Under the pieces are notes generated by a model. That model searched no databases, had not been told where the DNA came from, and saw only the letters and a program-made list of their open reading frames with translations. Position numbers and translations under genes: made by a program. This document shows positions 1-64,000 of a stretch of DNA of 64,000 nucleotides, piece by piece. Source of the stretch: Candidatus Geothermincolia bacterium (GTDB taxonomy: Bacteria; Actinomycetota; Geothermincolia; Fen-727; Anoxymicrobiaceae); assembly GCA_038326775.1 (NCBI GenBank), contig JBBQKJ010000007.1:16826-80825 (forward strand), written 5' to 3'. The first letter of the stretch is position 1. The number at the start of each line of letters is the position of its first letter.

Positions 1-963
1 CCGTCTCGTAAGCCCCAAGTATAAGCTCCCGGCCCCCGAACGCGCACACCAGCATCAGCAGGGTGGAGCGCGGAAAGTGGAAGTTGGTGATAAGCGCGTC
101 CACCACTTTGAAACTGTAGCCGGGGGTTATGAAAAGGGTGGTGCTCCCGGTTCGAGGCTCGAGGGTGCCGTCGGAAAACGCCGCCGACTCAAGCGCCCTC
201 ACCGCGGTCGTCCCCACCGCGACGACCCGGCCGCCACGCGACCTCGTCTCGTTGACGGCGCGCGCGCAGGCCTCCCCCACCGCGAACGACTCCGAGTGGA
301 TGCGGTGGTCCTCGACATCATCCTCCCTCACGGGGACGAACGTGTCCATGCCGACCGCCAGCTCCAGGCCGGTCACTCGGATTCCCGCCTTCTCGAGCTT
401 CGCGAGCAGGCGCCCGGTGAAGTGAAGGCCAGCCGTCGGGGCGGCGGCGGAGCTCTCCCTCTCGGAATAGACGGTCTGGTAGCGCTCGGGGTCGTCTATC
501 TCCCCGGTGATGTAAGGCGGCAGCGGCACGCGGCCTAGCGCGAAGACCGACTCGTCGGGCGACGGCTTGCCCGCGCTCTCGAACCACACCTCCGCCCGGC
601 CTTCGACAGGCCCCTCGATGACCTCGGCGGTGATGCCGCTTCCGGCGAAGGAGAGTTCGACGCCGGGCCGCAGGGAGGCGCCCCTGCTCATAGTGTTCCA
701 GGTCCCCCGGCCGGTCTTCTCCAGCAGCAGCAGCTCCACCGCCCCGCCGGTCGGCTCCTTGCGCGCGTTCAACCTCCCCGGGAAAACCCTGGTTGTGTTG
801 ACCACCAGCAGGTCGCCCTGCCGGAGGAGCCCGGGAAGGTCCCTGAAGGTATGATGAGTCACGCCCCCAGAGCTGCGCTCCACGAGCATCAGGCGGCTCG
901 CGTCTCGCTCGGGGAGGGGCTGCTGGGCGATAAGCTCGCGGGGTAACGGATAGTCAAACAGGT
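1..963 (-). CDS. queA: S-adenosylmethionine:tRNA ribosyltransferase-isomerase QueA (3' end runs off the window edge)
   Basis: The minus-strand translation from the ATG at 961-963 reads MKTDLFDYPLPRELIAQQPLPERDASRLMLV..., the classic QueA N-terminus. The ORF stays open to position 1. The maximal-ORF track missed it because the stop lies outside the window. Confidence 0.85.
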
Positions 964-969
964 CGGTCT

Positions 970-1512
970 TCATCGGCTCGGGGGGTCGTTCTTCTGGTAT
1001 CTTTCAAGCTCGCTGTATACGCAGCCGCAGTACGACTGGCGGTACATGCCCATCTCCTTTGAGATGCGCACGGACTCCTGGTAACCGGCGGTCATGTCCT
1101 CACCGAAGAACAGGACTCCATTCTCGATGGCCGCGGACTCGCCGGCCTCGCGAACAGCCCCCCGGTCCTGGTGAGGGCTCACCAGGAGCGTTGTCGTGAA
1201 CTCGCCGATGCCAAGCCTGCGCGCCTCCGCCGCGGAAGCCGAGAGCCTCAACTGGAAGCAGCGCTCGCAGCGTGTGTCCACCCGCGCACTGACCTCTAAA
1301 AGGAACCGCGACATCTCATAGGGGCCGGTGTGTTGGTCCAGGCCCTGCCGCTCGCAGTAGTCGAGCACTGCGAGGAACCTCTCGCGGTATTCGCGGAACG
1401 GGTGGATGTTCGGGTTGTAGAAGAAAGGCACAACCTCGTAACCGCGCTCGGAATAGATGCGGTGCGGGATGATGAGACAGGGCGCGCAGCACGTGTGCAG
1501 GAGGATCTTCAT
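970..1512 (-). CDS. queH: Epoxyqueuosine reductase QueH (DUF208 family)
   Basis: MKILLHTCCAPC... carries the conserved CCAPC cysteine motif of QueH/DUF208. Its neighbour is queA. The start was placed at the internal ATG, the MKILL N-terminus typical of the family. Confidence 0.8.
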   Translation of the reverse strand: MKILLHTCCAPCLIIPHRIYSERGYEVVPFFYNPNIHPFREYRERFLAVLDYCERQGLDQHTGPYEMSRFLLEVSARVDTRCERCFQLRLSASAAEARRLGIGEFTTTLLVSPHQDRGAVREAGESAAIENGVLFFGEDMTAGYQESVRISKEMGMYRQSYCGCVYSELERYQKNDPPSR

Positions 1513-1584
1513 GACACCGTTTCTCGGGCCGCGGCTCGCCTTCGCGACGCCCGGCGGCACGAGAGGCCTCCATCGGTAGGCGTC

Positions 1585-2613
1585 TTAGAATAGTGTCCCA
1601 CCGCTGCCCTCCACATACTCCCGGCCCAGGTGCTTGAACGCGCGGGGAGTAGCGACCCGGCCGCGCGGGGTACGCTTGAGGAACCCTATCTGCATGAGGT
1701 ACGGCTCGTAGACTTCCTCGAGGGTATCGGTCTCCTCTCCCACCGCCGCCGCCAGGGTCTTGAGGCCCACCGGGCCACCGGAGAACTTATCTATCACCGC
1801 GGTCAGTATCGCCTGGTCGAGCACGTCAAGGCCCATCTCGTCCACCTGGAGCATGGCCATCGCGTCCACGGCGACATCCTCCGTTATGACCTTGTCCGCC
1901 TCGACCTCGGCGAAGTCGCGCACGCGCTTGAGCAGCCTGTTTGCCACCCGCGGTGTGCCGCGGGCCCGCCTTGCTATCTCGTGACAGCCGCCCGCGTCTA
2001 TCTCGACGTCGATGATGCCGGCGGCCCTCATGACCACGGCCTCCATCTCGTCGACCGGGTAGTAATCGAGCCGGAGTGAGACCCCGAACCTGGTCAGCAG
2101 CGGCCCGGTCATGAGGCCGACCCTTGTGGTGGCGCCGATAAGAGTGTAGCCCGGCAGCTCTAGCCTCACCGAGCGCGCGCCCGGCCCCTTGCCGATGATG
2201 ATGTCTATCTTGAAGTCCTCCATCGCGGGGTAGAGTATCTCCTCGACCGTGCGGGGAAGCCGGTGTATCTCGTCGATGAAGAACACTTCGCCGGCCTCGA
2301 GGTTGGTGAGGATGGCGGCGAGGTCGCCCTGGCGCTCCAGCGCGGGCCCGCTGGTGGACCTGGTGTTGACACCGAGCTCCTGGGCGATGATGGAGGCCAG
2401 CGTGGTCTTTCCCAGGCCGGGGGGGCCCGAGAGCAGCACGTGATCCAGGACGTCACCGCGCTTGCGGGCGGCCTCGATGAAGATGCGCAGCTGCTCCTTG
2501 TTTGACGCCTGGCCGATGAACTCGGCGAGCGTGCGCGGCCTCAGTGTAAGGTCGAGGACCTTCTCCTCCGGCAGGAGGATCCCGGATGTTATGCCGGCCA
2601 AGTCGTCAGCCAA
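1585..2613 (-). CDS. ruvB: Holliday junction branch migration helicase RuvB
   Basis: Walker A motif [11 protein letters not shown]. RuvB-specific blocks: [36 protein letters not shown]. Sits in the ruvC-ruvA-ruvB order. Confidence 0.95.
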
Positions 2614-2619
2614 TCGGGC

Positions 2620-3216
2620 TCAACCCCTGTCCATGTTCTTCAGGGCGAACTGCAGGAGGTCTTCGACAGTCGCCTCCCTGCCGCCGAACGGGTACTTCTT
2701 GAGCGCCTCATGGGCCTCCAGGCGAGTGTAGCCGAGCTGCACCAGGGCCTCGGACGCCTCGTCGAAAGGCCGGCGCCCCTCGGGCGGCAGGCCCGCCACC
2801 TCCGCCGCCGAGGGCTCGATCTTGTCCCTCATCTCGAGCAACAGCCGCTCGGCGCCCTTCCTGCCCACGCCTTTGATAATGGTCAGCGCGTTGGCGTCGC
2901 CCCGCTGCACGACCGCGTCAAACCCCTCGGGCGAGAATACAGAGAGCACCGCCAGCGCCTTCTGCGAGCCGAACCCTGAAACCGTCATCAGTTTGTTGAA
3001 GAGGTCGCGAGCCCGCGGAGAGTCAAACCCGTAGAGCTGGAGGGCGTCTTCCCGGACTTGCAGGTAGGTGAAAAGAGCTATATCGCCCCCTGCCTCGGGC
3101 GCCTTGTCTATGGTGCCCGCGGGCGCGCGCACCTCGAGCCCGATGCCCCCCACCAGCACCACCAGGTGGTCGGCCCCTTTCTCTATCAGCTTCCCTTTCA
3201 GGTATGCGATCATCAT
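2620..3216 (-). CDS. ruvA: Holliday junction DNA helicase RuvA
   Basis: MIAYLKGKLIEKGADHLVVLVGGIGLEV matches the RuvA N-terminal OB fold. HhH motifs LMTVSGFGSQKA and GVGRKGAERLLLEM. Lies between ruvC and ruvB. Confidence 0.9.
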   Translation of the reverse strand: MMIAYLKGKLIEKGADHLVVLVGGIGLEVRAPAGTIDKAPEAGGDIALFTYLQVREDALQLYGFDSPRARDLFNKLMTVSGFGSQKALAVLSVFSPEGFDAVVQRGDANALTIIKGVGRKGAERLLLEMRDKIEPSAAEVAGLPPEGRRPFDEASEALVQLGYTRLEAHEALKKYPFGGREATVEDLLQFALKNMDRG

Positions 3217-3238
3217 CCTACCTCGCCTCGGGGCTCCG

Positions 3239-3283
3239 ACTAATGAAATCAGATCTGACCCCGATTATTAGCCCCGATTATTA
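3239..3283. repeat. Half-copy (one arm) of the palindromic intergenic element, with a tandem duplication of its terminal 13-mer (gccccgattatta x2)
   Basis: ctaatgaaatcagatctgaccccgattatta is followed by gccccgattatta. It is identical to the right arm of the full elements at 16768-16860 and 38241-38334. Its final TTA (3281-3283) is the TAA stop codon of ruvC on the minus strand. Confidence 0.6.
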
Positions 3284-3769
3284 GCCGGTCAGCTCCTTGA
3301 GCCGCCTGGACTGCAGGTGGCATATCGCCATCGCCAGGGCGTCCGAGGCGTGCAGGGTGGCCGGCTGCTCCTTGAGGCCCAGAAGAGCGCCCACCATGTA
3401 GGCGACCTGCTCTTTTTTCGCGTTGCCGTTGCCCACGACCGCCATCTTCACCTGGAGGGGGGTGTATTCATCCCAGGGCTTTCGTGCGTGCCTGCAGGCG
3501 AGCAGTATCACACCGCGCGCCTGTCCCACCGTCATGGCGGTCTTCTGGTTTGTGTTGAAGAAAAGCTGCTCCAGCACCACCACGTCGGGGTCAGTCTCCA
3601 CGATAACCTTCGCGATCTCCGTGTAGAGGATATCAAGACGCTCGGACATGTCCGCCGAGCCCTTGGTTTTTATCGCTCCGTGGCTGAGCGCGCGCATCCG
3701 GCCGGACTCCTCGGCGACCAGGCCGTAACCGGTGTTGGTTATCCCCGGGTCTATGCCCAGCACCCTCAT
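3281..3769 (-). CDS. ruvC: Crossover junction endodeoxyribonuclease RuvC
   Basis: MRVLGIDPGITNTGYGLV matches the RuvC N-terminus, including the catalytic Asp. Overlaps yebC by 4 nt. Confidence 0.9.
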   Translation of the reverse strand: MRVLGIDPGITNTGYGLVAEESGRMRALSHGAIKTKGSADMSERLDILYTEIAKVIVETDPDVVVLEQLFFNTNQKTAMTVGQARGVILLACRHARKPWDEYTPLQVKMAVVGNGNAKKEQVAYMVGALLGLKEQPATLHASDALAMAICHLQSRRLKELTG

Positions 3770-4539
3770 GCGGGCGGCCCTCCCAGGGCGGCGGCCTCTT
3801 CCTCCAGCACCTCGTCGGGGATGTCGAAGTTGGCGTAAACGTCACCGACATCGTCGAGCTCCTCCAGCGCGTCGATGAGCCGGAGCACTTTCCTTGCTCC
3901 ATCACGGTTGAGCGTGATGGTGTTCTTAGGCATCATGGTCATCTCGGCGCTCTCCACCTCGAGGCTGTGGGCGGCGAGCCCGTCGCGCACGTTCCTGAAC
4001 TGCTCAACGTCGCAGACTATCTCCCAGTATTCGCCCTCGGCGTTGAGGTCGTCGGCCCCCGCTTCCAGCGCTATCTCGAGCAGTTCCTCCTCGCCGTGCG
4101 CAGGGTCCTGCTTGATCATAAAGACGCCTTTTCTCTCGAAAATCCATGCCACGGAGCCGGTCTCGCCGATGCGCGCGCCGTACTTTGTGAACACGTGACG
4201 CACCTCGCTCGAGGCGCGGTTGCGGTTGTCTGTCAGGACCTCGACTATGACAGCCACGCCGTCCGCCGCGTAGCCCTCGAAGCTCATCTGCTCGAGCTGG
4301 CCTCCCTTGAGCTCGCCGGTGCCCTTGGCTATCGCCCGCTTGATGTTGTCCATCGGAAGGCTGTACTTGCGAGCGGTCTCTACGGCCGTCGCCAGGGCGG
4401 CGTTGGCGTCGGGGTTGCCCCCGCCCTCGCGAGCGGCGACAGTTATCTTGTGGGAAAGCTTGCCGAAGAGCTGGCCGCGCTTGGCGTCCTCCTTGCCCTT
4501 CTTGTGCTTGATGGAATGCCACTTGGAGTGTCCTGACAT
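3766..4539 (-). CDS. yebC: YebC/PmpR family DNA-binding transcriptional regulator
   Basis: MSGHSKWHSIKHKKGKEDAKRG is the signature YebC N-terminus. The gene is commonly found upstream of ruvC. Confidence 0.9.
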   Translation of the reverse strand: MSGHSKWHSIKHKKGKEDAKRGQLFGKLSHKITVAAREGGGNPDANAALATAVETARKYSLPMDNIKRAIAKGTGELKGGQLEQMSFEGYAADGVAVIVEVLTDNRNRASSEVRHVFTKYGARIGETGSVAWIFERKGVFMIKQDPAHGEEELLEIALEAGADDLNAEGEYWEIVCDVEQFRNVRDGLAAHSLEVESAEMTMMPKNTITLNRDGARKVLRLIDALEELDDVGDVYANFDIPDEVLEEEAAALGGPPA

Positions 4540-4562
4540 GTCATACCTCCATGTCGCGCCAG

Positions 4563-5168
4563 CTACCCCGCCTGTTTTACCTGTTCGACCATCTCCAGGA
4601 AGTAGCGGTGTATCCTGTCGTCATTGGTCAGCTCCGGGTGGAAAGCGCCGAGAAGAAATGTGCCTTCGCGCGCCATCACCACCCCCTCCTCTAAGCTCGC
4701 CATGACCTCGACCCCGGGGCCGGCCTCCTCGATTACCGGCGCCCTTATGAACACGGCCCGGAACGGGCGGTCCTCCTCGGCTATCCCCCTGACCAGGATA
4801 TCTCTTTCGAAGGAATCGACCTGGCGCCCGAACGCGTTGCGCTCGACCGTCACATCGGCGAGCCCCAGCACGCTCCCGTGCCTGCCTTTGACCCGCTGCG
4901 ACAAGATGATAAGCCCCGCGCAGGTCCCGTAGACAGGTGTGCCGCTCCTGCCGAGCCTGATGAGCTCGGGCACGAAGCCGTACTCATCAATTAGTTTCCC
5001 AATGGTGGTGCTTTCTCCTCCAGGGATGATGAGTCCGTTTACGCCGTTGAGCCCGGAAGGGCGTTTTATGCCGACCCCCCGGGCCCCGCATCGCTCGATC
5101 ATCTCGAGGTGCTCCCGGACCGCTCCCTGCAGAGCCAGAACCCCGATGGTTGTGTTGTTACCAGCCAC
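4563..5168 (-). CDS. pdxT: Pyridoxal 5'-phosphate synthase glutaminase subunit PdxT
   Basis: [13 protein letters not shown]...IPGGESTT... The catalytic Cys sits in GTCAG and the His/Glu in AFHPE. Paired with pdxS. Confidence 0.9.
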
Positions 5169-6051
5169 GGAACTGTATCAGGTTCTCCTTTGCGATCTCC
5201 CCTATCTCGAGGCCGGGCATCGCCTCGCCCAGGCCGCGGGAGACCTCGGCTATCAACGCTGCATCCTCGAAGTGGGTGGTCGCCTGAACGATGGCCTTCG
5301 CTCTTGTAGCGGGGTCCTCCGACTTGAAGATGCCCGAGCCCACGAACACGCCGTCCGCCCCGAGCTGCATCATGAGCGCCGCGTCGGACGGGGTTGCGAT
5401 GCCGCCCGCCGAGAAGTTGACCACCGGCAGCTTGCCCTCGCGCGCCACCAGGACCACCAGGTCGTACGGGGCGCGAAGCTCCTTGGCGGCGGACATCAGC
5501 TCCTCCTCGGGGAGGGTTGTGAGCCTGCTCAACTCGCCGTTGATGGTACGCATGTGCCGCACGGCCTCGACCACGTTGCCTGTGCCAGCCTCGCCCTTGG
5601 TGCGTATCATGGCGGCGCCCTCGCCGATGCGGCGCAGCGCCTCGCCCAGGTTAATGGCCCCGCACACGAACGGGACCTTGAACTTGCGCTTGTTGACGTG
5701 GTTGGCTTCGTCCGCCGGCGTGAGCACCTCGCTCTCGTCGAGGTAGTCGACGCCCAGCGCCTCGAGCGCCTGGGCCTCCACAAAATGCCCGATACGGCAC
5801 TTGGCCATCACCGGGATGGTGACCGCCTCCATGATGCCGGTGATGACGTCGGGGTCGGCCATGCGCGCCACGCCCCCGGAGGCCCGGATGTCAGCCGGGA
5901 CGCGCTCCAGCGCCATCACGGCGACCGCGCCCGCCTCCTCGGCGATACGAGCGTGCTCGACGCTGACGACGTCCATGATGACCCCGCCCTTGAGCATCCG
6001 GGCGAGACCCCTCTTCACCGTGTCGGTGCCCTTCTCAGCCTGATTTTCCAC
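5158..6051 (-). CDS. pdxS: Pyridoxal 5'-phosphate synthase lyase subunit PdxS
   Basis: [18 protein letters not shown]...[13 protein letters not shown] are the PdxS signature blocks. The start was moved to the in-frame GTG at 6049-6051, which is preceded by AAGGA. The maximal ORF start at 6120 adds 23 non-conserved residues. Confidence 0.88.
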
Positions 6052-6123
6052 GTTTTTTCCTTTATTCAGGGAGATAACCCCATGATAGCGAATAGGGTGG
6101 TTGGCTGCAAATAGACGCACGTT

Positions 6124-7254
6124 TCAGTCGAATGTCGCCTGCTTCGCGGTCGGGACCAACTCGATCCACGTTATGCCGGGCTTGAGCCTGATCGCGTTGC
6201 CTGAGTTGTCGGTAAAGCGGGTATGCTCGCCGCGCGAATTCTTGGCCCAGTTGGCGTCGACGAGGCGGCCGCGGACGAAGACCTGCGCGCGGCCCGAGCC
6301 GACGACCCCCAGCTCTGGTGAGTCAACCCCGTTTACGTCCACTATGCCGGAGGGCACCTCGGTGACGTATTGGACGATGAGGTTGTCGGCGGCGAGCTGC
6401 CCGGTGGTGGTCCGCTCCATGTGGGGTTTGCCCGCGACGAAGCGCATGAACCTGCCGGTCGAGGAGTCGTAAGAGTACTTTACCGCGCATACCGCTGTGT
6501 AGGGGATGTAGACGTTCCTGACGACGGTCAGGGTCGGCTCGTAGCCCGGGTCGGGGCTCGACTGCTGAGCGGCGGCCCTGCTCATCTCTTCTGCGCGGTC
6601 CCTCTCCATCTTCGCCTGCTGCCGGTCGCCGAGGAACTCAAACGGGCTTGCGACCTCTCCGTGGAACGGGAAAGCGGGGTTGCCCGAGGCCCTGAGCTTC
6701 CCGGTGGAGGTATAGAGATTGTAGGGCGCCCGCCGGTCTCCGGCCCTCCAGTAGGCGCCGGGCCAGGCGAACTGGTCGAGGTCGGCTATGCCGGAGGCCT
6801 GTATCATGGCCAGCGTCGGCTCACCGCCGCCGCAGTGGCATAAGAGAGCTTCGTACGGGAGGGCAAGCTCGATGTCAGCCGGACGGGCGCTTCGCACCGG
6901 CCCTATAACCTCCGCATCCCGGCAGAGGTAGACGGCCATGAACCTTGTGATGCCGCCCTCAGTCACCTCCTCGTAGACAATACAGGCATTGCCGAGGCCG
7001 GACTGGGGACGGGCGGAGGGGTCGTTCTCGACCTTGACCGCAAGCGGCCTTCGGTCGATCGCCGGGAGGCTCGACACCTCCATGCCGCAAAGAGGACATG
7101 CAATCGGTTTTGTCTTTGCGACCGCGGCGGGCTTACGAGCCTCCTTCTTTTTTGTCTCGCCGAACCAGGAGCAACCCGGCGCGAGCGAGAGCAGGAGAAG
7201 AAGTGCGACCGCGGCGATTGATATGAGGGTATTTCGAACGCTCTTGTATCCCAT
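6124..7254 (-). CDS. Putative lipoprotein, DUF3048 (YerB-like) family
   Basis: Signal peptide with a lipobox (LLLSLAPGC|S). The RPLAVKVEN... blocks resemble DUF3048 lipoproteins. The family assignment is from memory, not a search. Confidence 0.55.
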   Translation of the reverse strand: MGYKSVRNTLISIAAVALLLLLSLAPGCSWFGETKKKEARKPAAVAKTKPIACPLCGMEVSSLPAIDRRPLAVKVENDPSARPQSGLGNACIVYEEVTEGGITRFMAVYLCRDAEVIGPVRSARPADIELALPYEALLCHCGGGEPTLAMIQASGIADLDQFAWPGAYWRAGDRRAPYNLYTSTGKLRASGNPAFPFHGEVASPFEFLGDRQQAKMERDRAEEMSRAAAQQSSPDPGYEPTLTVVRNVYIPYTAVCAVKYSYDSSTGRFMRFVAGKPHMERTTTGQLAADNLIVQYVTEVPSGIVDVNGVDSPELGVVGSGRAQVFVRGRLVDANWAKNSRGEHTRFTDNSGNAIRLKPGITWIELVPTAKQATFD

Positions 7255-7306
7255 GCTTCAATTGTAGCGCAGTCTTCAAGCGAAACCGCGCATTAAGAAG
7301 CTCGGC

Positions 7307-8290
7307 TTAAACGGGGACCTGGCCGGGCTGGACCTCCTGGAAGCTGCCGGCCATCTCGTTCAGCCTGCGTATGCGGTCCTCGATCGGAGGATGCGTGTCG
7401 AAGAGGCTGTTGAGCCGGCCGCCCTTGTTGCCCTTCTCAGTCTTGAGCGGCTGCGCTATGTACATGTGCGCGGTCGCTTTGTTGGCCCTGCGCAACTGGC
7501 GGTTGTCGCCTCCTATCTTGCCCAGGGCGTTGGCGAGCCCAGGTGGATAACGCGTGAGCAGTGCCCCGTTGGCGTCGGCCAGGTACTCGCGCTTGCGGCC
7601 GATGGCGAGCTTGATGAGCTGGGCTATGATCGGCGCCAGTATTGCGAAAACTATCGCCACCACCAGCATGATGATCCCGAACTCGCCGGAGTCGGAGTCG
7701 GAGTCGCTGTCCCCGCCGAACCAGAACGTCCTCAAGAATATGTCGGACATGAGTATGACCGTGCCCACCAGAACGATTGTCATGGTCATGATGAGGATGT
7801 CGTAGTTTTTCACGTGGGACATCTCGTGGGCTATCACACCCTGCAACTCCTGGTCGTTCATCATGGTGAGAAGCCCGGTGGTCACAGCGATAGCCGAATG
7901 GTCGGGGTTCCTGCCCGTGGCGAACGCGTTCGGCGCCTCGTCGTAGATCACGTAGGGCGCCGGCTTGGGCAGGCCCGCGGCGATGGCGAGGCCTTCCACC
8001 GCGTTATCGAACCTGATGGCGAGCGCCCTCCAGTTGGGGTCGTTCATGTACTGCTCGACCGGCGCGGCCCCCGACACGCGCAGCGCCACCTTGTCGCTGC
8101 GGTAGTAGGAGACAAGGCTCATGGTCAAGGCGATCACAACCGCAATGCCCAGGCCGATGAAGGCGTACTGGGGGTGGGACGTGCCGCCCCAGGCCAGGCC
8201 GATGACGTAGCCGATTCCCACCACGAACGCCACGAAGAAGACCATCATCAGGCCGGATTTCCACTTGTTGGCGCTTATCTGCTCGTACAA
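7307..8290 (-). CDS. htpX: Zinc metalloprotease HtpX (M48 family)
   Basis: Zinc site HEMSHVKNYD (HExxH), four TM segments, N-terminal MYEQISANKWKS. Sits downstream of lemA, the common LemA-HtpX pair. Confidence 0.85.
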   Translation of the reverse strand: MYEQISANKWKSGLMMVFFVAFVVGIGYVIGLAWGGTSHPQYAFIGLGIAVVIALTMSLVSYYRSDKVALRVSGAAPVEQYMNDPNWRALAIRFDNAVEGLAIAAGLPKPAPYVIYDEAPNAFATGRNPDHSAIAVTTGLLTMMNDQELQGVIAHEMSHVKNYDILIMTMTIVLVGTVILMSDIFLRTFWFGGDSDSDSDSGEFGIIMLVVAIVFAILAPIIAQLIKLAIGRKREYLADANGALLTRYPPGLANALGKIGGDNRQLRRANKATAHMYIAQPLKTEKGNKGGRLNSLFDTHPPIEDRIRRLNEMAGSFQEVQPGQVPV

Positions 8291-8359
8291 ATCAAATAAC
8301 CTCCGGTTGATCGCCGGGCCCCTGGGGCCCGGCGATCCACTCTGCTGAAACGGGGAATA

Positions 8360-8971
8360 CTACTGCGCCGGCGGCGCTGTCGGAGCCGGCGGCTCGGGCG
8401 ATGACGGCGCCGTAAACGAGACCTTCGGCAGCTCGCGCGCGGCCGCGGTCTCCGGCTCGAAGTACTCGCGCTGCTCCTTGAAGTTGAACATCCCGGCGAT
8501 CATGTTCGCGGGGAACTTCTGGCGCGCGATGTCGTAGGCCATCACCGAGTCGTTGTAGAACTGGCGCGCGTAGGCTATCTTGTTCTCGGTGCCCGCGAGC
8601 TCCTCCTGCAGGGCCAGGAAGTTCTGGTTGGCCTTGAGGTCGGGGTACGCCTCCGCGACCGCGAAAAGCGACTTCAGCGCCTGCGTCATCATCCCGTCGG
8701 CCTGCGCGCTCTCTCCGACCGACTTGGCATTCATGATGGCGGAGCGAGCCTGCGTGACCGCCTCGAACGTCTCCCGCTCGTGGGATGCGTAGCCCTTGAC
8801 AGTCTCCACAACGTTCGGGATGAGATCGGCCCGGCGGTTCAGCTGGACGTCGATCTGGTGCCAGGCGTTCTCCACCCGGTTGCGGAAACGAACCAGCCGG
8901 TTGAACAGCATCGCGATGAAAGCCGCCAGGAGCACGACCACCGCGACGATGGCCACAATAACCCAGACCAT
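8360..8971 (-). CDS. lemA: LemA family protein
   Basis: An N-terminal TM helix followed by [42 protein letters not shown], the LemA signature. Confidence 0.85.
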
Positions 8972-9081
8972 GTAACCCTCCTTTAGCTCTGGTCAATTCT
9001 CACCTATTATAGCAACTCCTCGCCGTATTCATATGGCGGCCGTCAAAGTAACGTCCGGGGCTTTGAACCGGCTGTTTGAGC

Positions 9082-9723
9082 TCAGGCCTTGAGAAGGGTC
9101 AGTATGCCGTTGAGGGTGAAAAGGACCGAGAACACGAGCACCATCAGCGAGCACGCGTACAGCATCACGTGGTAGACGCGGTCGCTGATGCGCCCCCGCC
9201 CCCGGGAGACGAAAAAGCTCACCAGCGAGTACCAAATGAGGTCGGCCATCACGTGCCCCACGAAGAAGAAGACGAGTCCGAGGATGCCCTGGTCGAGGGA
9301 GAGGAGGATGTAGCGCGCTCCTATGGTGGCCCACCAGAGTATCCATCCCGGATTGGAGACGCTGGTCCAGATGCCGGCGACTGTCGGCCCCCAGCCTATG
9401 TCCGTTTTGGCGCTCAGGTCTATGGAAATCCCCTGCCGGACCTCGAGGAATATCCTGACCGCCAGCCACCCGAGGAAGAGGCCTCCCAGAACGCCGATGA
9501 TGCCAACCACGATGTCGTTCTTAATAAATTGGTTGAGGCCCAGGCTGAAAAGCAACATCAGGATGAATTCGGGGATGGCATGGCCGAGGACGATCAGCGG
9601 GCCCGCCCAGAACCCCTTTTTGTATGACTCGGCGATGGTGACCGAGAGCATCGGCCCGGGCATGAGCGCACCGGAGAACCCGATGCCCATCGAAGAAAAG
9701 AAGATGCCGAAGAGGACTCCCAC
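9082..9723 (-). CDS. LysE/RhtB family amino-acid efflux transporter
   Basis: Polytopic membrane protein with the family motif MPGPM near the N-terminus. Start placed at the in-frame GTG at 9721-9723; the ATG at 9690 is an alternative. The maximal ORF start at 9852 runs into the upstream gene. Confidence 0.65.
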   Translation of the reverse strand: MGVLFGIFFSSMGIGFSGALMPGPMLSVTIAESYKKGFWAGPLIVLGHAIPEFILMLLFSLGLNQFIKNDIVVGIIGVLGGLFLGWLAVRIFLEVRQGISIDLSAKTDIGWGPTVAGIWTSVSNPGWILWWATIGARYILLSLDQGILGLVFFFVGHVMADLIWYSLVSFFVSRGRGRISDRVYHVMLYACSLMVLVFSVLFTLNGILTLLKA

Positions 9724-9736
9724 TTCAAAGCCACCT

Positions 9737-10732
9737 TCAACCGGCGCCGTAGCGCGCGGCGAGCCGCTCCATGCCGCGGTCGAGCTGCTCCAGCACGGCC
9801 TTGTGCAGCGTCGCGTTGGCGCTGACGAGCGAGGACATCTGCCCTCCCCCACCTTGAGGGATCAGCGGGCACGGATCGAGAGACCCGCCGTAGGCGTCGC
9901 TGACTATCGCCCCCGCTTCCGAGGCTATCAACGCCGCGGCGGCGAGGTCGTAAGGGTAGTTGTTGAGGATATGGCCGTGGCCGACCTCAAGGAACATGCG
10001 GCGGACGTCGTCGACTTGCTCGGCCATCCGCTGGCCCGGGTCGACGTAGACGTCCATCTCCCCCTTGACAACGCGGGTGATGCTGAAGGTGGCGCTGCCC
10101 AGGTCGAAGTAGCCGCCGTCGACGGACGAGAGGTCGATGAGCTCACCGAGGACGGTCGTGAGCGGCTCAGCGGGCCTCCCCCGGTATCCCGCGGTCCAGA
10201 ATATGCGGTTCAGCGCGGTCGTGGTCGAGAGGTTGGGTTCGAGCGGCCTGTCTTCGTGCTCGACGCGAGCGCCCGCGCCCTTCAAGGCTATGAAAACGGC
10301 GTCGTTCTTTATCTCCCGCACGACGCCCAGGAAAACGTCACCTATGGTCAGGCTTTCCGCCTTCCCGTGGCTATACGGAGATACGGCGACCGAGACGCAG
10401 CACGACTCCAGGCCGGCGGCGGCGGGGCGGGTGCCGTCAATGGGGTCGATGATGAGAAGGAAGCGGGCGCCTGCCGACGCCACCAGTCCACGGTCTTCCG
10501 TGTAATAGGCGATGTCGCCGCGGGGGTCGAGCAGCTCGGCGATCTTCGCCTCGGCCGATTCGTCGATCGCGAAAGTGGTGTCGCCTGAAGCGCCGTGCCC
10601 CTCCAGGCCTTTCGCGGCGGCGCTCCCCATGCGCGGGCGCACCACTGAACGGACCTCTTCACACAGCCGCACGACCGTGTCGATGATGGGTGCGTTTTCT
10701 TTCCAGAATCGTTGCGCTTCCAGGGCGGACAT
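9737..10732 (-). CDS. Inositol monophosphatase / FBPase superfamily protein (SuhB/ImpA-like)
   Basis: Metal-binding motifs DPIDGT and WTAGYRG. Start placed at the internal ATG (MSALEAQRFW). The 80 upstream residues of the maximal ORF are Arg-rich junk. Confidence 0.78.
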   Translation of the reverse strand: MSALEAQRFWKENAPIIDTVVRLCEEVRSVVRPRMGSAAAKGLEGHGASGDTTFAIDESAEAKIAELLDPRGDIAYYTEDRGLVASAGARFLLIIDPIDGTRPAAAGLESCCVSVAVSPYSHGKAESLTIGDVFLGVVREIKNDAVFIALKGAGARVEHEDRPLEPNLSTTTALNRIFWTAGYRGRPAEPLTTVLGELIDLSSVDGGYFDLGSATFSITRVVKGEMDVYVDPGQRMAEQVDDVRRMFLEVGHGHILNNYPYDLAAAALIASEAGAIVSDAYGGSLDPCPLIPQGGGGQMSSLVSANATLHKAVLEQLDRGMERLAARYGAG

Positions 10733-10977
10733 CCTTTCTCGCGACTTTGCCGGACGCTCAACGCCTGCTGAATTTACCCCCCTGCGTTCTCGCGTGCGGT
10801 CACCCGGCAAGTATAGCAACGGCCGGGTCCGTGTCCAAACACGGTAAGGGTACGCCCGCGGCGCTTGTGCGCAACAGGCCGTGTCAACTAGTATGCATCT
10901 ATCGTATGCGCGCACTGGTGCCCGGGGCACCGTGATGGAAAAGAGACGCGTGGAGCCGTGAACGCTTTGCACGGGGG

Positions 10978-12300
10978 TTGAAGTTGAGGGAGTGTCCCAG
11001 ATGTTCGTTTCTTAACCCGGACAGGGTGGAGAACTGCATCAAGTGCCGGTTCCTGATGAGCCGCGTCTATGGCGAGCAGCCTGTATCGGACCTTCGCGGT
11101 GAATCGCATGCCGGGAGCGCGCCGCCGGCCAGTCAGGGACCGACGCCCGATACCGTGCACGATGAGCGCGAAGAGTACCTCGACACGCCGCCCAGTTGGG
11201 CCAGTGGGAAGGTCGAGGAACCTGTACTGCGGGACATCAACGAGGAGTTCGAGAGCAGGTCTTACTATGAGGTTGGCGGTTACCGCATCGGAGGAGATCC
11301 CGGGAGCAATGTGTTCTCGGGGCCTCCAGCATCTGATGCCCATGCTGCAATGGACGGCGCCGATATCCACAGGCCGGGCAGTAAGGGTGCCGGGGCCAGG
11401 AAGAAAAAGAAGGAGAAGCAGGCCAGGGGGCTTTCCGGGCCGGCGAAGGAACGATCGGGCAAGGTCAGGCAAGCTCCTCCCGTCAAGGTGAAACCTGTGA
11501 AGGTGAAGCCCGTGAACGCGGGGAAGGCGCCCGACGCCGGGACCGTTCCGGGTGGAGTTCCTCGGGACCCCGCGCCGGCGGCAGTGCCGGTTACGCGGAC
11601 GACTGAGGCTCCCTCCGCGCCGTTTGCACCCCCCGCCACACACAGAACCGCACAGCCGGCAGCACAGGTTACCGATTCGTCAGCGGCGCCGATCGAGCGC
11701 GCCGGGCCCGCGGTCGCCCCATCGAAAGATGCCGAGCACGCACCTCCGCCTCAAGAGACACCGCCGCAGCCTGTCCAGCCGAAGCCTGTCACCGGGGCGC
11801 AGGTCGTAAAGGCACCGCAGGCGCCGTTCTCCATACCCGCCCGGCCCAGGACTCAGGGACGAAAGGTGGAGCAGTTCTCCCAGAGGCTTCCAGAGGCGGT
11901 ACAGCCAACCGCGCCCGCACCTGTTGAGAATCAAACACCGGTGCCTCCGCCGGTGTTAAAGACGACGCAGGAGGCAGTGCCCGTGCCCCCGGCCACTGCG
12001 GAGCAGGCGCCTTTGATAGAAGCGCGACCAGTCGTTGAACCGGCACCGGCACCCGTGCCCGCGCCAGCGCCCGCGCCGGTACCACCGCCGGTGACACCGC
12101 CGACCATTGAGCCGGAGGCTCCGAGGGCGCCGGCCGTCGAGACGGTATCCTTCGAGGGACCAGACCCAAAGAAGAAGAGTCGGCAGCGGGGTTCGCGCAG
12201 AGGGGCGGCGCACCCGCGCCCGGAGGATTTTCCACAGGTCGTCCCGGGAACCGGGACGCAGCGGAACACACCGCCCGGCGAGCAGCGTCAGCCGAAGTAG
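10978..12300 (+). CDS. Hypothetical protein: N-terminal zinc ribbon (CPRC...CIKC) followed by a long Pro/Ala-rich low-complexity region with internal repeats
   Basis: Double CxxC in the first 25 residues. The ORF fills a gap between convergent or divergent neighbours. The antisense ORF (10888-11643) is Arg-rich nonsense. Repeats VKVKPVKVKPV and PAPVPAPAPAPVPPPV. The exact start is uncertain (TTG at 10978 or 10984). Confidence 0.45.
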   Translation: MKLRECPRCSFLNPDRVENCIKCRFLMSRVYGEQPVSDLRGESHAGSAPPASQGPTPDTVHDEREEYLDTPPSWASGKVEEPVLRDINEEFESRSYYEVGGYRIGGDPGSNVFSGPPASDAHAAMDGADIHRPGSKGAGARKKKKEKQARGLSGPAKERSGKVRQAPPVKVKPVKVKPVNAGKAPDAGTVPGGVPRDPAPAAVPVTRTTEAPSAPFAPPATHRTAQPAAQVTDSSAAPIERAGPAVAPSKDAEHAPPPQETPPQPVQPKPVTGAQVVKAPQAPFSIPARPRTQGRKVEQFSQRLPEAVQPTAPAPVENQTPVPPPVLKTTQEAVPVPPATAEQAPLIEARPVVEPAPAPVPAPAPAPVPPPVTPPTIEPEAPRAPAVETVSFEGPDPKKKSRQRGSRRGAAHPRPEDFPQVVPGTGTQRNTPPGEQRQPK

Positions 12301-13388
12301 GCCGCCTCCAGGCGCTCGACCAGCCGCTCCCAGGAAAACTCTTTCACGCGTTCCAGCCCCGATGAGGCCAGCACGCTCCTCTTCGCATTGTCGCCAAGCA
12401 GGGCGACCAGCGACACCGCCAGGTTTTCCGCGTCACCGTTCTTGAAGAGGACGCCTCCTCCTGTCTGCTCGATAACCGCGCTGTAGCCGGGTATGTCCGA
12501 TGCTACCACCGCCGTTCCGCAGGCGTTCGCTTCGATGAGCACGACCCCGAAGCTCTCGCCCCCAAGAGCGGGCGCGCAGAAAACGTCGGCCGCCGAATAG
12601 TAGGCTGGCAACTCCTCGTTGCCGACAAACCCCACTACCACGACGCGATCGCGAAGGCCGCCGGGGACCAGGCGTTTGACCTTCGCCTCCTCGAAGCCGG
12701 CGCCCACCACCACCAGCCTGCAGTCCGGGACCGCGCGCGCTACAGCGACGAACGCGTCCAGCAGGACACCGATGCCCTTCCTCGGCTCGTTCCTGCCCAC
12801 GAAAAGCACCACCGGGCCTTCCCCGCCGGGAAAGCAGCGGGGACGCCGGCCACCCGGGGCGAAGCGGGCCAGATCCACGCCGTTGGGGATCACCCGGTAG
12901 TCACCAGGGAAGTAGCGCGAGGCGAGCAAGCGCGCCGGTTCGGATACGGCGATGAGGCAGTCGAGGCGGGCGTGGACCTTTCTGAAGAACGCCCTGGCCA
13001 GGCCGTAGGGGAGCGAGCGCCCCTCCTCCGCCGCGTGGAAAGTGCCGACAACCCGCTTGGGTGCGCCCACAACCGCTGAAGTAGAGACAAACGGGACCAT
13101 CGGCTCGTGCACGTGTACGACGTCGAACGCCCCCTCCCGAAGCGCCTTTTTAAGCCTGGAGCCAGCGCCCGGGAGAAGAGCGAGGTGGGCGATGGAGCCG
13201 TTGGCCGGCACCGGTATGGAGTGGCCCGCGGAAACGAAGCTCGTTCCGCCTTCACTCGCGCCCGCGTCGGGGGCCATGACGGTGACGTCGTGCCCGCGGC
13301 GGGCCAGCTCGCGCGAAAGCCCCTCGACGTGGTTGTTCACGCCGCCTGGATGTGCCCAGGAGTAAGGAGAGACTATGGCTATCTTCAC
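12288..13388 (-). CDS. GT4 family glycosyltransferase (PimA-like mannosyltransferase)
   Basis: MKIAIVSPYSWAHPGGVNNHV... is the GT-B/GT4 N-terminus. The EX7E-like motif is at the C-terminal end. Sits in the same minus-strand region as the acyltransferase and CDP-alcohol phosphatidyltransferase genes. Confidence 0.85.
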   Translation of the reverse strand: MKIAIVSPYSWAHPGGVNNHVEGLSRELARRGHDVTVMAPDAGASEGGTSFVSAGHSIPVPANGSIAHLALLPGAGSRLKKALREGAFDVVHVHEPMVPFVSTSAVVGAPKRVVGTFHAAEEGRSLPYGLARAFFRKVHARLDCLIAVSEPARLLASRYFPGDYRVIPNGVDLARFAPGGRRPRCFPGGEGPVVLFVGRNEPRKGIGVLLDAFVAVARAVPDCRLVVVGAGFEEAKVKRLVPGGLRDRVVVVGFVGNEELPAYYSAADVFCAPALGGESFGVVLIEANACGTAVVASDIPGYSAVIEQTGGGVLFKNGDAENLAVSLVALLGDNAKRSVLASSGLERVKEFSWERLVERLEAAYFG

Positions 13389-13446
13389 AGCGCCACCGCC
13401 ATGCGCGAACCGCGTAAATCGTTTATCATTTCAACCATAAATGCAA

Positions 13447-13469
13447 GAAAGTAACCTGACCCCGATGTT
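13447..13469. repeat. Solo copy of the 15-mer TGACCCCGATGTTGC (arm-like fragment of the palindromic element family)
   Basis: Exact 15-mer shared with 63134-63148 and, as an inverted copy, with 63057-63071. It shares the core CTGACCCCGAT with the 94-bp elements. Confidence 0.45.
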
Positions 13470-13492
13470 GCACGGACGGAGGCGGCAAGCGC

Positions 13493-14140
13493 GTGAGGTC
13501 CCTCGTTCAGTTCCTTATGAGCCTCGACCGGTCGGTGTTCCAAGGCATCAACTCGCTTGCCGGTAAGTTCTTCCTTATTGACTGGCTCGCCCGCGTCGGC
13601 GCCGACGACCATATCGTACCAATCGTTCTGGCCCTGCTGGTGCTGTTCCTCGTTCTCCTGGCGAGGAACCGCCGCCAGAGGGAATCCGCCTACACCTGCG
13701 TGATATGCGCGGTGCTCGCCGTGACCCTGTCGATGGTCATACTCTTCACGTTGAACGCCGCCTTCTTCAGGCCGAGGCCGTTCACCACGCAGCCGGTCAG
13801 GCTGCTCCTCTACCATAACACCGACTCGGCCTTCCCTTCCAACGCTGCGACGCTGGCGTTCGTGCTGGCGTTCGCGGTGTTGCTCTACAACCGCGCGGTC
13901 GGCGCGGTGATGCTGGGGCTGGCGGCCTTCCTGGGGCTTTCGCGAATCATTGTGGGGGTACACTATCCCCTGGACATCATCGGCGGGGCCCTGTTGGGTC
14001 TGGCGTGCGCCCTTCTCGCGGGAGCGGCCGAGCCTCTGTACCGCCCGCTCGCCCGCGGCCTCAACTCGGCCACCGACCGGCTGTTGGCCTCGTGGAGGCG
14101 CCCCGGCGCCTTCGAGGCGCGAGGGGGCGGGGGCGGATGA
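13493..14140 (+). CDS. PAP2 superfamily phosphatase (phosphatidic acid phosphatase type 2 / undecaprenyl-diphosphatase-like)
   Basis: Six TM segments. PAP2 motifs: FPSNAAT corresponds to the PSGH region and SRIIVGVHYPLDIIGG to the SRxxxxxHxxxD motif. Confidence 0.72.
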   Translation: MRSLVQFLMSLDRSVFQGINSLAGKFFLIDWLARVGADDHIVPIVLALLVLFLVLLARNRRQRESAYTCVICAVLAVTLSMVILFTLNAAFFRPRPFTTQPVRLLLYHNTDSAFPSNAATLAFVLAFAVLLYNRAVGAVMLGLAAFLGLSRIIVGVHYPLDIIGGALLGLACALLAGAAEPLYRPLARGLNSATDRLLASWRRPGAFEARGGGGG

Positions 14141-15213
14141 GCAAAGTGATCCACATGCGCGGTGATATAGCGGACATGTTCGTGCTGTTCCTGTTCGTTT
14201 TCCTAGGTGCCTGGCAGGTGCTCGTAGCCTGGTACCGCCTGAGCGGCTTCTCGCTCACCGGGTACCCGGACCGCCGGTGCTGGAGCATGGTAACAGGGGC
14301 CGTACTCGTCGCCGGCTCTTGTTCCTGGTACTTCTCCACACCGGGGCATTTCGCCTCGCCTGACGTGGAGGGCGTCGAGACTATGCTACTCCTGGTGGCG
14401 GGGCTGGTTGCCGCTACCGCAACGCACGTCGCCCTCGTATTGCTGGTGCAGTTGGCGCGCCGTCCGCGAGGCAAGGCCGTGCCCTTCAGGACGCCGGTCG
14501 AGGAGCTCTCGATCGCCGTCGGCGGGGCGTCGGTGCCGTCATGGTTCGAGCCGGCCCGGGGTGCGGGCGCGAAGGCCACGCCCGCGCTGCTTCTGCACGA
14601 CTACGGTGGCGGCCGGAACGACCTTTGCGCGCTCGCCTCGGCCCTGGCTGAGAGCGGGCATTCCGCCCTCGCGGTCGAGCTGGACGGTCACGGTGACAAC
14701 CCGCGCGAGATCGATTCGCCCGTGATGAGCGACCTCCTCGAGGCGGCCGCGCATGCGCTCATGCGAAGGGCTGGCAGCGAAGCGTTCGTCGCTGTCGGGG
14801 TCGGTCTCGGTGGAACGCTTGCGATAGAGCTGTTCAGGAAGGGGCTGGCCGACAGGGCGGTGGCCTTAGACCCACCCGCGAGGGACGGTGACGGCTTCCC
14901 GGCGGTGAACGCGCTCGGCGAGTTGGGGCCGCTCGCGGTCGCGAGAGCGTTTGCCAGGCCACCAGCGCGTGGCGCCGGAGGAACCCGGCTCAGCCTGGCG
15001 AGGCTTCTGGCGGGGCTGCCCGCGGCCGGGGCGCTCGAGCCGGGCCGTGTTATCGTCGTAGGCACGCAAGAGAAGTGGTTCAACGCGCCGGACACTCTCG
15101 AGGATTTCGTTCGCGCGAGCGGCCTGCCGGGGACTCTGCCGGTCCCGTCGAGACACGGCACAATCGCCCGGGACGCGGGGGCTATGGAAGCGGTGGTACG
15201 GGCGCTTGACTGA
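14137..15213 (+). CDS. Membrane-anchored alpha/beta-hydrolase-fold protein (function unknown)
   Basis: Start placed at the internal ATG (MSKVIHMRG), which overlaps the PAP2 stop as ATGA. Two or three N-terminal TM helices, then LLLHDYGGG...HSALAVELDGHGDN (HG-type oxyanion region). The nucleophile elbow reads GVGLGG; it has no Ser, so catalytic competence is uncertain. Confidence 0.5.
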   Translation: MSKVIHMRGDIADMFVLFLFVFLGAWQVLVAWYRLSGFSLTGYPDRRCWSMVTGAVLVAGSCSWYFSTPGHFASPDVEGVETMLLLVAGLVAATATHVALVLLVQLARRPRGKAVPFRTPVEELSIAVGGASVPSWFEPARGAGAKATPALLLHDYGGGRNDLCALASALAESGHSALAVELDGHGDNPREIDSPVMSDLLEAAAHALMRRAGSEAFVAVGVGLGGTLAIELFRKGLADRAVALDPPARDGDGFPAVNALGELGPLAVARAFARPPARGAGGTRLSLARLLAGLPAAGALEPGRVIVVGTQEKWFNAPDTLEDFVRASGLPGTLPVPSRHGTIARDAGAMEAVVRALD

Positions 15214-15215
15214 TG

Positions 15216-16091
15216 CTACTGCCGATCGGACGGCCAGGCCGGCATGAACATATGCCACTGGGCAGGGTCTTCTCGGATAAGCTCTTCGAGGTTTCTTGCA
15301 ACCTGCCGCATCGTCTCCCTGATGGCCTCTTCTCTGTCGCCCGACCCGTCGAGCCATATCGGCTCGGTCAAATGGCCTATCCAGCCGTCGCCTACGTTCC
15401 GTACGGTTACGCAGACTATGGGGGCCCCACTGCGCATGGCAAGTGTGGCCGGCCCAGGCGGCAGCGTGGTGCGCTCCCCGAAAAACTCCACCTCGACGCC
15501 TTTTCCCTTGAGGTCGCGATCGCAGAGGAGCGCGAGCATGGTGCCGTTCTGAAGTGACTCCACCATGGCGTCCCGGGTCTCAGGCAGGTGGTCGTAGGGG
15601 AAGATATCGATGCCGACCCCTTTGCGAAGCCTGCAGAAAAGCTCGAAGAGCTCAGGCGGCTTGAGCACCTCGGCCACGGCGGCGAACGGGCACAGGCTCG
15701 AAAGGAAGACCGCGCCCGCTTCCCACGAACCGAAGTGGGGCAGGACCACCAGCACCCCCTTGCCGGCGTCTATCGCCCTGGTGAGCGCCGGCAGGTTCAC
15801 CTTGCCGAAGCGCTCGAGCACGTACTCCCTCGACTTCGTCGGTAGCCAGAAGATATCGACCCAGTAGTCTGCGTAATACCGGCAGGCGCGGCGGGCGGTT
15901 CGCTTGACCTCCCTGTTGCTTGCCGTGGGGCCAAGGGCCCGCCGCATGTTGCGCTCAACGAGATGGCGCTTGCGGGGAAAGGCGTAATAGTAGAAAAGCG
16001 CGCCGGCGCGCGCGATCGCGCGGGTGATCCGCACCGGCACCCATCCGATGATTTTGTCGGCCAGCAGGAAGAGGTGGTAGACGGGGTTCAT
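15216..16091 (-). CDS. Lysophospholipid/lipid A-type acyltransferase (HtrB/LpxL-PatA family)
   Basis: Similar to LPLAT/PatA acyltransferases (HFGSWE region). Its start ATG overlaps the stop of the upstream CDP-alcohol phosphatidyltransferase by 4 nt, which supports an operon. Confidence 0.72.
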   Translation of the reverse strand: MNPVYHLFLLADKIIGWVPVRITRAIARAGALFYYYAFPRKRHLVERNMRRALGPTASNREVKRTARRACRYYADYWVDIFWLPTKSREYVLERFGKVNLPALTRAIDAGKGVLVVLPHFGSWEAGAVFLSSLCPFAAVAEVLKPPELFELFCRLRKGVGIDIFPYDHLPETRDAMVESLQNGTMLALLCDRDLKGKGVEVEFFGERTTLPPGPATLAMRSGAPIVCVTVRNVGDGWIGHLTEPIWLDGSGDREEAIRETMRQVARNLEELIREDPAQWHMFMPAWPSDRQ

Positions 16092-16756
16092 CTTTCCAGT
16101 GCCCTCCAGACCTCGATCAGCCTCTCGACCAGGGTCTCGACCAGTAGAACGGCAAGCACCCACAGCACCACCCTGAGCACCCAGGGCGAGAGCCCGTTGA
16201 AGAAAAGCCCCACCATGAGCAGGATGATGCGCGGCGCCCTGGCCATCAAGCCGGCCTTGCAGTGCACGTCGAGGGACTCCGCCCTGGCCCTGACATAGCT
16301 GATGAGGAACGAGACCACCAGCACCACTAGCGCCAGTCCGACGTAAATGCCCTCGGTACGCTTCATGTAGTAGACGACCAGGCCAAGGTAGATGGCCGCG
16401 TCGCTCAGGCGATCGGAAAACGAATCGAGGAACGAGCCGAAGACGGTTATCCGGTCAAGTTTCTTCGCGACGTATCCGTCGACGATGTCGAGTATTCCCG
16501 AGAGGGTGAATAGGACCGCGGCGAGGGGAACGCTCCCCACGCTCAAGAAATAGCCGCTGGCGATGGCGAGCGCCAGCCCGAACATGGTGATGATGTTGGG
16601 CGATACGCCCAGTTTCCCGAAGAACCACGTAAACGGGCGGAACACGAAGTCTGAAAACCATCGCAGGCCCTCGTCCATCTTCTGCCCGCGCGTCGGAGCG
16701 GCATGCGCGGTCTCCATCGCCTCTCCTGCTTGATCGACCTTCGCGTCGCCTTCCAT
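16088..16756 (-). CDS. CDP-alcohol phosphatidyltransferase (PgsA/PIP-synthase-like)
   Basis: Motif DIVDGYVAKKLDRITVFGSFLDSFSDRLSD fits D-G-x2-A-R-x8-G-x3-D-x3-D. Six TM segments. ATG at 16754-16756 is preceded by AGGAGGGG. Confidence 0.8.
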   Translation of the reverse strand: MEGDAKVDQAGEAMETAHAAPTRGQKMDEGLRWFSDFVFRPFTWFFGKLGVSPNIITMFGLALAIASGYFLSVGSVPLAAVLFTLSGILDIVDGYVAKKLDRITVFGSFLDSFSDRLSDAAIYLGLVVYYMKRTEGIYVGLALVVLVVSFLISYVRARAESLDVHCKAGLMARAPRIILLMVGLFFNGLSPWVLRVVLWVLAVLLVETLVERLIEVWRALER

Positions 16757-16767
16757 TTACCCCTCCT

Positions 16768-16860
16768 GATAATTGGGGTCAGATCTGATTTCATCAGTCA
16801 AGCTCAGGGTGGATCAGGCGAGATCGACACTGATGAAATCAGATCTGACCCCAATTATTA
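16768..16860. repeat. 93-bp palindromic intergenic element (perfect 28 to 31-bp inverted arms, 30-bp unique core)
   Basis: The left arm gataattggggtcagatctgatttcatcagt and right arm actgatgaaatcagatctgaccccaattatta are exact reverse complements. The terminal TTA (16858-16860) is the stop codon of the upstream minus-strand DUF2007 gene. The SD and ATG of the CDP-alcohol transferase follow 5 nt beyond the left arm. Confidence 0.8.
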
Positions 16861-17073
16861 GTCTATGTCCCAGATCTCGTTCAGTATTGCTCGAGCCTCC
16901 TCCGCGCGCTCCTCGGGCACCAGCACTCCGTGCTGGCCTCCGATGCCGGTGTAAGCGGAAGCTCCGGGCCGCCTTAGCATGACCGGGATGCCCTCCGCCC
17001 TGACGGCGGACTCGAGCATGCCCGCGGCTATCTGGTCCGGCGCCGTGGCGACCTCGGCCCACTCCCGGGGCAC
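16858..17073 (-). CDS. Small DUF2007-like protein (putative signal-transducing PII-like fold)
   Basis: ...LESAVRAEGIPVMLRR...HGVLVPEERAEEARAILNEI fits the DUF2007 pattern. Start chosen at the GTG at 17071-17073, 10 nt past the proS stop. The maximal ORF overlaps proS. Confidence 0.45.
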   Translation of the reverse strand: MPREWAEVATAPDQIAAGMLESAVRAEGIPVMLRRPGASAYTGIGGQHGVLVPEERAEEARAILNEIWDID

Positions 17074-17083
17074 GCCCGTCAAC

Positions 17084-18790
17084 CTACGGCGCTTCGGCGA
17101 GGGCCCTTTCGATCTCTCCGGCGGCGGACTCAAGAGGCGCCTCCCTCCTCTCACCGGTGCAGCGAAGCTTCAGGTCCACCGTGCCATCCGCAAGCTTCTT
17201 GCCCACCACCACCTGGAGGGGCAGGCCCACAAGGTCGGCGTCGTTGAACTTGACCCCCGGGCTCGCCTCGCGGTCGTCGAGCAACGCCTCGAGCCCGCGC
17301 CCGGCGAGCTCGCTCTCGAGCCGCCGTGCCGCCTCAGCCTGCTCGGTCCTCGACGGGGCGACAACAATTATCTCCACCGGCAGCGGGGCGACGGCCCTGG
17401 GCCACCTGATGCCCGCCTCGTCGTGGTGCTGCTCGACAACCGTCTGGAGCATGCGCGAGGTCCCGATGCCGTAGGTGCCCATGATGATAGGGCGGAGCGC
17501 GCCGTCCCTGTCGGTGAACTCGACCTTGAGTGCCTTGGTGTACCTGGTGCCCAGCTTGAATATATGACCGATCTCGATTCCCCGGGCGATGTCGAGCCTG
17601 CCCTCACACCTGGTGCAGAGGTCGCCTTCGACGGCGCCCGCAACATCGGCGGTCGGTTCCGCGGAGAAGTCACGGCCTTCCTCGACCCCCCTCAAGTGAT
17701 AGTCCGGCTTGTTCGCGCCGCAGGCCAGCCCGCGCGCTCCCATGATCTCGCGGTCGAACATCACTCGCGCGCCCGCAAGCCCCACCGGGCCGGTATAGCC
17801 GGGCGTGACCGCGGGATGGGACTCGCGCTCGTCGTCCCGCATCACGTGAAACTCGTCAGTGCCGAGCGCCCGCGCCAGTTTCGCCTCGGAAACCTCCCGG
17901 TATCCGGGAACGAACACGGCCAGCGGCTCTCCCTCGACCACGTACAGGACGCACTTGAGGACGTCGTCTGACGTGGTGCCCAGGAACCCGGCAACCTCGG
18001 CAACCGTCACAAGACCTGGGGTATGGACCTCCTCCAGCGGCGGGGACTCCCCGCCCCCGAACCGGCGGCCGGGACGGTGCGCCTCGAGTTCTGCGTTCGC
18101 ACCGTAATCGCACTCCTCGCAGTAGACCAGCACGTCCTCCCCGACCTCGGAGACTACCATGAACTCATGGGAGACGTCACCACCGATCAGCCCGGTCGAA
18201 GCCTCGACTACCTTTGCCTGGAGGGAACACCTGAGCGCCACCGTGGAGTACGCCTCGCGCATGCGCTCGTAAGTGAGCTGGAGGTCCTCCTCGTCAGCGT
18301 GGAAGCTGTACGCGTCCTTCATCCTGAACTCGCGGCCGCGCAGCAGCCCGAACCGGGGCCTTATCTCGTCGCGGAACTTTGTCTGGATCTGGTAGAGGTT
18401 CACCGGCAGGTCACGGTAGGACGGCGCCGTCCTGCCGACCATCGACGTGATGAGCTCCTCGGCGGTGGGTCCGAGGCAGAAGTCGCGGCCGGCGCGGTCC
18501 TTTATCCTCATCATCTCGGGGCCGTAAGCGTACCAGCGGCCGCTGGTCATCCAGGGGTCAGCGGGATGGAGGGAAGGCAGAACGACCTCGAGAGCCCCGG
18601 CGGCGTTCATCTCGTCGCGGACTATTCCCTCGATCCTGGCAAGCGCCAGGCTGCCGAGCGGCAGCAGCGTATATATGCCGGCGGCCACGGACCTCAGCAT
18701 GCCGGCCCGCAGCAGCAGCTCGTGGCTGATTATCTCGGCCTCGGCCGGCTTCTCCTTCAGCGTCGGCACTATGACCCGCGAGAACTTCAA
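17084..18790 (-). CDS. proS: Proline--tRNA ligase ProS (bacterial type with editing domain)
   Basis: 568 aa. MKFSRVIVPTLKEKPAEAEIISHELLLRAGMLR N-terminus, class II motifs and a C-terminal anticodon-binding domain. Confidence 0.95.
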   Translation of the reverse strand: MKFSRVIVPTLKEKPAEAEIISHELLLRAGMLRSVAAGIYTLLPLGSLALARIEGIVRDEMNAAGALEVVLPSLHPADPWMTSGRWYAYGPEMMRIKDRAGRDFCLGPTAEELITSMVGRTAPSYRDLPVNLYQIQTKFRDEIRPRFGLLRGREFRMKDAYSFHADEEDLQLTYERMREAYSTVALRCSLQAKVVEASTGLIGGDVSHEFMVVSEVGEDVLVYCEECDYGANAELEAHRPGRRFGGGESPPLEEVHTPGLVTVAEVAGFLGTTSDDVLKCVLYVVEGEPLAVFVPGYREVSEAKLARALGTDEFHVMRDDERESHPAVTPGYTGPVGLAGARVMFDREIMGARGLACGANKPDYHLRGVEEGRDFSAEPTADVAGAVEGDLCTRCEGRLDIARGIEIGHIFKLGTRYTKALKVEFTDRDGALRPIIMGTYGIGTSRMLQTVVEQHHDEAGIRWPRAVAPLPVEIIVVAPSRTEQAEAARRLESELAGRGLEALLDDREASPGVKFNDADLVGLPLQVVVGKKLADGTVDLKLRCTGERREAPLESAAGEIERALAEAP

Positions 18791-19869
18791 GCTCCCTCAC
18801 CCTCTCCGCTTGCATCTATCAATTTTCTTGCCTCCATGACCAGTTCTCCAAACGCGCTACCGGGGTCCACACGCCTGACCATCTCTCCCTTCACGAAGAG
18901 CAGGGCCCCTCCGCGCCCGCCCGCTACGCCCACGTCCGCTTCGCGCGCCTCTCCAGGGCCGTTGACCGCGCATCCCATGACCGCGACAGTGATGGGTGCG
19001 CGGCACCCATCGAGCTCGCGTTCGACTCGCAGCGCCAGGTCTATGACGTCAAACTCGGTCCTGGCGCAGGTCGGGCAAGATATCACGTCAGGGCCCGCGT
19101 TTGCCAGGCCGAGGGACGCCAGTATCTTCTTTCCAACCCTTACCTCCTCGACCGGCGAGGCGCTGAGGGAGACGCGTATCGTGTCGCCTATGCCCTCGGC
19201 GAGCAGGGCGCCGATGCCAACCGCGCTCTTGATGGTCCCCGACCAGAGCGTGCCCGCCTCGGTAACCCCGACATGAAGGGGCCAGTCGCACTGCTCGGCC
19301 ACCATGCGGTACGCCTCGATGGTCCGGGGCACGTCCGAGGCCTTGACCGATATCTTCAGGTTCTCCACACCCTGCGCCGCCATGAGCTCGGCGCCGTCCA
19401 GCGCGCTCTCGGCGAGCGCGGAGGCCTCGGCCCTGCCTCCGGGGCCTGCCAGGCGCCTCTCCAGCGAGCCTGAGTTGACCCCGACCCGGACCGCCATGCC
19501 CCGCTCGGCGGCATGCCGCGCTATCTCCTCGACCCTGGCCTTCCCGGCAAGAGTGCCCGGGTTGATCCGGATGCCGGCCACCTCGTGCTCCATTACCAGG
19601 AACACGAGGCGCCAGTCGAACTGAAGGTCCGCCACGACCGGCAGGCGAGTCCCCGCTTTGATGCGCGGCAGCGCGTCCGCCGCGTCGCTGTCGGGGACCG
19701 CGACACGGACTATCTGGCACCCGGCATGCTCGAGCTCGCTTATCTGGGCAAGCGTGGCCTCGACATCTCGGGTGTCGGTGTTCGTCATTGACTGAACGCT
19801 AACCGGCGCCCCTCCGCCAACAGGTACACTGCCAACCGTTATTCCTCTGGTGTTTGTTCTATCCAGCAT
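18787..19869 (-). CDS. ispG: 4-hydroxy-3-methylbut-2-enyl diphosphate synthase IspG (GcpE)
   Basis: ITVGSVPVGGGAPVSVQSMTNTDT... plus C-terminal Fe-S cysteines (CPTCAR...C). Short (360 aa) form. Confidence 0.95.
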   Translation of the reverse strand: MLDRTNTRGITVGSVPVGGGAPVSVQSMTNTDTRDVEATLAQISELEHAGCQIVRVAVPDSDAADALPRIKAGTRLPVVADLQFDWRLVFLVMEHEVAGIRINPGTLAGKARVEEIARHAAERGMAVRVGVNSGSLERRLAGPGGRAEASALAESALDGAELMAAQGVENLKISVKASDVPRTIEAYRMVAEQCDWPLHVGVTEAGTLWSGTIKSAVGIGALLAEGIGDTIRVSLSASPVEEVRVGKKILASLGLANAGPDVISCPTCARTEFDVIDLALRVERELDGCRAPITVAVMGCAVNGPGEAREADVGVAGGRGGALLFVKGEMVRRVDPGSAFGELVMEARKLIDASGEGEGA

Positions 19870-19985
19870 CTTTTGTCACGCCCGGTCGCGGGCCTCGTCC
19901 GCCTGGCACCGACAATCTCAAGTCTAATTATAGTTTAATCTGTTGGAAGGTCCCGCGCGTTGAAGATCAACCCACCGCCAGGTCT

Positions 19986-20645
19986 CTACCTGGTACCGAT
20001 GACTATCTCCACCGGCAGGCCCCACATGGACATCATTCTGCCGCCGGCTGCGGTAAACCCGGCGCTCTCGACCGCCTGCCGGGCAGATATCGGCCTGCAG
20101 TCGACGAAGTCCGGGAACTTCCTGTGAGACCAGGCGTAAAGCTTCACCATCATCCCCCGCCTGCCTTCCTTTGACATGCAGGCGACACACAGGCGGCCTC
20201 CGCTCTTCAGGACCCTCACGCATTCCTCGAGCACAACCGGTATCTCCTCGTCAGTAAACAGCTCCAGGGTGAAGCTCATGAAGATGGCGTCGAAGAACCC
20301 GTCCTCATAAGGCATCCTCGCCGCATCACCCCGGGTCAGCACGGCCCTGCTGGACAACCCCGCTTTTTCGAGCCTTCTTTTCGTCGCCTCCAGCATGCCG
20401 TCCGAGACATCGATGCCGTAGACCCTGCCGGTGTCCCCGACCTTCTCGGCGAGGGCAAGCAGCACCTGGCCCGCTCCGAAACCCGGCTCCAGGACGACCT
20501 CGCCTTCCCCGGGCGCTAGCAACTGCTCTATTGCAACCTCCACGAACCTCCTCTCGCTGCCGTTCGAGAGAAAACCGTAGACCCTGCTCATCCTGTCATA
20601 GCTGGCCCTTACCGCTTCCTTGTCCTGCATGTCTGGGTTGTTCAC
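19986..20645 (-). CDS. Class I SAM-dependent methyltransferase (UbiE/MenG-like)
   Basis: VLEPGFGAGQ (motif I) and a SAM-MTase fold. Substrate unknown. Confidence 0.72.
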   Translation of the reverse strand: MNNPDMQDKEAVRASYDRMSRVYGFLSNGSERRFVEVAIEQLLAPGEGEVVLEPGFGAGQVLLALAEKVGDTGRVYGIDVSDGMLEATKRRLEKAGLSSRAVLTRGDAARMPYEDGFFDAIFMSFTLELFTDEEIPVVLEECVRVLKSGGRLCVACMSKEGRRGMMVKLYAWSHRKFPDFVDCRPISARQAVESAGFTAAGGRMMSMWGLPVEIVIGTR

Positions 20646-20670
20646 GTTCCGCTCCGGGTCAATCTGTGCG

Positions 20671-21789
20671 CTAGGGGGTGAACGGGTTGCGGAGCGGGTT
20701 GAATATGTCGAGCATTGCCAGGCGCATCGCGACCAGTGAAAGCACGATTATGACCACCCAGGCGATGGGCATGAGCTTTCGTACGTCTATCTTCTTGTGA
20801 AAGACCTTTTCGATGACGATGATCAGCAGGTGCCCGCCGTCGAACGGGGGCAGGGGCAGCAGGTTGAATATAGCCAGGAAGAAGAACAGGTAGGCGACCA
20901 CATACAGGAAGACCGATATCCCCTGCCCCGCGGCCTGGAAAGTCATGCGCGTGGCGCCAACGATGCTCTGGGGGCTCTCCTGTGTGCGCGGTGTCACCCC
21001 CACGAGCTCCTTTAGAGTCTTGACGGAGAAAAGCGACCCCAGGCCCTTGAACAGGGCCACCGACACCCTGGCCATCTCCTTGAACGCCTGTCCCACGGCG
21101 ATTACGGGGTTCGACTTCTTGCTGAATGTGGCGTTCTGATCGACCTTGACCCCGAGTATGCCCCGCCCGTCGATGTCCAGAAGCTTCGCGTTCGCGGTGA
21201 AAACCTCACCGCCTCGCTTGACCTTGAGCGTGACCTCCTCGCCGGGCCTGCTCTGCAGGGCGCCGCTGAGCTCGCTCCAGTCGTCCACGGCTTTTCCGTC
21301 GACCGACTGGATCAGGTCGCCCCGCTTCATGCCCGCCTCGTACGCGGGCCCATCGAGCACTTCGCCGGATGAAAGCTTGACCGTCTTCTGCACCTCGCCT
21401 ATCTGGCCCGTGAGCACCTTGTATCCCACCGGCCAGAAGATGAGGTAGAAGATGAACAGGGCTACGCAGATGTGCACGAACGAGCCCGCGACCACCACGA
21501 CCGCCCGCTTCCAGCAGGGCGCCTCGTAGTAGCCGAACTGCTTCAGCTCCTCGGGAACCTCCTCGTCCGGGTTCATTCCAAGGATCTTGACCGACCCGCC
21601 CGCCGGGATCCACTTTATGGAGTAGCGGGTGCCGCCCCGGTCCCATCCCACTATCTCGGGGCCGAAGCCGAGGGAGAAGGTCTCGGGCTTGATGCCGACC
21701 GCTTTGGCGGCCAGGAAATGCCCCGCCTCGTGGGTCATTATCATAAACGCTATGAAAAGCACTACCAGTATCGCCCAGACGACTACCAA
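20671..21789 (-). CDS. rseP: Site-2 protease RseP (M50 zinc metalloprotease with PDZ domain)
   Basis: HEAGHFLAAK is the HExxH in TM1. PDZ region. C-terminal LDGG motif. The dxr-rseP-ispG context is conserved. Confidence 0.85.
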   Translation of the reverse strand: MVVVWAILVVLFIAFMIMTHEAGHFLAAKAVGIKPETFSLGFGPEIVGWDRGGTRYSIKWIPAGGSVKILGMNPDEEVPEELKQFGYYEAPCWKRAVVVVAGSFVHICVALFIFYLIFWPVGYKVLTGQIGEVQKTVKLSSGEVLDGPAYEAGMKRGDLIQSVDGKAVDDWSELSGALQSRPGEEVTLKVKRGGEVFTANAKLLDIDGRGILGVKVDQNATFSKKSNPVIAVGQAFKEMARVSVALFKGLGSLFSVKTLKELVGVTPRTQESPQSIVGATRMTFQAAGQGISVFLYVVAYLFFFLAIFNLLPLPPFDGGHLLIIVIEKVFHKKIDVRKLMPIAWVVIIVLSLVAMRLAMLDIFNPLRNPFTP

Positions 21790-22977
21790 TCAATCCTCCG
21801 TTTCATCTATCATCTCGCGGGCGGCCGCGCGGGCGGCGCCCTCTGCTTCCACTATTTCCTCGAGGCTCACCCCCGGCAGGGGCTCATGCCCGTCCATCAC
21901 CTTCTCGACCACCGCGGCTATCCCCGTGAACTTCAGGCGCCCGGCCAGGAACGCCGCGACCGCCTCCTCGTTGGCCGCGTTCATCGCCGCCGGATAGGTC
22001 CGGGCGCCCCGACCCGCCTCGTAAGCGAGCCGCAGGCAGGGGAACCTGCCGGTGTCGACCTCCGCGAAGCTCAGGCTGGCGACCTGGGCAAGCGACAGGC
22101 GCCCCGCGGGACAATCAGCCCTCTCCGGGTAAGTCAGCGAGTACTGGATAGGTATGCGCATATCCGGCACCCCGAGATGCGCGAGCACCGAGCCGTCCAC
22201 CATCTCGACCATCGAGTGGACGATGCTCTGCGGGTGGACCATCACGTCGACCTCCCCCAGGCCCACCGAGAAGAGGTGGTGCGCCTCGAGGACCTCGAGC
22301 CCCTTGTTCATAAGCGTCGCGGAATCTATCGTGACCTTCCTGCCCATCGACCAGGTGGGATGCGCCAGCGCGTCGGCGACAGCCACCCCCGAGAGGTCGG
22401 CGGGAGCCTCGCGGAAAGGGCCGCCCGACGCGGTGAGGATTATCCTCCTCAGCCCCGCGCCATCCTCGCCTTCGAGGCACTGGAAGACAGCCGAGTGCTC
22501 GCTGTCCACCGGTATTATTCTCACACCGTTTTGACGCGCGGCCCGCATGACAAGGTTCCCGCCCGCCACCAGGCTTTCCTTGTTGGCCAGTGCCAGCGGC
22601 ATGCCCCGCTGGAGGGTCGCCAGCGTCGGGGCCAGCCCCGCAAAGCCAACTATGGAGTTCAGCACCATGTCGTATTGCCCGGCCTCGATAAGCTCCAGCA
22701 CGCCCCCGGGCCCTGCCAGGAGCTCCACTCCCATCTCGTCGAAAAGGCCCGCGAACCTTCGCGCCGCCCGCGTGTCGCTCAACGCCACCCTGCATGCGCC
22801 TGTCGCGAGGGCCTGTCCCGCCAGCAGCTCGCCGTTGGAGTGCGCGCTCAGCGCGGTGATCGAAACCTGCTCGAGCCCGGATACGACCTCGATGGCCTGC
22901 GCGCCTATCGAGCCCGTTGAGCCGAGGATGGCGATTTCCTTCAACGCCTCTCCTGATCTGAGGGAAGGTGGGTTCAT
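21790..22977 (-). CDS. dxr: 1-deoxy-D-xylulose 5-phosphate reductoisomerase Dxr
   Basis: ILGSTGSIGAQAIEVV is the NADPH-binding motif, plus Dxr catalytic blocks. Lies between cdsA and rseP. Confidence 0.95.
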   Translation of the reverse strand: MNPPSLRSGEALKEIAILGSTGSIGAQAIEVVSGLEQVSITALSAHSNGELLAGQALATGACRVALSDTRAARRFAGLFDEMGVELLAGPGGVLELIEAGQYDMVLNSIVGFAGLAPTLATLQRGMPLALANKESLVAGGNLVMRAARQNGVRIIPVDSEHSAVFQCLEGEDGAGLRRIILTASGGPFREAPADLSGVAVADALAHPTWSMGRKVTIDSATLMNKGLEVLEAHHLFSVGLGEVDVMVHPQSIVHSMVEMVDGSVLAHLGVPDMRIPIQYSLTYPERADCPAGRLSLAQVASLSFAEVDTGRFPCLRLAYEAGRGARTYPAAMNAANEEAVAAFLAGRLKFTGIAAVVEKVMDGHEPLPGVSLEEIVEAEGAARAAAREMIDETED

Positions 22978-22985
22978 CTGGCTTT

Positions 22986-23873
22986 TCAGAAAACGAAGTA
23001 GAAGAGGAAAAAGAAAACGGCCGGCACGGTGAAGAAGCTGGAGTCAAACCTGTCCATCACGCCGCCGTGACCGGGGATGAGCCTGCCCATGTCCTTGACG
23101 CCGTAGTCCCTCTTGACAAGCGATTCGGCGAGGTCCCCCAGCGGGCCCAGAATGGCCACTATTACGCCGATAACCAGCGCGACCCATATCGAGAACCAGC
23201 CGAACTTGCTGTCGCCCAGTATCCACTGTATCAACTGCCGGAACAGGACCGCGGCAAGCAGCGCGCCCACGGTGCCCGCCACCGTGCCCTCCCAGCTCTT
23301 GTTGGGGCTGATGGTCGGAGCCAGCTTGTGCCTGCCTATCTTGCGCCCCACCATCCAGGCGAAGATGTCGTAGACCCATATAAGCGCGATGAGAAAGAGG
23401 ACTATCCACCAGCCGTTGTTGTGGTTGGTGTTCGTCTTGCCGGCGAAGTCGCGCAGGAGCACGAAGTATGAAAGGCAGAAGCCTGTCAGCAGCGGGGCGA
23501 AGACCGTAAGCGCCACGGCCTTGGTGGGCTTCACATGCCGCAGGACCACCATGTACCACATGAAGCTCACGAATATCAGGGCCACCGTCACGTATCCGAA
23601 GCTCTCGACAGGCCGGAAATGCGCAAGGAACACGTAGGCGATCGAACCGGCAATGCCGATTATCGCGGCGGTGGGGGTCGCCTGGCCCTTGGTCTCGAAG
23701 AGGCTGAAAAGCTCCACCGAGCCTATGACGGCGGCCAGCGCAACGCCGAAAGTGAACGGGAGCGCTCCCCAAATAAGGGTCCCCAGGAATATGATCCCGA
23801 AGAGGACCGCCCCTATCACCTTCTCGATCACCGCACCCTTCTCGGGCTGCTGTCGCGCGCTTCTTTCCTCCAC
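22986..23873 (-). CDS. cdsA: Phosphatidate cytidylyltransferase CdsA
   Basis: Polytopic membrane protein with the C-terminal CdsA signature SLVKRDYGVKDMGRLIPGHGGVMDRFDS. Confidence 0.85.
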   Translation of the reverse strand: MEERSARQQPEKGAVIEKVIGAVLFGIIFLGTLIWGALPFTFGVALAAVIGSVELFSLFETKGQATPTAAIIGIAGSIAYVFLAHFRPVESFGYVTVALIFVSFMWYMVVLRHVKPTKAVALTVFAPLLTGFCLSYFVLLRDFAGKTNTNHNNGWWIVLFLIALIWVYDIFAWMVGRKIGRHKLAPTISPNKSWEGTVAGTVGALLAAVLFRQLIQWILGDSKFGWFSIWVALVIGVIVAILGPLGDLAESLVKRDYGVKDMGRLIPGHGGVMDRFDSSFFTVPAVFFFLFYFVF

Positions 23874-23889
23874 CTCGGCCTCCCCGCCG

Positions 23890-24444
23890 CTATATCTCCA
23901 TGAGCTCCTTGATCTTCTTGTCCATGAGCTCGTCCATCTCCTTGATGTACCTGTCCGTCAGCTTCTGGATCTCGTCGACGCCGCGGTGGAGGTCATCCTT
24001 GGTCGAATCTCCTTTTTTCTCTTCCTCGCGCAGGTTCTCCACGGCGTCGCGCCTTACGTTGCGCACCGCCACCCTGCCCTCCTCCGCGCGTATCTTGACG
24101 AGCTTCGCCAGCTCGTGGCGTCTCTCCTCGGTCAGCTGCGGGACCGGGAGCCGGACCACCTCGCCGTCGTCGGAGGGCATCAGCCCCAGGTCGGACTGGG
24201 TGATGGCTTTCTCGATATCGGAGATGCAGTTGCGGTCGTACGGCTGTATCACAAGCAACCTCGGCTCAGGAGCGCTGATGGTCGCCAGCTGGTTCAGCGG
24301 TGTGGGCGCACCGTAGTAGCTGACCTGCATCCTCTCGATCAGAGAGGGGGAGGCGCGACCGGTCCGGATTGTGCCGAACTCCTGGGCGGTTACGTCCACC
24401 GCCTTCTTGAACTTCCGCTCGGCTTCAGCCATTATCTCATCCAT
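23890..24444 (-). CDS. frr: Ribosome recycling factor Frr
   Basis: Start placed at MDEIMAEAERKF, giving 184 aa. Typical Frr blocks; lies between pyrH and cdsA. Confidence 0.9.
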   Translation of the reverse strand: MDEIMAEAERKFKKAVDVTAQEFGTIRTGRASPSLIERMQVSYYGAPTPLNQLATISAPEPRLLVIQPYDRNCISDIEKAITQSDLGLMPSDDGEVVRLPVPQLTEERRHELAKLVKIRAEEGRVAVRNVRRDAVENLREEEKKGDSTKDDLHRGVDEIQKLTDRYIKEMDELMDKKIKELMEI

Positions 24445-24482
24445 GTTGAAACCCCTCGGATCGCAGGCAGCCTCGGCCGCCT

Positions 24483-25262
<780 letters not shown>

Positions 25263-25871
25263 CTACTTTTCCTCACCCACCTGGTAGCGAACGAACCTGC
25301 GTATCTCCACCTTCTCTCCCATCTTCACCGATGCCTGCGTAACGAGCTCGGCCACAGTCATGGATGGGTCCTTGACGAACGGCTGCTCCAGCAGGCAGAT
25401 GTCCTGAAAGTACTTGTCGAGCATGCCGCCGATGATACGGTCCCACACCTTCTCCGGCCTGGCTTCCGCCTGGCACCTCGCCCTGAATATCTCTTTTTCG
25501 CCACTCACGAGTTCCTCGGGCACGGACTCCCGGTCGAGGTACTGCGGCTTATGGGCAACGACGTGGAGCGCCACCTGGTGGGCGAGTTCGAGGAACTCGC
25601 TGTTGCGTGCCACGAAGTCTGTCTCGCAGTTTATCTCCACCATGGACCCTATCTGCTGCCCTATGTGGAGGTATGTCTCTATTACGCCCTGCTCGGCGGT
25701 CTTCTCCTGTCGCTTCTTTGCGCTGGCAAGCCCCTTCTCCCTCAGCAGCCGGGTCGCCTTTTCCATATCGCCGCCGCATTCGATCAGGGCCTTCTTGCAG
25801 TCCATCATGCCGACGCCTGTCTTTGTCCTCAACTCTTTGACCTGTTGTGCCGATATCCCGGTTTCTGCCAT
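25263..25871 (-). CDS. tsf: Elongation factor Ts (short 202-aa form)
   Basis: MAETGISAQQVKELRTKTGVGMMDCKKALIECGGDMEKATRLLREKGLA is the canonical EF-Ts N-terminus. The protein has the single-core short architecture. Confidence 0.9.
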   Translation of the reverse strand: MAETGISAQQVKELRTKTGVGMMDCKKALIECGGDMEKATRLLREKGLASAKKRQEKTAEQGVIETYLHIGQQIGSMVEINCETDFVARNSEFLELAHQVALHVVAHKPQYLDRESVPEELVSGEKEIFRARCQAEARPEKVWDRIIGGMLDKYFQDICLLEQPFVKDPSMTVAELVTQASVKMGEKVEIRRFVRYQVGEEK

Positions 25872-25917
25872 GTATTCTCTCCTGGTTGGTATCCGGCTTG
25901 CTCTACCGGTCGCTGTA

Positions 25918-26883
25918 CTATTTGACCTCCGGCACGCCGGCCGCGGGGGCCTCGGGCTCGGGCACCGACTCGACGGGCACGGTCACGCCCACGGTCTCCT
26001 CCACCGCCTCCTTGACGTCCCCGGCCGCACCCTCGACCGTGGGATCCCCGGAGTATACGGGCATCATGTCCGGCCCCGCTATGTCGTCAGGCGAGGCGCT
26101 GAACGCCGGGACCGCCGCCCCCAGCCTGGTGGGGGACTTGTCCAGCTTGACGCGTGCCGCCTCTTCTTTCTCGGCCACCTCATCGGCCAGCCTCGCGTCC
26201 ATCATCCCCTGGCCCTCGATGGCCGCGTCCGCTATGACCCTGCACAGGAGGTTCGCCGCCCTGATGGCGTCGTCGTTTCCGGGTATCACGTAATCCACCT
26301 CGTCCGGGTCGCAGTTGGTGTCAACCAGGCCCACGATAGGTATGTCCAGCCTGTGGCCCTCGGCGACCGCGATGTGCTCCTTCTTCGGGTCCATGACGAA
26401 GACCATCGAAGGAAGCCGGTGCATGGTCCTGATGCCTTCCAGGTTGCGCCTGAGCTTCTCGGCACGCCGGCGCAGTTGGAGCGCTTCCTTCTTGGGAAGC
26501 TGCTCCAGCTCGCCCTCACGATCGCGCCGCTCGAGGTCCTCGAGGTGCATCACCCTTGAATGGATGGTGGTGAAGTTGGTGAGCGTGCCGCCCAGCCAGC
26601 GGCTGTTCACATAGGGCATTCCGCAGCGCTCGGCGTGCTCTTTCACCGCCTCCTGCGACTGCTTCTTGGTGCCCACGAAGAGAACGGTGCCCCCGCCGCC
26701 GACCGCGTTTCTAACCGCGTTATAAGCGGCACCGGTAAGCACGAGCGTCTTCTGCAGGTCGATGATGTAGATGTCGTTCCGCTCGGTGAAGATGTACGGT
26801 TTCATCTTGGGGTTCCACCGGCGGGTCTGGTGGCCGAAGTGAACCCCCGCCTCCAGGAGTTCCTTCATGGTGACTACAGCCAT
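25918..26883 (-). CDS. rpsB: 30S ribosomal protein S2 with acidic/Ala-Pro-rich C-terminal extension
   Basis: [27 protein letters not shown]... matches the S2 core. The C-terminal extension is about 60 aa. Confidence 0.95.
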
Positions 26884-27052
26884 TCGCTACCTCCAAATCT
26901 GGTTGTTCCTCCCCCGGTGTCACCCCTCGCTGCCACCCTTGGGCACCGGCAGCGAAGTCGCCGGGGTGTGTATTTTTGCCGCCACGGGCAGGCAAATCTT
27001 CACAAGTGTAATATAGGGGCTTTTAATCCGCAACAACTCGCCGTCCCGCTCC

Positions 27053-27928
27053 TCAGGAGTAATCGTAGCCGAGGGAGCTGCCGAGGCGGCCCCGCAGTCG
27101 AAGTATGGCCTTGGTGTGCATCTGGCAGATACGGGACTCGGTCACCGTAAGGACTTCGCCGATCTCTCGCATGGTCAAGCCTTCAAAGTAGTAGAGGGTC
27201 ACGACGATTCGCTCCCGCTCGGGCAAGCGGTTGATCGCATCGGCGATCATGTCTTTCATCTCCTCTATCTCGAAAGTCTTGGAAGGGTCCTTGACCTTAA
27301 CATCCTCTACGATGTCGGCAAGGCTTATCTTGTCCGGCCTGTCACCGGAGACCGTCCACAGCTCGTCGAGCGCGACCAGGGAGATGAGCGTCATCTTGCT
27401 CAACAGGTTGAGGTACTCCGCGACGCTGACGCCCATCTTCTCGGCCACTTCCTCATCGGTGGGCACCCGGTGAAGGTCTCCCTCCAGGGCCACGTAGGCC
27501 CGCTCTATCTCGCGGGCTCGGAAGCGCACCGAGCGCGGGACCCAGTCTTCCGCGCGCAGTTCGTCGATTATCGCGCCCTTTATGCGGGCGATGGCGTAGG
27601 TCTCGAACTTGATCCCACGAGCGGGGTCGAACTTCTCGATGGCGTCCAGCAGGCCGAAAACCCCGTAGCTCACCAGGTCGCCGAACTCGACCGACGGAGG
27701 CAGCCCGGTGGACACGCGGCCCGCTACGTACTTGACCAGGGGAGCGTAGTGGAGGATGACCTTCTCCCGCGTCTCCGGAGAGTGGGTCTTCTTGTAGTCG
27801 GCCCAGAGAGCGTCGGAGTCGACATCCGCTTCGAGCCTCCTGGAGGGGGACGGCTTCTTCCGGGCTGTCGCCGGCTTCTTGCCCTGCGCGCTGTTCAGCT
27901 CACCGGGGCCGGTGGTGGTTCGCGTCAT
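27053..27928 (-). CDS. RNA polymerase sigma factor, FliA/WhiG (sigma-28) family
   Basis: Regions 2 (YAPLVKYVAGR..., FETYAIARIKGAIIDELR), 3 and 4 (LTMREIGEVLTVTESRICQMH). The N-terminus resembles FliA/WhiG. The position next to rpsB/xerC matches whiG in Streptomyces. Confidence 0.78.
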   Translation of the reverse strand: MTRTTTGPGELNSAQGKKPATARKKPSPSRRLEADVDSDALWADYKKTHSPETREKVILHYAPLVKYVAGRVSTGLPPSVEFGDLVSYGVFGLLDAIEKFDPARGIKFETYAIARIKGAIIDELRAEDWVPRSVRFRAREIERAYVALEGDLHRVPTDEEVAEKMGVSVAEYLNLLSKMTLISLVALDELWTVSGDRPDKISLADIVEDVKVKDPSKTFEIEEMKDMIADAINRLPERERIVVTLYYFEGLTMREIGEVLTVTESRICQMHTKAILRLRGRLGSSLGYDYS

Positions 27929-27943
27929 CTCCAGGCGCGCCTT

Positions 27944-28873
27944 TCAAGCTCGCGGGTGGCTGTTGTCATATGCTTCCCTGACCTCGGCTCGGGTCAAATG
28001 CGTGTATATCTGTGTCGTGGCCACGTTCTTGTGCCCCAGGAGCTCCTGTACCGTCCTCAAATCGGCGCCGTTGGCGAGCATGTGTGTGGCGAAGCTATGC
28101 CTGAGCGCATGAGGGCTCAGGCCTTCACCTCCCACGTTCGCTTTCGCTTCGCGGTCGACTATCCTGCGTACCTGCCGCGGGTCGATCGGTGAGCCTCGCT
28201 TCCCCAGGAAGACGGCTTCCCCATTATATGGACTTTCCCGCACGAGTAGTGGCCTGGCGCTTCGCAGGTATTCCAGGAGTGCTTGAACGGCCGGCTCCCC
28301 CGCGAGCACCACCCGCTCGCGGTCGCCCTTCCCGACCACCCTGAAGACACCCGCGTCGAGGTCCACGTCGGCAAGACGCATGCCACACAGCTCACCGACG
28401 CGCATTCCCGTCGCGTAGAGCACCTCTATTATAGCGTGGTCCCGGATGCCCAGCTCGGAAGCCTCCACCGGAGCCTCCGTGAGCGCCTCGGCCTCACGCT
28501 CGGTTAGAAAGCGCGGCAGCCTTCTTCCCTTCACGGGGAAGGTCAGGGTCGTTGAGGGGTCGTTTGCAAGGATGCCGTTATCCGTCAGAAAGTGGAAGAA
28601 AGCCCGCAGGCACGCGCTTCTGCGTGCTACCGACGTCCGCGCGTAACCGCGTGTCTGCTGGTTGGCCAGGAAGCTTCGCATAGTCCTGTGGTCCACCATC
28701 GAGAGGTCGTCGATGCCCGCCCTCTGGAGGAAATCGGCGAAGTGGGCCAGGTCGCGGCGATAAGCCGCCACAGTGTTTGGTGACAGGTTCCTGACACCCG
28801 CCAGGTTGTCCAGGAACGCCTGCACCACCCGGTTAATAAAGAGATCTGCGTCGGTCACACCTGTACCTGCCAT
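27944..28873 (-). CDS. xerC: Tyrosine site-specific recombinase XerC/XerD family
   Basis: The C-terminal catalytic region HALRHSFATHMLANGADLRTVQELLGHKNVATTQIYTHL carries the R...HxxR...Y tetrad. A core-binding domain sits at the N-terminus. Confidence 0.85.
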   Translation of the reverse strand: MAGTGVTDADLFINRVVQAFLDNLAGVRNLSPNTVAAYRRDLAHFADFLQRAGIDDLSMVDHRTMRSFLANQQTRGYARTSVARRSACLRAFFHFLTDNGILANDPSTTLTFPVKGRRLPRFLTEREAEALTEAPVEASELGIRDHAIIEVLYATGMRVGELCGMRLADVDLDAGVFRVVGKGDRERVVLAGEPAVQALLEYLRSARPLLVRESPYNGEAVFLGKRGSPIDPRQVRRIVDREAKANVGGEGLSPHALRHSFATHMLANGADLRTVQELLGHKNVATTQIYTHLTRAEVREAYDNSHPRA

Positions 28874-28999
28874 CCGCCACCCGCGCTGTCATACCTGGAA
28901 TAATACTGTGCCGGCTGCCCACTTCCTTGAAAACGACACGCTTTCCGTCATATCTGTGTCACCGGCTCGAACGCATAAGGCGGCTCGAGCACCCACACC

Positions 29000-29062
29000 G
29001 TGTGTTACATTATAGCACTATATAGTAATATATTATAATATTGTCAACTAATGTGACTTTTG
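29000..29062. promoter_or_regulatory. Sharp AT-rich island (ttatagcactatatagtaatatattataatattgtcaactaatgtgac) in the xerC upstream region
   Basis: About 80% AT over 55 bp inside a 66% GC genome. It lies 130-190 bp upstream of the xerC start and contains TATAAT-like and TTGTCA-like hexamers on the minus strand. Its function was not established. Confidence 0.3.
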
Positions 29063-29247
29063 AATGGGCTGGCGGGTTTGCCGCCCACGCCCGGAGCGCC
29101 CTCGTCTCGATGGCGCCGGCCTGGAGTGCGTAAGGGTAGTGGTCCCCATGTATCGCTGTAGGAGGGTGCCGCTGTTGTTCGAGGGCCGGCGGGTCAACCT
29201 GTTGCGCCTGTGCCAGGAGGTCCCGTGCTTCGCGGTGCGGTTTTAGC

Positions 29248-30351
29248 TCAGGTTGCCGCGTTGTAGTAGTTGCCGCCAGGGCCACGGACCACCGCGCCAC
29301 TTACCTCCATCCGCGAAAGGACGGCGAGCACCTCGGCGGTTGTGAGGCCGGCCTCCTTTGAAAGCCCTTCGACCTGGGAGATTCCGCCGGCCATGGCAAG
29401 CGCGAGCTTCTCCTCGGAGGGATGTGCCGGCGTTGTGAGCGCCGGCCGGAGTGGCAAACCGGTCGCGGGCGCGTCAAGCCCGAGTTCGGCCAGGATGTCA
29501 GCCGGTCCGGTTACCAGCGAGGCGCCGCTCTTTATGAGCGCGTTTGCGCCCCTGCTGCTCGGGGAGAAGAGCTGGCCCGGCACGGCAAATATCTCGCGTC
29601 CCTGCGCCAGCGCGAAGTCAACCGTGATAAACGCGCCGCTTTTCTCTGACGCCTCGACGACCACTACCGCCAGGGACATCCCTGCGATTATCCGGTTCCT
29701 CTCCGGGAAGCGGGGCCTTGCCGGAGGAGTCCCGGGGGTGTACTCGGAGATGATGCAGCCGTCTCTGGCGATGCGACGGAACAGGGAGGAGTTTGACCTG
29801 GGGTATGCGACATCGACCCCGCAGCCGAGAACGGCGGTGGTGAACCCGCCGCCCTCAAGAGCGCCCGAATGGGCGGCGGAGTCGATACCGTACGCCGCTC
29901 CGCTGACCACGTTGACCCCTCGGAGGGCAATCTCCCTGGAAAGCCAGCGCGCGACCTCCAGGCCGTAGGGGGTCGCCTTGCGCGAGCCCACCACCGCCAC
30001 GCTCGCTGCCTGGCCCGCCAGGCGCCCCCTGTAGAAGAGCACCCACGGCGCATCGCTCAACTCGTCGAGCATCGTGGGATAGCCGGGCTCTCCCCGCACC
30101 ACCGCGGATATGCCGCCCTCCTCCATTGACTCGAACTCGGTTTCGGGGTCACGCTCGAGGGCCATCTCTCGCCAGCGAGAGAGCGGCTCTGCGGAAGCGC
30201 GGCCGCCGGCCTTTCCCGCGCGGACCGCGTCCCACGCGCCGGCCGGCGACCCGAAGAGCGTAAGCAGGTCGCGAACCCGCTTGTGGGTGGCGCCCGGAAG
30301 CGAGCACAGGGCTACGAGCTCGGCCTTCTCCCGTGGCAGGGCGGGGTCCAT
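29248..30351 (-). CDS. dprA: DNA processing protein DprA (Smf)
   Basis: Rossmann-like DprA domain (VVGSRKATPYG...GVNVVSGAAYGIDSAAH...). The start ATG (30349-30351) overlaps the comM stop as ATGA. The upstream 70 residues of the maximal ORF are Arg/Gly-rich junk. Confidence 0.85.
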   Translation of the reverse strand: MDPALPREKAELVALCSLPGATHKRVRDLLTLFGSPAGAWDAVRAGKAGGRASAEPLSRWREMALERDPETEFESMEEGGISAVVRGEPGYPTMLDELSDAPWVLFYRGRLAGQAASVAVVGSRKATPYGLEVARWLSREIALRGVNVVSGAAYGIDSAAHSGALEGGGFTTAVLGCGVDVAYPRSNSSLFRRIARDGCIISEYTPGTPPARPRFPERNRIIAGMSLAVVVVEASEKSGAFITVDFALAQGREIFAVPGQLFSPSSRGANALIKSGASLVTGPADILAELGLDAPATGLPLRPALTTPAHPSEEKLALAMAGGISQVEGLSKEAGLTTAEVLAVLSRMEVSGAVVRGPGGNYYNAAT

Positions 30352-31901
30352 CAGCCCCTGGCCCCGCAGGTGAACATCGACCTCTCGAGACAGCGATACT
30401 GCACCGCCTCGGCGATGTGCTCGACCTCCATGGTTTCGCTGGCCGCCAGGTCGGCGATGGTGCGCGCGACCTTGAGGACCCGGTGATATGAGCGGGCGGA
30501 CAGACCCAGCCGCTCGACCGCGAGCCCGAGAAAGCGCTCGCCCTCGACCGAAGCCCGGCACAGCTTCTCCACGAGAGCGTGGGTCATGGACGCGTTGCAG
30601 TAGGCGCCGGTGCCCTCGAGGCGTGCCTCCTGGAGCCTTCGGGCGGCGATCACCCTCCGGCTAACCGAGCTGGAGTTCTCGCCGTGTGACCTCTCCTGCA
30701 GGTGGCGGCGGGTCAGGCGGGGTACCTCGACCTGGATGTCTATGCGGTCGAGAAGGGGCCCCGAGATGCGCGAGCGGTATCTCTGGATGTCACCCACCGC
30801 GCAAACACACTCGTGGCGCGTGTCGCCGAGGTAGCCGCAAGGGCAGGGGTTCATGGAGGCGACCATGCTGAAGCGGGCCGGGTAGGTGACGGTGACCATC
30901 GAGCGGACTAGTGTCACCTGGTTGTCCTCCAGCGGCCCCCGCAACGACTCGAGGGCGTTGCGGGGATAGAGCGTGAGCTCGTCGAGATAGAGAACGCCGC
31001 CGTGCGCCAGTGAGACCTCCCCGGGCTTGGGAAGCGGTACGCCTCCGCCGATGAGACCTACGGCGCTGATCGAGTTGTGCGGCGTGCGGAACGGCCTTGA
31101 GTCGATGAGCGAGCCGCCCGGCGGGACCAGCCCGGCCACGCTGTGTATGCGGGTCACCTCGAGCGCCTCCTCGAGGGAGAGCGGCGGCAGTATGCCCGGC
31201 AGGCGCCGGGCGAGCATCGTCTTCCCCGAGCCCGGCGGCCCCACCATGAGCAGGTTGTGCCCTCCCGCCGCTGCCACCTCTAAAGCCCGCCTGGCCGCCT
31301 CCTGACCACGGACCTCAGCGAGGTCAGGGCCCATCGCGCCACGCACGGTAAGCCTGTCGCCGGGCTCGCTGACAGCCTGCTCAAGACAGAGAGTGCCCTC
31401 CAGGAAACCGACCGCTTCGCGAAGGCTGCCCACCCCGTAGATCGGGATGCCGGAAACCAGGGCGGCCTCACCGGTGTTGCCGGCGGGCACCAGCAGGAAC
31501 GAAGCCCCGCGCTCCCGTGCGCCGATGGCGATGGAGAGCGCGCCAGGTATCTCGCGGACCCTGCCATCCAGCGAAAGCTCGCCCGCCGCCTGAAAATCGG
31601 TTGCCTGCTCCAGTCGAAACTGGCCGGTCGCCTCGAGAATGGCGAGCGCTAGAGGAAGGTCGAAAGAAGGCCCCTCTTTCTTGATGTCCGCCGGGGCCAG
31701 GTTCACATGGATGCGGCGGTTTGGAAACTCGAAGCACGAGTTGCGAACCGCTGACTTGACCCGGATGCGTGACTCGCGCAGGGCGGCATCGGGCAGCCCC
31801 ACTATCTCGAACGCCGGCAGGCCGTTGGTTATGTCGACCTCCACCTCGATGGCGTGCGCTTCCATGCCCACCAGCGTCGCGCCGAGTACCTTCGCTAACA
31901 A
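30351..31901 (-). CDS. comM: YifB/ComM family Mg-chelatase-like AAA+ ATPase
   Basis: MLAKVLGATLVGMEAHAIEVEVDITNGLPAFEIVGLPDAA... Walker A GPPGSGKT. C-terminal ComM signature. Confidence 0.9.
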   Translation of the reverse strand: MLAKVLGATLVGMEAHAIEVEVDITNGLPAFEIVGLPDAALRESRIRVKSAVRNSCFEFPNRRIHVNLAPADIKKEGPSFDLPLALAILEATGQFRLEQATDFQAAGELSLDGRVREIPGALSIAIGARERGASFLLVPAGNTGEAALVSGIPIYGVGSLREAVGFLEGTLCLEQAVSEPGDRLTVRGAMGPDLAEVRGQEAARRALEVAAAGGHNLLMVGPPGSGKTMLARRLPGILPPLSLEEALEVTRIHSVAGLVPPGGSLIDSRPFRTPHNSISAVGLIGGGVPLPKPGEVSLAHGGVLYLDELTLYPRNALESLRGPLEDNQVTLVRSMVTVTYPARFSMVASMNPCPCGYLGDTRHECVCAVGDIQRYRSRISGPLLDRIDIQVEVPRLTRRHLQERSHGENSSSVSRRVIAARRLQEARLEGTGAYCNASMTHALVEKLCRASVEGERFLGLAVERLGLSARSYHRVLKVARTIADLAASETMEVEHIAEAVQYRCLERSMFTCGARG

Positions 31902-32042
31902 TTCCGCCTCCGCGGTTGAGCATTACAAGCATATTATAAGCTAAGCAAGCACATCGGACAAGCCTGCGCCGTTGATGAAGTGCGGTGTAAGTCGAAAGCA
32001 CCCCGTAAGAGGGGTGGCTCTGGTGGCCTGGCTCGTGTTGTT

Positions 32043-32857
32043 TCAGCCGGCACGGAGCTTTGGTTTGACGCTCGCGGGTGCGTTGAAACCCGAGTACGCG
32101 CCCCTGGTTGTAACGGTGACCTCCGGCGTTTCGGCGATCGACGGAATTGTGACCTTCATCAACACCCGCTTCATCCGCATGGTCGCCTTATCGACGGTTA
32201 TCGTCATGTCGGTCTTGCCGTTAGGGTTCGAGTAGACGTCCAGGCCGTAGGTGGAAGGCTGCAAGTGCCCTGTTCGGGCCCCACGATGGCGGACGCGCCC
32301 AGCCGGTACTTCTCACCCATAGAAAAGGATATCGTGTAGTCATGAGCGGTCTGGCTTTCGAGCGCGCAGTTGTCCACCAGGTCGGCGAACCTTGCTATTA
32401 CGCGGCGCGCATTTGCGGAGACCATACCGGGATCGCCTTCGACTCTGTACCAGTCACTTCCCTCGACCCGCGTGTACCTCACGCCGTCACGGGTGTATGT
32501 CTCGTAAGAACCGCCGGGGGAATCGACCACCATGTGCCCGTCGAGGGCGCCACCTCCGTTGGAAGCAAGCTCGGTGGTGAAGGCGGCCTTATTGTCCAGC
32601 TCCGGCCTGCCCGCTATATCGAGGCTGGTGGTGCCGCTATAGCGATAGCTCTTCAACGAGAGTAACTCCTCGACTGAACGCGCCAGCACCAGCGCGGGCG
32701 TCAGCTTCAGGCCCTCATCTACCGCGCAGCCGGCCGCGAATAGGAGCGAGAAGGCCGCCAGGGCCGCGGCCACCGCGACCGCTGCTCGTTCGAAAGCGGC
32801 CGGGGTACTCTCGGCGCGGCGGTTGCGTCTAACACGAGTCATCCTGCCCTCAGCCAT
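32043..32857 (-). CDS. Putative lipoprotein split by a frameshift (two frames: 32204-32857 and 32043-32264)
   Basis: Signal peptide plus lipobox (LLFAAGC|A) after MAEGRMTRVRRNRR. The beta-rich mature domain continues convincingly in a second frame (LQPSTYGLDVYSNPNGKTDMTITVDKATMRMK...) after a G4C3 homopolymer run near 32265-32285. The frame-1 tail (CSLPPTAWTSTRTLTARPT) looks non-protein. Confidence 0.4.
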
Positions 32858-33057
32858 GGCCAGTATCCACCTCCAGCCGGAGTTCTCGCGGCATGTCTCG
32901 GCAGGTTGCCCGGCCTTCTCCAAGGCAACTGTTGAGAGTTCAAAGATGTTCCGGTCCGACTTGCAGAGATTACTGTCCCCGGACAACAGAGAACCAGGTG
33001 GCCTGTAGGCGACATGACAAGGCCGGGTGACGAGAAAACTATGGAATCTGCTCAACC

Positions 33058-33843
33058 GTGTCGAAAGGTACTACAAGTGGTTTGATGCTGGCATCGCAAG
33101 GGTTAATTGATGGATGTCGGCCTACCAGTTGCCTCATTCAGCGAGAGCTTGGCCTTGGCAACTCCGGGATATCATGCATGACAATTAATACCACGTGGCT
33201 CAGCTTCCTGTCGGGTCTGGATGTTTGCTCCAACCTGCTTGCGACAGGACGCCACAAGAAGATCCTTATAGTCTCCTCTGATATCTCATCGAACAATCTT
33301 AACTTCAAACACCGGGAAAGCAGCACCCTTTTCGGTGACCTGGCGGCGGCGGCCGTTCTGATCCGAACGCCGGAAGGTGAATCGAGTTGTGTCCACGCGG
33401 CCCACTTCGAGACCTACGGATATGCGGCCGGGTTCACGCAGATCCCCGGCGGCGGAACACGCCTGAATCCCATTTTTCCCGAGACCAGGAAAGAGGATTA
33501 TTACTTCCAGATGGATGGTCCGTCGGTGCTGAAATCCACGTTGAAACACGCTCTGGATTTCCTGGAAAGACTGCGGCCGGGCCTGTCAAAAGGGCTTGGT
33601 GACATCAAGCTGGTCGTACCCCACCAGGCCAGCAAAGTGGCGCTTGAAGCCCACAGCATTTTTGGAATGGACCAGGATCGTGTAGTGAAAACGATCGAGA
33701 CGGTCGGCAACTGTATCGCGGCCTCGCTTCCAAACGCGCTCTACGAGGCGATAAAACAGGGCCGGCTCGCCCGTGGGGACAAAGCACTGCTTCTGGGCAC
33801 GGGTGCGGGGCTGACCCTGGGGGGAATGATACTCACATATTGA
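33058..33843 (+). pseudogene. FabH (KAS III)-like ORF, N-terminally truncated (about 80 residues missing) and lacking the canonical active-site Cys motif; possible gene remnant
   Basis: Aligns with E. coli FabH residues about 80-317. His (VPHQAS) and Asn (VGNCIAAS) of the triad and the C-terminal GTGAGLTLGG are present. The region corresponding to AACAGF reads NTTWLSF. An in-frame stop at 33028-33030 precludes a longer N-terminus; the first start-like codon is the GTG at 33058. Confidence 0.55.
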
Positions 33844-33968
33844 AATCCAACGGGGATAGCCAGGCTCGGTTTACCTGGCGCTCCACGGAAAGAGCCGCGG
33901 CTTCAGCAAGCCGCCGGGTGTCGACCGTCCCACTGAAACTGTAGTTGTACGCCTGCTTCACCATTCAG

Positions 33969-35762
33969 TCACCCGTCTTTGCGTGCCGCTCGAGCAATCC
34001 GGAAAAGGTAGTCCGTGCCGAACCTCCGCAGGAGGTTGAAGTCGTCGTGATCGGCGGCCCAACCGAGCACACTTTGGAGCCGCGCGGGCTCCAGGAGCTT
34101 TCCGTGCACTATCACAAACTCGACCCCCTCCTTCTTGAAGAAGTCAACCGCTCCCTGCGACGGGAAGTCGCTGGTCGCCTTCACCCCTTTATAGTAGGAG
34201 TCGGGTATGAACCCGCTGTAGCCGTTGAATATCCTCTTCCAGTGAAGGGTCGAGAAGTAGGTGTACCAGGCCTCGCGCGGGGCCCAGGTTTCCTCGTACT
34301 GCAGCCCGGCGGCGTAGGTCCGCTGGTTGTAATCGGCAAGCGGGAGCTCGACGGTCGGTGTGGGGCCGGGCTGGTTCTTTAGCCAGGTGTAGACCGCCGG
34401 GAACTCCTCTTTGGGCGGCACCTCGAACATCGGAAGCCCCGCCGACATCAGGTCGGTAAGGAGAAGCGCGAGTATCAGGACCGTGGCGAGCGCGGAGAGG
34501 ACCGCCTTGCCTTTTCGCTTCGAGAGCCAGGAGAGAATGCCCCTGACCGCAAAGCCGGAGAGCACCGCCAGGGACAGCGCAATGAGAACGACGAAGCGTG
34601 GCGGGACGCGCATGACCTTGAACCCGGGGAAAAGGTGGTAGAAAAGCTCGTATGGCATTGGCAGGTCAAGCCTGTGTCCGAAGATGAAAAGGGAGCTGCC
34701 CAGGCACATCACGAACGAAGCCGCGATAAGCGTGACGTAATAACGGACGTCAAAACGGGCGGCGCCCTTTCCCTTTGCGAACAGGTACGCGGCACCCGCC
34801 GCCCCGAGGATGAGGGGGACCAGGCCCGGGAAAAGGGAGCGCTCTGTCTGCCCGCCTCTCTTGTTCGTCCCTTCACGCAGGCCGGCGGCAGTCTTCCCCC
34901 AGAGCTTGTTCTCCGCCGGGGCCACCGCGAAGTCCGTCACGTCCGCGCTGAAAAGGTCGACCTCCCCCATCTTGCGCTCAAAGCGCTTCTGCCCGCCCTG
35001 CACCCGCAGGTAAGGCATGGCGAACGGGAGGATTATCGCGCCCGCGAACGCCAGCACGACCACCAGGCTCAAGGTCCACCTCAAGGTGAACGCCCGCGGC
35101 TTCATGACCAGCCGTACCACCAGGAAGACCAGGATCGCGAACGCCAGGATCATGGCGTAGTACCAGGTCGAGAGCGCCTCCAGCACGAAGAAAAGCCCGC
35201 AGAGGACAGCGTCGACCGGCTTGCCCTCCTCCGAGTACCGGTGCAGGAAAAGCAGGCATAGCGGGATGAACGCCGCGGCCGATAGCTGGAGGTGCCCCAT
35301 GTGGGCGAGCCTCGCCGGCGCGAAAGCGAAGGCGATGCCGGCTACCACCCCCGCGGTCCTGCTTCGCGTCAGGTGCACCACGAGGAGGTAAGCGCCCACC
35401 TCGCAGAGGAAGAAGTTGAAGATAAGCATGTAGTTGGCCGTCTGCATCGGGTTACCTGTGATGCCCAGCAGGGGCAAAGCCATCACCGCGGTCACAAACT
35501 GGTGGTCGGAGTACGCCAGGGTGTCGGGGTTCGGGAAGAAGATGTTGGCGTTAAAAAGGTTGAAAGGGTTCTGCGTTATGGACCTGGCGTCCCAGGCCAG
35601 CGTCCAAGCCTGGAAAGTCGGGTCGTAGGGGTTCTTGTAGGCATGGTCTCGCCCCTGGGTCAACAGCGGCCGGGTGAACACCATCGCAAGCAGGATGAAC
35701 GCCAGTATGATGACGAGCCCGGGCCCTCTTTTCCTGATGAATCCCGCGAACTTCTTACCCAT
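33969..35762 (-). CDS. Large polytopic membrane protein, GT-C-fold glycosyltransferase-like (YfhO/ArnT/PMT-like) with C-terminal extracytoplasmic domain
   Basis: Roughly 12 predicted TM helices. N-terminal loop PYDPTFQAWTLAWDA...NIFFPNPDTLAYSDHQF. C-terminal soluble domain of about 200 aa. Start placed at MGKKFAGFIRKRG. The family call is tentative. Confidence 0.45.
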   Translation of the reverse strand: MGKKFAGFIRKRGPGLVIILAFILLAMVFTRPLLTQGRDHAYKNPYDPTFQAWTLAWDARSITQNPFNLFNANIFFPNPDTLAYSDHQFVTAVMALPLLGITGNPMQTANYMLIFNFFLCEVGAYLLVVHLTRSRTAGVVAGIAFAFAPARLAHMGHLQLSAAAFIPLCLLFLHRYSEEGKPVDAVLCGLFFVLEALSTWYYAMILAFAILVFLVVRLVMKPRAFTLRWTLSLVVVLAFAGAIILPFAMPYLRVQGGQKRFERKMGEVDLFSADVTDFAVAPAENKLWGKTAAGLREGTNKRGGQTERSLFPGLVPLILGAAGAAYLFAKGKGAARFDVRYYVTLIAASFVMCLGSSLFIFGHRLDLPMPYELFYHLFPGFKVMRVPPRFVVLIALSLAVLSGFAVRGILSWLSKRKGKAVLSALATVLILALLLTDLMSAGLPMFEVPPKEEFPAVYTWLKNQPGPTPTVELPLADYNQRTYAAGLQYEETWAPREAWYTYFSTLHWKRIFNGYSGFIPDSYYKGVKATSDFPSQGAVDFFKKEGVEFVIVHGKLLEPARLQSVLGWAADHDDFNLLRRFGTDYLFRIARAARKDG

Positions 35763-35864
35763 GCCCGTGATTATAATAAATCTGGCCTCAATCCTGTCTC
35801 GTGAAGCTTCGCTGAAAGACGCGGGGACGGTTTGCGGATGCATGTACGCCGGCCCGGACCCCCG

Positions 35865-36227
35865 CTAAAACGCGTCCGGGATGTGGCGGAGCTCGAGCAG
35901 TTCGCCGTCCGGGTCGAACAGCACGCTTATGACGTCGAAACGAACCTCGGGCGAGCGTCCCTCGGACGCCAGGTACTCCATGGCGAGGCCCCTTATCCTT
36001 CGCGTCTTGGCCGGCGTCACCGCTTCTTCCGGCTCGCCGAAGGTCCGGCTGCGCCTGGCCTTGACCTCCACGAACACGGTGAGCCCTCCCGCGCGGGCGA
36101 TCATGTCGAGCTCGCCCGTCCGCGTCCGCCAGTTACGCTCGGTGATGCTGAAGCCGTGGTCCTCGAGGTAGCGGCACGCGATGTCCTCCCCCAGGATGCC
36201 CAGGGCCCTGCGGTCACTCTTCGGCAC
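35865..36227 (-). CDS. yraN: YraN family (UPF0102) endonuclease
   Basis: GILGEDIACRYLEDHGFSITERNWR...ELDMIA...VFVEVKARR is the YraN signature. Conserved neighbour of comM and rnhB. Confidence 0.8.
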   Translation of the reverse strand: MPKSDRRALGILGEDIACRYLEDHGFSITERNWRTRTGELDMIARAGGLTVFVEVKARRSRTFGEPEEAVTPAKTRRIRGLAMEYLASEGRSPEVRFDVISVLFDPDGELLELRHIPDAF

Positions 36228-37077
36228 CGGCGCTCTCCCAGAGGCTCATCTCGTCGTCGGGAAGCACACCGGAAAAGGAAAGCCGGTGGAACGGAGACGG
36301 CCCGTGCGCGGCGAGCGCGCGGAGGTGCTCACCGCTAGCGTAACCCTTGTTCTGAGCGAAATTATACCGGGGGAAACGCCGGTGGAGCGCCCTCATCACC
36401 CTGTCGCGTTCGACCTTGGCCACTATGCTGGCCGCCGCCACCGACTGGAACGTCTCATCTGCCTTGGGGACGCCGAACGTCGGCACGGGGCAGCCCGCCG
36501 GCGAGAAGTGGTCGCAGATGGCGCGCTGGCACCGGTCGTCTATCCCGGCAAGGGCCCCCCCGAGCGCCTGCAGGTTCATCGGCTGGATGCCCCACCGGTC
36601 TATGAGCCCCGTGTCGATGAACACCACGGACACGCTCTGCGCCCTGGCGATGATCTCATCGTAAAGCTCCTCCCGGCGTTTCGGGGTGAGCTTCTTCGAG
36701 TCGTTGGCGCCCTCAACCACCTCGCCAGGGTCGAACATCACCGCAGCGGCGACCAGCGGGCCGGCCAGCGCGCCGCGTCCCGCCTCGTCAGCGCCCGCGA
36801 GGAACCGTATGCCGCCGTCCCGAAATATGTCCTCGTTGGCGGCGAGGCTCCGACCCTTGCAAAGAGCGCTGTAGCCGAGCTGGCGGGCGGTCGCCCTGGG
36901 GTCCCTGGCGAGCCTCGCGTACAGCGCAGGGTCTGGCTTCCCGAGAGAGGCGAGGAGCGCGCGTATCTCGCGGATGGAGAGGTTGGCAGTATCGACCGCG
37001 GCTTCGCGCGCGAGCGCTCGTTCCGGCGGTGGGCCGCCTAGCTCCTGGGCAAACCGAAATGGCTGGGAGGCCACCAT
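36214..37077 (-). CDS. rnhB: Ribonuclease HII RnhB with N-terminal extension
   Basis: AGADEAGRGALAGPLVAAAV (catalytic DEAGRG motif), ...NDSKKL... The N-terminal extension is about 70 aa, and the exact start is uncertain (it overlaps the lepB 3' end). Confidence 0.85.
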   Translation of the reverse strand: MVASQPFRFAQELGGPPPERALAREAAVDTANLSIREIRALLASLGKPDPALYARLARDPRATARQLGYSALCKGRSLAANEDIFRDGGIRFLAGADEAGRGALAGPLVAAAVMFDPGEVVEGANDSKKLTPKRREELYDEIIARAQSVSVVFIDTGLIDRWGIQPMNLQALGGALAGIDDRCQRAICDHFSPAGCPVPTFGVPKADETFQSVAAASIVAKVERDRVMRALHRRFPRYNFAQNKGYASGEHLRALAAHGPSPFHRLSFSGVLPDDEMSLWESAGAEE

Positions 37078-37775
37078 ATCAAGAACACCTTCCCGATAAC
37101 GCTCCTCATCGGTACGTATCCCCAGAACCGGCTGTCACGGGAGTTCGGCCGGTTATCGCCCATCGCGAACAGCTGCCCCTTCGGTATCTTCGTCGGAGGC
37201 ATGTCGTACGAGTCCGGGACCTTGTAATCTTCTTTGATCTCCTTGCCGTCTATGTAGACCTGTCCCTTGCGCATCTCGAGAGTCTCGCCCTCCGTGGCGA
37301 TCACCCGCTTCACGTAAGGCGACGAGCCGGTGCGGTGGGTGAGCCGCACTGTCTCACCTATCTGCTCGAACGGCCAGTAGAGCAAGTTGGTGGTGTTCGT
37401 GGCCTGCGGCGCGGTCGGGGGAAATCTGAAAACTATGATATCGCCCCTGCGCGGTTTCCTGAAGTAGTAGGTAAGCTTCTCTACCATCACCCTGTCCCCG
37501 ATCTGGAGGGTAGGGCTCATCGAAGATGACGGGATGACAAACGCCTTCAGGAAGAACGACTGGATGAATATCGCCACGACGGCGGCGATGAGGAGTATTA
37601 CCAGGACCTCTCTCAGCGCTTCCCAGAACGTCGCCTTCCGTCGATGCGGCTCATCCTTGTGCTGGATGAGGTGAGGCTCAGAATACTCTGGGACCTCCAG
37701 CGGCGCTGGTGTGGTCTGTCCGGCTTTGCTGTCAAAGCCCTGCTCGGCATCCCGCCGGTTGTTATCTTCAGCCAT
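37038..37775 (-). CDS. lepB: Signal peptidase I LepB
   Basis: TM anchor, then SSMSPTLQIGDRVMVEKL (catalytic Ser box), GDIIVFRFP, GDNRPNSRDSRFWG (box E). Confidence 0.85.
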   Translation of the reverse strand: MAEDNNRRDAEQGFDSKAGQTTPAPLEVPEYSEPHLIQHKDEPHRRKATFWEALREVLVILLIAAVVAIFIQSFFLKAFVIPSSSMSPTLQIGDRVMVEKLTYYFRKPRRGDIIVFRFPPTAPQATNTTNLLYWPFEQIGETVRLTHRTGSSPYVKRVIATEGETLEMRKGQVYIDGKEIKEDYKVPDSYDMPPTKIPKGQLFAMGDNRPNSRDSRFWGYVPMRSVIGKVFLIWWPPSHFGLPRS

Positions 37776-37793
37776 TTAGAGGCCCAGTATGAG

Positions 37794-38168
37794 TCAGCTC
37801 GTGAATTTTTTCTTCTTAACGCGAGCGGCCTTGCCCACCTTGTCGCGGATGTAATAGAGCTTGGCCCTCCTGACATCGCCTTCCTGGACCATCTCGATGT
37901 CCTTTATCAGGGGCGAGTGAACGGGGAAGGTTCGCTCCACGCCCACCCCGAACGATATCTTCCGTACCGTGAACGTCTCGCGTGCCCCCGAGCCCTGCCG
38001 CTTTATCACAAGGCCTTGAAAGGCCTGGGTGCGCGTACGTACGGTCCTCTTCTCGCCGGTCCCGCTGGCTTCCTTTATCTCGACGGTGACCTTTATGGTA
38101 TCGCCAGGCTGGAAAGGCATTATGCCTTCCCGCATCTGGCTCCGCTCTATGGTCTCTATCTCTTTCAT
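37794..38168 (-). CDS. rplS: 50S ribosomal protein L19
   Basis: Start placed at [27 protein letters not shown], giving 124 aa. The maximal ORF adds 24 spurious residues. SD gggagaggga lies upstream. Confidence 0.95.
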
Positions 38169-38208
38169 CTTCCCTCTCCCGGCCGTTGGCGCCCCGTAAG
38201 ACTCGTAA

Positions 38209-38237
38209 ACTATAGCAGAAGAGCCCCACCTGTGGAA
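38209..38237 (-). promoter_or_regulatory. Candidate sigma-70-type promoter for rplS (TTCCAC-N17-TATAGT on the minus strand)
   Basis: Read on the minus strand: TTCCAC aggtggggctcttctgc TATAGT. It lies about 40 nt upstream of the rplS ATG, immediately downstream of the palindromic element. Confidence 0.35.
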
Positions 38238-38240
38238 CAT

Positions 38241-38334
38241 TAATACCTGGGGTCAGATCTGATTTCATTAGTTGCATCCCCCTGGCTGTGCCACCGCCAA
38301 GAACTAATGAAATCAGATCTGACCCCGATTATTA
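38241..38334. repeat. 94-bp palindromic intergenic element (perfect 27-bp inverted arms, unique 33-bp core)
   Basis: The left arm taatacctggggtcagatctgatttcattagtt and right arm aactaatgaaatcagatctgaccccgattatta are inverted repeats. The terminal TTA (38332-38334) is the trmD stop codon. It lies between trmD and rplS. Confidence 0.8.
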
Positions 38335-39018
38335 CAGCAGGTCGGGGCGGCGCCTGCGGGTGCGCTCCAGCGCCTGGGCCTCTCGCCACTGCTTTATGCG
38401 CCCGTGGTCTCCGGAGATAAGCACCTCCGGGACATCCCAGCCACGGTAGCTCGCCGGCCTGGTGTAGTGCGGGTACTCCAGCAGTGGACGGGCGAACGAC
38501 TCCTCGGCCAGCGACTCGCTGTTGCCCAGCGCGCCCGGCAGCAGGCGAGCCACCGCTTCGAGCACGACCGCGGCCGCGATCTCTCCCCCCGACAGGACGA
38601 AGTCACCCACCGATATCTCCCGGCCGGCCAGGTGCTCGCGCACGCGCTCGTCCACTCCCTCGTAGCGCCCGCACACGAAAACCAGAGTCTCCTCGGAGGC
38701 CAGGGCACGCGCCGTCTCCTGGTTGAATCGCTCCCCCTGCGGTGTGAGCAGTATGACCGGGAGCCGGTCCCGCAGCTCCGAGAAGTCGCCGCCGAAGACG
38801 CTCTCGACTGCATGCGCCACCACGTCCACCCTCAGCACCATTCCCGGACCGCCACCGTAAGGAGCGTCATCGACCTTGTGGTGCGGGTCCGGCGACAGCT
38901 CGTGCAGGTCGTGAAGGAGGACCTCCAGCGCCCCGGCCTCACCGGCGCGCCTGAGAACGCCTGCCCCCAGCGGCGAGGCGAGAACCTCGGGAAGCGCACA
39001 GAAGACGTGGACCTTCAA
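38332..39018 (-). CDS. trmD: tRNA (guanine37-N1)-methyltransferase TrmD
   Basis: MKVHVFCALPEVLASPLGAGVL... plus the SPOUT knot region. Lies between rimM and rplS. Confidence 0.95.
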   Translation of the reverse strand: MKVHVFCALPEVLASPLGAGVLRRAGEAGALEVLLHDLHELSPDPHHKVDDAPYGGGPGMVLRVDVVAHAVESVFGGDFSELRDRLPVILLTPQGERFNQETARALASEETLVFVCGRYEGVDERVREHLAGREISVGDFVLSGGEIAAAVVLEAVARLLPGALGNSESLAEESFARPLLEYPHYTRPASYRGWDVPEVLISGDHGRIKQWREAQALERTRRRRPDLL

Positions 39019-39555
39019 TCAAGGCACCATCCCTTCTATCACCTTCACGACTATTACCCGCTCGCCGGTATCCACGCTCTTCACGAACTCCCCCACTAAC
39101 GGCACCTGGAACTCTTTGTCCACCCCGCGAACCGCCAGCAGGTCCTGCGCGTGGCCGAAGATCACCTCGCCCACCTCCCCCAAAACCCGGCCGTCCTCCT
39201 CCACCACGCTCATCCCGACCAGGTCGTGGGCCCAGTACTCGTTCTCACCCAGGGGAGCGGCGTCGCGGGCGCGCACCAGAAGATAGCGCCCATTGAGCTT
39301 TTCCGCGGTGTCCCTGTCGCCCACCCCGGCGAGGCAGACCAGCAATTTTCCCTTGTGAGGGGTGGCGGATTCCACCGTTACGTGCTCGCGCCTGCCCCCG
39401 GGCGCTTCCATCAGAAGGGAGGCGCCTTCGTCGAAGCGCTCGGGCCAGTCGCTTTCCGGCGCTACGATTACGGCCCCACGAATGCCGTGGGGCCGGATCA
39501 CTCTGCCCACCACCAGGAGATCGTCGCCTCCCGGTTCATCGCTGGATTCACTCAA
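39019..39555 (-). CDS. rimM: 16S rRNA processing protein RimM
   Basis: LLVVGRVIRPHGIRGAVIV marks the N-terminal domain; a PRC barrel is C-terminal. Confidence 0.9.
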   Translation of the reverse strand: MSESSDEPGGDDLLVVGRVIRPHGIRGAVIVAPESDWPERFDEGASLLMEAPGGRREHVTVESATPHKGKLLVCLAGVGDRDTAEKLNGRYLLVRARDAAPLGENEYWAHDLVGMSVVEEDGRVLGEVGEVIFGHAQDLLAVRGVDKEFQVPLVGEFVKSVDTGERVIVVKVIEGMVP

Positions 39556-39782
39556 TCAAGTATCTCGACTATCGCGTTCTTGCCCTGCTTGGTGGCCGCC
39601 GCCTTGACCAGGGTGCGGAGCGCATTGGCGATGCGGCCCTGCTTGCCTATGACCTTTCCTACATCGTCCGGATGTACCCTGAGCTGCAGGATGACCGAGC
39701 GCTCGCCTTCTATCATCTCGATCTGCACGTCGTCGGGGTTGTCGACCAGCGCTTTTGCCAGGTACTCGAGTAGTTCCTTCAT
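39552..39782 (-). CDS. KH domain RNA-binding protein (UPF0109/YlqC-like)
   Basis: Start placed at MKELLEYLAKALVDNPDDV..., giving 76 aa. The GKQG loop VIGKQGRIANALR is present. Conserved between rpsP and rimM. Confidence 0.75.
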   Translation of the reverse strand: MKELLEYLAKALVDNPDDVQIEMIEGERSVILQLRVHPDDVGKVIGKQGRIANALRTLVKAAATKQGKNAIVEILD

Positions 39783-39826
39783 GTTCCGAGCCTCCAGTTG
39801 TCGGTACCAGGTGTGAGTGTGTGCCG

Positions 39827-40093
39827 CTACTTCTTCTTGGAACTCTGGAACTGCTCCCATACACCCTTGATCTTCATGAGGTTCTGAACCTGGTTGCTGG
39901 GTTGGGCACCCTGTCCGAGCCAGTACAACGCCCTCTCGCCGTTGAGCTCGATGGTCGACGGCTCGGTCAGCGGGTTGTAATGACCCAGCGACTCGATGTA
40001 CCGACCGTCGCGGGGCATTCGCGAGTCTGCCACCACTATGCGGTAGGCCGGTTGCTTCTTCTTCCCCATTCGCCGTAATCTGATCTTAACCAA
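39827..40093 (-). CDS. rpsP: 30S ribosomal protein S16
   Basis: [42 protein letters not shown]. Confidence 0.95.
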
Positions 40094-40139
40094 GAATATC
40101 CTCCTTATGTTCCATTCTATTGTAGCAAAAAAGGCTCCA

Positions 40140-41471
40140 TCAGAAAGGAAAGAGCTTTTTCATCATCCCCATCTGGGAGCCCTTGCCGGAAAAAGCTTTC
40201 AGCATCTTCTGCATCTGGCCGAACTGTTTGACCAGCTGATTCACGTCCTGGGTGCTGGTACCGCTGCCCGCGGCGATGCGCCTCCTGCGGCCGGCGTTGA
40301 GCACCTGCGGGTTCTTTCTCTCCTCGGCGGTCATGGACCGGATTATGGCCTCTATCTTCTTGATGCGGCGGTCATCGACCTCGAGCCCGGACTGCCGCGC
40401 CATTCCGCCCATGCCCGGCACCATCTCCAGGACCTTGGACAGGCCGCCCATCTGGCGCAGCTGCTGCATCTGCTCCAGGAAGTCCTCGAAGTCGAACTTG
40501 TGTTTGCGCAGCTTCTCCTCGAGCTTGCGGGCGCGCTCCTCGGTCATGGACTCCTCGGCCTTCTCCACCAGGGTCACGACGTCGCCCATGCCCAGGATGC
40601 GAGAGGCCACCCGGTCGGGGTGGAACGGCTCGAGGTCGTCCACCTTCTCACCTGTGGAGGCGAGCTTTATCGGCCTGCCGGTTACGGACTTCATGGACAG
40701 CGCCGCGCCTCCGCGGGCGTCGCCGTCCATCTTGGTGATGATGACACCGTCGAAGTCGAGCTGCTCCAGAAACGACTGAGCCACGTTGACCGCATCCTGA
40801 CCGGTCATGGCATCCACCACCAGGAGTGTCTCGCTGGGGTGCACCGAGCCCTTGATGTCGACCAGCTCCTGCATCATCTCCTTGTCGATGTGCAGGCGGC
40901 CGGCGGTGTCCAGGATGACCAGGTCGTTTCCCTTGCGGGTCGCCTCCCTGACCGCCTCCTCGGCTATCTCCAGCGCGCTCTTGTGCTTGAAGTGGACGAC
41001 GGGGACGTCTATCTGGGAGCCCAGCGTCTGGAGCTGCTCGACGGCCGCCGGGCGGTAGACGTCGGCCGCGACAAGAATGGGGTCTCGCCCCTGGTGCCTG
41101 AGCATGACCGCGAGCTTGGCGGCGGCGGTGGTCTTACCGCTGCCCTGCAAGCCCACCAGCATGATGATAGAGGGCGGATGGCTAGCGAACTTGAGCGGGT
41201 CGGTCTTTCCGCCAAGGACGTCGGTCATCTCGTCGTAGACTATCTTCACCACCTGCTGGGCGGGGGTGACGCTCTTGACGACTTCCTCGCCGATGGCGCG
41301 CTCCCTGACGCGCGCGACAAACTCCTTGACGACCTTGAAGTTGACGTCGGACTCCAGCAGGACCAGTCGTATCTCCCGCATGGCCTCGTCGACGTCTTTC
41401 TCGTTCAGCTTGCCGCGTCCACGCAGCTTCGCGAACACGTCCTGGAGCCGGTCACCCAGGCTATCGAACAT
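40140..41471 (-). CDS. ffh: Signal recognition particle protein Ffh
   Basis: N domain, G domain ([14 protein letters not shown]) and a C-terminal Met-rich M domain. Confidence 0.95.
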
Positions 41472-41574
41472 CGCAACTCCTGTTTACTCGCCGACAGGTA
41501 AGGGATTGTACCATGCCGGATTACACATAAAGAATGGTAGGCCTCGGCCGGTTGGTGTCAAGCGCGTGATCCGT

Positions 41575-42171
41575 CTATCTCGTGCCGCGGGCGAAGGCGA
41601 ACCAGCTGTTCGGGGAGGGGCCGCTCTCGACTCCCGAGAATCCGGCCTCGCGCATGGGTGCCAGCGAGTCGGTGATGTCACTGCCTGCCATGTGGTCGCC
41701 CAGGAAGAGGCGGGCGAGGAGATTCGCGACCGGCGCGTCCGGTGGCTGCAGGTCGACCGCCACGAATCGGCCGCCCGGCTTGAGTACCCGGTAGACTTCC
41801 GCCAGGCCGGCGCGTTTCACATCGGACGGAAGGTGGTGCATGACCAGCGTGTTCATCACCAGGTCGAAGCCGCCGTCCGCGAAAGGCAGATCTTCGATGA
41901 GGCCGACCTGGAAATGAGCGTTCGAGCGTGCGCGCACCGCTTTGCGTCGCGCGACCTCTATCATCTCCGGGGCCGCGTCCACTCCTTGCGCCCGGCCGTT
42001 GGGGCCTACGTGGGCGCCGGCGGCCAGTGTCAACCTGCCAGTCCCGCAGCCGACGTCCAGCACGCTCTCCCCGGGTTTCGCTTCGGCTATTTCGAGCGCC
42101 ATCCGCCAGAGCCGCATGTCGAGCCCGAAAAGCATCGCGCAACCGAGGTCGTACATACGCGCCTTGCGCAT
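41575..42171 (-). CDS. Class I SAM-dependent methyltransferase (type 11 domain)
   Basis: VLDVGCGTGRL (motif I), ...LKPGGRFV... Start placed at MRKARMYDL. Substrate unknown. Confidence 0.68.
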   Translation of the reverse strand: MRKARMYDLGCAMLFGLDMRLWRMALEIAEAKPGESVLDVGCGTGRLTLAAGAHVGPNGRAQGVDAAPEMIEVARRKAVRARSNAHFQVGLIEDLPFADGGFDLVMNTLVMHHLPSDVKRAGLAEVYRVLKPGGRFVAVDLQPPDAPVANLLARLFLGDHMAGSDITDSLAPMREAGFSGVESGPSPNSWFAFARGTR

Positions 42172-42337
42172 GGGGCGCCCGTCGGTCGAGGGATCGCCTT
42201 CGGAGGAGATGTGCCGGTGATGTGACCTCATGACACGCGCACGTCCCCCTGAGGCCACGCGCGGTACCCGCGCCCGAACACGGAGACCCGGCCGCTTGGG
42301 GCCGGGTCTCTTAGAGATAAGCGCAAAGCGGGATACC

Positions 42338-42484
42338 TTATGCTTTCCCCGTGATCTTGAATATCTTGGTCCCGCACTTGGGGCAGGTGCCCTTCATGGC
42401 CTTCATCTTGTTCTTCATGATGACTTCCTCGGGCTCTTTCATCTCGCGCTTCTCCTTGCACTTCACGCAATAACCTTCCGTCAT
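42338..42484 (-). CDS. Small zinc-ribbon protein (DUF5679-like), 48 aa
   Basis: MTEGYCVKCKEKREMKEPEEVIMKNKMKAMKGTCPKCGTKIFKITGKA carries a CxxC...CxxC pair. The 44 upstream codons of the maximal ORF are Arg/Gly-rich junk. Confidence 0.5.
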   Translation of the reverse strand: MTEGYCVKCKEKREMKEPEEVIMKNKMKAMKGTCPKCGTKIFKITGKA

Positions 42485-42693
42485 GCCTCTCCTCCTTTTC
42501 CCTGGCCCCGCTGGACCAAATGCTGAATTCCTCGCTTTTACTCTCAGATTTGACCGTTCCGGCTGATTTACCTTAACAGGTTTCGCCGGAGCCCGCCCTC
42601 TGACCTCCCTGCCCAACTCGGAGGAAATGCTTCTTTCGTCTCGAAGGGGGACGCGGTATATACTTCACACAGCGCTATCCGGGAGGAGCAGAC

Positions 42694-43344
42694 ATGCCTG
42701 AGGATTTTGATGACGTGCGACACGGCTACTACGAATCCCGCTGCGAGGCGGCGGTCAAAGCGCTGGGGAAGCGCTGGTTCGAAGCCAGGTGGTTCGATAA
42801 CCAGGAGAGGGCGGCCGAGGCGGTCCTCGAGCTCATCCCACGAGGCTCGAAGGTCGGAGCGGGGGGGTCTGTGACCCTGCGGGAGACCGGAGTGCTGGAG
42901 CTTCTGGAGGAGCGCGGCGACGAGGTCGTGTACCACAGGCCGGAGATGGGATTTGAGGAGAGCCTCGAAGTTCGCAAGGAGGCCATCACGTGCCCGTACT
43001 TCCTCTGCTCGAGCAACTCCATAACCATGGAGGGAGAGCTTATCAATACAGACGGCATGGGAAACAGGGTCGCGGGAATGATTTTCGGGCCTCAGACGGT
43101 GATAGTGCTCGCCGGCGCCAACAAGCTGGTCGAAAACCGCCAGGAGGCGTTCTCTCGCATAAGGAACGTCGCCGCGCCCGCCAATGCCCGCAGGCTGGGC
43201 ATGGACCTGCCCTGCGTGACGAAGGGGCGCTGCGTGGACTGCGGCGAGCCCATGAACATATGCAGGGTGACCACTATCATCAGCCGCAAGCCGATACTGA
43301 CCGACCTCAAGGTCTACCTGGTCGCCGAGCCCCTCGGCCTGTGA
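42694..43344 (+). CDS. LUD-domain (LutC/YkgG-like, DUF162) protein
   Basis: Length and blocks (...VGAGGSVTL...GANKLVEN...) resemble LutC-family proteins. A CxxC pair lies near the C-terminus. The family was assigned from memory. Confidence 0.5.
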   Translation: MPEDFDDVRHGYYESRCEAAVKALGKRWFEARWFDNQERAAEAVLELIPRGSKVGAGGSVTLRETGVLELLEERGDEVVYHRPEMGFEESLEVRKEAITCPYFLCSSNSITMEGELINTDGMGNRVAGMIFGPQTVIVLAGANKLVENRQEAFSRIRNVAAPANARRLGMDLPCVTKGRCVDCGEPMNICRVTTIISRKPILTDLKVYLVAEPLGL

Positions 43345-43370
43345 CATGACACGGGGAGCAGGCCGGCCCC

Positions 43371-44162
43371 TCAGTCTTCGGCTGCAGCCTGGTGGAGGTA
43401 AGCCTTGATGACGCAGTGCTCCTCGAAGCCAAGCCTGCGGTACACCGGAAGGCCCATTTCCGTCGCGTGGAGGATACCCAGACGGCAGCCGCCCGCCCTC
43501 GCGTCCAGCTGTGGGGCCAGGCTCACGAGCGCACCCATCCCGGCGCCGCGGCACTCGGGCAACGTCGCGACGTTGTAGAGGCCGACCACCTCGCCGTCCG
43601 AGAAGGTTGAAGAGCAAGCGGTGGGCGTATCGTCCTGGTAGCCGACAAAGTGCCTGAAAGGGCAGGTCGCCCCGAGCCCCGCGAGCCGAATGGCGCCGGT
43701 GAAAAATTCGGTGACGAAGTCGGGTATCTCGTAACCCCGTTGAAACACCCCGGCCCAGTCCGCGAGGCCATCTTCGCTGTCGACCGAGGCGATTCGCGCC
43801 CCTGGCGGCGCCTCCGCATCCCCCAGCGCCGAAAGCTCTACTGCCATCCCGGGGGCCTCCTGGGCCAGCACCAGCCCGTGCTTCTCGAGAGCGCCCCCCA
43901 GGCCGGCAGGGAGCGTGGAAGGGCCGACCCACCAGAGCATCGGAAGGCTTCTGGACCTGAAGTGCTCGAGAGCGCCCTCTATCCTGTCGTGGATGCCGCC
44001 CTCGCCGAACCTCGCGTTGAAAACGCCGTTGCAAAGCGCGTAATCCACGCCGCTCGAGAAGCGCATCATGTCCCGTCCGTCGTAGAGATCCACGCCCGGA
44101 ATGCTGACAAGATGCCTCCACGCCTCTACCAGGTTCTTTTCTATCGCCTCAACATAGTCCAT
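43371..44162 (-). CDS. GNAT family N-acetyltransferase (tandem/extended GNAT)
   Basis: The C-terminal half has the acetyl-CoA-binding motif LYNVATLPECRGAGMGAL and the ...YRRLGFEE tail typical of GNAT. Confidence 0.62.
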   Translation of the reverse strand: MDYVEAIEKNLVEAWRHLVSIPGVDLYDGRDMMRFSSGVDYALCNGVFNARFGEGGIHDRIEGALEHFRSRSLPMLWWVGPSTLPAGLGGALEKHGLVLAQEAPGMAVELSALGDAEAPPGARIASVDSEDGLADWAGVFQRGYEIPDFVTEFFTGAIRLAGLGATCPFRHFVGYQDDTPTACSSTFSDGEVVGLYNVATLPECRGAGMGALVSLAPQLDARAGGCRLGILHATEMGLPVYRRLGFEEHCVIKAYLHQAAAED

Positions 44163-44217
44163 CGTGGGCCTTCATCACTCCTGCTCCCGGTCCGGGGCCT
44201 GCGCGGCGTTCTGTTGA

Positions 44218-45234
44218 TCAGGGGGGACGGCGGTACCAGTCCACCAGCTTCGCGACGGGTGGATAGATATATCGAGCGGCGCCGAGGCTCCTGGCGACCT
44301 TCTCGGACTTCTCAGGGACCTTCGACTTCGCCGAGCGCAGCGCGATGAACCACGCGCGCGGGTTCCTGCGTGAAAGCAGCCCTTCCAGGCTGTAGACGCT
44401 GACGTCGCGCACGCCGGCGGCCAGCGCCGCCTGCACCCCCACCAGCAGCTCCTCCGGCCTCCTGAACGTCGGTTCGTCCTCGAGCACACCAGCGCCTGTC
44501 AGCCCCAGCGACACACCCGCCCCGCCGGCATATTTCTCCGTCAGCTTCAGGCAGGAATCGTAGACAAGCCAGTTGGCGTCGCGTGAGTTCATAGCACCCC
44601 CGGCCATTCCCTCGATCATGGTGACGTAGAGCATGGGGCTGATGACATCCCAGGCGATCCCGGCCACCGGCGTCTCGCTCATGTCCTGTATCAGCTCGTG
44701 CTCCCCCTCCAGTTCGAGCCCCACCCACGGCATGACCGCGGCGACGGTCCTTATCCCCCGGTCCTGTATCCAGTGGTTGAGCTCGTCCAGGCCCGCCTTG
44801 GCCTTGAAGTAGCGCTCTCGGTCGAGGTTGTCACGCATGGCGTCGTAGACTCCCTTGAGTTTCGAGAGCCTGGTGGAGGCGCCGCTGACCTCGTGCATCT
44901 GCTGTACGGGAGGCTCGAGGTCGAGGGCCAGCATGTCCGGCACTACCTCGTTCTTCAGGGACCACTCGACCATGTGCCTGACCATAGCCGAGTACTCCGT
45001 GATGTTGCCCTCCCCGGGAAAGTACCCCTGTTCCTGCTCCATCAGGGGCCAGAAGGTCAGCTCGATGCCCGCCTGTCTCAGCTTGCGAAAAGCGTTGGCG
45101 TTCTTCTTTGTCAGCGAGACCGGGTACATCGCCGCCGCGACACCCGCCTCGAACTCGCTCAAGAGCTCTATGGCGTTCTTAGCGATGTCCGGCGGAGTGA
45201 TGAATTCCGCCCAGAACCTCAGGTGATATTTCAT
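44218..45234 (-). CDS. Hypothetical protein (possible TIM-barrel glycosidase-like fold)
   Basis: Long ORF with protein-like composition and no recognised motifs. Start placed at MKYHLRFWAEF. Confidence 0.4.
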   Translation of the reverse strand: MKYHLRFWAEFITPPDIAKNAIELLSEFEAGVAAAMYPVSLTKKNANAFRKLRQAGIELTFWPLMEQEQGYFPGEGNITEYSAMVRHMVEWSLKNEVVPDMLALDLEPPVQQMHEVSGASTRLSKLKGVYDAMRDNLDRERYFKAKAGLDELNHWIQDRGIRTVAAVMPWVGLELEGEHELIQDMSETPVAGIAWDVISPMLYVTMIEGMAGGAMNSRDANWLVYDSCLKLTEKYAGGAGVSLGLTGAGVLEDEPTFRRPEELLVGVQAALAAGVRDVSVYSLEGLLSRRNPRAWFIALRSAKSKVPEKSEKVARSLGAARYIYPPVAKLVDWYRRPP

Positions 45235-45342
45235 AAGAGCATTATCGAGCCAATCGGTCTCAGCAGGCAACATCCGCGCACGCGGCCGTCCGTAGACCAG
45301 GTCAGACGGAAGATTGCTGAAAAAGCCAGCGCGGGTTCAAGT

Positions 45343-46509
45343 TCAGAAGAGCGCGCGGGCGTACTCAGCCGGGTCGAAGGGGCGAAGGTCGGCCATCCCT
45401 TCACCGACCCCGATGTGAGAGACCGGGATACCGATCTCCCTTCCAATAGCCATTACCACGCCGCCCCTGGCGCTCCCGTCCATCTTGGTCAGAGCGATGG
45501 AGCCTATATCAAGAGCCTCTCCGAAGATCCGGGCCTGGGCCACCCCGTTCTGCCCGGTCGTCGCATCGATGACCAGGATGGCCTGCGGGGCGCTCTCGAG
45601 CTGGCGCTCTGCGACCCTCCACATCTTGCCCAGCTCCTCCATGAGGTTTTTCTTGGTGTGAAGCCGGCCGGCCGTGTCCACCACCACCACGTCGATGCCC
45701 CTGGCCTGCGCGGACTCGATAGCGTCGAACACCACCGCCGCCGGGTCTCCACCCGGCTTGTGGCGCACCACGGGCGCGCCGACCCTGTTCGCCCACATCT
45801 CCATCTGCTCTATGCCTGCGGCCCTGAAGGTGTCGGCCGCGGCGAAAAGGACCTTACTTCCCTCCTGCTTGAGCTGGAAGCCTATCTTGGCGCAGGTGGT
45901 GGTCTTGCCCACCCCGTTTACCCCTACCACGAACAGCACCCGGGGCTTCTCCTCCGGCGGCGAGGGAGAGCTGCCGAACGATTCCAGCATCTCCACGACC
46001 TGGCTTCGGAACGCCTGCTTGAGGCCTTCCATGTCACGTATGCCCTCTTTGAGGATACTTTTGCGGGCGCGCTCCACAAGCTCGGTGGCGCAGGTAACGC
46101 CCGTGTCGGCGGCTATGAGCGCCTCCTCGGCTTCGCTCCAGAATTCCGGGTCGATAGCCCTGCGAGTCGCCGCACGGGTGAACGGCCGGGAGAGCACCCT
46201 TCGGGAGCGGAAGAGGCCGCGCCTGTAGCGCTTGCCCTCGTCCTCCTCTCCCTCGTCTTCGGCCTCCTCCTCCTCCTCGGCGGCGGCGGCCTCCAACTCG
46301 ATGACCTCGTCCCCCGGCGCCAGGGGCTCTGCCTCAAGCGCCGCCTGTCCGGGGCGGCCCGGCTCAAGCGGGGGCTCATCGTGAGGCTCGAGCTCCTCGA
46401 TTTGCGGGCCCGAGATACCCGGCTCAAGCAGGGGTTTCTTCGTGGATTCGCCGCGCGCCTTTTTCTTTCGCTCCTTGCGGGGGCGTTTCTTTCCCGGGTT
46501 GGCCGCCAT
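45343..46509 (-). CDS. ftsY: Signal recognition particle receptor FtsY
   Basis: Acidic/basic N-terminal region, then NG domain (VGVNGVGKTTT, DTAGR). Confidence 0.95.
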   Translation of the reverse strand: MAANPGKKRPRKERKKKARGESTKKPLLEPGISGPQIEELEPHDEPPLEPGRPGQAALEAEPLAPGDEVIELEAAAAEEEEEAEDEGEEDEGKRYRRGLFRSRRVLSRPFTRAATRRAIDPEFWSEAEEALIAADTGVTCATELVERARKSILKEGIRDMEGLKQAFRSQVVEMLESFGSSPSPPEEKPRVLFVVGVNGVGKTTTCAKIGFQLKQEGSKVLFAAADTFRAAGIEQMEMWANRVGAPVVRHKPGGDPAAVVFDAIESAQARGIDVVVVDTAGRLHTKKNLMEELGKMWRVAERQLESAPQAILVIDATTGQNGVAQARIFGEALDIGSIALTKMDGSARGGVVMAIGREIGIPVSHIGVGEGMADLRPFDPAEYARALF

Positions 46510-49500
46510 CAGCTCGCGACCTTCTGAGAAACCACCCTGGAAACTCCGTCCTCCTGCATGGTCACCCCGTACAGGATGTCGGCGATCTCCATCGACCTCT
46601 TCTGGTGGGTGATAAGGATCAGTTGAGACTCGTCCTTGAACTGTTTGACCAGGTCCAGGAAGCGGTGGAGGTTGACGTCGTCGAGCGCGGCCTCGACCTC
46701 GTCCAGGAAATAGAACGGGCTCGGCCGCACCTTGAACAGGGCAAAGAAGAAAGCAAGCGCGGTGAGGGAGGTTTCGCCGCCGGAGAGCAGGGAGATGCGG
46801 CGAAGCTTTTTCCCCTCGGGCTGTGCCAGTATCTCGACCCCGGATGCCAGCGGGTCGTCGGGGTCGGTCAGCCGAAGCTCCGCGTTCCCGTTTGGGAACA
46901 GCGTGCGAAAGATGTCCTGGAAGTGAGCGTTGATGGTGTCGAGGGTCTCCTTGAAAGTGACCTCGATCTCCTGGTCGACCTGTCGCACGACCCGGCGCAG
47001 TTGTGTTTTCGACTTCTCGATGTCATCTGTCTGCGTCTTCAGGAACTCGAAGCGCTGCTCGAGGGCCTCCCTCTCGGTGATGGCCTCGGGGTTGACAGGC
47101 CCGATGTGCTCGAGCTCGGCGGCGAGATTGCGAACCTTCTCTTCGAGCCCTGGCCCGGGCTCCTCTTCCGGGTACTGCTTGAGCGCGAAATCCAGCGGGA
47201 CCTTATGCCCATCCACTATGCGCTCCACCAGCTGTTCGACCCTTATCTTGAGTTCCGCTCGAGAGAGATCTTCCCCGTGGACCAGGTCGCGAACCTCCTC
47301 GTGGCCGTCCTGCAGCTTGCCCACCTCTTCACGCATCGCGCGAAGCGTCCTGGCTTCCTCCTCGGCCTTCAGCGCTCCTTCCTCGATATCGACGCGCACC
47401 CTCTCCCGCGTGCGGCTCACCTGTTCGACCAGCCGGCTGTGGAAACCCGCCAGCCGCTCGGTGATCTGCACCCGGAGCTCGGCGGGAAGCTCGAGCAGCA
47501 TGTCTTCCGCCCGCTCGAGCGCGCCGCGGAGCCGGCCCGCCTTCGCGACGCCGGCCTCGAGCTCCCTCTCCAGCGAGGCCAGCCCGGCCCCGGCTGAAGC
47601 CACCGCGCCCGAGGCGTCCGCGCGAGCCAGCTCGGTTTTACGCAAAAGCTCTACGATGTCGGCCTCACGCTGTCGAAGGTCCCGGAGCCTTTCCTCAAGC
47701 CCGTCGGGGTCCATCTCCGGATCCGGAACACCCTCTTGCCTGTCCGCCAGGTTCGCTATCTCTTGCCTGACCTCCTCGATCCGCGCCAGGCACCAGGCAA
47801 GCGACCCCGAGCGGCGAGCGGCCTCCGCGGTCGCCTCACCGAGCTTACCCCTGGCATCCCGGAGCTCCCGGGCCGTGTCGGCTGCTTCCTTCCCGACGGC
47901 TTTCAGCCCCAGCTCCAGCTCCTGGGAGCGCGCGTTGCAATCCGAAAGCGCCTCCTCCATCTTTTCCCTGCGGCTGAGGGTCAGCTCGAGGTGCACGCGG
48001 TTGACCGCCGGGCTGCCGCCCTTCACCAGCGCACCTCCCGAGATGACATCGCCCTCGGGAGTCAGGAAGACCAGGTGCCGGTGAAGCTCCGCCAGCCTGA
48101 ACGCCTCGTCGAGGTCGGGCGCGATAAAAACCCCGTCCAGCAGTGCGTCAAGCGCGTTGTCGAACCACTCCTGCGCCTCGACGACGTCTCTGGCCCTCAA
48201 GCAGCCCCCGGGCACCGGCGCGCTTTCGCCGACGCCTGGTAGCGCGTCCGCGGCCGAATGGCGGAAGAACAGCGACTGGCCGAGGCCGTGCCGCTTCAGG
48301 TGCCTGATGGCCTGCTTGATTGTTTCGCCGTCCCGGGCGATAAGCCCGAAAGCCCAGGGCCCGAGGAAGCTCATGACCGCGCTCTCGTACTCGGGCCGTA
48401 TTTTCATGCTCTCAGCCAGCGTGCCACCCAGGCCGCCGCCGGTCGGGTCGCCCGCCTTGAGGGAGGCCGCAGTGTTGAGTACGCTCCAGGACCCGGTCTC
48501 GAGCCGACAGAGCAGGTCCAGCGTCGCGAGCAATCCGGCCTGCTCCCCCTCGAGACCCCGGAGGGCTTCTCGCGTCCCGGCTCGCTTCTCCTCGGCCAGG
48601 ACAAGCGTTTCCTCGAGCACTCCGACTTCCTCGAGCCGCGCCCGCGCTGACTCCTCGAGACCCGCCGTCTCACCCTCCAAACCTATTCTCTGTCTCTGAA
48701 GCGCTTCAAACTCTTCTTTCTTGTCGGCGAGCATCCGGGGTCCGACAGCGCCGAACTCGCCTTCCGCCGACCTCAGTACCTCGAGGCGCGCCTCCAGTGC
48801 GGCCCCCTGGCGGGAGCTGTCGTTGAGCTGGTGGTTGAGCTCCCGGATGCGCTCGGAAAGCCGGGCCTCCTGGCTTCGAAGCCTGTCCGAATCCGCCTGG
48901 AGCTCCACCTTTCGCCCCTCCATCTCCCTGTTGGCGGCTTCCAGGAGCTTCAGCTCCGCTGGGTCAGGCGCTGGTCGCACGCCTTCCTGGCGCCTGCTCC
49001 GCTCATCCCATAAGCCCAGCAGCGCCTTGAGCCTTTCGTGAAGCGATACCAAACGGTAAAGACTCTCCCGCAGGCCCGCTTCCCTGGTCCTCCAACCCGC
49101 CTGCCGGTCTTCCAGCTCCGAGGCGGCCTTCGCCTTTCCGACCAGCTCGCGCTCGAGCTCCTCGAGGCGCCTGCCGCGCGCGTCCTGGACATCCTGGTGC
49201 AGCTGCCACTCCTTCTGCATTGCCCGCAGGTGCGCCACGTCGAGCCTCAGCCGCGCGTCGGCCATCTCTCGCGTGAGGGACTGGTACTGCTCAAGCCTCC
49301 CTGCCTGCCGTTGGAGAGGGCGCAGCTGCCTGCGGACCTCGCGTATAACGTCGTTTGTCCGCACCAGCTCGTCCTCCATGCGGGACAGCCTGCGCACGGC
49401 CTTCTCCCGGCGGCGGCGGTACTTGAGCAGACCGCCCGCCTCCTCGATATAGTCCCGGCGCTCCTCAGGCCTGCAGGAAAGGACCTCGTCGAGCTGGCCC

Positions 49501-49961
49501 TGGCTGATGACCGAGTTGAGGGTGCGGCCCACCCCCGCGTCGGACAGGAGCTCCTGTATGTCAAGCAGGCGGCAGGAGCTGTTGTTCAGCCGGTACTCGC
49601 TGTCACCGCCCCTGACCACGTTGCGCGAGACCGTTATCTCCGCGTAATCGAGGGGGAAGATGTTGTTGGAGTTGTCCAGCGTCAGCACGACCTCAGCCAG
49701 GTTGACGGGCTTCAGGCTGGCGCTCCCGGCGAAGATGATGTCCTCCATGCGATTGCCGCGAAGCGATGTGGGGCTCTGCTCGCCCAGCACCCACATGACG
49801 GCGTCGGCGATGTTGCTCTTGCCCGACCCGTTCGGCCCGACGATTATGGTTACGCCCGGCTCGAACTCGAGCATGGTCTTGCGCGCGAACGACTTGAAAC
49901 CCTTGATTGTAAGCGACCTGAGATGCAACGCGCCCCCCTGGTGGCGGATACCGGTCAACAC
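46509..49961 (-). CDS. smc: Chromosome partition protein SMC
   Basis: 1150 aa. N-terminal Walker A GPNGSGKSN. Long coiled coils. Hinge. C-terminal signature LSGGE and Walker B. Confidence 0.95.
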   Translation of the reverse strand: MLTGIRHQGGALHLRSLTIKGFKSFARKTMLEFEPGVTIIVGPNGSGKSNIADAVMWVLGEQSPTSLRGNRMEDIIFAGSASLKPVNLAEVVLTLDNSNNIFPLDYAEITVSRNVVRGGDSEYRLNNSSCRLLDIQELLSDAGVGRTLNSVISQGQLDEVLSCRPEERRDYIEEAGGLLKYRRRREKAVRRLSRMEDELVRTNDVIREVRRQLRPLQRQAGRLEQYQSLTREMADARLRLDVAHLRAMQKEWQLHQDVQDARGRRLEELERELVGKAKAASELEDRQAGWRTREAGLRESLYRLVSLHERLKALLGLWDERSRRQEGVRPAPDPAELKLLEAANREMEGRKVELQADSDRLRSQEARLSERIRELNHQLNDSSRQGAALEARLEVLRSAEGEFGAVGPRMLADKKEEFEALQRQRIGLEGETAGLEESARARLEEVGVLEETLVLAEEKRAGTREALRGLEGEQAGLLATLDLLCRLETGSWSVLNTAASLKAGDPTGGGLGGTLAESMKIRPEYESAVMSFLGPWAFGLIARDGETIKQAIRHLKRHGLGQSLFFRHSAADALPGVGESAPVPGGCLRARDVVEAQEWFDNALDALLDGVFIAPDLDEAFRLAELHRHLVFLTPEGDVISGGALVKGGSPAVNRVHLELTLSRREKMEEALSDCNARSQELELGLKAVGKEAADTARELRDARGKLGEATAEAARRSGSLAWCLARIEEVRQEIANLADRQEGVPDPEMDPDGLEERLRDLRQREADIVELLRKTELARADASGAVASAGAGLASLERELEAGVAKAGRLRGALERAEDMLLELPAELRVQITERLAGFHSRLVEQVSRTRERVRVDIEEGALKAEEEARTLRAMREEVGKLQDGHEEVRDLVHGEDLSRAELKIRVEQLVERIVDGHKVPLDFALKQYPEEEPGPGLEEKVRNLAAELEHIGPVNPEAITEREALEQRFEFLKTQTDDIEKSKTQLRRVVRQVDQEIEVTFKETLDTINAHFQDIFRTLFPNGNAELRLTDPDDPLASGVEILAQPEGKKLRRISLLSGGETSLTALAFFFALFKVRPSPFYFLDEVEAALDDVNLHRFLDLVKQFKDESQLILITHQKRSMEIADILYGVTMQEDGVSRVVSQKVAS

Positions 49962-49970
49962 ACTTCGATA

Positions 49971-50963
49971 TTAATTCGATGGAGAGCCGCCCATGCCCTC
50001 CCAGGCCATAGCGGCGGCGCCTATCACCCCGGCGTCGCCCCCCAGGGCGGAAAGCGCGATGGATACGTCACTGACCAGCGCCGGCACTCCGCGTTCCGCC
50101 ACGACGCGCCTCACATCCTCCGGGCGGAGGTAAGGCGAGCGGGCCACACCGCCCCCGAGGACGACCATCTCGGGGTCCAGCAGGTGGACCAGGTTCACTA
50201 TTCCAAGGCCCAGGTGATAGGTGATGTTCTCGAAAGCCCCCTTCGCGGCGGCGTCACCCCTCTGTGCGGCCGCGGAAATCATCTCCCCGGTGATGCGCCC
50301 CGGCTCGGACACGCTCATCTCGTGCAGAAGGGAGCGTGAGTCACCTGCGGCGAGGCGGACCGCCTCGCGTTCGAGCGCCGTTCCCGAAGCAACGGCCTCC
50401 AGGCAGCCGCGCCGGCCGCAGCCGCACTCCGGGCCGGCCGGGTCCACGGTCATGTGGCCGATCTCGCCCGCTGTCCCCCGGTGGCCTCTATAGATGAGCC
50501 CGCCCGCGAAGATGCCGCCCCCGATACCGGTCCCCAGCGTCAGGTAAACAAAGTCGTCGACGCCTCCAGCCACCCCCGCGAAGCGCTCCCCCACCGCGGC
50601 GGCGTTAGCGTCATTGTCGAGGAAAGTGAGCAGCCCGGTGCGCTCGGCCACCAGCTGACGCAGCGGCACCATGGACCAGGCGATGTTGGGCGAGCTTACC
50701 AGCAAGCCCTCCCGGTGAAGGATGAACCCGGCCGCACCTATGCCGACCGCCTTAACCTCGAGGCCGTCCTCGCGAGAAGAAGCGACGCCGGCGGCGACTA
50801 GCTCCAGCAGGGACTCCACCATCCTGGTCCCGTCCTCCGACGGCGAGGGGGCCACGCCGCGACGCAGTATCCTCCCGAGGGGGTCCACCGACGCCAGCGC
50901 CATTTTTGTCGCCCCCAGGTCTATCCCCAGCACGCACTCGCCGTTCGTAGTAGCTTCCGTCAC
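49971..50963 (-). CDS. ROK family sugar kinase (glucokinase-like)
   Basis: GIDLGATK... is the ATPase N-terminus. The ROK zinc motif is CGCGRRGCLE. The GTG start at 50961-50963 is preceded by GGAGGAAGG. Confidence 0.8.
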   Translation of the reverse strand: MTEATTNGECVLGIDLGATKMALASVDPLGRILRRGVAPSPSEDGTRMVESLLELVAAGVASSREDGLEVKAVGIGAAGFILHREGLLVSSPNIAWSMVPLRQLVAERTGLLTFLDNDANAAAVGERFAGVAGGVDDFVYLTLGTGIGGGIFAGGLIYRGHRGTAGEIGHMTVDPAGPECGCGRRGCLEAVASGTALEREAVRLAAGDSRSLLHEMSVSEPGRITGEMISAAAQRGDAAAKGAFENITYHLGLGIVNLVHLLDPEMVVLGGGVARSPYLRPEDVRRVVAERGVPALVSDVSIALSALGGDAGVIGAAAMAWEGMGGSPSN

Positions 50964-51666
50964 TGCCCTTCCTCCAGCCGAGCTTCTTAAGCGCTATTCC
51001 GGCAACGCCCTGTTCGGCCTCTTTCTTGCTCGTTCCCGCCACCGGGCCGAAAGTCTTTGTGCCTACCACCACGCTCGCGTGGAAAGTCTTGAAGTGGTCG
51101 GGGCCCTCGGCCTTTATCCTGTAGCGTGGAACGGAGCCTACCCTCTTTGTCGACAGCTCCTGCAGCTCGCTCTTGAAGTCACCTGGCCCCCACTTCACTA
51201 TCTCGTGAATAAGCCTCTCGAGCGACGAGATTACAAAACCCCGCGCCACGTCGAAGCCGCCGTCCATGTACAGGGCGCCCACCACCGCCTCGAAGGTGTC
51301 GGCCATGATCGACTGCTTCTGCCCGCCGCCGCTCGCTTCCTCACCCTTTCCGAGCAGAACGTGGTGCTCGAACCCGAGACTCAGGGCCACGTCAGCCAGG
51401 GCCTTTCCCCTGACGAGCGGCGAGCGAAGCTTGGTCAGCTCGCCCTCGGGCAGGTCGGGGAAGTCCTCGTAGAGCAGGTGGGTCACCGCGAGTTCGACCA
51501 CCGAGTCGCCCAGGAACTCCAGTCTCTCGTTCGAGTCTATGTAAGGCAGGCCCTTCTCGTTGACATAGGACCTGTGACAGAGCGCCTGGAAAAGCAGCGA
51601 GGGGTCATTGAACTTGTATCCGAGCAGGTCTTCAACTTCTCCGAGAACCGGATCTGGTTCTGTCAC
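50752..51666 (-). CDS. rnc: Ribonuclease III (Rnc); annotated C-terminus is a long low-complexity tail overlapping the ROK gene
   Basis: Catalytic signature ERLEFLGDSV. dsRBD with ...KKEAEQGVAGIALKKLG. The conserved part ends near residue 235. The remaining 70 residues are Arg/Gly-rich and overlap ROK by 211 bp; this is a possible frameshift artefact or a genuine extension. Confidence 0.82.
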   Translation of the reverse strand: MTEPDPVLGEVEDLLGYKFNDPSLLFQALCHRSYVNEKGLPYIDSNERLEFLGDSVVELAVTHLLYEDFPDLPEGELTKLRSPLVRGKALADVALSLGFEHHVLLGKGEEASGGGQKQSIMADTFEAVVGALYMDGGFDVARGFVISSLERLIHEIVKWGPGDFKSELQELSTKRVGSVPRYRIKAEGPDHFKTFHASVVVGTKTFGPVAGTSKKEAEQGVAGIALKKLGWRKGSDGSYYERRVRAGDRPGGDKNGAGVGGPPREDTASRRGPLAVGGRDQDGGVPAGASRRRRRFFSRGRPRG

Positions 51667-51765
51667 CGGGTGTGCTCGCCTTTCGATTCGAATCCGGCCG
51701 GATAATGGCGCCTCCCTCGCGGACGCGGTGGCCGGCCCGCCCGCGCCCGGCGCCGGACCGCGGGC

Positions 51766-52839
51766 CTATTTGCGCGCGCCTTCGCCAATCTGCTCGAGCA
51801 TCAGGTCGAGGTCGACACCCTCCCTGATGAAACCCCTTATCTTCTCTATCTTAGCGGGGCTGTGGACTTTCTGGTGCCCGATGGCGGCCTCCACCATCTC
51901 AACGGCGGTGGCGGTGTCGTAATCGACCAGGATCACAGGCACTCCTATCTCCTCCGCCTGTCCCAGCACCAGAGGGCTCGGCTGGTGCCCGCCCGTCAGC
52001 ACGAGCGCCCTGGTGGGCGTCTCGAGCGCCGCGAGCTGTATGTCGGCTCGGTCGCCGCCTGTGATTACCACCTTGTTTGCCTGCTTGCGGAACAGCCGCA
52101 GCGCCTGCTCCTGGCCCATCGCCCCCACCATCATGGACTCGATGAGCTCCTCGCCCCTGTCTCTCGCGCAGATCATCCGCCCGTTCAGGCCGCGCGCCAG
52201 TTCATCTACGGTTATAGACCTGAGCACGTGGTCGGTCGGTATCGAGCCAAAGAGCCTGACCCCCTGGGACGTCATGAACCTCGCAAGAAGGCCGCGGGTG
52301 AACTCGAGCCGCCGCTCCGGCACCCAGTTGAGCACCACGCCAAGGAAGCCCTTGCCGAAGAAGTCCCTCCCGGAGAGCAACCTGTCCACCGTAAGCTCTT
52401 CGTTGAACGTGTCGAGAAGCAGCACTCCCGCGTCGAGCAGTTCGGCCACCTCGAACGACGACAGCCCCAGGAGCCGCCCGTGCACGAAGTTCTGTGCGCC
52501 CTCGATGAGCATGATGTCTTTCCCCTCGACGAGCCTCTCGTATGCCGCCTTGACCTTTGCCCGGGGGTTGCCAGGCTTCTTGCGCATGTAGCGAGTCATG
52601 TTGTCCCAGGTCAGGAAGTAAGGCGAAATGTCCTTGAGGTTATCCTCGAGGCCCAGGGCCTCGCTGAGGAAGTAGGCGTCCTCGTCCACCCTGTCGGCGC
52701 CGACTTTTATGGGGTAGGCACCCACGGGCTTCATGTAGCCGACCTTATAGCCACGGTCGCGCAGCTCGAGCGCAAGTCCCACCACGAGGCTGCTCTTTCC
52801 GGAGTACCTTTCGGACGAGATCACAAGTATGGCCGGCAA
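51766..52839 (-). CDS. CobQ/CobB/MinD-like P-loop + DRTGG domain protein (phosphotransacetylase N-terminal-like)
   Basis: N-terminal P-loop SSERYSGKSS. C-terminal DRTGG-type motif VVITGGDRADIQL. Adjacent to, and probably co-transcribed with, the ADP-forming acyl-CoA synthetase. Confidence 0.62.
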   Translation of the reverse strand: MPAILVISSERYSGKSSLVVGLALELRDRGYKVGYMKPVGAYPIKVGADRVDEDAYFLSEALGLEDNLKDISPYFLTWDNMTRYMRKKPGNPRAKVKAAYERLVEGKDIMLIEGAQNFVHGRLLGLSSFEVAELLDAGVLLLDTFNEELTVDRLLSGRDFFGKGFLGVVLNWVPERRLEFTRGLLARFMTSQGVRLFGSIPTDHVLRSITVDELARGLNGRMICARDRGEELIESMMVGAMGQEQALRLFRKQANKVVITGGDRADIQLAALETPTRALVLTGGHQPSPLVLGQAEEIGVPVILVDYDTATAVEMVEAAIGHQKVHSPAKIEKIRGFIREGVDLDLMLEQIGEGARK

Positions 52840-52840
52840 G

Positions 52841-54979
52841 CTATACTACACCCCCAAGTGTCATTCTGACATCCACGCAGGCGCAGCCACCGCCCGCATT
52901 GTAGACCATGAGTGGATTGATGTCCATTTCGCTCAAATCATGGTTATCCTGGGCCAAACGCGAGATCCTCAGCAGAACGTTCTCGACCGCGTCAATGTCC
53001 ACCGGTTCTTCGCCGCGAACACCTTCGAGCAGCTGGTAGGCCTTGAGTTCGCGAAGCATCCGGGCCGCGTCCCAGTCGCTGATCGGCGCCAGCCGGAACG
53101 CCACGTCCTTGAACGCCTCCACGTAGATACCTCCGAGACCGACCATGATGAGCGGACCAAACTGCGGGTCCCTGGCCATCCCCAGGATAAGCTCCTTGCC
53201 CTGCGGCACCATCTTCTGGACGCTGACTCCATCTATATGTGCCCCCGGCACCTGCCTGTGCGCCCGGTCCATCATGTCCTCACAGGCGTCCTCCAGCTCG
53301 TCCGGCCCCTTGATGTCCAGGACGACCCCGCCGACGTCCGTCTTGTGAAGGATCTGCGGCGAGACTATCTTGAGGACCACCGGGTATCCCATCTCGCCCG
53401 CAAGCGCGCGGGCCTCCTCCGCGTCGACGGCCACCCGCAGCGCCGCGTATGGGACGCCGTAAGCGTCGAGCACTTCGCGGCACTCCTCCGGGTCTAGCTG
53501 GGTCTCTCCCCTCTTCCTGACCCCGCTGAAGATATCCGCCACCCGGGTGAGGTCCACCTCTAAGTCGGGGGCCTTCGAGAAAACCCTCTTTGTCTGGAGG
53601 TGCCGCTCGTGCATCCTGCCAAGAACCAGCATCGCCTGGTCGGGGTACGGGATGTTCGGTATGCCGGCCTTCTGGAGCCTGCTTACCGGCGCGTCAACGG
53701 AGCCCGCCCCCATGAACGAGCACATGATGGTCTTGTCGCAGCTACGGGCAAGGCGGATTATCTCGTCGGCTGTCCGATAGATCTCGGTCATCGCCTGGGG
53801 GGTCAGTATTACCAGGACCGCGTCGACCTCGTGGTCATCCAGCAAGGTCTCAACCGCAATGGCGTATAACATGGAGTCGGCGTCGCCCAGCAGGTCCACG
53901 GGGTTGTGGAGGCTGCCGGCGGTCGGCATGTACTTTCGCAGGTTCTCGAGGCTCCGGCCTGTTATCTCGGCCAGGGTCATCCCGGCCTTCTCGCAGGCGT
54001 CAGAGGCGATAATGCCCGGCCCTCCGGCGTTCGTCACTATGGCCACCCGCCGGCCCCGCGGGACCTTCTGGGTCGCCAGGGAGCGTGAAAGCTGAACAAG
54101 CTCCTCGACCGAGCGCGCGCGCAGCGCCGGGGCCTGCCCGCAGACGGCCTCGTATGCGGCTTCGCTGCCGGCCAGGGCGCCGGTGTGCGACGAGGCGGCC
54201 TGGGCGCCCGCCTGCGTCGTGCCGGCCTTGAACAGCACCACCGGCTTCTTCCCGCTTGCGGCCCGCAGTGAATCGAAGAAGCGCTCGCCGTCGGAGACAC
54301 CTTCGACATACATCGATATGACCGTTGTCTCGTCGTCGCAGGCCAGCGCATCCAAAAAATCGCTTTCCACGAGGTCGGCGCTGTTGCCCAGGCTCACCAT
54401 CTTCGAGAAGCCTACGCTCTCGGAGCGCGCCCAGTCGATAAGAGAGGTGCAGATGGCCCCGGACTGGCTGATCACCCCGATCGAGCCTTTCGGCGGCATC
54501 TTGCGAGCGAAAGAGGCGTTCATGGGAAGAGATGTGTTCATGATGCCCAGGCAGTTCGGGCCGAGCAGCCTCATGCCGCCCCCGCTGGCTATCTCGACCA
54601 CCTCGCGCTCCATCTCCCTGCCCTTGATGCCCACCTCCCTGAAACCCGCCGATATCACCACCGCTGCCCTGGTGCCCTTCTCGACCAGTGCCGATATGGC
54701 GCCCGGCACCACGTGGGCGGGAACGACCACCAGGGCAAGGTCCGGGGTGCCGGTTATGGAGGCGATGTCCGGGAAGCACGGGATGTCCTGTACGATATCA
54801 GCATGCGGGTTCACCGGGAATATCCTGCCTTCATAGCCGGACTTGATGAGGTTCGCGAGGATCGAGTAGCCTACTTTATCCGGATGTGCTGACGCCCCAA
54901 TCACGGCGAGCGACCGGGGCTCAAAGAAACCACTCGTTATTACTGATTTGTCAACCGACCTCGAAGATCTGGCGGCCAT
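52841..54979 (-). CDS. Acetate/acyl--CoA ligase (ADP-forming), fused alpha-beta (CoA-binding + ATP-grasp)
   Basis: N-terminal CoA-binding SLAVIGAS...; succinyl-CoA-synthetase-like domains; C-terminal ATP-grasp. About 713 aa. The start (ATG at 54977-54979 or GTG at 54989-54991) overlaps the 3' end of rpmF. Confidence 0.78.
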
Positions 54980-55127
54980 TATAGTAGCCACACTCTCTGC
55001 AGACGCGGTGAGGGAGTTTCGGCTGGTGGCACTGCGGGCACTCGCTCACCGTAGGAACGGCAAGCTTGTCGTGCGACCTGCGCGAGTCTCTGTTCGATTT
55101 TGAAGTTCTCCGCTTGGGAACGGCCAT
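54951..55127 (-). CDS. rpmF: 50S ribosomal protein L32
   Basis: Not in the ORF track, which lists ORFs of 60 aa or more. The minus-strand translation reads [58 protein letters not shown], a canonical L32 with a zinc ribbon. yceD lies upstream. Confidence 0.85.
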
Positions 55128-55229
55128 ATCAGCCTCTTCTTTTCATGTCACATGCCTAACAAAGGTTAACGGACACCGTTTACCCCGTCAAGTGACCCGG
55201 ACCCTGATTCGCTGGACCCTGATGCTTCG

Positions 55230-55769
55230 TTACTGGCCGCGCGCCTCGAGGCGGTTCTTCAGCTCCTCGAGCGGTTTGAGCCTGGTGTCCACGCGCCTGG
55301 TGTCGCAGCCGCAAGGCTCAAGGTTGAGGTTGGCCCCGCAGAGAGCGCAAAGGCCTCGGCAATCATCGCCGCAAACGCGCCTGGCCGGGAACGCCAGGCA
55401 AACGGCATCCCTCAAAATGGACTCCAGGTCGAGCATGCCGTCGCTTACCATGTATTCGGTGGCGGGCTCGTTGTCTTCCTCGAGATCGGCCTCGCTCAAC
55501 CAGAGGGCGTGTTCGCGGACTTTCAGAGAGAGCGGGAACTCGAAGCCCTCCAGGCAGCGGTAGCAGAGGAGTGTGGTCACGCCAGTTATCAAGCCGTTCA
55601 CCTCGACACCGCCCGCTATGCGCCTGATGTCGAAGCTCCATGCGACCTCGTCGCCTGGAACGAATATCACGTCGTAGCCATCCTCAAGCACAAGCCGGGC
55701 ATAGCCTGTTTCCGTCCTGCGGTCACCGACGGACGGCAGGGCGGCCGCAACGTCTATCTTCAATCCCAT
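55230..55769 (-). CDS. yceD: YceD/DUF177 family protein (large-subunit rRNA accumulation protein)
   Basis: C-terminal CRGLCALCGANLNLEPCGC motif. Conserved position upstream of rpmF. The start is uncertain: MGLKIDV chosen, maximal ORF to 55889. Confidence 0.72.
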   Translation of the reverse strand: MGLKIDVAAALPSVGDRRTETGYARLVLEDGYDVIFVPGDEVAWSFDIRRIAGGVEVNGLITGVTTLLCYRCLEGFEFPLSLKVREHALWLSEADLEEDNEPATEYMVSDGMLDLESILRDAVCLAFPARRVCGDDCRGLCALCGANLNLEPCGCDTRRVDTRLKPLEELKNRLEARGQ

Positions 55770-55916
55770 CGCCCTGGATTCATCTCTCATCGTTAACACC
55801 CCAGGACAGGTTCTCTCTCGGGGAGTGCGTTCCTGCGTCAACATAACCCCGGGGACGACCGGGGCCACGCGGACGGCGGCTCGACTCAAGAAAACAGGTC
55901 AGACCCCTTGTAAAAG

Positions 55917-56432
55917 CTACTCTTCGGTCTCGCGGTCGTACTCGTCGTCCTCCTCGAGAGGAGCCTCGTCGTAGCCGCGCAACTTTTCGCGCCATGAGCT
56001 TATGCGGTTCAGGATCTCGTCGGTGGAATCCTTCACCTCGATGAGGGACGCCTCGAGCTCACCGAAGATACGGTCGGCAACATCCTCGGCGTCGTATACT
56101 ATCTTGCGCGCCTCGTCCTGGGCTTCGTCAATCATGTGGTCGCGCTCGAGTTCCGCCTGCTTTATTATCTCGGTCTGCTTGACCATGTCGTCAGCTTGCT
56201 TCTCCGCGCGTTCGAGGAGCTCCTCCTCCTTGCGCTGGGCCTCTGACATGATGCGGTCGCGGTCTTTGGATACGATCCGGGCCTGCTTGAGCTCGTTGGG
56301 CAGGGTGGCGCGGATGTCGTCGAGAAGGTCGTAGAAATCCGCCTCTTTCAACATGACCGATGAGGAAAGCGGCACCCGCTTGGAGTTCGCGATGAAGTCC
56401 TCAAGCTTGTCTAGACGAGCGAATATGTCCAT
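55917..56432 (-). CDS. Coiled-coil acidic protein (ATP synthase b/DivIVA-like helical protein), function unknown
   Basis: Entirely helical and charged (EEELLERAEKQADDMVKQTEIIKQAELERD...) with an acidic C-terminus. A similar small coiled-coil gene precedes yceD in Actinobacteria. Confidence 0.42.
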   Translation of the reverse strand: MDIFARLDKLEDFIANSKRVPLSSSVMLKEADFYDLLDDIRATLPNELKQARIVSKDRDRIMSEAQRKEEELLERAEKQADDMVKQTEIIKQAELERDHMIDEAQDEARKIVYDAEDVADRIFGELEASLIEVKDSTDEILNRISSWREKLRGYDEAPLEEDDEYDRETEE

Positions 56433-56438
56433 CTGTGG

Positions 56439-57527
56439 CTACTCCTTTCCGGATGCCCCGGCAGCTTTCCCCTTGCCAAACTTCTCCTCCAGCCGCCTTT
56501 CCACCGCCTTGGGGACCAGTCCCTTGATGTTGCCGCCGTAGGATACCACCTCTTTTATCCCGCTCGAACTGAGGTATGTGTACTCCGGGCTCGCCATCAC
56601 GAAGAACGTCTCGATGCTCTCGTCCATCTGCCGGTTGAACTGCGCCATCTGGAACTCGAACTCGAAGTCCGACATCGCCCGCAGTCCTTTGACGATACAG
56701 CAGCAGTTGTGCTGCTGCGCGACATCGATAAGCAGGCAATCGAAGGTGATCACCTCTATGTTGCCCTTGCCCGCCAGGCACTCCCTCAGCATGCCCAGCC
56801 TGTCTTCGATGCCGAACATAGGCGACTTTTCGGGGTTTACCGCCACGGCCACGATGAGCTTCTCGAAGTGCCGCGCGGTCCTGAGTATGACGTCAAGGTG
56901 GCCGTTCGTCACCGGGTCGAAAGTCCCCGGGCACAAAGCTATCTTCAAGCGGTTGACCTCCTGGTGCCGTCTGCTTCTTATACTCGAGCTGTAGATGGAG
57001 ACTATCGAATCGCCGTAATCGCGCCGCTCCTCAAGTGACCACGCCTCTTTCGGGGGCTCGTAACGGTCGTGCGTCGAGTGCCGATATACGAGGACGCCGC
57101 TTTCTTCAAGAAGCCCCCTCTCGCTGATAAGCCCAAACAACCCCTCCAGCAAGCGTTTATCAATTCTAAAGGGGGGATCGACAAAAATCAAACCGTAGGG
57201 GCCTCTCGCGGCGGAGAGGCCGCGGGGCAGTTTCAAAGCGCGAACGCTTCCTGTTTCTGAGAGGTGAGCACGCTCGAGGTTGGCCTTGATAGCGTCGGCG
57301 GTGGCGCGGTGCTGCTCGAAAAAATCTGCGTGCGACGCTCCGCGGCTCAGCGCCTCGATGCCAAGGTTGCCAACCCCGGCGAACAGGTCGAGCACGCGGG
57401 TTCCCTCAACACCGTCACCCAGCGCCGCGAAGAGCGACTCCTTGATCCGGTCAAGGACAGGCCTGACGCGGCGGTCCTTCGCTCCGTAGAGACGTGTGCC
57501 TTTTGCCGTGCCCGCGATAACTCTCAC
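56439..57527 (-). CDS. rsmD-coaD: In-frame fusion ORF: 16S rRNA (guanine966-N2)-methyltransferase RsmD (N-terminal) + phosphopantetheine adenylyltransferase CoaD (C-terminal)
   Basis: Residues 1-190 carry the RsmD motifs (VLDLFAGVGNLGIEALSRGA, DPPF). Residues about 200-362 form CoaD (KIALCPGTFDPVTNGHLDVI..., ...SSSGIKEV...). No stop separates them in this frame. An internal GGAGG sits 8 nt upstream of a TTG that gives MKIALCPGTFDP. Confidence 0.78.
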   Translation of the reverse strand: MRVIAGTAKGTRLYGAKDRRVRPVLDRIKESLFAALGDGVEGTRVLDLFAGVGNLGIEALSRGASHADFFEQHRATADAIKANLERAHLSETGSVRALKLPRGLSAARGPYGLIFVDPPFRIDKRLLEGLFGLISERGLLEESGVLVYRHSTHDRYEPPKEAWSLEERRDYGDSIVSIYSSSIRSRRHQEVNRLKIALCPGTFDPVTNGHLDVILRTARHFEKLIVAVAVNPEKSPMFGIEDRLGMLRECLAGKGNIEVITFDCLLIDVAQQHNCCCIVKGLRAMSDFEFEFQMAQFNRQMDESIETFFVMASPEYTYLSSSGIKEVVSYGGNIKGLVPKAVERRLEEKFGKGKAAGASGKE

Positions 57528-57537
57528 GTACCCCCCG

Positions 57538-59685
57538 TCATCCTTTGAAAAGCCAGTCGAGCGAGCCGCCGAAGCGGCGGTTTGCCTCCCACCGCAGCAG
57601 GAGGTTGTCGACTTTCGAAAGCGTCGGGTCGTCGTCCACGATTCGAAACGCCTCGGCGCGGGCCTTGCGGACCAGCTCGAGGTTGCGCGACAGGCGGGCG
57701 ACCTTGAGGTCGGGCAGGCCTGACTGGCGCGTGCCGAAAAGCGAGCCCTCGCCCCTGATGTTCAGGTCGGCCTCGGCCAGCTCGAAGCCGTCTTCGTAAC
57801 GGCGTATCGCATCCATGCGGGCCTTCGCCTCGTCTGTCTTCGGGTCGGAGAAGAGCACGCACACCGCGCGTTCGGTGCCCCGCCCTATGCGCCCGCGAAG
57901 CTGGTGGAGCTGCGCCAGCCCGAAGCGGTCGGCGTTCTCGACTATCATGACCGTGGCGTTGGGGACGTCGACACCGACCTCCACGACAACCGTCGAAATA
58001 AGCATGTCTATCTCACCGGCAGTGAAGCGCTCCATGACCTCTCGCTTCTCATGGCTCTTCATCTGCCCGTGCAGGAGCGCCACACTGTGGCCCGGGAACT
58101 CGGCCTCAAGCCGCTTCGCCTCGTCGACCGCGGCGCGCACCTCAAGCTTGTCGGACTCCTCGATGAGCGGGCACACGACGAACACCTGTCTGCCCATGGC
58201 CATCTCCTTGCCGACCATGGCGAACGCGCCCTCGCGCTGGGACTCATCGGCGACGACCGTGACCACACCCTTGCGCCCCGCCGGTATCTCGTCGATGACC
58301 GAGATGTCGAGGTCGCCGAAGAGCGTCATGGAGAGCGTGCGCGGTATGGGGGTCGCGGACATGTGCAGGATGTCGGGGTCGGTGCCCTTCTCCGTGAGTG
58401 TGACCCGCTGGTCCAGGCCGAAGCGGTGCTGCTCATCTATGACCACCAGGCTGAGCCGGTTGAAGCCCATGCCTTCCTGGATGAGGGCGTGGGTGCCGAT
58501 GACAACCTGCAACTCGCCGCCGGCGACCGCCTCGCGCACGTCCACACCCGTCACCGCAGTGACCAGCTCGACTCGGACCGGAAGCCCATCGAGCATCTCC
58601 GAGATACGCCGATAATGCTGGTGGGCGAGCACCTCGGTCGGGGCCATGATAGCGCCCTGGCACCCATTCTCCACCGCCTTGAGAAGTGCGAGCACGGCGA
58701 CCACCGTCTTGCCGGAGCCGACCTCGCCCTGGAGGAGCCGGTTCATCTGCAGGCCTGAGGCCATGTCACCGGATATCTCGGCCCAGGCGTTGCGCTGAGC
58801 GGCGGTGAGTTCGAACGGGAGTGACTCGATGAACCTGGCGGTGAGGTCGGCCGCGGAATCGTGCGCAATGCCTCGCGCCTCTGCCTCGCGGCGCTTCTTG
58901 CGCAGAGCGAGCCCTACCTGCATCATGAATATCTCGTCAAACGCCGCGCGGTGACGAGCTTTCGCCAGCAACTCGGGGCCGGTCGGGAAGTGCGTCTCGC
59001 GCAGCGCCTGCTCGACGGGCATGAGCTCGAAACGCTCGCGGGTCTTCCCGGGCACGGGGTCGGCCATTCCTGAAACCGACTCGAGCGCTCGGCTCACCAG
59101 GCGCCGCAGCGCCGCCGAGGTGACCCCGGCGGTGGCCGGGTAGAGCGGGATTATGCGGCCGGTGTGTATCGCCTCGGCCCGGTCGTCACCCGCCTCTCCC
59201 CCAAGCACGTCGTAAGAAGGGTTGGTCATTTGCAGCACTTTATACTGGTAGGCGATCTTGCCGCTGAAGGCGACCTCCGCCCCATTGCTAAGGCGCTCCT
59301 TGTGGTACTCCTGGTTGAACCACACGCCGGAGAGGTAGCCGGTGCCGTCAAAGATGGTGACGGTCAGGATGTTCTTGCGGTTGCGAGTGCGGCGGCTTTC
59401 GACCTTGCAGACCCGCCCGATGACAGTGGTCTCCTCGCCGGTCTTGACGCTGCCGATGGTTGTCACGGTAGAGCGGTCGAGGTAGCGGCGCGGGAAGTGG
59501 TAGAGAAGGCCCGCCACCGTGGTTATGCCCAGCGGGGCGAGCCTGCGGGTCATCGCCGGCCCCACCCCGGTGAGGGTGGTGACAGGGGACGCCAGCCGGC
59601 TGAGCGCCTCGACCCGGGGCGGCACGTCGCGCCTTGCGGCCGGTTCGTTCTTTCGCTCCTCCTGTCTCGGCTTGTCCCCTGGCAT
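57538..59685 (-). CDS. recG: ATP-dependent DNA helicase RecG
   Basis: Wedge domain. SF2 helicase motifs (GEVGSGKT, DEQHRFG, ...). Typical RecG length of 715 aa. Confidence 0.95.
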   Translation of the reverse strand: MPGDKPRQEERKNEPAARRDVPPRVEALSRLASPVTTLTGVGPAMTRRLAPLGITTVAGLLYHFPRRYLDRSTVTTIGSVKTGEETTVIGRVCKVESRRTRNRKNILTVTIFDGTGYLSGVWFNQEYHKERLSNGAEVAFSGKIAYQYKVLQMTNPSYDVLGGEAGDDRAEAIHTGRIIPLYPATAGVTSAALRRLVSRALESVSGMADPVPGKTRERFELMPVEQALRETHFPTGPELLAKARHRAAFDEIFMMQVGLALRKKRREAEARGIAHDSAADLTARFIESLPFELTAAQRNAWAEISGDMASGLQMNRLLQGEVGSGKTVVAVLALLKAVENGCQGAIMAPTEVLAHQHYRRISEMLDGLPVRVELVTAVTGVDVREAVAGGELQVVIGTHALIQEGMGFNRLSLVVIDEQHRFGLDQRVTLTEKGTDPDILHMSATPIPRTLSMTLFGDLDISVIDEIPAGRKGVVTVVADESQREGAFAMVGKEMAMGRQVFVVCPLIEESDKLEVRAAVDEAKRLEAEFPGHSVALLHGQMKSHEKREVMERFTAGEIDMLISTVVVEVGVDVPNATVMIVENADRFGLAQLHQLRGRIGRGTERAVCVLFSDPKTDEAKARMDAIRRYEDGFELAEADLNIRGEGSLFGTRQSGLPDLKVARLSRNLELVRKARAEAFRIVDDDPTLSKVDNLLLRWEANRRFGGSLDWLFKG

Positions 59686-59787
59686 GTGTTAGATGGACCC
59701 TCCATGTTGTGCTGCCTATATAATACATGGAGAGTATGACGCGGAACCGACACTCTCTTCAGAGCCCGCCTGCGACCAGGAGGAGAC

Positions 59788-62214
59788 ATGACATCAGTTT
59801 CCAGACCCCGGGCCCTCACGGGATGGTTCAAGTCGAAGATAACCGGCGCGGTCGTGAGCAAGCTGGTCAGGAAGTTCGGCATCCCCAAAAGCGCGGTGCG
59901 CAACCTGCGTTCGTGGGGCAAACTCTCCCAGGAGGGCGGGGGCGGCTTTCCCACCGAGCTGTTGCCTCTTGGGGCCAACATGTGGTCCGGGTTCGTCCTG
60001 ACCACCTTCGCCAGGCAGCTCATGGGTGGGTGGGTGCTTCCATACTGGCTGCGGCGGCAGGGCTCACCGGCGTCACCCGCGTTCGTGCCCCACGGTCACG
60101 CCTGGCTGACCCAGAACCTTACCGGGCGCAACTGGACAGGCATAGGCATCTGCGGCTTCCCTAACGAGGCTATCGTGGACCCAAGGGGCCTCGTCACGCC
60201 GTGGCCGTTCGCGCCCTCGATCGACGTCTGGATGAAGGTCGGCGATGAGCTCCATTGCCCTTCAGAGCGAGACGAAGTCGAGCAGGCGCTCCTCGAAGGC
60301 TTTCCCATCGTGCGGACCTCCTTCGAGGCCGGCGGACTGGAGTGCGCCCTCATCACCTTCGTCGCGCCGTTGGATGGGATGCCGGTGGTGCTCGGCACCG
60401 CCGAGGTGACAGGCGCGCCCCGAGGGGCGCTGCCCGTTTCGCTGGTCGTATCCGTGCGCCCGTACAACCCGGAGACGATCTGCGCCGTGAACGAGCTGGC
60501 TTACGACCCTGTCTCGCATACTTTCACCGCCGATGGAGGCACACTGCTCTATCTCCCCGCGAAGCCGGACGAGGTCATATTCTCCGACCTGGCCCACGGC
60601 GACGTGGCGATGCTCCTGAGCGACCCCGGGCGCAAGAGGCTGCCGGGGGGCTCACTTGAAGTGCAAGAGCCGACCGGGCTCGCCAGCGCGGCCGCCGTCT
60701 ACACCGTGGACCTCTCCGGAGGTGGGAGCGAATCCGTCTGCTTCGCATGCCCGCTATCGGCGGGCGTGCATCCCGACTTTCTGAGTATGCTTCCTGAGCG
60801 CGGGTCCCTCGCGATAGCAGAGAAAAAGCTTGCCGGGCAGCTTGAGAGCTGGTCGGAGGTCGCCTCCCTCGGGATGCGCGTGAGCGTGCCCGATGAAGCG
60901 CTCCAGCAGGCGTTCGACGCCAACAAGGCGTTCCTGCTGCTCCTCTTCGACGGGCAAGCCATAACGCCGGGGCCGTCCACCTATCACATGATGTGGTTCC
61001 GCGATGCGGCATACCTCGTGCCCGCTCTCACCCGCATAGGTCACGCCCAGAAGGCGCGCGACGTTCTTTCCACCTATCCGGACCGCCAGGCCGAGGATGG
61101 GTTCTTCCGCTCGCACGACGCGGAGTGGGACTCCAACGGTCAGGCGATATGGACGCTCGTTGACCATTATCTTATGACCGGAGACGAAGAGTTCCTGCGC
61201 GGGGTATATCCATCCATCATCAAGGGAGCGCGCTGGATAGATGATAAGAGGCAGGCAGGCCTGCCGGCGGGCGACCCGCGGCGAGGCCTCCTTCCGGCCG
61301 GCGTAAGCGCGGAGCACTTCGGCGCAAACGACGTCTACTACTGGGACGACCTATGGGCGGTGGCGGGCCTGAGGGCGGCCGCGGGCGCCGCGCGCGACCT
61401 CGGCCTCGAATCGGATGCGCGGTTCATGGACAGGGTGGCGCGTGAGTTATGGGCCAGCCTCGAGGCGTCGTGGCGCTGGGTCGAGGGCAGGCTGGGGCGC
61501 CGCGTGATACCGAGCGCGCCGGGGCGCGACATCGACGCTGGGAGCATCGGCTCGGTCGCCGCGGTGCACCCTCTCGGCCTGATCGGGGCGGGCGAGGAGA
61601 TCATGCTCAATACCGTGGACACGATCGTCGAGAGGTGCTTCTACCGCGATATGCATTTCCACGCCATCATGCACCAGGGGCTGAACGCCTACATGTCGCT
61701 CGAGGTCGCGCAGTGCTACCTGCGCCGGCGAGACCCCTACGCGCTCAAGATATTCGACTCGCTCTGGTCGATGGCAAGCCCGACGTTCACTTATCCTGAA
61801 GCAATAAACCCGGTCAGCGGCGGAGGCGCGTACGGCGACGGGCACCACGGCTGGGCGGTGGCGGAGTTCATCAACTTCACGCGCAACCTGCTGCTGTTCG
61901 AGGAGGGCGACAGGCTTGTGCTGCTGCCGGTCGCACGATTGGAATGGCTCGAGCCCGGCAAGCGCATCGAGGTCGAGGGGGCGCCGACGTTGTTCGGGGA
62001 GTTCTCCTACACGGTCGATTGCGAAGCTGATGCGATAACCTTCGACCTGCGGGGCGACCTGGCGCGGCCGCCCTCCGCCATCGAGCTGAACGTCCCCTTC
62101 GCCATCACATCGTGCGAGGTCGACGGCGAGACGGTCGAGGTCGGGGAAGGAGCCATGTCCGTTGACATCCGGCCCTCGGCGGGGAAAGTGCGCCTCTTTA
62201 TCATGCGCGGGTGA
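59788..62214 (+). CDS. Large glycoside-hydrolase-like protein, six-hairpin (alpha/alpha)6 barrel type (glucoamylase/trehalase GH15-like), N-terminal beta-sandwich
   Basis: 808 aa. The central and C-terminal region has (alpha/alpha)6-barrel-like blocks (MMWFRDAAY, YYWDDLWAV, GGAYGDGHHGWAVAEF). The family assignment is tentative. Confidence 0.55.
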   Translation: MTSVSRPRALTGWFKSKITGAVVSKLVRKFGIPKSAVRNLRSWGKLSQEGGGGFPTELLPLGANMWSGFVLTTFARQLMGGWVLPYWLRRQGSPASPAFVPHGHAWLTQNLTGRNWTGIGICGFPNEAIVDPRGLVTPWPFAPSIDVWMKVGDELHCPSERDEVEQALLEGFPIVRTSFEAGGLECALITFVAPLDGMPVVLGTAEVTGAPRGALPVSLVVSVRPYNPETICAVNELAYDPVSHTFTADGGTLLYLPAKPDEVIFSDLAHGDVAMLLSDPGRKRLPGGSLEVQEPTGLASAAAVYTVDLSGGGSESVCFACPLSAGVHPDFLSMLPERGSLAIAEKKLAGQLESWSEVASLGMRVSVPDEALQQAFDANKAFLLLLFDGQAITPGPSTYHMMWFRDAAYLVPALTRIGHAQKARDVLSTYPDRQAEDGFFRSHDAEWDSNGQAIWTLVDHYLMTGDEEFLRGVYPSIIKGARWIDDKRQAGLPAGDPRRGLLPAGVSAEHFGANDVYYWDDLWAVAGLRAAAGAARDLGLESDARFMDRVARELWASLEASWRWVEGRLGRRVIPSAPGRDIDAGSIGSVAAVHPLGLIGAGEEIMLNTVDTIVERCFYRDMHFHAIMHQGLNAYMSLEVAQCYLRRRDPYALKIFDSLWSMASPTFTYPEAINPVSGGGAYGDGHHGWAVAEFINFTRNLLLFEEGDRLVLLPVARLEWLEPGKRIEVEGAPTLFGEFSYTVDCEADAITFDLRGDLARPPSAIELNVPFAITSCEVDGETVEVGEGAMSVDIRPSAGKVRLFIMRG

Positions 62215-63054
62215 GCCCCCCTCACACCTCTCACGCGCGGGTGAGCCACCCTGTCCCCGCGAATTCCCGCGCCTCGTTCAACATGAAGGATGACATCGGA
62301 CAGAAGGACGCTTCCATCAAAGTGTTCAGCGACGTGCCGGTCATCCCTGAGCGCGCCATGTACAAGGACTCTCGCCGCGAGGGGCACGACTCCATCGGCA
62401 CCACCAGCCCGGCCTCGGACTTCTACCTGGCGGAAGGGACCACCACCTGGGGCTTTACGACCTACGTGCTGGTTCAGAATCCCGGCAACGAGACCAACGA
62501 CGTCACGATGACGTACATGACCGGTTCCGGAGCGAAAGCGCAGGCGCCGTTCACTATGGGACCGAACTCGCGCAAGACCATAAGGGTGAACGACGTGTCC
62601 GGCATGGGCAACACGGACTTCTCGACCAGGGTACACGGCTCCAAACCTGTCATTGCCGAGAGAGCCATGTACTGGGGATCGGGCACAACGCTCGGTGAAG
62701 CGTGCCACGACTCCATCGGAATGGCATCGCCGCACATGACCTTCTATCTTCCCGACGGCCAGGCCGACGCCGATACCGAGACCTGGACGCTCGTCCAGAA
62801 CCCCAACAGCAGCCCCGTTACGGTGGACATCACGTACCATGACCCCGTCGGGGACAGGGAACATCACCAGGACTGAGACCATCGGAGCCAACTCGCGGGT
62901 CACCTTCGGGATGCAGCAGCACTCCAACCTTGAGGGGCGCGCATCGATCCTGGTGAAGAGCAGGACCGCCGGCAAGAAGATAATGGTAGAACGCTCCATG
63001 TACTGGAGCGGCAAGGGCGCGGGTACCGACACGATCGGCGGGTATTCGGACTAG
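62211..63054 (+). CDS. Tandem-repeat protein (about 2.3 copies of a 110-aa unit) interrupted by a +1 frameshift near 62845-62850
   Basis: ORF 62211-62876 and ORF 62839-63054 carry the same repeat unit (PVI[AP]ERAMY...HDSIG...FYL.[ED]G...TW.LVQNP...T..TY-M-T.SG...). Removing one C in taccatgacc restores ...ITYMTPSGTG..., parallel to ...MTYMTGSGAK in repeat 1. The start (GTG at 62211) overlaps the upstream hydrolase stop. Confidence 0.45.
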
Positions 63055-63055
63055 C

Positions 63056-63150
63056 GTAACATCGGGGTCCGGTCAAGAAGCTGCGTTTTCCGGCTGGGGT
63101 CATGTCGAACGTCTGCAATGCGGTTTTTTGACCTGACCCCGATGTTGCGT
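63056..63150. repeat. Variant copy of the palindromic element family (arms gtaacatcggggtccggtcaag / cttgacctgaccccgatgttgc, 49-nt core)
   Basis: The inverted arms match at about 20 of 22 positions around the conserved ATCGGGGTC/GACCCCGAT core. It begins 2 nt after the TAG stop of the repeat-protein gene. Its right arm forms the -35 and spacer of the rpmB promoter. Confidence 0.6.
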
Positions 63151-63156
63151 TATTAT
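63128..63156 (+). promoter_or_regulatory. Near-consensus sigma-70 promoter for rpmB: TTGACC-N17-TATTAT
   Basis: TTGACC (63128-63133), 17-nt spacer (tgaccccgatgttgcgt), TATTAT (63151-63156). AGGAA SD and the TTG start of rpmB lie about 35 nt downstream. Confidence 0.5.
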
Positions 63157-63189
63157 TCTTGACCGTTGAGCAGTTGGAAAGGAAACAAG

Positions 63190-63378
63190 TTGTCAAATAT
63201 CTGTGACATATGCGGGAAGAAGCCGCAGTTCGGCAATAACGTAAGCCATTCGCACAAGAAGACCAAGCGTCGCTGGACACCTAACGTCCACAAGATGCGC
63301 ATCGTGGTCGAAGGCAGCCAGCGCACCGCGCGCGTCTGCTCGAAGTGCATGAAGGCGGGCAAGGTCCAGAAGGCCTGA
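63190..63378 (+). CDS. rpmB: 50S ribosomal protein L28 (Cys-containing, zinc-binding form)
   Basis: Read from the TTG start, the translation is (M)SNICDICGKKPQFGNNVSHSHKKTKRRWTPNVHKMRIVVEGSQRTARVCSKCMKAGKVQKA, which matches L28. AGGAA SD. The four Cys point to the C+ form. Confidence 0.85.
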   Translation: MSNICDICGKKPQFGNNVSHSHKKTKRRWTPNVHKMRIVVEGSQRTARVCSKCMKAGKVQKA

Positions 63379-63379
63379 C

Positions 63380-63937
63380 TCAGCCGGGAAGCACACCCTC
63401 CGAGTACTTCTCGCCGGTCTCGATATCGAGCACCATGAGCTTTCCATCCTCGTAGAGCCCAACGGTGGGCGCCTCACCCTCCTGCTTGGGCAGGGCGCAG
63501 CTCCCGGCGTTGAAGAGGACCACGCCGTCGACCACCTCGATCTTCGGGATGTGGACGTGCCCCTGGTGGAGGATGTCGGCCCTGGCCTTTCGCGCCATGT
63601 TGAGGAGCTCGTCCTGTGGATACTTGTGTCCGTGCGTAACCAGTATGCGTATGCCCTCAACGCTCGCGAACGCGAAGTCGGAGAGGATATGCGCGTCAAG
63701 CGCGAGCTGGTCCACCTCCGAGTCGCAGTTGCCCCGCGCGTGCATCCTGGGTATGTCGGACTGGTTCATGAGACCGGCCAGGCGCCTCGGGTCGTATGTC
63801 CCGGTGATAGGGTTGAAGATGCCGTGATAGAGGACGTCGCCCGCATGGCAGATGAGGTCGAGGTCGCCCAGGACCGCGATGGCCTTCTGCCAGGCGGAGG
63901 GATCACCGTGAGTGTCGCTTATGAAGCCTATCCTCAT
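63380..63937 (-). CDS. YfcE/MJ0936-family metallophosphoesterase
   Basis: MRIGFISDTHGD..., GDVLYHG, GNCD, VTHGHK and QGHVH are the calcineurin-like phosphoesterase motifs. SD gggaggaaag precedes the ATG. Confidence 0.8.
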   Translation of the reverse strand: MRIGFISDTHGDPSAWQKAIAVLGDLDLICHAGDVLYHGIFNPITGTYDPRRLAGLMNQSDIPRMHARGNCDSEVDQLALDAHILSDFAFASVEGIRILVTHGHKYPQDELLNMARKARADILHQGHVHIPKIEVVDGVVLFNAGSCALPKQEGEAPTVGLYEDGKLMVLDIETGEKYSEGVLPG

Positions 63938-64000
63938 GCTTTCCTCCCTTCGTCCTGCCGAAGGCGCGCAGTTTGATGGTCGCGAACGGGTTGGCGACCG

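Follow-up and report, generated by a model that had tools for sequence, protein, structure and literature searches.

The rsmD and coaD genes of the 64-kb stretch of DNA analysed here (the whole of which is called the window below) are read as a single gene, and our results indicate that this is, with good confidence, a genuine inherited fusion of two adjacent genes, brought about by a change of reading frame in the tail of rsmD and with the former start of coaD retained inside the joined frame. The open reading frame (ORF) occupies 56439..57527 on the minus strand and comprises 362 codons in the ORF listing, from a GTG start at 57527 to a TAG stop at 56439..56441. Pfam and NCBIfam matches place both domains on this one ORF with no stop codon between them, as the preliminary description had claimed for exactly this interval, and the arrangement was reproduced in independent data (below). 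The RsmD domain (16S rRNA m2G966 methyltransferase; residues 1-179, based on PF03602 and TIGR00095) lies at 56991..57527 (-) and the CoaD domain (phosphopantetheine adenylyltransferase; residues 195-362, based on TIGR01510) at 56442..56945 (-). Between them, at 56949..56990 (-), residues 180-193 form a linker that corresponds to the variable RsmD tail, based on a comparison of the junction with that of eight relatives; the 13-residue linker reported earlier, SIRSRRHQEVNRL, is present as residues 182-194.

The same 362-aa protein is encoded in three independent Logan assemblies (L001-L003; SRR17021131, SRR17021127 and SRR17021129), which differ from the window at 3-7 positions (99.69-99.94% identity), and these SNP differences mean that they are not copies of one assembly. 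Two additional members of the same 90% cluster, P0121 and P0122, which originate from other samples (one Logan, one JGI), are 94% identical to the window and carry the window linker with one substitution each (SSSIKSRRHQEVNRLKIAL and SSSIISRRHQEVNRLKIAL). At larger distances, the clusters P0002-P0007 (65-71% identity) are continuous fusions of 360-372 aa in all six cases. Further, the order recG, fusion, 170-171-aa coiled-coil protein and yceD was found in nine of nine fused loci for which the genomic context was available (i.e., the window, L001-L003, P0002, P0003, P0005, L007 and L008), with the junctions of P0002, P0003 and P0005 being compared at the protein level.

Each half of the protein can be assigned to its family over its full length. 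The RsmD half looks like a member of the 16S rRNA (guanine966-N2)-methyltransferase family and is predicted to be functional: PF03602 (RsmD family) matched residues 1-179 with 128.6 bits (cutoff 24), covering profile positions 1-181 of 182, and the TIGR00095 RsmD equivalog matched residues 2-179 with 122.2 bits, a narrow margin over its cutoff of 117.5. We checked this half for the SAM-binding motif I pattern (D-x-F-A-G-x-G-x-x-G) and for the second motif, (D/N)PP(F/Y), and both are intact, as VLDLFAGVGNLG at residues 45-56 and as DPPF at residues 117-120, respectively, with D47, G51, G53, G56, D117 and P119 being invariant across 111 fused homologues. Stand-alone RsmD proteins of known structure (3p9n, Rv2966c, and 2fpo, YhhF) are matched over the whole domain (76.9 bits over residues 2-177 for 3p9n), and the alignment of the relatives' stand-alone RsmD proteins to the window spans the whole domain as well. 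Against the nearest relative, L004, identity is 77% for the RsmD half and 81% for the CoaD half.

The CoaD half, similarly, looks from its motifs and profile matches like a pantetheine-phosphate adenylyltransferase (PPAT) family member that is predicted to be functional. PF01467 (cytidylyltransferase-like) matched residues 198-326 of the window ORF with 84.6 bits, and the TIGR01510 CoaD equivalog scored 181.8 bits against a cutoff of 103.3, with residues 196-350 covering profile positions 1-155 of 155. The window protein carries CPGTFDPVTNGH (residues 199-210), KGLRA (280-284) and SSS (320-322); the (T/H)xGH motif of CoaD is present as TNGH at residues 207-210, K234, R283 and S320-S322 are also there, and G209, H210, R283 and S321 are invariant across the 111 homologues. 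Stand-alone PPAT/CoaD proteins (1o6b, 1od6 and 1b6t) are matched over the whole domain; for 1o6b the match extends over residues 195-354 with 158.9 bits (E = 2.3e-45).

In terms of structure, CoaD is a homohexamer in solved structures. Solved PPATs are all 155-187 aa and solved RsmDs all 177-202 aa long, whereas the window carries both on one chain, and a PDB sequence search returned no chain with both RsmD and CoaD domains. Crystal structures are on record for tagged PPAT constructs that carry about 20 additional residues at the N-terminus (3nba, 8zn2 and 9iyg), and that such extended constructs crystallise with multiple chains indicates that N-terminal extensions are tolerated, to about 20 residues only. 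An AF2 monomer model built from the 111-homologue alignment had a mean pLDDT of 92.8, with both domains above 90, a pTM of 0.69 and a mean pLDDT of 66 in the linker block 181-190, and this is consistent with two domains that fold independently and have no set orientation towards each other.

The junction itself holds a potential start site for coaD. The minus strand of the window reads ...cacc AGGAGG tcaaccgc TTG aag ata gct ttg tgc ccg..., corresponding to ...Y S S S I R S R R H Q E V N R L K I A L C P G T F D P... in the protein. The Shine-Dalgarno (SD)-like hexamer AGGAGG (56957..56962, minus strand) can thus be read directly 8 nt upstream of an in-frame TTG at codon 194 (56946..56948, minus strand), in agreement with the earlier report of an SD at this distance, and a start at this TTG would yield a free CoaD of 169 aa. 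The TTG is followed by A, and the resulting TTGA (56945..56948) contains an out-of-frame TGA at 56945..56947 (-) that overlaps the TTG and is bypassed in the window. The motif by itself proves little: in-frame internal sites of the form GGAGG-(4-9 nt)-ATG/GTG/TTG occur 13 times in 13,722 codons of the window (~1/1000) in a crude set of 50 long ORFs at 63% GC, and an argument for its significance from frequency alone was dropped on account of these 13 similar sites. What is informative is placement and homology, i.e., the site falls exactly at the N-terminal boundary of CoaD and is homologous to the coaD start in relatives.

The junction DNA of the window and eight relatives (L004-L009, L089 and L090) reveals this homology. 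In nine of nine sequences, a TTG lies four codons ahead of CPGTFDP and has an A directly after it, and a purine-rich SD-like stretch precedes it by 3-9 nt in all nine, fused or not (AGGAGG, GGAGGAG, GGAGGA, GGGAGG twice, GAAGGAGAG, GAAGAGGGA, GGGGAG and AAAGGGAAG). In L005 and L090 the gene caller starts coaD at this very TTG and rsmD ends at the overlapping TGA; L009 has an in-frame TGA eight codons ahead of the TTG, leaving the TTG as the only usable start after that TGA; and in L004 an ATGA overlap is found two codons upstream of the TTG, with a TGA 2 nt before the TTG. L050 likewise shows an ATGA overlap at its own coaD start. NTGA stop/start overlaps of this kind are typical of translationally coupled genes. 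The window pair is not of the NTGA-coupled type, given that its rsmD is read in the coaD frame and the TGA is out of frame. Based on these comparisons, the internal SD and TTG represent the ancestral coaD start.

What differs among relatives is the length of the RsmD tail, which varies between 33 and 42 nt when the spacer is counted from the last Tyr/Phe codon conserved in RsmD up to the TTG. Spacers of 33, 36, 36 and 42 nt (L007, L089, L008 and the window, respectively) are in frame and the genes are fused; the spacer of 39 nt in L009 is in frame too but a stop separates the genes; spacers of 35, 41 and 41 nt (L090, L004 and L005) go with a stop/start overlap; and with the 40 nt of L006, rsmD extends over the first 56 nt of coaD, in a frame other than that of coaD. 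That is, tail length modulo 3 determines whether a fusion, a 4-nt stop/start overlap or a long overlap results. The 56-nt overlap of L006 may be genuine, or it may stem from an indel error at a homopolymer in the L006 assembly; an A7 homopolymer (GGCCGAAAAAAAGGG) is located in its rsmD tail at 700..780. The window and L004 have unalignable tails of 17 and 16 nt, respectively, before the shared ...CAGACGGCACC..., and this one-base difference points to a frame change that bypassed the overlapping stop, as opposed to a substitution of the stop codon. Accordingly, the earlier proposal that the rsmD stop had been lost is borne out as far as a real fusion is concerned, but the route was a tail frame change past the TGA, with no substitution in a stop codon.

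These results can be combined into the following model. In the ancestral state of the clade, a group of uncultured Actinomycetota-like bacteria, the TGA of rsmD would have overlapped the TTG or ATG start of coaD (NTGA), and the last 11-14 codons of rsmD would have formed a poorly conserved tail of varying length. A one-base change in the length of this tail would have brought rsmD into the coaD frame, the overlapping TGA would no longer be read, and translation would run on into coaD. The product would be a bifunctional 362-aa polypeptide of ~40 kDa with two intact domains and a short flexible linker, and the AGGAGG-N8-TTG that survives inside the linker would allow free 169-aa CoaD to be made also, by internal initiation. 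We consider it probable that free CoaD is produced from the internal SD and TTG, and we infer from the intact domains that the fused polypeptide would be stable and active in both functions.

Codon usage at the internal start may be suggestive of selection. The junction TTG is kept in four of four fused ORFs with DNA available (the window, L007, L008 and L089), and TTG makes up only 4-17% of the Leu codons in these ORFs. There are two other all-TTG columns among the 26 all-Leu columns of the four ORFs, which match this pattern, and hence the case for selection on the internal TTG may be suggestive but is not decisive. The two columns, 126 and 139, fall in the GLIFVDPPF and RLLEGL regions, respectively, and represent an unexplained synonymous conservation.

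The fused state is also labile. In a neighbour-joining tree of the concatenated RsmD and CoaD cores (200 bootstraps), the fused window, P0121 and P0122 group with the unfused L004 and L005 (99% bootstrap), and the fused P0008 pairs with the unfused L050 (100% bootstrap, 83% identity). The unfused L090 is 81% identical to the fused P0002/P0003 and is placed among them in a weakly supported region, the P0002-P0007/L090/L006 group having internal nodes of 25-50% bootstrap. The two pairs with good support, together with pairwise identities, are the main basis for counting switches; read in this way, the interleaving of fused and unfused genes implies at least three state changes within this small set. 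Such lability among relatives argues against strong selection for or against fusion, and we infer that the fusion is selectively near-neutral and did not create a new function. The preliminary description had regarded a stop codon in close relatives as a sign of an error in the assembly; such stops are indeed seen (L004, L005, L090 and L009), but the fusion stands and it is the state that switches. The separate rsmD-coaD pairs (L004, L005, L090 and L050) have the same gene order as the window, recG-rsmD-coaD-(DivIVA-like)-yceD, and share the TTG, the SD and the TTGA with it, the difference being that the window rsmD is off by one base in frame. The ylbH-ylbI neighbourhood of B. subtilis is of this separate type.

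Looking more broadly, RsmD-CoaD fusion is a recurrent minority architecture across phyla that is already in public databases. The best 120 matches in a 5.8-billion-protein collection were mostly proteins of 333-394 aa with PF03602 and PF01467, and the fused proteins among these 120 came from Armatimonadota, Myxococcota, Binatia, Kryptonia and others, and contigs of 1-5 Mb carry some of them. In a 50%-identity library, full-length fusions accounted for about 31 of the best 150 representatives (19,890 total matches at E <= 1e-10, ordinary CoaD and RsmD proteins included). Among reference loci (GTDB species representatives) with adjacent rsmD and coaD, one of 77 outside the window clade was fused (L054, from a betaproteobacterial MAG); the nearest reference-genome locus, on which the taxonomic placement is based, is L009, from an 'Actinomycetota bacterium' MAG, at 60% identity. 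Adjacent but separate genes are the usual state, as initially assumed, but fusion is widespread and less unusual than that assumption held.

The database fusions UCH33359.1 (Armatimonadota), MFO0649910.1 (Polyangiales) and MBI4517670.1 (Deltaproteobacteria) have the same order as the window, with RsmD N-terminal and CoaD C-terminal, and database fusions resemble it in length (333-394 aa) and in having a short variable linker of ~10-30 residues. Their identity to the window protein is only 37-47%, however, and in contrast to the window, which has kept a strong SD and TTG, many of them are without an in-frame start at the junction. They arose independently of the window fusion, since unfused relatives lie between. 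Their NCBI names are only 'pantetheine-phosphate adenylyltransferase', and one JGI record (P0090) names both functions. Full-text literature searches returned no description of an RsmD-CoaD fusion, only of the rsmD-coaD neighbourhood, which was noted to be conserved in PMC6411480. The window is, in summary, one more independent case of an existing, largely unremarked architecture, with each half being an ordinary member of its family. Two clusters, P0012 (378 aa, 29 member sequences) and P0016 (408 aa), had a CoaD Pfam match only and no RsmD Pfam match; P0012 was the top representative match (289 bits, two stretches), with its best stretch at residues 189-351, i.e., in the C-terminal half. They could be either RsmD-CoaD fusions that have diverged or proteins in which CoaD is joined to another partner.

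Several observations were also made on the surroundings of the fusion. A charged coiled-coil protein of 171 aa (55917..56432, minus strand) begins 6 nt past the fusion stop, its SD (GGAAAGGAG) sits within the CoaD C-terminal tail, and it showed a sub-threshold DivIVA match (26.7 bits vs. a cutoff of 28); the coiled-coil protein between coaD and yceD is 169-171 aa long in all relatives. The yceD ORF (55230..55889, minus strand) is 219 aa long from its first TTG, and the true start is uncertain, as the YceD domain begins only at residue 97 and a 186-aa protein is called in the near-identical L001. At 51766..54991 (-) lie a 716-aa ADP-forming acetyl-CoA synthetase-type protein (CoA_binding, Succ_CoA_lig and ATP-grasp_5) and then a 357-aa AAA_26 and DRTGG protein; the CoA-using enzymes of this interval are few genes away from coaD, and relatives have the same neighbour. 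Divergently upstream of recG, an 808-aa ORF (59788..62214, plus strand) had no Pfam match at E <= 0.001, and an ORF of 807-809 aa with no Pfam match on record is found at the same position in L001, L002, L007 and the P0002 contig; this ORF would seem to encode a large and conserved protein of unknown family. The GC content is 61-67% throughout the window, and scans of the whole 64 kb revealed neither a tRNA gene (ARAGORN) nor an Rfam family at the gathering threshold.

Alternatively, the fusion might be adaptive and obligate. Under this hypothesis, which we consider unlikely, only the 40-kDa protein is made and the internal SD-TTG is a silent relic. The fusion would then be kept in order to fix a 1:1 ratio or to tie ribosome maturation physically to CoA synthesis, for instance with six RsmD domains displayed on a CoaD hexamer. 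The persistence of the fusion across 94%-identity strains and the 65-71% clusters would fit an obligate fusion, and so would the conservation of rsmD and coaD as neighbours in many phyla (PMC6411480). Expression of the fusion only also appears workable. A Met near the junction is retained in about a third of the fused homologues, and the Myxococcota-type 'AVYAGSFDPPT' group and many other long-established fused lineages have no Met at the junction, from which it follows that the architecture works without an internal start; these large lineages, which belong to other phyla, lend the hypothesis some support. Fused and unfused genes alternate among close relatives, however, and a strong AGGAGG at ideal spacing is still present in the window. 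In addition, the literature searched yielded nothing that functionally connects m2G966 methylation with CoA synthesis, and the AF2 model shows no confident interdomain packing (pTM 0.69, linker pLDDT about 66).

It is tempting to speculate, although we regard this as rather improbable, that the rsmD tail serves as an evolutionary frame switch between coupled genes and a dual-output ORF that gives the 40-kDa fusion together with free CoaD. If true, mixed CoaD hexamers with RsmD domains could provide a physical connection between 30S maturation and the supply of CoA. Neither the literature searched nor the AF2 model gave any indication that RsmD and CoaD are functionally linked.

It is considerably more doubtful that the RsmD half is decaying, i.e., that a frameshift hit a dispensable gene and that the ORF now serves as coaD through its internal start. 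RsmD is non-essential in E. coli (PMC6411480) and the TIGR00095 score is barely above the cutoff, as might be expected under this hypothesis. On the other hand, the residues of the SAM-binding and DPPF motifs are intact and invariant, the RsmD half is conserved to the same degree as in unfused relatives (77%, vs. 81% for CoaD, against L004), alignments with the relatives' stand-alone RsmD proteins cover the entire domain, AF2 confidence exceeds 90 across it, and the frame change falls after the last conserved RsmD residue.

Finally, an assembly or sequencing indel, with the genes being truly separate with a TTGA overlap and a spurious tail base faking the fusion (the second option of the preliminary description, which placed an error at the former stop), is highly improbable: in L004 and L005, the nearest relatives with DNA (77-81% identity), the genes are separate and the stop falls in the -1 frame, and a single-base length difference suffices to explain the window fusion, but the same frame is seen in three assemblies of different runs with SNPs elsewhere, two 94%-identical variants from other samples share the linker, the window tail has no homopolymer run, and the six more distant clusters are fused too, so that the independent assemblies and strain variants rule this reading out. 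Programmed frameshifting was dropped as well, the ORF being continuous and needing none.

We thus favor the hypothesis that adjacent rsmD and coaD genes became fused through a frame change in the rsmD tail, with the start of coaD retained within. For annotation, this means that the window ORF should be named bifunctional RsmD/CoaD, and be neither 'corrected' as a frameshift nor labelled CoaD alone. For the evolution of the gene pair, the window and its relatives represent a clean, small case in which genes whose stop and start codons overlap fuse and re-split via single-base changes in the length of an unconstrained tail, and such tail frame changes help explain why this 'Rosetta-stone' pair recurs across phyla.
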